From a virus (lineage: Duplodnaviria; Caudoviricetes): a stretch of DNA of 28,964 nucleotides. The DNA lies in IMG/VR virus record IMGVR_UViG_3300025508_000116, positions 1-28,964 of that record; one strand, 5' to 3'. Below, in pieces: positions 1 through 28,964 of the stretch. A program made the translations under genes and the position numbers. Numbering within the stretch: position 1 is the stretch's first letter; every line of letters begins with the position of its first letter. The notes beneath the pieces were generated by a model that did not search any database, was not told the DNA's origin, and saw only the letters and a program-made list of their open reading frames with translations.

Positions 1-35
1 TCGCTCTGTGACCCATCATTTTTAATGATTTTCAA
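1..35 (-). CDS. 5' end of the next early-arm gene (partial; possible TTG start, MKIIKNDGSQS...)
   Basis: TTG at 35-33 lies immediately after the peptidase stop. The first residues resemble ATP-cone N-termini (xIIKxDG), but only 11 codons are visible. Confidence 0.25.
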   Translation of the reverse strand, partial: MKIIKNDGSQS

Positions 36-36
36 T

Positions 37-972
37 TCATACATTGTCGTCATCCTCCAAGTTTAATCCAAGTTCTTTCTTAAGTTCTGCCGCAGTGTAC
101 CCAATGTAGTGTAGGTAATCCGCAACTTCTGCTGCATGGTCATAGATCAAGTCTTCAATATCACCTTTCTCAATCAAGTCAATGACCTCTTGTGTCGTAC
201 CTTTGTCAGCCCTCTCAAAGTTAACAACCTTAGGGTCCCTCTTGATAACAAGCTTAGACCAATCAGCCTCAATAAGAGCAGGTACTAGTACACGCAGAAA
301 GTCAAGGTCCTGTGTCTCATATTTGGTATGTTGTTTCTCATACCCCACACTTAGATTAGTGCACTCAGGTATGTCGTCCCGATACTCATTGGAGTCAGTG
401 AATACACCGTGCTTATCCTTCTCCATACCTAAGTCTAGAATGTCAATAAGAGAATCAGCAAACTCGTCAGAACAAGTACGGTAACTCATCTGGTGTGTCA
501 CCACAGACTTAGTACCATATCTGTCAAAACTGATAGCAGCCTTAGCGTATTCCATCCAAGATTGCTTACTTAATACCATACCACTAGAGCCTAGGCAACC
601 TACTTCTTCACCTCCATGGACAATATAGATGCCCGGTACCTCAGCTTCAATCATCTCAAGAATGATCCATAGCCCTGTCGTACAGTCAGCCCCAAGGCAA
701 TCACCCTCAGGAGTATAAGCTGTATCAAGGGTTGTCTCTACTGTTTGGAAGCCCCCATTGAAGTGTACCGTGTCATGGTGAGCCATGAAGGCAACCTCAG
801 GGAAGCTACCATCGTCATTTAAGATAGTTGTGAAGTAGTTACCAAATTCATCTGGGTTACCGAATACAGGCTCAAGATACAACTCACAAAAGACTGTCTG
901 TGCGATACTACCTTCAGGACGCTGCCACCTAAGCATATCTAATAGGTAGTCAATGTCTGGTGTATAGGTCAT
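37..972 (-). CDS. Zinc-dependent peptidase/amidohydrolase, M28/M20/M42-like (copy 1)
   Basis: Motifs AFMAHHDTVH, LGADCTTG, GEEVGCLGS, ISFDRYG, FTDS and ECTNLSVGY..QH are typical of the aminopeptidase clan MH metal ligands. The start overlaps the upstream stop (ATGA). Confidence 0.85.
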   Translation of the reverse strand: MTYTPDIDYLLDMLRWQRPEGSIAQTVFCELYLEPVFGNPDEFGNYFTTILNDDGSFPEVAFMAHHDTVHFNGGFQTVETTLDTAYTPEGDCLGADCTTGLWIILEMIEAEVPGIYIVHGGEEVGCLGSSGMVLSKQSWMEYAKAAISFDRYGTKSVVTHQMSYRTCSDEFADSLIDILDLGMEKDKHGVFTDSNEYRDDIPECTNLSVGYEKQHTKYETQDLDFLRVLVPALIEADWSKLVIKRDPKVVNFERADKGTTQEVIDLIEKGDIEDLIYDHAAEVADYLHYIGYTAAELKKELGLNLEDDDNV

Positions 973-2405
973 GCTGTTTCCTTTTCTTTTTCATAGATGT
1001 AATCACCTTCATCGTCAAGCACCATGTACTTCTCTGCGTACTCCTTGGAGACGAGACCGTAGGGGCCAGAGTTAGAGAGAAGGTCGTCAACATGCCAGAC
1101 GTCACCAGTAGGCTCACACTCTCCATAGTCTCCACTGTAGCTGCTCATCCACACACTGTCAGTACCATAGCGAGTAGACACGTAGACCATTATAGCATCG
1201 TCAATGTGAATCTCATTACCATCTTCATCCTGCACGAAGGTATCATTGTAACAGCAGTCACAGTAGAAATCACCAGCCTCTGAGGTGCAGAGTTCGTCTT
1301 GATCTACCCCCTCTTCACAACCACAACAATGGTAACGAGCGCCCAAGCCTGCAAAACCTTCAGTACCCTGTGCTTCATAAGGGCCACTAGAAGTCAACCG
1401 GAACCCATCGTCATACTCTTCAAACTCTGCAGGACCGACATCAATGTAGGGCATAAGAACTTCTTTATAACAAGTCTCAATACGGAGAAGCTTAGCACCA
1501 GACCAGTCAGAGTAACTACCCATAACACAACCCATCTCCTTAATATGAGCCTCCAACATGTCAAGAGATTTCTCATCCACACCATAGCAAGGACCAGCTT
1601 GAGGTTTCTTACCCTCAGAGACACGAGTGTAGACCACACAACGACCAGCTACACGATCCTTATCATCCTTAAGGTAGATGATCGTAAAGTCACCTGAGGC
1701 ATAGACGATTGCTGGGTGTCTCTCACTAAATTCAAACTCACCCTGCATACAAGAGTTCTTAAGGGACTTCCTCATCTCGCATGTAGAGGGGGTAGCAGAG
1801 GGTGCAACTTCTCCAGCGTATGCGTACTCAAAATCATCTGACTTGGTACCTACATGGAGCGTATAGGACTTCTCAGAGTATATCTCACGGTACTTGTTCA
1901 CGAAGTCTTCAACCTCAGCATCAGATACATTTGGTTTAAGCATACGGAAGAACTTACCGGGCTTCATCTTAGTCTTACGGTTACGGAGGTAATCACGGAG
2001 ATTAACGTAGCACTCAACTGCGGCATCATCAATGGGGTTAGCACAAAGAAGCCTGTTGTACACAAATACATCATAACCCCAAGTATGACTAAAGCCAGAC
2101 CTATCCCCCTCCAAGTTACCTAACTGCTCAATAGTCTCAACACCACGAGCCTTGAACCAATCCGGCACTGTACCCATATAGCGTTGATTACCTTCTGCAT
2201 CTACATGGATGAGACGTTTATTGTTCCAGTAGAGAAGAAGGTCATGTATATTACACCAAAAAAGACCCGGAATATTAAAGTCGTTGGTTGGCTCATAAAG
2301 ATTCTCAGTATCTTCAAGGCGGTGTGGGTTCATCAAAGTCCCACCATAAACCATTACACGGTAGATACCTTCAACCAAGTACTCTTCTACAATCTTAGTA
2401 GCCAT
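969..2405 (-). CDS. Unknown 'NSCM'-motif protein with C-terminal Cys-rich (Zn-ribbon-like) acidic tail (copy 1)
   Basis: ATG 2405 is preceded by the SD AGGAG (the track start of 2450 overlaps the upstream gene). Motifs KNSCM, HP..Y..GDF, GRC and MPYID; CCGC...CDCC near the C-terminus. Paralogous to 3374..4408. Confidence 0.8.
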   Translation of the reverse strand: MATKIVEEYLVEGIYRVMVYGGTLMNPHRLEDTENLYEPTNDFNIPGLFWCNIHDLLLYWNNKRLIHVDAEGNQRYMGTVPDWFKARGVETIEQLGNLEGDRSGFSHTWGYDVFVYNRLLCANPIDDAAVECYVNLRDYLRNRKTKMKPGKFFRMLKPNVSDAEVEDFVNKYREIYSEKSYTLHVGTKSDDFEYAYAGEVAPSATPSTCEMRKSLKNSCMQGEFEFSERHPAIVYASGDFTIIYLKDDKDRVAGRCVVYTRVSEGKKPQAGPCYGVDEKSLDMLEAHIKEMGCVMGSYSDWSGAKLLRIETCYKEVLMPYIDVGPAEFEEYDDGFRLTSSGPYEAQGTEGFAGLGARYHCCGCEEGVDQDELCTSEAGDFYCDCCYNDTFVQDEDGNEIHIDDAIMVYVSTRYGTDSVWMSSYSGDYGECEPTGDVWHVDDLLSNSGPYGLVSKEYAEKYMVLDDEGDYIYEKEKETA

Positions 2406-2415
2406 TGTCTTTCTC

Positions 2416-3399
2416 CTAGTAGTTAGCCTCAAGCATCCGATTAAGGTCATGCGAGGTAGGGTTAATATTCAAGTCTTCAAGAAGTGAGGCAGCATCATAC
2501 CCCACATTCCTTAGTATGTCTGCAACTTCTTCTGGGTAGTCACTGCACAATTCAGCAAGGAAGCTAGTCTCTGCCCTAACTGCTGACTGATAGCCCCCAC
2601 TGTCGTTGTAGTAGTTGTCACCCCATGGGTCAAGGGAGGACCTAAAGATCATATCACGAGGGTCCCTTACAATATCCAGAGCACCCCAATCAGCATCAAT
2701 AAGATTACCAATAAGTTCCTCTAGGTAGTTAAGGTCCTGAGACTCATTGACACTATGCTGGTTGTAGTAACCCACTGAGATATTAGTACACTCAGGGATG
2801 AAGTGGATGTACTCAATGCTATCAGTGAAGGCACCAGTAGGATCAGGTGTCAGGTATGGCATACCCAAGGTGGACGACAAAGAAGTAGCAAACTCATCTG
2901 AGCAGGTACGTTCTCCCATCTGGTGCGTTATGATAGAAGTAGTTCCATACCTGTCGAAGCTGATAGCTGCCTCAACCTTGTCAAGATAGGGTGGTCTACG
3001 TTTAGCCAAAGCCTTAGAGCCTACACACCCAATCTCCTCCCCTGCATGAATGATATACACACCCGGTACATCAGCCTCAATCATACGAAGGATAATGTAT
3101 ACACCAGTTGTACAGTCAGCACCGAGACAAGACCTACTCCAGTTCTTCTCTGCAAGGGATACATGACCCTTACTACTTACGTGGATACGTTGGAAGCCTT
3201 GATCTTTGTGCACTGTATCATGATGAGCCATGAAGGCAATCTTAGGGTACTTAGAGCCTACCAAGAGGAAGTAGTTACCATCCTCATCAGGTTCACCAAA
3301 GACAGGCTCTAAGTATTTCTTACAGAAGAGGCGTTGGGCATTAGAACCCTCTGGCCTCATGTAGTTTAACATATCAAGTAGTTGTTGCATTTGCTTCAC
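2416..3399 (-). CDS. Zinc-dependent peptidase/amidohydrolase, M28/M20/M42-like (copy 2)
   Basis: Same motifs as 37..972 (AFMAHHDTVH, LGADCTTG, GEEIGC, ISFDRYG, ECTNISVGY..QH). The start may be ATG 3390. Confidence 0.85.
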   Translation of the reverse strand: MKQMQQLLDMLNYMRPEGSNAQRLFCKKYLEPVFGEPDEDGNYFLLVGSKYPKIAFMAHHDTVHKDQGFQRIHVSSKGHVSLAEKNWSRSCLGADCTTGVYIILRMIEADVPGVYIIHAGEEIGCVGSKALAKRRPPYLDKVEAAISFDRYGTTSIITHQMGERTCSDEFATSLSSTLGMPYLTPDPTGAFTDSIEYIHFIPECTNISVGYYNQHSVNESQDLNYLEELIGNLIDADWGALDIVRDPRDMIFRSSLDPWGDNYYNDSGGYQSAVRAETSFLAELCSDYPEEVADILRNVGYDAASLLEDLNINPTSHDLNRMLEANY

Positions 3400-4408
3400 C
3401 CATTAGTTCACCCCTTAGTTCTTGATACCTCTGAATTGCACTACGTAATTCTGCCATATCACGCTCATATCCGGTGGAGACAGTTACTGTAGAGCAGGCA
3501 TTTGATGAAGGCTGAAAGGTACCTTCAGTACTTGGTTTTTTAATCACACGCCTAAACTCTGCAAGACCAGTAGCACCTGAAGCATTTACAGTTCCTGTGC
3601 AGTCTTTAACCTCATAGCCACCACCGTAGTAGTAGAACATGTCATCCGCTGGGTTAAGCATCAATTTAGTGTGATCTAGGTCAATGTAAGGTAGTACCTT
3701 GTAGTCATGACAATCATCAGTATGATCAATGTTTTTAAATCGGGCACCCTTCCAATCCCTAGAGATAGCAATAGTAACACCCTCTGCGGTAAGCCTTTCA
3801 ACAAAAACAGAGTAAGCCTTGTTAGAGACACAGTAGATAGGTGCCCTTGTGTTGGTCAAGGTACAGATCACAGTACGAGCAAGCATTAAGCCTTCCTCAT
3901 TGTACAGGGTAGCAACCTTGAAATCACCAGTATCATAAGCAGTAGCAGGGTGAGCAGGGTAACCGTCCTTTCCTACATAGTCATACCGCATACAAGAGTT
4001 GTATTGGCTCTTCTTGTCGTTAGTAGTATCGAAGTAACTCTCCTTCATGAACTTACCAGTGAAGGCTTCTTCAAAGTTGTTACCCTCAGTGTACACCCAA
4101 GCTGAGGTATCAACAAGGTACTCACCATTTACAGCAGAGGATACCTTCTCTAGGTCATAGTCATCTATATCAGGGATGATCTGTTTGAGCATACGGCCCA
4201 CCTTACCTACACGGTGCTTAGCGTCAGGCTTAGGGCGAAACCCTACTTGATTGTTGACAACCCTAAGGTCATGGTACATCATCAACTCCCTGCGTGATTG
4301 AGCAAAGGGTAATATACCTGAGATAAAGTCACACAAATCCTCATCTCCACGGTGGATACAAGGACCGTACTCACCTATAATCTTGAAGTAGTCTGTATAC
4401 CTAGACAT
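3374..4408 (-). CDS. Unknown 'NSCM'-motif protein (copy 2, lacks the Cys-rich tail)
   Basis: 344-aa ORF with SD AAGGAG. Motifs YNSCM, HPATAYDTGDF, ART, WKGA and LPYID align with 969..2405. Confidence 0.8.
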   Translation of the reverse strand: MSRYTDYFKIIGEYGPCIHRGDEDLCDFISGILPFAQSRRELMMYHDLRVVNNQVGFRPKPDAKHRVGKVGRMLKQIIPDIDDYDLEKVSSAVNGEYLVDTSAWVYTEGNNFEEAFTGKFMKESYFDTTNDKKSQYNSCMRYDYVGKDGYPAHPATAYDTGDFKVATLYNEEGLMLARTVICTLTNTRAPIYCVSNKAYSVFVERLTAEGVTIAISRDWKGARFKNIDHTDDCHDYKVLPYIDLDHTKLMLNPADDMFYYYGGGYEVKDCTGTVNASGATGLAEFRRVIKKPSTEGTFQPSSNACSTVTVSTGYERDMAELRSAIQRYQELRGELMGEANATTT

Positions 4409-4420
4409 TCTTAATACTCC

Positions 4421-4861
4421 TTATGCTGATTTTCTGAGTACAGTGGACACTGAACATTCAAGACTCTTAGCTATTGCAGCAATAGTCCAACCTTGTTTAC
4501 GAAGGATTTTAACAGCCTCGCCAGATACATTCATATTGAGCTTACGTACCAGTGTTGGTGTACCTACATCGAAGGACTTAATCTCCTCTTCACTCATAGG
4601 AAAGGGGACCATATCATCCAACTTGATAGGCTCACCATTAAGCAAGGGTTGTTCATCTTCATAGACGATAATAGTCTCACGGTCACGGCTCCAGCGAGTA
4701 CGCATCCCCTTAAAGTTAGAGTTATAAGGTGATACACTCATACGAGTAACCTGCTTCTTGTTGGTCATCTTCAGAACACGCAAGGGTGTCTTATAGTAGA
4801 GCACTTGCTGCCCATCCATCTGGTTGTACTTGATGATTGCTTTTACTTGTACAGTTTTCAT
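4421..4861 (-). CDS. DNA-binding protein with C-terminal helix-turn-helix
   Basis: The C-terminus LRKQGWTIAAIAKSLECSVSTVLRK is a classic HTH (resolvase/Hin-like). SD AAGGA. Confidence 0.75.
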   Translation of the reverse strand: MKTVQVKAIIKYNQMDGQQVLYYKTPLRVLKMTNKKQVTRMSVSPYNSNFKGMRTRWSRDRETIIVYEDEQPLLNGEPIKLDDMVPFPMSEEEIKSFDVGTPTLVRKLNMNVSGEAVKILRKQGWTIAAIAKSLECSVSTVLRKSA

Positions 4862-4900
4862 TGTCTCATTCCTTTGTTTTGTGTTTATGATAGAAGTAGA

Positions 4901-5149
4901 TTAAAATGTCGATATGGTTTCAGTGGGTTGATTTGATCGGCGCTCTTCGATGATATCAAGGATAGCCTTAACCATATCTAAAGCCTCCTCCTCACTCATG
5001 TGGATTGTGTTACCCTCGTTATGGTGATCCCAAAGAGCTACGACACCGTCATAGTTATAGTTTGCAGATACTTCACCCACTACAAAGGTACAGACAGAGT
5101 TTCCATCGTATGAAGAAGCTACCCCCCTGAATAGTTTATTCTCTGGCAT
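4901..5149 (-). CDS. Small hypothetical early protein
   Basis: 82-aa ORF directly abutting the upstream stop; SD GGAG; codon style matches the arm. Confidence 0.7.
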   Translation of the reverse strand: MPENKLFRGVASSYDGNSVCTFVVGEVSANYNYDGVVALWDHHNEGNTIHMSEEEALDMVKAILDIIEERRSNQPTETISTF

Positions 5150-5329
5150 CTATTCACTCCACAAATAGTAGGTATTTCCGTTTGGGTCAGTAATCTCGCC
5201 ATCACCTGCCCGCACGTCATTAGGGTACAGAAATGCGATACGTTCCTTGGCGTCCTCAAGGGACAAAGCCTTAACATCACCTAGACAAGCACCACTGTCT
5301 GTTTCAAACCAATAACTATACTCATCCAT
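5150..5329 (-). CDS. Small acidic hypothetical early protein
   Basis: Likely ATG 5329 (MDEYSYWF...) with SD GGAG/GAG; the track start is 5347. Confidence 0.65.
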   Translation of the reverse strand: MDEYSYWFETDSGACLGDVKALSLEDAKERIAFLYPNDVRAGDGEITDPNGNTYYLWSE

Positions 5330-5459
5330 CGTACTCACTCCACTCATAGAACCAGCCCCATTGTCCGAGACCGAATGTTACCCCATCCACAGTAGGATAG
5401 GCCCAAAAATTACTGCCCAAGGTATAGGCAAAGATTGCGACAAGAAGGTATCTACTCAT
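5322..5459 (-). CDS. 45-aa hydrophobic/aromatic peptide (not in ORF track)
   Basis: MSRYLLVAIFAYTLGSNFWAYPTVDGVTFGLGQWGWFYEWSEYDG. TAATG coupling to the upstream gene and SD AGGAG; fills the gap in the gene run. Confidence 0.6.
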   Translation of the reverse strand: MSRYLLVAIFAYTLGSNFWAYPTVDGVTFGLGQWGWFYEWSEYDG

Positions 5460-5662
5460 TATACACTCTCCTGCTTATTAAGCCTAGATCGCAGTGCCAT
5501 CCAGCGTTCACCACAGGCTGCACTTGTAGCTCCACTCCTTGTGGCATGGTACAATGCTTCCCCCTCATCCACACCTTGTTTAGGTGCATAGATAGGGCAA
5601 CCACCAGCTAAGGCCCTCGCTTCACGCTCCGCAAGTCTTAGTTGTTCAATAGGAGTACTCAC
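5459..5662 (-). CDS. Small hypothetical early protein
   Basis: GTG start overlaps the upstream TGA; 67 aa. Confidence 0.6.
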   Translation of the reverse strand: MSTPIEQLRLAEREARALAGGCPIYAPKQGVDEGEALYHATRSGATSAACGERWMALRSRLNKQESV

Positions 5663-5829
5663 TTCACCCTCTCCACGATTACTTGGTTCACGTCACGCAT
5701 CCGGTAACGCCATCCATGTTTACGGACTAGTTGGTCCACGATAATGTCTTGAAGTGATTGCTCACTGTTGTATGCAGGTGCATCACAAGGGATAGGCCCA
5801 CGTCCGTCATTATAGTCAAGGTAAGTCAT
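5659..5829 (-). CDS. 56-aa hypothetical protein (not in ORF track)
   Basis: MTYLDYNDGRGPIPCDAPAYNSEQSLQDIIVDQLVRKHGWRYRMRDVNQVIVERVK; SD GAGGTG; fills the gap exactly. Confidence 0.6.
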   Translation of the reverse strand: MTYLDYNDGRGPIPCDAPAYNSEQSLQDIIVDQLVRKHGWRYRMRDVNQVIVERVK

Positions 5830-5830
5830 A

Positions 5831-6016
5831 TCACATCACCTCTCTCACGCAGGTAATCTCAAGGATGTTGCAATCCACATCTTCACCCACCTCACCATGG
5901 AAAGACTCAAAATACTCACAAGCCTCTGCAAGACTTTTACCGTAAATGTTTTGACTGTATCTTCCTGTAACACGCCAGTCAGCGTCATGAGTTACCCACT
6001 CAAAATAGTATTCCAT
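5831..6016 (-). CDS. Small hypothetical early protein
   Basis: 61 aa, SD GAGGA. Confidence 0.65.
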   Translation of the reverse strand: MEYYFEWVTHDADWRVTGRYSQNIYGKSLAEACEYFESFHGEVGEDVDCNILEITCVREVM

Positions 6017-6032
6017 TGTTCCTCATCCTTCC

Positions 6033-6260
6033 TTATACGTAACGCCATTCGGTGACTACAGGACACCGCATAGAGTAGTCACCATTCTCGTCGGAAACCT
6101 CTTCAGGCCAGAACCAATCCATTTCTTCACCCTCTTCGGTGATGGTAACCGTGTCTTCGTCCCCGTCGAAAAACTTTACCTCGACAGTGTTGACCATCGC
6201 AGGACGCTCATAGTTAAAGCCACCACGGTATTCAACCCATACATTTTTATTTTCCATCAC
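6033..6260 (-). CDS. Small acidic hypothetical early protein
   Basis: 75 aa, SD AAGGA; ends in a V.EWR motif. Confidence 0.65.
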   Translation of the reverse strand: MMENKNVWVEYRGGFNYERPAMVNTVEVKFFDGDEDTVTITEEGEEMDWFWPEEVSDENGDYSMRCPVVTEWRYV

Positions 6261-6291
6261 ATCATTCCTTCTGTTGGTAGGTGAAAAGAAT

Positions 6292-6340
6292 AATGCACCC
6301 CAAGCCTAACCTTAGAAAGATTAGAGTTAGGGTACACATT
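6292..6340 (-). other. Long imperfect hairpin (RNase III-type processing site or terminator) after the first early gene
   Basis: On the - strand GTACCCTAA/TTGGGGTGC and CTAATCTT/AAGGTTAG pair (with G-U pairs), followed by ATTATTCTTTTC. Confidence 0.5.
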
Positions 6341-6349
6341 TCAACTCAC

Positions 6350-6979
6350 TTATGAAGCGGCATTAAGTGCAGCTTGGAGTGCAGCAATATCTTTTGTCAA
6401 TTGTGCCTGCATCTCCATCTTTACAGCCAATTCATCATAGCCCTTGTCCACGGCTGATTTTGTGGTTCGTTCAATTGTGGATACTGCAAATTCATGTGTT
6501 TGTTCGGCTGATTTAGGTGCAGCATCTTCCTCACTTTTAGGTGCAAGAGCCGCCTTGATCGCAGTGCCACCCAATGAAACTTTCTTCTGGACCAGCGCCA
6601 TCACTTTGGCAACAGCACCTTCATTAATATCAGCATCCCCAATTGTTACACGCAATCCGGTTGGTTGTTTCTTGTCCACGTCAATCTTGATCCCCGGCAA
6701 CACGGCTTCACAAACAATCCGCAAGTTAGATACCGCCTTGCGGTCCCCGTCTGCGATACCATTGGCGAGGTGGTTTGCAAGCAACGTCCAATCACCGTCA
6801 GGACCTTTAGCGACACGGATACGGTCGATTGTGCCTTCAATAATATTGGCACCATTATTCTTACGTGCAGTCCACCAAGCACGGCTTTGCTTTTTCATGG
6901 CTTTGGTGTCAACTTGCGTGGTCACGGTCAGAGCATTAGCGGTCGATACATTTACAGCGTTCATTGTAGAAGTCATCAT
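6350..6979 (-). CDS. First early-arm protein, unknown function (Ala/Lys-rich)
   Basis: 209 aa, strong SD AAAGGA, first ORF after the leader. Confidence 0.8.
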   Translation of the reverse strand: MMTSTMNAVNVSTANALTVTTQVDTKAMKKQSRAWWTARKNNGANIIEGTIDRIRVAKGPDGDWTLLANHLANGIADGDRKAVSNLRIVCEAVLPGIKIDVDKKQPTGLRVTIGDADINEGAVAKVMALVQKKVSLGGTAIKAALAPKSEEDAAPKSAEQTHEFAVSTIERTTKSAVDKGYDELAVKMEMQAQLTKDIAALQAALNAAS

Positions 6980-7250
6980 CTTATCATTCCTTTTAAAGAT
7001 GCAGAATTACATCATAAGGCACAACCTAAAAGATTGTGACCTAGCTATAATTCCATAGCCCCCTCATGGCGTACAATCGTTGCACGTCCAGAATTATACT
7101 GGCGGGTTTTGGCAAGCCCCGTGTTTACCACGACCTGCGACCAGTCCACTGTTTTCTATTAATCTGGACCAGCCACAATGGGAGCCGCGTTTTGTCATAC
7201 GTCCATGATCGGTTTTCACCTAGGAAGTTCAGATTGCCTTAGGGGCACAA

Positions 7251-7264
7251 AATGTCAAAGAGCG
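7251..7264 (-). promoter_or_regulatory. boxA antitermination element (CGCTCTTTGACATT)
   Basis: The reverse complement of 7251-7264 matches the boxA consensus (C/T)GCTCTTT(A/G)ACA and lies in the early leader in the sense orientation. Confidence 0.65.
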
Positions 7265-7429
7265 TTGGCGTTGATCTGATTTCCGGTATCCTCTTTTCAC
7301 TCCGCATCTAATCCAGTCGCAACCTTCTTAGACACCGCAAGCGATCCAATTCAACTTTCTATCCAGCACCGACCCCCTTAGTCCCGTGGGGGCTTACCGT
7401 CCCGACCCCCTGTTCCGTTTGGGCCGTTT

Positions 7430-7490
7430 CGATGAATCACTTAAATCACAGGTCTTGATTGGGGTAAACAACTATTTTTACTTTCTTATA
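7430..7490 (-). promoter_or_regulatory. Putative leftward early promoter
   Basis: An A/T-rich UP-like tract is followed by TTTACC...GATTTAAGT and then ATCGAAAC. The position at the head of the leader fits, but the -10 match is weak. Confidence 0.35.
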
Positions 7491-7522
7491 AGTGATTGAA
7501 AACAAAGGATAAATCGACCTAT

Positions 7523-7558
7523 GTTCTACTTTGTTCCTGATTCGTTCCTGATTCGGTC
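7523..7558 (+). promoter_or_regulatory. Tandem alphaproteobacterial LexA-box array
   Basis: GTTC-N6-GTTC-N7-GTTC-N7-GGTC, with a perfect GTTC-N7-GTTC at 7533-7547. Confidence 0.65.
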
Positions 7559-7714
7559 CCCCATTTTCTGCTGTAGGTTGTGAAATTAGTTTAGTGCAAC
7601 TTAAGGTAGTCCTTTTTATATTATATAGTATACGGTTTTTTAGCATTCCAGCAACCTAGAGGTGATCAACTAGGGATGACAGTAGTGGACCCCTAACTAT
7701 ACCTGAAGGATACC

Positions 7715-7740
7715 GTTCCTGATTCGTTCCTATTGTGTTG
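7715..7740 (+). promoter_or_regulatory. LexA-box array
   Basis: GTTC-ctgattc-GTTC-ctattgt-GTTG. Confidence 0.65.
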
Positions 7741-7876
7741 CAAGAAAGACACGTCAACAGATTAATCGTTATATTCAATAAACTGAATGTGATTAAATAA
7801 TAGGCAGATAGGCGACAAAGTAACGGGATGTTACAAGATGGCTTAAACCTTGAAACAATGTGATCGGATAAAGAAT

Positions 7877-7891
7877 GAACAAGATAGGAAC
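7877..7891 (-). promoter_or_regulatory. LexA box (opposite orientation)
   Basis: GAAC-aagatag-GAAC, followed by a degenerate GAAT. Confidence 0.6.
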
Positions 7892-8072
7892 AGAAGTGAA
7901 TACCGCGAAACAAGCCCGCTAAGCTGTCAAGTCGGTGCGCCCCCTAGTCGTTCTATATCAGATTGAAGCCGCCCCCTTGCGCCCCCTTATATCGCCGCTA
8001 TGGGCTTGGATATGTTAGCAGTAGAGTGAAGATATATTTAGTCGCCTGTTGGTTGTCTTGTATGTTACATTC

Positions 8073-8114
8073 GGTGTACGGTATGTGGTATGTAGTGTGT
8101 GATATGTGGTATGG
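8073..8114 (+). repeat. Six degenerate 7-bp tandem repeats (consensus GGTATGT)
   Basis: ggtgtac ggtatgt ggtatgt agtgtgt gatatgt ggtatgg. Confidence 0.7.
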
Positions 8115-8191
8115 TAGTTACATGAAACTTTCTTTCCTGCGAGTGAACAACCTAATAATGTAACAGGCATTAACATTCGCACCCGTATGGT

Positions 8192-8206
8192 GTTCTCTTT
8201 TTGTTC
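8192..8206 (+). promoter_or_regulatory. LexA box
   Basis: GTTC-tcttttt-GTTC. Confidence 0.6.
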
Positions 8207-8732
8207 TCCTTTTCGTGTGATTGTATTGTATCCTCGGCGGGAAACCAACACGTGTATAACCCTTAGGTTGTAGGGGGGAGGCAGGGGCCATGGCACCTAG
8301 GTACGTACGTATATACCACCAATGACAGCGGGGGGTATTTTAAACTTGTTAACAGGGGAGTGAATTATAGCTAAATAGGCCTTATTTAAAAGAACAAGCG
8401 TTCAATTAATGGGAAATGTGAGTAAATTAAGTTAGAGGCTCTGTAAGGGGCCTTAGAATGCCTTTACGATCTTTCGGGGGTAGCCCTAGCCTAGCACTTA
8501 GAGGTACCCCTGTGAGCCTCCTGAGGATCGCTGTGAGGATACTTCTAGATATGGAGGGTAAATCTTAGGGGTTTGGCGGGGGAAAGCACTCAGTTATTAG
8601 GAGAGGTGGTCTGAAAGGTAAAATTGGCTAGGTTTTATTACCAATTAGGGGGATTTGGAAAGAAATGTTAGTTTAAGGTGTGACACGTTGTCGCACTTAG
8701 TGACTTTTTTACCACTCTTGTAAATATTTAGC

Positions 8733-8761
8733 TTGACAAAAGGACCAAAATGCGGTATAAC
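8733..8761 (+). promoter_or_regulatory. Sigma70-type rightward promoter
   Basis: TTGACA-N17-TATAAC with an AT-rich upstream region. Confidence 0.8.
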
Positions 8762-8773
8762 TCCCTTTAGGGA

Positions 8774-9020
8774 ACTTAAAGAGACTACTTAAAGTTTAAA
8801 CTCTAAGGTTTTAATATTACTAAGTATATAAAGATAATAAAGAACTTAAAGAGATAACTTAAAGCTTAAACTTAAAGTACTGCTAAGAGATTTTATTACT
8901 TATCTGGTTCATAAGAGATGATAAGAACTTAAAGTTGAAACTTAAAGTACTGACTCTAGTCCTGTTCTTACCTTTGTCGTATAAAAATAATAATGAGCTT
9001 AGAGTTTAAACTTTAAGTAG
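8774..9020. repeat. ACTTAAAG repeat field with a perfect 23-bp inverted repeat (8785-8807 / 8998-9020)
   Basis: ACTTAAAG at 8774, 8787, 8844, 8857, 8870, 8927 and 8940, plus a reverse copy at 9011. CTACTTAAAGTTTAAACTCTAAG recurs as its exact reverse complement. Confidence 0.85.
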
Positions 9021-9071
9021 GGGGCTTATAGGGCTAAGTCTAGTTTCTTCTGTCGTCCCCCTTATTTTATG

Positions 9072-9100
9072 TTGACTTCCAAACCTTAATGAGTATAACT
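9072..9100 (+). promoter_or_regulatory. Rightward promoter for the lysis/late arm
   Basis: TTGACT-N16-TATAAC, the same motif as 21963-21990. Confidence 0.7.
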
Positions 9101-9102
9101 TC

Positions 9103-9345
9103 ATGAAAACCCCACAAAGCGACATGATACTTGAAGAAGTCTATGAGGCTCTTATCTCAGATAAGATTCATAACTTTGATCACATGCATATCCCCCGTTC
9201 AGATGTCTTCTACGCTAGAAATGCGTACTACAATTACTCAGGTGACTGGGTAGACCTTGATCGAATGGAGAGATGTATGTATCTTGAAGGTATGCTGAAG
9301 GCTAGTGACGTCAAGGACCCTAAACGAAAGAGAGACTGGGAATGA
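9103..9345 (+). CDS. Hypothetical protein
   Basis: 80-aa ORF coupled (ATGA) to the endolysin. No SD; it starts right after the promoter and is possibly leaderless or starts at Met8. Confidence 0.7.
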   Translation: MKTPQSDMILEEVYEALISDKIHNFDHMHIPRSDVFYARNAYYNYSGDWVDLDRMERCMYLEGMLKASDVKDPKRKRDWE

Positions 9346-9725
9346 GCTACACACTCGGAAAAAGAAGTTTGAAGAACTTGAGTGGTGTGCATCCTGATCT
9401 CTATGCTGTGGTCAAACGTGCTATCTCTTTTACTGATCAAGACTTTACTGTGATTGAGGGACTTCGTACTATTGAACGACAGAGGCAGTTGGTGAAGAAG
9501 GGTTTCTCCAAGACGATGAACTCCCGTCATATCACTGGTCATGCTGTTGATGTCGTACCCTATCCTATTGCACACCGTCTTAGCTATCCAGACTTCCAGT
9601 GGAAGAACGTAGCTGATGCTATGCTTGATGCTGCCAGTGACCTCAAGGTAGACCTTGAATGGGGTTACGCTAAGTGGGGGTGGGATAAGCCACACTACCA
9701 GCTAGCTTGGCGGAGCTACAAGTAA
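9342..9725 (+). CDS. Endolysin, peptidase M15 (L-Ala-D-Glu peptidase type)
   Basis: GVHPDL, IEGLRT..RQ, SRHITGHAVD and WG..W..DKPHYQL motifs. Confidence 0.9.
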   Translation: MSYTLGKRSLKNLSGVHPDLYAVVKRAISFTDQDFTVIEGLRTIERQRQLVKKGFSKTMNSRHITGHAVDVVPYPIAHRLSYPDFQWKNVADAMLDAASDLKVDLEWGYAKWGWDKPHYQLAWRSYK

Positions 9726-9967
9726 TGACTGATAGCGATGACCTAAAAAGGCGGGTAACTGGTGTTGAGGCTTCTATCGGTCACCATGTAACACGATTAA
9801 ATTTATTGGAAGTAGCGGTGGCTTCAGAACGAGTTAGAAGTGACAATATTGCTACTGACCTATTAGATATTAAAGATACATTGAAGTGGCTTGTGAGGCT
9901 TATTATCTCTGCCTTAATACTGGCTGCTATCGGCTTTGCTCTTGGTGGAGGGTTCGTCCTTGGGTAA
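9725..9967 (+). CDS. Holin-like protein (coiled coil plus C-terminal TM; XhlA-like architecture)
   Basis: ATG 9725 is TAATG-coupled to the endolysin; KWLVRLIISALILAAIGFALGGG TM helix. Confidence 0.6.
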   Translation: MTDSDDLKRRVTGVEASIGHHVTRLNLLEVAVASERVRSDNIATDLLDIKDTLKWLVRLIISALILAAIGFALGGGFVLG

Positions 9968-10394
9968 GCATAATCTGGTCTTAGGGTGGTCACTTCTTCT
10001 GATTGTATCCCTTATCAACTTCATTCCTTACTTCTCAGAGTGGAACCAAACTCAACCTTATACGAAGGTCAAACGAGTGCATGTTGACTGGGAAGGCCTA
10101 ACTGGGCTAGAGATTATCTATACCTTCTATAAAGTAGGAGAGTGTGAGCTTAAAAACTTCGCAGTAGTAGGGTTTAATAAAGGTGTACCTAGCTACCTTA
10201 ATTATACTGATCTGGATAAGTCTGTACCCTTCAATCGTGAAGAGGGTGACCAAGCACTACAGATTTCTATTGACCTAGAGGGTAAGTACTACGACAAGGT
10301 AGAGATTAGGACTACACACCTTTGTACCTTCCCCGAGAAGGAGCCAGAACTTGTCAACCGAATCTTCACCACCATCTACCAAGAAAACTTTTAA
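9960..10394 (+). CDS. N-terminally anchored periplasmic protein in the lysis cassette (antiholin-like?)
   Basis: TTG 9960 with SD GGAGG; one N-terminal TM followed by a beta-rich domain with two Cys. Confidence 0.55.
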   Translation: MGKHNLVLGWSLLLIVSLINFIPYFSEWNQTQPYTKVKRVHVDWEGLTGLEIIYTFYKVGECELKNFAVVGFNKGVPSYLNYTDLDKSVPFNREEGDQALQISIDLEGKYYDKVEIRTTHLCTFPEKEPELVNRIFTTIYQENF

Positions 10395-10653
10395 GAGGGA
10401 AGTAGCTCTATTACTCTTCATCTTCCTTGCATATGTCGTGGAGACTAAAGATGTTGAGATTGTCGAAGCCCTTGTATGGCCTACCTTTACCTTTGCTGCA
10501 CTTGCCTACGGTATGGACTGGTTTGGTAAGTCTGGTTCTAATACTCCTCTTGGCGGGATGTGGGGCAAGTCCTCTCAGTCTCCTGACCGGAGGGGGTCCG
10601 AACGTAGCGGCGAACACTCAAGTGGGGAAGGAGAATACCCAGACGATAGGTAA
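10351..10653 (+). CDS. Two-TM membrane protein (holin candidate)
   Basis: TTG start with SD AAGGAG; two hydrophobic segments and a charged C-tail. Confidence 0.55.
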   Translation: MSTESSPPSTKKTFKREVALLLFIFLAYVVETKDVEIVEALVWPTFTFAALAYGMDWFGKSGSNTPLGGMWGKSSQSPDRRGSERSGEHSSGEGEYPDDR

Positions 10654-10891
10654 CTCTACCCAGCAAAAATTTGGGGAAAATAAAATTGTCTTAGTCTCTG
10701 CTCCATCTGGTGAAGGTGTTGATGTAAGTCTAAGGCCACCTAGTAGGACCCCAGAGATTAAGCAGGTACAGAACGAGACTAACTACGAACTACCTACTTG
10801 GGTCTGGATTATCGCAATCCTACTTTTTATTATCGGATGGACAACTGATACCCCCGGTACAATTCTAAAGAACTTTAAGAGGAAGAAATAA
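10523..10891 (+). CDS. Probable unimolecular spanin (lipoprotein with C-terminal TM)
   Basis: TTG 10523 gives MVSLVLILLLAGC (lipobox LAGC, Cys codon 10559). C-terminal TM WVWIIAILLFIIGW followed by a basic tail. Confidence 0.7.
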   Translation: MVSLVLILLLAGCGASPLSLLTGGGPNVAANTQVGKENTQTIGNSTQQKFGENKIVLVSAPSGEGVDVSLRPPSRTPEIKQVQNETNYELPTWVWIIAILLFIIGWTTDTPGTILKNFKRKK

Positions 10892-11148
10892 TGCCTAGCT
10901 CGAAGTCGTATAAAAGAGACTACAAGCAAGAAGGTAAGTACCACGCTACTGCTGACCAGAAGAAGAAACGTGCTTCTCGTAATGCTGCTCGGGCTAAGCT
11001 TAAGAAGGCTGGAGTAGCTGTAGCTGGTAAGGATGTAGATCATAAAAATGGGAACGCCAAGGACAACAAGAAGTCTAATCTTCGTGTGCAGTCTAAGGCT
11101 AAGAACCGGAGCTTTCCTCGTACTAAGACTGCAGGTAAAAAGAAATGA
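10891..11148 (+). CDS. Small basic HNH endonuclease
   Basis: KDVDHKNGN..DN..SNLRV....NR motif. Confidence 0.75.
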   Translation: MPSSKSYKRDYKQEGKYHATADQKKKRASRNAARAKLKKAGVAVAGKDVDHKNGNAKDNKKSNLRVQSKAKNRSFPRTKTAGKKK

Positions 11149-11429
11149 AAAAAGATGCTAAGCTAGCCAAAGCAGGGGTCAGTGGGTACAACAAGCCTAA
11201 GCGTACTCCAGACCATCCTAAGAAGTCTCACGTTGTTGTGGCTAAAGAAGGTGACAAGACTAAGACTATCCGCTTTGGTGAACAAGGCGCTAAGACTGCA
11301 GGTAAGCCTAAAGCTGGTGAGTCTGACAAGATGAAGAAAAAGCGGGCTAGCTTTAAGGCTCGTCATGGTAAGAATATTGCCAAGGGAAAGATGTCAGCAG
11401 CCTACTGGTCGGATAAAATTAAGTGGTGA
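11145..11429 (+). CDS. Small, highly basic phage protein
   Basis: KTIRFGEQG...RASFKARH...SAAYWSDKIKW; ATGA-coupled. Confidence 0.75.
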   Translation: MKKDAKLAKAGVSGYNKPKRTPDHPKKSHVVVAKEGDKTKTIRFGEQGAKTAGKPKAGESDKMKKKRASFKARHGKNIAKGKMSAAYWSDKIKW

Positions 11430-11908
11430 AGAAACTTAAAAGTGGCAAGTTTGCTAAAGACTGCCCTGAGTGTGGAAAACAACAAGCGTACCTACGAAAG
11501 TGCTACGCGGTAGAGTCAGAGAAATTAGGTAAACGATGCAGAGCTTGCTCTAACCGAGACCCAGAGAACAACGGACACAAGGGTTACTACAAGGGAGTAT
11601 TGCGTAAGTCTTTTGCACATAAATATAAGATTGGTGCAGAGACAAGAGGTATAGACTTCACAGTGTCTTTTGAGTATCTAGCTGACCTACTTATCAAACA
11701 AGATTTTGAGTGTGCTCTCTCCGGTATCAGTCTCGACGCAATGAGATTGAATAACAACGCCTCCCTTGATAGGATTGATAGCTATTTAGGTTACATAGAA
11801 GGCAATGTACAGTGGGTTACGTCTGAGGTGAATATGATGAAACAATCCTATAGCCAAGAAAGGTTTATTGAAGTGTGTAAAGCTGTGGCAGATAAGGCTA
11901 AGTGGTAA
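11423..11908 (+). CDS. Free-standing HNH-type homing endonuclease with N-terminal Zn finger
   Basis: CPEC/CRAC; C ALSG; SLDRIDS..GY..GNVQWV...NMMK. Confidence 0.8.
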   Translation: MVKKLKSGKFAKDCPECGKQQAYLRKCYAVESEKLGKRCRACSNRDPENNGHKGYYKGVLRKSFAHKYKIGAETRGIDFTVSFEYLADLLIKQDFECALSGISLDAMRLNNNASLDRIDSYLGYIEGNVQWVTSEVNMMKQSYSQERFIEVCKAVADKAKW

Positions 11909-12279
11909 TGGAGAATCATCATCACCCTAAGTCTCGTAATACTGGTGCTCTTGTAGCTTCTACTGCTACTGGGGCTAGTGGTACTGTACTCTATACCTGT
12001 CCAGCTAAGAACAAGGGTGAGGTACATCTTCTTACCATCTCTAATCCTAAGACAGTGTCCATCAGCGTAACGGTAGAAGTCTATAACTCCCAAGCTGGTG
12101 ATTACTATAAGGTAGTAGATACATTTGGTGTTGAACCTAACTCTATTCTTTATGTCGTCAACAACGAAGATAAGATATTCCTAAACCCCACAGACAAGAT
12201 TATAGTTAGCGCCTCTATCGGCAGTAACCTCACTTCCTATATTGCTGTCAGGGAAACCTACGGGGAGGCACTAGCTTAA
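11908..12279 (+). CDS. Putative virion structural protein (beta-rich)
   Basis: ATG 11908 (TAATG coupling); LYTCPA motif and a beta-strand pattern. Confidence 0.6.
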   Translation: MENHHHPKSRNTGALVASTATGASGTVLYTCPAKNKGEVHLLTISNPKTVSISVTVEVYNSQAGDYYKVVDTFGVEPNSILYVVNNEDKIFLNPTDKIIVSASIGSNLTSYIAVRETYGEALA

Positions 12280-12470
12280 TGTCTGACTATTTTATAGGTG
12301 GTAGGGTTACTGGTGTTGACTTAAGCAAACTCAGTATCCAAGATGCTGCTGCACTGAAACAAACTGAACTACTCTTTGATATGAGGTCTGAGTTCAGGAA
12401 AATGAATTTTCTACTGGAGTTAATCTCTGGGGTAGAAATAGATAAGGAATCTTTCGATGGCGATAATTGA
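12279..12470 (+). CDS. Small hypothetical protein
   Basis: TAATG coupling; SD GGAGG. Confidence 0.6.
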   Translation: MSDYFIGGRVTGVDLSKLSIQDAAALKQTELLFDMRSEFRKMNFLLELISGVEIDKESFDGDN

Positions 12471-13008
12471 AGACGGCACTGGCGCTGGCTACACAACTAA
12501 AGTAGACAGTAATAACCGACTCTATGTAACTGCAATTACGCAGACTGCTGAGCATTTCTCAAATACTATTAATGGTCAGGCTTACCACATCGTAGTAGAA
12601 GAAACTGCTACTGGGACCAATGATGTTATTTTCTACTTGCAGAACACCAGCGTAGAAAACAACCTTATTATCGAGGGTTTTGATTACCGTGTAGCTTCTG
12701 CAGAAACTCTGGAAGTTTACCGTAATCCAACTGGCACTACAGTAGGTGGGACGACAGTTCTTCCAGTAAATGCCAATACCTCTTCTGCTAGGACCCTCTC
12801 TGCTACTGTGGAAAGTGGATCAGATATCACAGGACTGACTAACGGACAACTGATTGACCGAATCTTCCTGACTTCTACAGAAACAACTAACTTCAACTTT
12901 AATGTTGACTTTGTTATCGCCCCGGGTGGTTCTTTCTCACTTCGGGCAGTTACAGGCTCTGTTCAAGTTAATCTTACAATTCAATGCTATGAAGAGGTTA
13001 CAATATAA
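12457..13008 (+). CDS. Putative virion structural protein (beta-rich; paralog of 13008..13601)
   Basis: Thr/Val/Asn-rich; PVN.N.SS motif shared with the next gene; SD AAGGA. Confidence 0.65.
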   Translation: MAIIEDGTGAGYTTKVDSNNRLYVTAITQTAEHFSNTINGQAYHIVVEETATGTNDVIFYLQNTSVENNLIIEGFDYRVASAETLEVYRNPTGTTVGGTTVLPVNANTSSARTLSATVESGSDITGLTNGQLIDRIFLTSTETTNFNFNVDFVIAPGGSFSLRAVTGSVQVNLTIQCYEEVTI

Positions 13009-13601
13009 TGGCTGGCGTAACACTTAAGAATCCTTCAGACGGTAAGCAAGCTCTTATCTCTAACGATAATCAACTCTTGGTTCAGTCCGAGAGCCTCTCC
13101 CTCCAGCACTTTATTAGTCGCTACCGTGGACAGATGTACCAAGCTCAGTTCTTTGATGCTGGTCTTACCTCTGGCACTAATGTGGTTGGTCATCTCAAAA
13201 ACAATAGCCCAACACTTAGTCTGGTCCTCGCGTACCTTCGGGTTCAAGTTCCAGTCGTAGCTGGAGGTACTGCTATTGGAAGTAATACTGCTAACTACTG
13301 GACTTTCAGCTTTGAAAAGGTTTATGCTTCAGGTGGTTCTGCAATTACTCCAGTCAATATGAACAGGTCAAGTGGTAACTCTGCAGACATAACTGCTTAT
13401 GATACTAATCCTACACTGACGGGTACTGGAACAGAGTTCGACCGTATGTATGTAGACAGCAATAGTCAGCTATCCTACCGCAAGGAGGGTTCTATTATCC
13501 TCGGGCCTAATGACACAATGGATATGACCTTTATCACGGATAACACTTCTGGTACTGCCTATTGCCGAATCTCCTTTATGCTTATAGATTTGAATAACTA
13601 A
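13008..13601 (+). CDS. Putative virion structural protein (beta-rich)
   Basis: TAATG coupling; PVNMNRSS motif. Confidence 0.65.
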   Translation: MAGVTLKNPSDGKQALISNDNQLLVQSESLSLQHFISRYRGQMYQAQFFDAGLTSGTNVVGHLKNNSPTLSLVLAYLRVQVPVVAGGTAIGSNTANYWTFSFEKVYASGGSAITPVNMNRSSGNSADITAYDTNPTLTGTGTEFDRMYVDSNSQLSYRKEGSIILGPNDTMDMTFITDNTSGTAYCRISFMLIDLNN

Positions 13602-14083
13602 TGGCTATTGAAACCTACATATCAGATGCACTTAGTGGTCAACATGTAGCTATTAAGGATGTCTACCTACCAGAGGCACTAAACAGGTTTACCTTGAACT
13701 GTCTTACAACTGTAGGGCCTTTCGACTTTGTCGCCCAGTTTAAAGCTGTACAGAGGGCTTCTTCTGGTACTAGTATTGTAGCTGAGGCACCCCTAAATGG
13801 GGGTCTTATTATTACTGACCTAGTTCTTACTGCAGATCGAGTTAATGGTGCTACAACTACCCTGACACTTACTGATGGAACTAACTCAGTAAATATCTTT
13901 GGTCCTGCTGTACTAACTGACGCTCCTATTACTTTCTCCGCTAACTTTGGTGGACGTGTGCGTGGGTGGCGAGATGCTCGTCTTGAGCTAGTTACTACAG
14001 GTGCAGTGAGTTGTGCTGTCACTGTTGGCTACGTAAAAACACCTGAGGCTCTCAACTACTCTGCTTGGGACGAACTCCGTTAA
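13601..14083 (+). CDS. Putative virion structural protein (beta-rich)
   Basis: TAATG coupling; jelly-roll-like alternating strands. Confidence 0.6.
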   Translation: MAIETYISDALSGQHVAIKDVYLPEALNRFTLNCLTTVGPFDFVAQFKAVQRASSGTSIVAEAPLNGGLIITDLVLTADRVNGATTTLTLTDGTNSVNIFGPAVLTDAPITFSANFGGRVRGWRDARLELVTTGAVSCAVTVGYVKTPEALNYSAWDELR

Positions 14084-14097
14084 TTAAGGAATAAACA

Positions 14098-14922
14098 ATG
14101 CCTAATCTAAACAAACACCGTAAGGCTATTACTGAAGCAGGGTACACTCTGAACAAGGATGGCACACAAGTAACAAACAAATCTGGCAAGACAGTTGCAG
14201 GTACTAATGATTCTGGATTCTTTTCTGGTTCTAGCACCTTGACAAAGATCTTCAAAGGTGATACAAAGGCTAAAGGTAAAAAGACAGAATCAAAGCCTGC
14301 TTCTAAGTCCTCCCCCTCAAAGAGCAAACGACCTTCTCCTCGTAGTTCTACTGAAGAGCCGACTATGACTAAAGAGCAGGCACGTAAGTACACCAGTGCT
14401 TCCCCAAATGGGACACCTACCCTAATGTCTCAGGGTGGTAAAAATGCGGAAACTTTCCAACAAGAAGCTCGAAGGACTTCTGAAGCTAAAGGGCCAGAGC
14501 GTCCTAAAGCTGCAAGCACTTCTAAGATGCCTACCTTAGAACAGTACAATGCTATGGGAAGTAAGGAGAAAAAGTTGAAGGGTCTCCCTGCGGACACTTT
14601 CCGTTTTCAACGTATGCTAAAAGCTAATGCGGATAAACTGACCGCACAAAAAAGAGATATGACGAACAAGCAGTCTACCGCAGATATGGTTGGTGAGGGT
14701 AACACGGGGATGGACCTCTCTGCATTTACTGTGGACCTTGACGCAACCGATCCCCGGAATATCCCTAAGGTTGACCTGCCTTCCCGTGAGGTCTGGGAGG
14801 ATATGACTATCGCTAAACGAAAAGAACTAAGGTTGCCGCTTACTACTGCTAAATACAACCGTGCGGTCGACCGCTTGAATAAACAAAAGTCCTTAAGCCA
14901 AATAAGAGCGATAGGGTATTAA
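14098..14922 (+). CDS. Basic low-complexity protein with an internal repeat
   Basis: 274 aa, Lys/Ser/Thr-rich; SD AAGGA. Confidence 0.75.
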   Translation: MPNLNKHRKAITEAGYTLNKDGTQVTNKSGKTVAGTNDSGFFSGSSTLTKIFKGDTKAKGKKTESKPASKSSPSKSKRPSPRSSTEEPTMTKEQARKYTSASPNGTPTLMSQGGKNAETFQQEARRTSEAKGPERPKAASTSKMPTLEQYNAMGSKEKKLKGLPADTFRFQRMLKANADKLTAQKRDMTNKQSTADMVGEGNTGMDLSAFTVDLDATDPRNIPKVDLPSREVWEDMTIAKRKELRLPLTTAKYNRAVDRLNKQKSLSQIRAIGY

Positions 14923-14923
14923 C

Positions 14924-15268
14924 ATGACAGAGAAACAACAGAAGTTCCTAGACGTACTCTTTAATGAAGCCGAAGGTGACTTTGTTAAAGCCAAGAAGCT
15001 TGCTGGCTACAGTGACAACACCCCAACACGGGAAATTGTAGACTCCCTCGAAGATGAGATTGCTAAACTCGTAAAGAAGTTTCTAGCTAACTCTGGGGTT
15101 AAGGCAGCTTACACAATCAACCAGATCGTAGACGACCCTACAATTATTGGTGGCAAAGAACGTCTCTCTGCTGCTAAAGACTTGCTAGATCGCGGGGGTT
15201 ACAAAGCCACTGAAAAAGTAGAAGTGACAGCTAAGGACCCTATTTTTATCCTCCCACCAAAGAGTTAA
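14924..15268 (+). CDS. terS: Terminase small subunit (probable)
   Basis: MTEKQQKF...AKKLAGYS and AAKDLLDRGG are typical TerS motifs; upstream of TerL. Confidence 0.7.
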   Translation: MTEKQQKFLDVLFNEAEGDFVKAKKLAGYSDNTPTREIVDSLEDEIAKLVKKFLANSGVKAAYTINQIVDDPTIIGGKERLSAAKDLLDRGGYKATEKVEVTAKDPIFILPPKS

Positions 15269-15269
15269 T

Positions 15270-15737
15270 ATGTCAAAAAAGCGTAAAGACCTTTTTAGGG
15301 TCGCTGCACCTGATAAGACCGATGTAGGTTATAAATTCTACCCCATTGTTCGTATCGGACGTTTCCTTCCCTTCGGGTACAAAGAAGACCCAGAGGACTC
15401 AATGGTACTCCTACCTGTAGAAGAAGAGTTAATCCTCCTCGAACAGGCCAAGGAGTATCTTAAGAGTTACTCCCTTCGTGATGTTTCGGCTTGGCTATCT
15501 AATAAGTCAGGACGTTACCTCTCTCACGTAGGCCTTAGCCTCAGGGTTAAGTCTGAACAGAAGAGGGCTAAGGAGTCAATCGACTCAAAGAGACTGCTGG
15601 AGCAATTCAGGTCTGCCTATAAGAAGGCCCGTAAGATTGAAGAGTCCCGGGTAGGCCGAAGAACTCCAACGGAGGAAGAACTAGATGACGAACTCTTTGC
15701 CAGCGTCTGCCAAGCCTGCCCCAATAGATGTAAGTAA
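15270..15737 (+). CDS. Putative DNA-binding protein between TerS and TerL
   Basis: PFGY...E...L...SLRDVSAWL...GRYLSHVGL resembles the recombinase-domain HTH. Confidence 0.6.
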   Translation: MSKKRKDLFRVAAPDKTDVGYKFYPIVRIGRFLPFGYKEDPEDSMVLLPVEEELILLEQAKEYLKSYSLRDVSAWLSNKSGRYLSHVGLSLRVKSEQKRAKESIDSKRLLEQFRSAYKKARKIEESRVGRRTPTEEELDDELFASVCQACPNRCK

Positions 15738-17133
15738 AGCTCAGCAGATTATCTTCCAACCTAACCCGGGACCTCAGACAGACTTCCTGTCAGCTTCAGA
15801 GCAAGAGGTTCTCTATGGGGGTGCTGCTGGTGGTGGTAAGTCTTTTGCTATTGTTGCAGACCCAGTTCGTTATGTGAACAACCCCAAGTCTAGTAAGCTT
15901 CTTGTTCGTCGTAGTACTGAAGAACTTCGTGAACTTATCTCTATCTCTAAAAAGATGTACCCAGCAGCTATCCCCGGTGCTAGGTTCCTTGAGCGAGATA
16001 AGACTTGGGTGTTTCCTTCTGGTGCTACTCTCTGGATGTCTTATCTTGACAGGGATGATGACGTTGAGCGTTACCGAGGTCAGGCTTTTAATTGGATTGG
16101 CTTTGACGAACTTACTCAGTGGAATACCCCTTTTGCTTGGGACTACATGCGTTCTCGTCTCCGTACTTCTAAGGACTCAGGACTTGATCTTATTCAACGG
16201 GCTACAACAAACCCCGGAGGTATCGGGCACCATTGGGTAAAGAAAACCTTTATTAATCCTGCCCCACACAACACTAAGTTTGATGCACAGAGTATTGACG
16301 GAGAGCCTCTTGTCTGGCCTGCAGGTTCTAAGAAAGAAGGACAAGCCCTTTTCCAGCGCAAGTTTATTCCTGCTACCCTGTTTGATAACCCGTACCTCTC
16401 CGAAGATGGTATGTATGAAGCTAACCTGCTTTCCCTACCAGAACACCAAAGACGCCAACTCCTCGAAGGTGACTGGAGTGTAGCTGAAGGTGCAGCCTTC
16501 CCAGAATTTAATGTGAGTGATCATGTTATCGAACCTTTTGATATACCAGACTCGTGGGTTAGGTTTAGAGCAGCGGACTACGGATACAGTTCCCATACTG
16601 GTGTTGTTTGGATTGCTATTAGCCCTTCTGAGCAGCTTATCGTTTACCGAGAGTTATACGTCTCCAAAGTCACTGCAGCAGACCTTGCACCAATGATCCT
16701 TCGGGCAGAGCAAGGAGACCGTATTAGTTATGGAGTACTTGACTCTTCTCTCTGGCATAAGAGGGGGGATACAGGCCCAAGTCTAGCTGAGCAGATGATC
16801 ATCAGGGGATGCCGATGGAGGCCTTCAGATCGAAGCGCAGGCTCTCGTGTGGCAGGTAAGAACGAACTACACCGTAGGCTTGCAATAGACGAGATGACAG
16901 AGGAACCTAAGTTGGTATTCTTCAACACTTGTAGACACCTCATTTCTCAATTACCTTCTCTCCCACTTAGTAAGAATAATGCAGAGGATGTAGATACTAA
17001 TGCAGAAGACCACCTCTATGACGCTCTTCGTTACGGCATCATGACAAGACCTCGCAGTGACATCTTCAGTCACACAGCAGAACACTCAAGACAAAATGGC
17101 TTCCAAGCTGCAGACTCAACCTTCGGGTACTAA
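15685..17133 (+). CDS. terL: Terminase large subunit
   Basis: Walker A YGGAAGGGKS, Walker B IGFDE, ATTNPGG, nuclease DYGY and DHLYDALRY. Confidence 0.95.
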   Translation: MTNSLPASAKPAPIDVSKAQQIIFQPNPGPQTDFLSASEQEVLYGGAAGGGKSFAIVADPVRYVNNPKSSKLLVRRSTEELRELISISKKMYPAAIPGARFLERDKTWVFPSGATLWMSYLDRDDDVERYRGQAFNWIGFDELTQWNTPFAWDYMRSRLRTSKDSGLDLIQRATTNPGGIGHHWVKKTFINPAPHNTKFDAQSIDGEPLVWPAGSKKEGQALFQRKFIPATLFDNPYLSEDGMYEANLLSLPEHQRRQLLEGDWSVAEGAAFPEFNVSDHVIEPFDIPDSWVRFRAADYGYSSHTGVVWIAISPSEQLIVYRELYVSKVTAADLAPMILRAEQGDRISYGVLDSSLWHKRGDTGPSLAEQMIIRGCRWRPSDRSAGSRVAGKNELHRRLAIDEMTEEPKLVFFNTCRHLISQLPSLPLSKNNAEDVDTNAEDHLYDALRYGIMTRPRSDIFSHTAEHSRQNGFQAADSTFGY

Positions 17134-17143
17134 GGAATAGAAA

Positions 17144-19231
17144 ATGAACGTAGAAGTAGACGAAGAGAATCTCATTGGCGTTAAAGACACCACTGGAGAG
17201 TATGCAACAGATAGTTCTGCTGGCAGTATCGTAAGCTATGTGACTGAACGGTTTAATAAGGCTGAAGATGCACGATATGCTGACGAAGAGCGTTGGGTAC
17301 AAGCTTACCGTAACTACCGTGGTATCTATGGACCTGACGTACAGTTTACTGACTCTGAGAAGTCTCAAGTCTTTGTCAAAGTAACTAAGACAAAAGTACT
17401 AGCTGCTTATGGTCAAATCACTGAGGTACTTCTTGGTGGTGGTCGATTCCCTATTACTATTAATCCAACTACTCTCCCTGAGGGTGTGGAAGAAGCAGTA
17501 CACGTAGAGAATGCACCTAATGTAGCTGAGGCTTCTCAACAAAAAGGTTTGGAACCACTACTCCCCGGTGAGACTGCTGCAGAGTACCGTGAACGTCTTG
17601 GACCACTCAAGAAAGAACTTGAGGTCTTTGAGAACCTTATTCCCGGTCCCGGTCAGACTCCCACCTCTGTTACCTTTGAACCTGCTATGGTTGCAGCTAA
17701 GAAGATGGAAAAGCAAATCCATGACCAACTAGAAGAGTCTAAAGCACTTAAGCACCTTCGCTCTGCTGCCTTTGAGTGTGCCCTCTTTGGTACTGGTGTA
17801 ATGAAGGGTCCCTTCGCCCACAACAAAGAGTACCCTAACTGGGATGAAGAAGGAAACTATGATCCTACCTTTAAAGATGTACCTATGGTATCTAATGTAT
17901 CTATCTGGAATTTTTACCCAGACCCTGATGCAAATACTATGGAAGAAGTCGAGTACACAGTAGAACGCCACAAGCTCTCTCGATCTCAAATCCGTGGCCT
18001 CAAACGCCGTCCTCAGTTCCGTAGCAATGAGATTGATATTGCCATTAGTATGGGTGAGTCCTACACTAAAGAGTGGTGGGAACAGGTAATGGAGGATGAC
18101 TCTCAAGATTCCAACTCAGAGCGTTTCTCTGTACTGGAGTTCTGGGGTAACGTAGACCGTGATGTCCTCAAAGATCATGACGTAAAGATTCCAGCTTCCC
18201 TTAAAGATCGTGAAGAGATTAGCGTCAATATCTGGATTTGCAATGGTCGTGTACTTCGTCTTGTCATGAACCCTTTCACCCCTGTCAATATCCCTTACTA
18301 TGCAGTTCCTTATGAAGTGAACCCTTACTCTATCTTTGGTGTAGGTGTAGCTGAGAATATGGAAGACACACAGTTGTTGATGAATGGCTTTATGCGTATG
18401 GCTGTTGACAACGCTGCACTCTCAGGTAACTTGATCTTTGAAGTAGATGAAACTAATCTGGTTCCCGGTCAGGACCTTAAAATGTATCCCGGTAAAGTCT
18501 TTCGTCGTCAAGGCGGTGCCCCCGGTCAGTCTATCTTTGGTACAAACTTCCCTAACGTCTCTAACGAGAATATGCAGATGTTTGACAAAGCTCGTGTACT
18601 GGCTGATGAGTCTACAGGCTTCCCCTCCTTTGCACACGGTCAGACAGGTGTTAGTGGTGTAGGACGTACAGCCTCTGGTATCTCCATGCTTATGTCTGCT
18701 GCTTCTGGTTCTATCCGTACAGTGGTTAAGAACGTAGATGATTACCTTCTTGCCCCTCTGGGTAAGGCACTCTTCAACTTTAACATGCAATTCAACTTCG
18801 ACCCAGACATTAAAGGTGACCTTGAGGTTAAGGCTTCTGGTACTGATTCCTTGATGGCTAATGAAGTACGTAGTCAACGTCTTATGCAGTTCCTTGGTGT
18901 TGTCCAGAACCCTGCACTTGCACCATTTGCTAAGATGGATTATATCATTCGTGAGATTGCACGTAGCATGGACCTTGACCCTGAGAAGGTTACAAACTCT
19001 ATGCAGAAGGCTGCAATCCAAGCTGAGATTCTTAAAGGCTTCCAAGCTCCTGCTCCCGAGGGTATGCCTCCCGGTGGACCTCCCGGTACTCCTCCTCCCG
19101 GTGGACCTCCTGCTGGTGCTCAAGCTAGTGATCCTACGGGTGCTGGTGGTGGTACTATTGGTACTGGTCAGGCTCCTGTCCCCGGTGAGCAAGGCTTTAG
19201 TGGTAATACTGGTGGAGGTATGCCACAATGA
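17144..19231 (+). CDS. Portal protein
   Basis: 695 aa immediately after TerL; FGTGVMKG, FGVGV, RTASG motifs; Pro/Gly-rich C-tail. Confidence 0.85.
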   Translation: MNVEVDEENLIGVKDTTGEYATDSSAGSIVSYVTERFNKAEDARYADEERWVQAYRNYRGIYGPDVQFTDSEKSQVFVKVTKTKVLAAYGQITEVLLGGGRFPITINPTTLPEGVEEAVHVENAPNVAEASQQKGLEPLLPGETAAEYRERLGPLKKELEVFENLIPGPGQTPTSVTFEPAMVAAKKMEKQIHDQLEESKALKHLRSAAFECALFGTGVMKGPFAHNKEYPNWDEEGNYDPTFKDVPMVSNVSIWNFYPDPDANTMEEVEYTVERHKLSRSQIRGLKRRPQFRSNEIDIAISMGESYTKEWWEQVMEDDSQDSNSERFSVLEFWGNVDRDVLKDHDVKIPASLKDREEISVNIWICNGRVLRLVMNPFTPVNIPYYAVPYEVNPYSIFGVGVAENMEDTQLLMNGFMRMAVDNAALSGNLIFEVDETNLVPGQDLKMYPGKVFRRQGGAPGQSIFGTNFPNVSNENMQMFDKARVLADESTGFPSFAHGQTGVSGVGRTASGISMLMSAASGSIRTVVKNVDDYLLAPLGKALFNFNMQFNFDPDIKGDLEVKASGTDSLMANEVRSQRLMQFLGVVQNPALAPFAKMDYIIREIARSMDLDPEKVTNSMQKAAIQAEILKGFQAPAPEGMPPGGPPGTPPPGGPPAGAQASDPTGAGGGTIGTGQAPVPGEQGFSGNTGGGMPQ

Positions 19232-19419
19232 ACCTAAAACCCTTCGTGAACGACAAAGAACTCTGGCAAGCTTTCAAAGAAGAAATCGAGACCCGTATCC
19301 GTATGGCACACCGATCACTAGAGCAGCATAAAGAGTATGGGGACCTTCGTGCTACCCAAGGTAACATAGAGGCCCTACGTTCTCTGCTGCAGCTAAGGGA
19401 GAAAGTAAATGGCGGATAA
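19228..19419 (+). CDS. Small conserved coiled-coil protein after the portal
   Basis: ATGA-coupled; ..QG.I..LR.L..L motif typical of post-portal genes. Confidence 0.7.
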   Translation: MNLKPFVNDKELWQAFKEEIETRIRMAHRSLEQHKEYGDLRATQGNIEALRSLLQLREKVNGG

Positions 19420-21022
19420 GAAGCTTGAGTTAAAGAACCCAATTACAGAACACCACAAGAAATCTCTGTCTGAGGGTAAATACGTCAAGAATGAGGATGG
19501 CTCCACCTCTACAGTACGAACAGTTATTATGGGTGATGGGAAATACGAGTACCTAATACCTACTGTTTGGGAAGGTGAGATACTTTCTGATGAAGAAGCT
19601 TTTAAGAGGGCTATGTCCAGTGGGGTTAATTGGCCTAAAGCTACTGCAGGTGAATCTGGGGTAAAAGCCCTAGAGGACTTGGATAGAATTATCCATGAAG
19701 ATATTAATAAAGATAAGTATGCAGAAGGTGGAGTAGTACCAATGGAAAAACAAATGAGCCTCTTTGAAGAAGGTGGGATGGTTGATGATGGGATGGACGT
19801 TGATCCGGTAAGTGGTAATGAAGTACCCCCCGGCAGTCAAGCTGAAGAAGTCCGTGATGACCTAGACGCTAAGTTGTCTGCTGGTGAGTACGTTGTACCT
19901 GCTGATGTAGTCCAGTACTTTGGTCTTAAGTTCTTTGAGAACCTTCGTTCGGAAGCCAAAGGTGATCTGGATAAAATGGATAAAGAAGGTCGTATGGGTG
20001 GTGAACCATCTGAAGAGCCTGCCATGGGTGGTGAAGAAGAACTCTCTCCAGAAGAAATGGCTATGCTCGAAGAGATTATGGGTGGTGCCCCACAAGGTCA
20101 ACCAGAAATGCAAATGGCTGAAGGTGGTGCAGTAGAAACACCATCACTTCCTGCATCTACCTTTAACCCTACTGATTGGGCCTCTGTAGGCTCGTCCTAC
20201 GGCTCAGGGAGTGCCACCTCTGCTGGTTCAGGTAGGGCTACCTACAAAACGTATGTAGGACCCTCTGGTGAGTCTCGTTTGATCCTCTTTGTTGATGGTA
20301 AACCTGATACACCTATCCCAGAAGGTTTCACACTTAAAGAAACTGCAGCAGAAGCTCAACAAGAAAAGTCTGCAGAGTCTACTGAAGCTGAAGCAAAACT
20401 TCTTAATGAATTGGCCAATCGTGGTCCAGCTGAAGAAGGTAATGATGAACCTTCCCAGAGTTGGGGTGAAGCTAACGCAGAAGCTCTCGGTAAAGACCCT
20501 AATGCCGTAGGTTTTGCTGCTCTTGGTAAAGATACGATAGGGGATGGTATTATGGGTATGGCTCCCGGCGTTGTAGGGGGTCTTGTAGGGCTAGGGAGCG
20601 CGGGCCAAAATGTCGCAGCTGTAGCAGCAGCAAATGCATCATCTCGTATCGGAAAGGATATGGGTGAAGATACTACAGCACTAGACGCCAGTATTGCAGA
20701 GGCTAAAGCTGGTTGGGGCCGTACAGAAAATGCCATTAACTCTATTTTTGGTTCTGACGGTGACAAAGCTTATAATTCTTATCAGGAAGCTAAGGCAGAA
20801 AAAACTGGTACCACTACCACCACTCCTACAGCTACTCCTACAGCCACCCCTACAGAGACTTCAGGTCAAGCGGAAGCTGCTCCTACAGGCCCATCTGCAG
20901 GTCCAGAAGAAGGTCTCGGTGGTGGTCAAAGGAATAAAGGTGGTTTCGTAAAGAAGCCTACACCTAAGAAAACAACCAAGAAGAAAACTACACCAAAGAA
21001 AAAAGGTCTAGCCTCTAAATAA
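19409..21022 (+). CDS. Acidic/low-complexity head-associated (internal virion?) protein; probable second start at 19742
   Basis: DD.DAKLS.GEYVVPADVV motif; four xxxGGxV motifs; in-frame ATG 19742 with SD GGTGGAG. Confidence 0.7.
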   Translation: MADKKLELKNPITEHHKKSLSEGKYVKNEDGSTSTVRTVIMGDGKYEYLIPTVWEGEILSDEEAFKRAMSSGVNWPKATAGESGVKALEDLDRIIHEDINKDKYAEGGVVPMEKQMSLFEEGGMVDDGMDVDPVSGNEVPPGSQAEEVRDDLDAKLSAGEYVVPADVVQYFGLKFFENLRSEAKGDLDKMDKEGRMGGEPSEEPAMGGEEELSPEEMAMLEEIMGGAPQGQPEMQMAEGGAVETPSLPASTFNPTDWASVGSSYGSGSATSAGSGRATYKTYVGPSGESRLILFVDGKPDTPIPEGFTLKETAAEAQQEKSAESTEAEAKLLNELANRGPAEEGNDEPSQSWGEANAEALGKDPNAVGFAALGKDTIGDGIMGMAPGVVGGLVGLGSAGQNVAAVAAANASSRIGKDMGEDTTALDASIAEAKAGWGRTENAINSIFGSDGDKAYNSYQEAKAEKTGTTTTTPTATPTATPTETSGQAEAAPTGPSAGPEEGLGGGQRNKGGFVKKPTPKKTTKKKTTPKKKGLASK

Positions 21023-21037
21023 AGATAGAGACAATAA

Positions 21038-21063
21038 GGCTACCCTGCAATCACGCAGGCCCC
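21038..21063 (+). other. Hairpin just upstream of the scaffold RBS
   Basis: GG-CTAC-CCTGC-aatcac-GCAGG-CC-CC. Confidence 0.5.
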
Positions 21064-21079
21064 AACATAAGGAAATAAA

Positions 21080-21949
21080 ATGTCTAATAAAGTAATGATC
21101 AAACCTAACTCTGTTCGTCCTAATCAAGATCGGATTAAGCGAGAAGAAGCTGAACTCGAAGCACTGATGAAAGGTGAAGCTCCTGTAGAAGAAGTTGAGC
21201 AGGAAGAAGAAGTTGTAGAAGAGACTACGACAGAAGAGAAGGTAGAGGCTAAAGAGCCTGAGGATGAGACACTAACTTCTGAGGAGAAAACCTTTAAGAA
21301 ACGTTATGGTGATCTTCGCCGTCATGCAGCTAAAGAGAAACAAGAACTAGAAGATCGTATCTCTGCCCTTGAGCGTCAAGGTAAAGAAGTTAAACCACCT
21401 AAGACAGAAGAAGAGCTTACAGCTTGGGCTAAGAAGTATCCTGATGTAGCTAGTATTATTGAGACTATTGCAGATCGTAAAGCCTCGGAGAAATTTGAAG
21501 CTGCTGATGCCCGTCTTAAACTACTGGATGAACGTGAGGAGCAAGCTAACCGTGCTCAGGCCGAAGCTGCTATTATTAAAGCCCATCCAAACTTCAATGA
21601 ACTTAAGGGTTCTGACGAGTTCCATGATTGGGTAGCAGAACAACCTAAGTGGGTACAAGATGCACTCTACGAGAATGAGGACGATCCTGATTCTGTTGTA
21701 CGTGTTATTGATTTGTACAATGTGGATAACGGTCTTACACCTTCTGCACGTAAGAAGTCTACCCGTGAGGCTGCATCTGCAATCCCGTCTCGTCCCGGTT
21801 CTGCCCCCAAGGTAAATGCAGGTCAGGCTACCTTCCGAGAGAGTGATGTCCAGAAGATGACAGATAAGGCTTTTGAGAAGAATTGGGAACAGATTCAGAA
21901 AGACATGAAAACCCCCGGTTTCTACGATCTAACTGGTGGTGCACGTTAA
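21080..21949 (+). CDS. Capsid scaffolding protein (probable)
   Basis: Acidic coiled coil with FKKRYGDLRRH and HP.F..; located directly upstream of the capsid gene. Confidence 0.8.
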   Translation: MSNKVMIKPNSVRPNQDRIKREEAELEALMKGEAPVEEVEQEEEVVEETTTEEKVEAKEPEDETLTSEEKTFKKRYGDLRRHAAKEKQELEDRISALERQGKEVKPPKTEEELTAWAKKYPDVASIIETIADRKASEKFEAADARLKLLDEREEQANRAQAEAAIIKAHPNFNELKGSDEFHDWVAEQPKWVQDALYENEDDPDSVVRVIDLYNVDNGLTPSARKKSTREAASAIPSRPGSAPKVNAGQATFRESDVQKMTDKAFEKNWEQIQKDMKTPGFYDLTGGAR

Positions 21950-21962
21950 CTTAAATTATTGC

Positions 21963-21991
21963 TTGACTTCTAAGTAACAAGCAGTATAACT
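21963..21991 (+). promoter_or_regulatory. Promoter for the major capsid gene
   Basis: TTGACT-N16-TATAAC, sharing TTGACTTC...AGTATAACTT with 9072-9101. Confidence 0.75.
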
Positions 21992-22003
21992 TAGGGTACG
22001 AAG

Positions 22004-22144
22004 GAGAATAGGGCCTCCCACTGTGGACACCCCTATCTCTTTTATCCCCAAATACTACAAGAGTAAACAATAAGTAGAATCACCTGCCTGAGTATAGGCC
22101 CGTTGATATCAAAGTTGGCCGACTGAGATATTGATGCACCCTAG
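22004..22144 (+). other. Structured 5' leader of capsid mRNA (two hairpins)
   Basis: ATAGGG-CC-TCC..GGA-CAC-CCCTAT and TAGG-CC-CGTTGATATC..GATATTGATG-CAC-CCTA. Confidence 0.6.
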
Positions 22145-22209
22145 AAACCGACAGCCTCTTCTTGTATGTCTTTAGCTCTAATTCAGCCAAATATCATAGG
22201 AGAATAATG

Positions 22210-23283
22210 ATGGCTTTTGCAACAGCAGGAGGTTATGGTAACCTTCCAAACGGTAACTTCAGTTCCGTTATCTACTCGAAGAAAGTCCAACTGGCTTTCC
22301 GTAAGTCTACAGTCGTAGGCGATATCTCTAACTCTGACTACTTTGGTGAGATTGCTTCTCAGGGTGATACAGTACGTATTATCAAAGAGCCTGAAATCAC
22401 CGTAAGTGAGTACAAGCGCGGCTCTCAGATTCAAGCACAAGACTTGGATGATGAGGACTTCTCTCTGGTAATCGACAAAGCTAACTCTTTTGCTTTCAAG
22501 ATTGACGATCTGGAAGAGGCCCACAGCCACGTAAACTTCATGGACCTTGCTACTAACCGTGCAGCCTACCGTCTGGCTGACCAACACGACCAAGAAGCTC
22601 TGGGTTACCTGTCAGGTTATAAGCAGTCCGCTCTGCACTCGAACGCAGACACTGTGAATGACGTTGTGAACGGTTCTAAGGCAGTCTCTACTGCTGGTTC
22701 CGATGAACTGCTGACTTCAATGAAGATCATCAAAGGTAGCTTTGGTAACATCACAACTGGTTCTGCTGGCGATCACTCGATCCCCGTAGCTGCTCGTTTG
22801 CCCGGTGCTACTGCCCTGCCAACAGAATATGTCTCTCCGGTTATGTTGATTAACCGTATGGGCCGTCTTCTGGATCAACAGCGTGTTGATAAAGCTGGCC
22901 GTTGGTTGGTGATTGACCCAGTACTGATGGAAGTTCTGCAGGACGAAGACTCTCGTTTCCTGAACGCAGACTTTGGTGATTCAGGTGCCCTGCGTAATGG
23001 CTTGGTTCTGAATAACTGGAATGGCTTCCGCGTCTACGTCTCTAACAACCTTCCCGTTGTTGGTGGTGGTGCTGCTACAACTGGGGTTGCTAACCAGAAC
23101 ACTGACTATGGTGTTATCGTAGCTGGTCATGATTCTGCTGTAGCAACTGCTGAGCAAATCAACAAGACAGAGACCTACCGTGACCCTGACAGCTTTGCTG
23201 ACATTTGCCGTGGTCTTCATCTTTACGGTCGTAAGATTCTTCGTCCAGAAGCGCTTACAACTGCTAAATATAATCTCGCATAA
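22210..23283 (+). CDS. Major capsid protein
   Basis: MAFATAGGYGNLPNGNFS...GDTVRI...F.IDD.E...R.PDSFADI.RGLHLYG.KILRPE; SD AGGAG before ATG 22207/22210; codon bias consistent with high expression. Confidence 0.9.
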   Translation: MAFATAGGYGNLPNGNFSSVIYSKKVQLAFRKSTVVGDISNSDYFGEIASQGDTVRIIKEPEITVSEYKRGSQIQAQDLDDEDFSLVIDKANSFAFKIDDLEEAHSHVNFMDLATNRAAYRLADQHDQEALGYLSGYKQSALHSNADTVNDVVNGSKAVSTAGSDELLTSMKIIKGSFGNITTGSAGDHSIPVAARLPGATALPTEYVSPVMLINRMGRLLDQQRVDKAGRWLVIDPVLMEVLQDEDSRFLNADFGDSGALRNGLVLNNWNGFRVYVSNNLPVVGGGAATTGVANQNTDYGVIVAGHDSAVATAEQINKTETYRDPDSFADICRGLHLYGRKILRPEALTTAKYNLA

Positions 23284-23296
23284 GGAGACCTAGACG

Positions 23297-23779
23297 ATGG
23301 CTACTATTACTACATACGTACAGGCTGTTGGCGGTCAGGGTAATCCCGGTCGTAAGCCTTACTTGGTTGAACGTGAAGTTGATCTTGTAGCAGAGGGTCC
23401 TGCCCCCTCTACTGCAGATGTTCTTCAAGTTCTGTCTATCCCAGCGAATACCATGATCATGGCTGCTGGTGTTGAAGTCCTCGAAGTTGCAGTCCAGAAT
23501 ACTGGTACTGACGCTACGGTTGACGTTGGCACTTCCACAGATGATGATGAGTGGGTTGTGGCATTTGATATTGACGGTGCTGCCGTTGGTGCTTATGGTC
23601 CAATCTCTGCTGCTGCTACTACGCAGATTGATGGTGCAGCTAATACGCTGGACTTGACATTCGCTGGTACAGGTGCAAGCTTCACTGCTGGTAAACTCCG
23701 TGTCTTCGCAATGTTGATGGACGTTGACGGCATGGGTGGTTCTAAGACTGCTGCTGAAGTTGCCCGCGACCAAGTCTAA
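23297..23779 (+). CDS. Capsid decoration/minor head protein (probable)
   Basis: Beta-rich, co-transcribed with the capsid gene ahead of a terminator; SD AAGGAG. Confidence 0.65.
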   Translation: MATITTYVQAVGGQGNPGRKPYLVEREVDLVAEGPAPSTADVLQVLSIPANTMIMAAGVEVLEVAVQNTGTDATVDVGTSTDDDEWVVAFDIDGAAVGAYGPISAAATTQIDGAANTLDLTFAGTGASFTAGKLRVFAMLMDVDGMGGSKTAAEVARDQV

Positions 23780-23788
23780 ATAAAGATC

Positions 23789-23826
23789 GGGGGCTGCTTG
23801 AAAGGGTGGCCCTCTTTCCCCTTTTT
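23789..23826 (+). terminator. Rho-independent terminator after the capsid genes
   Basis: GGGGCTGCTT-GAAA-GGGTGGCCCT stem-loop followed by a pyrimidine/T tract. Confidence 0.7.
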
Positions 23827-23840
23827 ATCAAGGAAACTCA

Positions 23841-24557
23841 ATGTCAAACTTCGTTACTCTTACAAATCTAGTGCTGACAAGGTTGAACGAGGTTCCTTTG
23901 GACACTGGTGGTGAAGGATTCGCTACAGTACGTAATGTCCAAGCTCTCGCTAAGAATGCAGTTAATAATGCAATCTATGAAATCTGTCAGACAGGTCAAG
24001 AATGGCCTTTCCTGAAACAAGCATACACAGAGACTCTAGTAGCAGGTACGAAGACTTATAACTTCCCTTCAGACTACTCCTCTCCTGACTATGATACCTT
24101 CTTCCTAAAAAAGAATGATACACTGGGTGCTGAACCTCGTACACTAACACCACTTACTTTTGAACAATATATTCAGAACCATAAGATTCAAGATGAGAAT
24201 GGAGATAGTGGTACAGGTATCTCAGAGCCTTACTTCGTGTATCAGACCTACGGTGAAGCCTTTGGTGTCACCCCAGTACCAGATGCAGCTTACGAAGTAG
24301 AGTACACTTACTGGAAAATTCCTACAGCTCTTACTCTCTACAATGATGAAGCGGTAGTCCCTGCTAGGTTTAACCATATTATCGTTGATGGTGCTATGAT
24401 GTACATGATGCGGTTTCGTTCTAATAATGAATCTGCAATGATCCATAAGCAAGCCTTTGATGCTGGTATTGGAACTATGCGTCGAGTTCTTATTGATGAA
24501 CCTTTGGATGCTAACTCTACTATGATTCAAGGTAAGAGAAAAGGACGACTCAATTAA
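23841..24557 (+). CDS. Tail adaptor / tail tubular protein A-like
   Basis: LTN.VL.RLNE, EWPF and P.PD..Y...Y.Y motifs; position after the capsid genes. Confidence 0.75.
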   Translation: MSNFVTLTNLVLTRLNEVPLDTGGEGFATVRNVQALAKNAVNNAIYEICQTGQEWPFLKQAYTETLVAGTKTYNFPSDYSSPDYDTFFLKKNDTLGAEPRTLTPLTFEQYIQNHKIQDENGDSGTGISEPYFVYQTYGEAFGVTPVPDAAYEVEYTYWKIPTALTLYNDEAVVPARFNHIIVDGAMMYMMRFRSNNESAMIHKQAFDAGIGTMRRVLIDEPLDANSTMIQGKRKGRLN

Positions 24558-26095
24558 TGGATGATATCCGCTCTTTTCCAGTTTCTTGTACAGGCGGATT
24601 GTATACGAGTCTTGATGTTCTTACTCAAGCAACGCAACTCCCCGGTACAGCTATCCGTCTGATTAATTATGAGCCTTCCATTCGTGGAGGGTATCAACGT
24701 ATTCAGGGGTTTACTAATGACTATGGGACTCTTCCCGGCACTGGCACTACTCTAGGTCTTGTCGTATTTGAAGACCTCAATGATGGCATCTTTGGCTGCA
24801 GGGCACCAACAACAGGTAATAACTACTTCCACTACTGGGACAACAATACATCTGCTTGGGTAACACCTACAACTGTTGGCTCTCCTACTATGACTGGTGT
24901 AGCTAAAGTAAGGTTTTCTAAGTTGAACTGGGGTGTAGCTAAACTGGCAATAGTTGATGGGATTAACCCACTGGCTCTCTGGGATGGTACAACTTATACT
25001 CAGGTGACTGGTGGAAGCGTACTTACTAACCCATCTCTATGTGAATCCTTTGCTAACCACTTGTTTATCTCTGGCGATCCTGCAGAACCTAATAGCCTAG
25101 TGTTCTCTGCCCCAGAAGACCCTACTGACTTTACTCCTGCTGGTGGTGCTGGGGTTATCAATGTAGGCTTTAAAATTAATGCCATCAAGTCCTTCCGTGA
25201 CACTCTCTATATCTTTGGCACTAATAATATTAAAAAAGTAGTTGGTTCCTCTCTTGATGACTTCGCCCTTCAAGATGTTACTAAGAACCTAGGTTGTGTC
25301 GCCCCAGACTCTGTAGTAGAGTTTAATGGTGATCTGCTATTTCTTGGACCCGATGGTATCCGTCCTATTAGTGGTACTGATCGTATTGGTGATGTAGAGA
25401 TTAACACTATTTCCAAACCAGTTCAATCTATTTTTGAGAATCTCACAGTTACAGAAGATACGACAAAGGCCTCTATACTAGTTCTTAATAAAAAGTCCCA
25501 GTTCCGCATGTTCTTCCCAGATGCTGAGTCTCTGGGTGTTATCGGTGCCCTTCGTCGTACTGGGCAAGGCGGAGTAGGTTTTGAGTTCTCTCGTCTTATC
25601 GGTATTAATATGGCCTGTGGGGACTCTAGTTACTTAGGTGATGAAGAGTATGTAATCCACGGAGACTCCAATGGTTTAGTCTACAGGCAAGAATCAGGTA
25701 ATACCTTTGCTGGTACACCAATCGAATCTGTTTTCCAAACCCCATACTACCACATGGATGACCCTATCAACAGGAAAGTAGTTCATGAGGTGTACACATA
25801 CCTAAGGTCTGATGGTGCTATCAATGTAACCATGGGTCTTACTTACGACTACGAAGATGAATACACACTAAGCCCTGCAGATTACAGTTTTAATACTGAA
25901 GGTGCTGCTAGTTTCTACGGCATTGCTACTTATGATGCAACTAGTATCTACGATGGTAACCCAAGCCCTCTCCGTAGGACACCTGTGGAAGGTTCTGGTA
26001 GATCGGTCTCTATTACTTATGTAACAACAGACTCACAAGCAAGTCACTCTATTGAGGCCCTAGTTCTCAGCTACGCAATGGCAGATAAAAGATAA
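24557..26095 (+). CDS. Tail nozzle / tail tubular protein B-like (beta-propeller)
   Basis: GGL N-terminus, GCVAPDSV and LLFLGPDGIR; TAATG coupling. Confidence 0.75.
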   Translation: MDDIRSFPVSCTGGLYTSLDVLTQATQLPGTAIRLINYEPSIRGGYQRIQGFTNDYGTLPGTGTTLGLVVFEDLNDGIFGCRAPTTGNNYFHYWDNNTSAWVTPTTVGSPTMTGVAKVRFSKLNWGVAKLAIVDGINPLALWDGTTYTQVTGGSVLTNPSLCESFANHLFISGDPAEPNSLVFSAPEDPTDFTPAGGAGVINVGFKINAIKSFRDTLYIFGTNNIKKVVGSSLDDFALQDVTKNLGCVAPDSVVEFNGDLLFLGPDGIRPISGTDRIGDVEINTISKPVQSIFENLTVTEDTTKASILVLNKKSQFRMFFPDAESLGVIGALRRTGQGGVGFEFSRLIGINMACGDSSYLGDEEYVIHGDSNGLVYRQESGNTFAGTPIESVFQTPYYHMDDPINRKVVHEVYTYLRSDGAINVTMGLTYDYEDEYTLSPADYSFNTEGAASFYGIATYDATSIYDGNPSPLRRTPVEGSGRSVSITYVTTDSQASHSIEALVLSYAMADKR

Positions 26096-26104
26096 GGATA
26101 CCAA

Positions 26105-28964
26105 ATGTCTGGATATACAAGACAGTCAAGCTCGGACCTAGTACCTACAGCGGTAGTTCGTTCTTCCCCTCTTAATACAGAATACAATAAAATCCGTGAT
26201 GCATTTGCTTTTGATGCTACTGGTGTTACTGGCCACAAGCATGACGGTTCTTCAGACGAGGGTTCTTATATCCCTCTTATCGCAGACTTGGACGCTCTTA
26301 ATAAAGTTGAGGTAGACACAGGCAATAACCGTGTAGGCTTCTTTGTCGAGGTATCCTCTGCGGCAGTTGAGCAAGTACGTCTCTCCGATGGTCTTTTTGT
26401 ACCTGTTACCACTAATGATGTAGACCTTGGTTCTGCTACAGCTAAGTTTAAGGACCTACACCTCGCAGGGGATGCTAACGTAGCAGGTGACGTAAATGTT
26501 ACTGGTGCTCTCGTGGGTGCTGTTACAGGGGATATCACAGGTAATGTTACAGGAGACCTTACAGGTAATGTTACTGCTGGTTCTGGTGAGAGTTCTTTCA
26601 CTAACGTAACTATTAATGGTACACTGGATGTAACCAACACCCCTATTACTAACGTCTCTGATCCAACCTCCGCACAAGAAGCTGCAACAAAGAACTACGT
26701 AGACACTGCAGACGCACTTAAGTTGAATCTTACTGGTGGGACTCTTAGTGGTGAACTTGCTATGGGTACATCTAAGATTACAGGGATGGGTAATCCCACA
26801 CTAGCTCAAGATGCAGCTACTAAAGCCTATGTTGACTCCGAAGTCTCTGGACTTATTGATGCTGCTCCCGGTGCACTTGACACCTTGAATGAGCTTGCTG
26901 CTGCTATTGGTGATGATGCTGCTTTCAGTACAACTATTACTAATAGTATTGCAACTAAACTACCTCTGGCTGGTGGAACCATGTCAGGTGCCATCGCTAT
27001 GGGCACCTCTAAGATTACTGGTCTTGGTAACCCCACCCTAGCTCAAGATGCTGCAACTAAGACTTATGTAGATACTGCAGATGCACTCAAGTTGAACCTT
27101 ACTGGTGGTACCATGAGTGGTGCTATCGCTATGGGTAACTCACAGATCACTGGTCTTGCAACTCCTACTACAGGTACAGATGCTACTACTAAGACTTATG
27201 TAGATGGTATTCTTGGCTCTGGAGAAGACGCTACCGCTGCAGCCGCTGCTGCCCTTGCCTCTGAACTTGAAGCTGAAGCAGCAGAAGCAGCCGCAGAAGC
27301 CGCTCGTGATCTAGCCCTAGCATACCGTGACAGCGCAGCCGTAAGTGCAGCCCTCGCAGCAGCCGAAGCCGCAGGGATTGTAGGTTATGATCTGAGCGCC
27401 ATTGCGGACACTATTGCAGCCACAGCAGTTGATGTATTTGTCTATGACACCACGCAGGACAGTGACGGAGGTGCATGGCGTAATCGGTGCCAGCAAACGT
27501 CTTGGTATAATGAGACCCTGAACACAGCCACACGAGGCGCACGGCAGGAGTTTCCGGTTAAGGCGTTGATTGTTGCAGAGGCTACCAAGGTCACGATTTA
27601 TGATCTGGATGATCCTGCTGTTCCAATGTGGCGCATAACTAATCAACTGGCAGGGACACTGCCGCAGTTTTTCCGTGGTGGGTACTCAGTCACAAGTTTG
27701 TCTGCGATCAACGGTGTTATTGCTTGGGGTGCAGATATCGGCAGCGACCTTGTGACAAACGGACTGTGCTTCTTAAATTTTGCGGGAGATTTTATTGGTA
27801 GGTACGGAGGAAACGCCGCCCATACAGGCATCATCACGCCGCTAACCGGGGATCAAAGCACAACAGCAACATTGGACCTTAGCCTGCCTTTGTTAGTGAA
27901 CGGGCAAGCCAACGATGTAGCCATCACCACACTCCCCGGCGCACCCATTGACGACCAGACGGGCCTGCCAGTGCCTACCATTGCGGTTGGTACAGACGGC
28001 GGTTTGAGTGTCATTAAGGATGATGGGACTGTTGTTGATATTTCATTCGCTTCAGAGGGCGTTGTCGGGACAGTCAACTTCGACAGTGAAAACAGGATTT
28101 GGATGACCCATGGTGCCTTTATAGGATCATACCAATCTTACAACCGAGTTTTTGACATACCTGATACAGATTTGTCCCTTACCAGTGGTTTTTTATCACT
28201 ACCAGAGGATTTAGTTTATATCGGAGGAACCATTAGTGCCTTCGGTGAACTGAAGTATAACATTGGTAACGATGGGTCGGCGGTGTCGAAAAATCTCCCC
28301 GGTGTTATCAGCACCAACACTGCTGGGCTTACATTCCTTGCCCTTGATTACACCACCCCAGCAAACGGCATGGTTGCCTACACAGCCCACGATTACGCCA
28401 CAGGCTGGATGCACGGTGATATCAAAGGCGCGTTCATGTGCGAGGCATCCGAGGATGATCTGGTTGGTATAGAACTGGTCACGAATGGGACGTTTGATAC
28501 TGATATTACTGGGTGGACTGAGGCTTCTGCTGGCTCTGCAACAATAAGCTGGAATGCTTCGGGTTACATTGACTTGAATGGGGCGGCTGACGGAAGAGCA
28601 CAGGCAGACCAGTCATTTACTACGGTTGCGGGGAATACGTATGTGTTTTCTTGTGAGGTGACTGATACAACACCTTATCAAATTAGTGTGGGAACATCAG
28701 CGGGCGGCAATCAGTTGGTTACTGACTCTGATGGTGCGGGTGACAGTTATTTCACCTTCGTTGCCACAACAACAACAACACATGTTCGTTTGCGATCCCG
28801 GCAAGTTTCTGAGACAGTTTCGATAGACAACGTATCCGTAAAACTCGCCAACGAGGACCGCAGCGTCAACGCAAATGGCTTGGCAGTCAACGGGACAATC
28901 ACAGTCGCCCCCGTGGAGACAGGCGCAGAGACGATGGCCTATTCCGGGTTCTCTGCCTCAAACT
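26105..28964 (+). CDS. Tail fibre / receptor-binding protein (3' end outside the window; absent from the ORF track)
   Basis: ATG 26105 with SD AAGGA; MSGYTRQS...GHKHDG N-terminus; GNVTG repeats; DAATKxYVD stalk repeats; APGALDTLNELAAA motif; Ala-rich coil, then DVFVYDT..DSDGGAWR..SWYNETLNTATRG domain. No stop noticed before the window end. Confidence 0.85.
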   Translation, partial: MSGYTRQSSSDLVPTAVVRSSPLNTEYNKIRDAFAFDATGVTGHKHDGSSDEGSYIPLIADLDALNKVEVDTGNNRVGFFVEVSSAAVEQVRLSDGLFVPVTTNDVDLGSATAKFKDLHLAGDANVAGDVNVTGALVGAVTGDITGNVTGDLTGNVTAGSGESSFTNVTINGTLDVTNTPITNVSDPTSAQEAATKNYVDTADALKLNLTGGTLSGELAMGTSKITGMGNPTLAQDAATKAYVDSEVSGLIDAAPGALDTLNELAAAIGDDAAFSTTITNSIATKLPLAGGTMSGAIAMGTSKITGLGNPTLAQDAATKTYVDTADALKLNLTGGTMSGAIAMGNSQITGLATPTTGTDATTKTYVDGILGSGEDATAAAAAALASELEAEAAEAAAEAARDLALAYRDSAAVSAALAAAEAAGIVGYDLSAIADTIAATAVDVFVYDTTQDSDGGAWRNRCQQTSWYNETLNTATRGARQEFPVKALIVAEATKVTIYDLDDPAVPMWRITNQLAGTLPQFFRGGYSVTSLSAINGVIAWGADIGSDLVTNGLCFLNFAGDFIGRYGGNAAHTGIITPLTGDQSTTATLDLSLPLLVNGQANDVAITTLPGAPIDDQTGLPVPTIAVGTDGGLSVIKDDGTVVDISFASEGVVGTVNFDSENRIWMTHGAFIGSYQSYNRVFDIPDTDLSLTSGFLSLPEDLVYIGGTISAFGELKYNIGNDGSAVSKNLPGVISTNTAGLTFLALDYTTPANGMVAYTAHDYATGWMHGDIKGAFMCEASEDDLVGIELVTNGTFDTDITGWTEASAGSATISWNASGYIDLNGAADGRAQADQSFTTVAGNTYVFSCEVTDTTPYQISVGTSAGGNQLVTDSDGAGDSYFTFVATTTTTHVRLRSRQVSETVSIDNVSVKLANEDRSVNANGLAVNGTITVAPVETGAETMAYSGFSASN
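26684..27205 (+). repeat. Intragenic ~39-aa repeats in the tail fibre
   Basis: Repeated (KLNL)TGGT(L/M)SG..AMG.SKITG.GNPT.AQDAATK.YVD units, also visible at DNA level. Confidence 0.8.

Follow-up and report, generated by a model that had tools for sequence, protein, structure and literature searches.

We analyzed a window of 28,964 nt, the whole stretch of DNA under study, which belongs to a marine HMO-2011-type, roseophage-like podophage. Its capsid protein showed 81% identity to those of Roseobacter phages CRP-13 and CRP-9 and 70% identity to that of HMO-2011, and the lysis, terminase, portal, capsid, and tail genes were located in the right half of the window. Four genes (Table 1) form two modules, A and B, each of which encodes an SCM-family (NSCM-motif) cysteine protein, here called N, and a zinc peptidase, here called P. 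The initial annotation had described this order of N-B, P-B, N-A, and P-A, and all four ORFs were found on the minus strand. In a record with four proteins matching those of the window, the genes for primase-helicase and ThyX come after P-A; therefore, the module lies last in the early region. Scans for promoters (17 versus 17.7 in shuffled sequences) and terminators (6 versus 6.1) showed no excess.

Table 1. Genes of the two N-P modules in the window
Gene	Product	Coordinates	Strand	Evidence
N-B	SCM-family cysteine protein, 344 aa, predicted GNAT-like core	3374..4408	-	ORF, alignment
P-B	Clan MH zinc amidohydrolase, phrog_4191 / PF04389, 327 aa	2416..3399	-	ORF, profiles
N-A	SCM-family cysteine protein, 478 aa	969..2405	-	ORF, profile, predicted structure
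P-A	Clan MH zinc amidohydrolase, phrog_4191 / PF04389, 311 aa	37..972	-	ORF, profiles, model

The overlapping junctions noted earlier within each pair were confirmed, with an overlap of 4 nt (ATGA) between N-A and P-A and of 26 nt between N-B and P-B, provided that the GTG start is used. P-B and N-A are separated by 10 nt. Ribosome-binding sites were found at the proposed starts of the four genes; for N-A, the ATG at 2405 is preceded by AGGAGA, and the longer ATG at 2450 has none. The two peptidases, described initially as highly similar, shared 49% identity over 311 columns (E = 1e-101). N-A and N-B shared 27% identity over 226 columns (E = 1e-16) and both kept every motif listed for them, in agreement with the description of far more diverged partners. 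N-A consists of a helical MKPGK subdomain, a predicted GNAT-like core with the residues K213, S218, C219, Y235, R255, Y274, and D322, two CxxC pairs (C360/C363 and C382/C385), and a tail with 25% acidic residues. The corresponding residues of N-B are K134, S138, C139, Y158, R178, Y192, and D243. The CxxC pairs and the acidic tail were seen only in N-A, and the Cys-rich tail is missing from N-B, as had been noticed from the sequence.

P-A and P-B matched phrog_4191 (E = 1e-69 and 1e-76, respectively), and both matched PF04389 above the cutoff (23.5 to 23.7 versus 21.3 bits). Residues H65, D67, D96, E122, E123, D150, and H215 of P-A, together with R18 and R151, were invariant in 39 of 39 sequences. 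The binuclear zinc ligands and catalytic Asp/Glu of clan MH (H-x-D, D, E-E, D/E, and H) were complete in both copies, so the metal ligands are intact as first proposed. The structural model of P (pLDDT 90) showed the best matches to PepT, PahZ2, M42 peptidases, and DapE, with a Foldseek E value of 5e-10 to PepT, and a sequence search of solved structures returned one weak tripeptidase row. P has the predicted fold and the ligand set H-x-D, G-A-D, E-E, D, and H in common with the clan MH zinc hydrolases (M28, M20, and M42, including PepT, PahZ2, DapE, and TET). In contrast to these, it forms a phage clade of approximately 255 residues that lacks a large inserted domain and has a helical or variable tail, which in P-A is a C-terminal helical extension, and it showed 11 to 18% identity to the solved clan MH structures listed. 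These results indicate that P is an intact clan MH amidohydrolase, with the fold assigned from the model.

N showed no match to any Pfam family when N-A, N-B, and 46 members were examined by hmmscan, and a search of solved structures with the N profile returned no match. The 46-sequence profile recruited 3,865 clusters at 50% identity (E up to 0.001), which were phage associated. Among 147 newly listed representatives, K213, S218, C219, F240, R255, and Y274 (N-A numbering) were present in all 147, and D322 was present in 146 of 146. The His was not among the columns conserved at 85% or more in these representatives. A second N clade, homologous to the main clade with an hhalign probability of 99.2%, carries the motifs SCM, GRALLW, MDRxY, and PYxDT and lacks the His. 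Thus, of the Cys/His/Arg enzyme proposed in the initial annotation, the Cys and Arg were retained as invariant residues, but the His was not.

The model of the N core (pLDDT 89) was compared with known structures. All 50 listed VIA rows were GNAT-fold proteins, the best with a moderate Z score of 7.8 over 97 residues (rmsd, 3.3), a level at which, according to the tool, a match may reflect a common arrangement. Foldseek gave a best E value of 0.02, and nearly all listed PDB rows were GNAT-fold proteins. The alignment covers only residues 79 to 199 of the N model, in which the GNAT core β1-α1-α2-β2-β3-β4-α3, the first two-thirds of the fold, was aligned. The β5-α4-β6 segment, which completes the CoA cleft in GNATs, was unaligned in 49 of 50 VIA rows, and the N model has beta hairpins there. 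GNAT motif A, which binds acetyl-CoA, reads Q/R-x-x-G-x-G/A; it was found in none of the 147 representatives, in which that segment reads P-x-Y-G-x-x-E. Judged by secondary structure, the Cys of N falls in the loop that joins helices 1 and 2, and the Arg falls on strand 3; in GNATs, these elements line the acceptor site. A search of a viral structure library returned uncharacterized phage proteins at the top. The N core is therefore best described as a predicted, remodeled GNAT-like fold, with which the matches are consistent at a moderate level, and the family appears from its sequence not to be a canonical acetyl-CoA GNAT. The predicted fold fits a transferase and so favors the earlier reading of N as a modifying enzyme. 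N matched no well-characterized family, as anticipated.

The linkage of N and P was examined in other phages. The N-anchored set contained 79 partly redundant loci from IMG/VR, taken from the 80 best of 156 matches with this phage removed, and P was located directly after N, within 60 nt, in 76 of them, so that linkage was very close in small phages. The three exceptions were two contig ends and one gap of 885 nt. The P-anchored set, which overlaps the first, contained 78 loci from the best 80 of 277 matches minus this phage. N was found in 63 of these (34 adjacent, 21 divergent, and 8 on the same strand with a gap), and each of the 15 loci without N has at most 1,041 nt upstream. The pair is also carried by the cultured phages Pasto, BDU-MI-1, KpV71, KF1, YMC11, whose peptidase is in two pieces, and PhiM1, whose N is missed by the N profile and was identified by position, motifs, a PHROG cross-hit, and BFVD hits to relatives. 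The order is reversed in phi40:1, and N and P are approximately 29 kb apart in Thermus phage P74-26. Neither gene is present in CRP-9 or CRP-13; therefore, the module is accessory in this phage group. Across 30 nonredundant loci, the similarities of N and P were correlated (Spearman, 0.92; partial correlation accounting for ThyX and helicase, 0.80), values that are inflated by physical adjacency and nonindependent pairs. In a search of 301 genomes of the class, the only cellular occurrence was in the MAG used as the center, and a pattern scan of genome contigs found only the same MAG locus. No N was detectable with the distant peptidases of Tsamsa and LW31.

The initial annotation called the two genes an obligate pair. 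The linkage itself was borne out by this survey, but the word obligate was not. The complete genome of Lullwater has N and no P, and at loci L011, L102, and L107, the second N is short and tailless and has no P of its own. The second clade occurs in large phages. Among the 76 of 123 second-clade loci that were long enough to examine, P was inside the locus in 31, in 28 of these within 300 nt and in both orders, and 45 had no P within approximately 6 kb. Several loci without a local P hold arrays of up to four N genes. When 23 second-clade viral records were searched whole, P was found elsewhere in 15, including all four with at least 90% completeness; the remaining eight had no P anywhere in the sequence searched, and three of these are 62 to 86% complete. 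The 636-kb phage LR756504 encodes 14 N and 8 P proteins, which are scattered and whose tails are unrelated and include DnaJ-type zinc fingers; the excess of N over P was counted in this one giant phage. Five records of 635 to 735 kb showed 8 to 15 matching places each. We conclude that N and P form a functional partnership and not a fixed one-to-one unit.

The genes around the pair were also examined. Recurrent neighbors were primase-helicase, ThyX, and integrase, and the pair adjoins the primase in several cultured phages. In phage amidoligase, COOH-NH2 ligase, and ATP-grasp neighborhoods, an amide-forming enzyme is found beside an amide-breaking peptidase, and the locus had been likened to these. 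The layout of an amide maker plus a peptidase would be alike, but the predicted fold of N is not that of an ATP-dependent ligase. No Pfam domain of amidoligase, COOH-NH2 ligase, or ATP-grasp was found among representatives of 41 of the 60 largest neighbor clusters and two jumbo-phage proteins, and glutamine amidotransferase was likewise absent from the scanned clusters. The likeness to a peptide-ligase neighborhood is thus not upheld by the neighbors scanned.

Homologous pairs occur in well-studied phages. N-A matched phrog_6980 (E = 2.8e-7), tblastn gave matches in 38 Klebsiella phage records, and 230 Klebsiella phage records matched the pair region at the DNA level. KP34 gp10/gp11 (Drulisvirus; phrog_6980 and phrog_4191) and PhiM1 gp09/gp10 (phrog_13313) are homologous pairs in which gene order and the position ahead of the primase are the same as here; these are single copy, whereas the pair in the window is doubled, and N identity is approximately 27%. 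In the part of the source available, KP34 p10 and p11 are genus core genes listed as hypothetical and putative peptidase, with no function given (PMC4411677). For the orthologs in fHe-Kpn01, gp12 and gp13, the record's annotation states detection in preparations of particles by LC-MS/MS. According to the accessible text, 29 of 56 proteins were detected in that glycerol-gradient preparation, with some carryover acknowledged by the authors, and the toxicity screen of this phage left out both orthologs (PMC7291057). We take the detection as evidence of expression and not of packaging. The toxic Gp10 of fHe-Kpn01 is not N but a protein of 69 aa (PMC7291057).

Two further comparisons were made for N. 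The PcfJ-like domain (PF14284), which is found in mobile elements and has a conserved Cys preceding a sheet of three strands, was a weak lead from a Foldseek row (E = 0.05) and a language-model score of 0.85 to 0.88. The N motif differs from that of PcfJ, hmmscan found PF14284 in 0 of 46 members, and hhalign against a shallow six-sequence PcfJ alignment gave a probability of 0.1%. The second comparison is with Rac, a canonical acetyl-CoA GNAT; N differs from it in lacking motif A and in having an invariant Cys, extra domains, and its own hydrolase alongside. The likeness is that of a phage GNAT used for host takeover and tied to proteolysis of its target, since the phiKMV-like Rac is described, in the portion of the review available, as acetylating RNA polymerase alpha, leading to its cleavage (PMC7824862). 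By analogy, this precedent was counted in favor of a host-takeover role for a GNAT-like N. The accessible text of that jumbo-phage review, which covers Rac and other GNATs (PMC7824862), and of the polyvalent-protein paper (PMC5512222) contains no account of the N family.

Based on these results, we tentatively favor, at slightly less than even confidence, a mechanism in which N is a cysteine-dependent acyl or aminoacyl transferase and P is an amidohydrolase acting on the same amide, on a host target early in infection. N would take an acyl or aminoacyl group as a predicted thioester on its invariant Cys and pass it to an amine on the target, and P would hydrolyze the amide made by N or trim the target beforehand. 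Both catalysis by the Cys and the host target are inferred here. Because motif A is missing from all 147 representatives, the donor is a guess; it would be other than standard acetyl-CoA, perhaps aminoacyl-tRNA or another activated acyl group. The variable tails may act as target selectors, and a second copy of the module may provide a second specificity. A bolder form of this mechanism, which we regard as rather doubtful, is that phages use reversible amide tagging, with a CoA-independent, GNAT-like Cys writer, a dedicated zinc eraser, and swappable targeting tails; a dozen or more paralogs in the largest phages would then rewrite many host proteins, possibly after delivery with the particle.

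The same residues could also serve a two-step breakdown, in which N, built on a GNAT-like scaffold, would act as a cysteine hydrolase or transpeptidase and P would complete the destruction of an amide-containing host molecule, such as a peptide-linked metabolite, an amino-acid-conjugated defense signal, or an envelope peptide. An invariant Cys without a CoA motif fits hydrolysis as well as transfer, exopeptidases and amidohydrolases of small molecules are among the structures nearest to P (PepT, PahZ2, DapE, and ArgE-type), and the patchy accessory distribution fits counterdefense. However, a Cys-His pair would lack a conserved His, and the tails of N and P are large and variable, which points to macromolecules as targets. 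We consider this breakdown unlikely. A one-way pathway is quite improbable, in which P exposes a new N terminus or strips a blocking acyl group and N adds a degradation-marking residue to host proteins, like the N-degron transferases Aat, Bpt, and ATE1. The tRNA-dependent GNAT-fold transferases FemX, L-PGS, and ATE1 are among the Foldseek rows of N, which has no CoA motif, and P is exopeptidase-like; however, those rows are weak (E = 0.04 to 0.14) and mixed with CoA-dependent GNATs, and no use of a conserved cysteine is known for Aat or FemX, which counts against this pathway. There is a similarly small chance that the targets are products of the phage itself (its DNA, virion, or replication proteins), or that N is a noncatalytic metal-binding adaptor for P, as the particle-preparation detection of gp12 and gp13 and the adjoining primase might suggest, but the acknowledged carryover, the absence of both genes from the close relatives CRP-9 and CRP-13, and the catalytic look of the invariant residues next to the Cys (K, R, Y, and D) argue against it.

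The N-P pair is real and widespread in unrelated phages, from KP34-like Klebsiella phages to phages of 635 to 735 kb, and its function, including that of KP34 gp10/gp11, was not described in the literature searched, which largely excluded subscription papers. In phages infecting Proteobacteria, Bacteroidota, and Thermus, N represents a large putative enzyme family that has no Pfam entry. Should N prove to be a transferase that depends on its Cys and is paired with a dedicated eraser, the pair would represent a new host-takeover chemistry, and two genes listed as core genes of a genus would gain a function. Direct testing is possible because cultured phages carry the pair.

The doubling in the window, a less important part of these findings, is a local case of the tendency to multiply that is seen throughout the family. 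At the DNA level, modules A and B resemble each other in only three short segments, all within the peptidase genes and at 67 to 70%, and the doubling is therefore old. P-A and P-B were sisters in the tree with weak support (92/55), and N-A was nested in the main clade, with N-B elsewhere on a long branch. A clade of N-A and N-B was not rejected by the AU test (P = 0.32), which took 53 of 72 rows after the removal of 7 rows that were long or partial and of 12 that belonged to a single large clade. An old duplication, after which N-B changed fast, is possible, and so is a duplication of the peptidase with import of an N. Three N-B relatives at 82 to 87% identity keep all motifs; thus, N-B does not look decayed. 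The longest contig for one relative of each N type is 57,560 nt, which hints at a doubled module in a related phage.

In Drulisvirus and Phimunavirus, the pair formed by the SCM-family cysteine protein and the clan MH zinc peptidase may be joined by a third component. At the fHe-Kpn01 locus (L348, gp12-gp14), gp14 directly follows the peptidase gene, which is the position of p12 in KP34, and it is annotated as particle-associated, as are gp12 and gp13 (LC-MS/MS detection; according to the authors, some of the proteins detected were carried over).

The 636-kb phage LR756504.1 carried 14 SCM-family paralogues and eight peptidase paralogues (loci L178-L213), with tails varying from 14 CxxC motifs up to long unrelated domains, and related records of 635-735 kb showed 8-15 such places each. 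At L226, L232, L276, and L286, the SCM-family genes were short, at 316-361 aa, and stood three or four in a row; no peptidase lay within ~6 kb of these tandem arrays. In one clade (21 loci within L099-L161), the two genes were divergent and 0.6-1.6 kb apart. The peptidase of Pseudomonas phage YMC11 (L094:3962-4950) was made up of two overlapping frames, reflecting either a real split or a sequencing error, and its SCM-family partner was intact.

In the window, a small helix-turn-helix protein is a possible regulator. The lysis genes were interspersed with HNH and endonuclease-like genes, and the 155-aa ORF between the terminase subunits had no PHROG match.

Additional features of the window
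Feature	Position	Strand	Remark
146-aa protein	4421-4861	-	C-terminal helix-turn-helix (PF02796); directly upstream of the SCM-family gene N-B
HNH and endonuclease-like genes, 155-aa ORF	15270-15737 and 10891-11908	+	

The divergent early and late arms were separated by ~2 kb without a convincing gene (7000-9100), within which the GC skew switched and AT-rich repeats of the TTTAAG/CTTAAA type occurred around 8780-9000. This region is probably a genome end or an origin.
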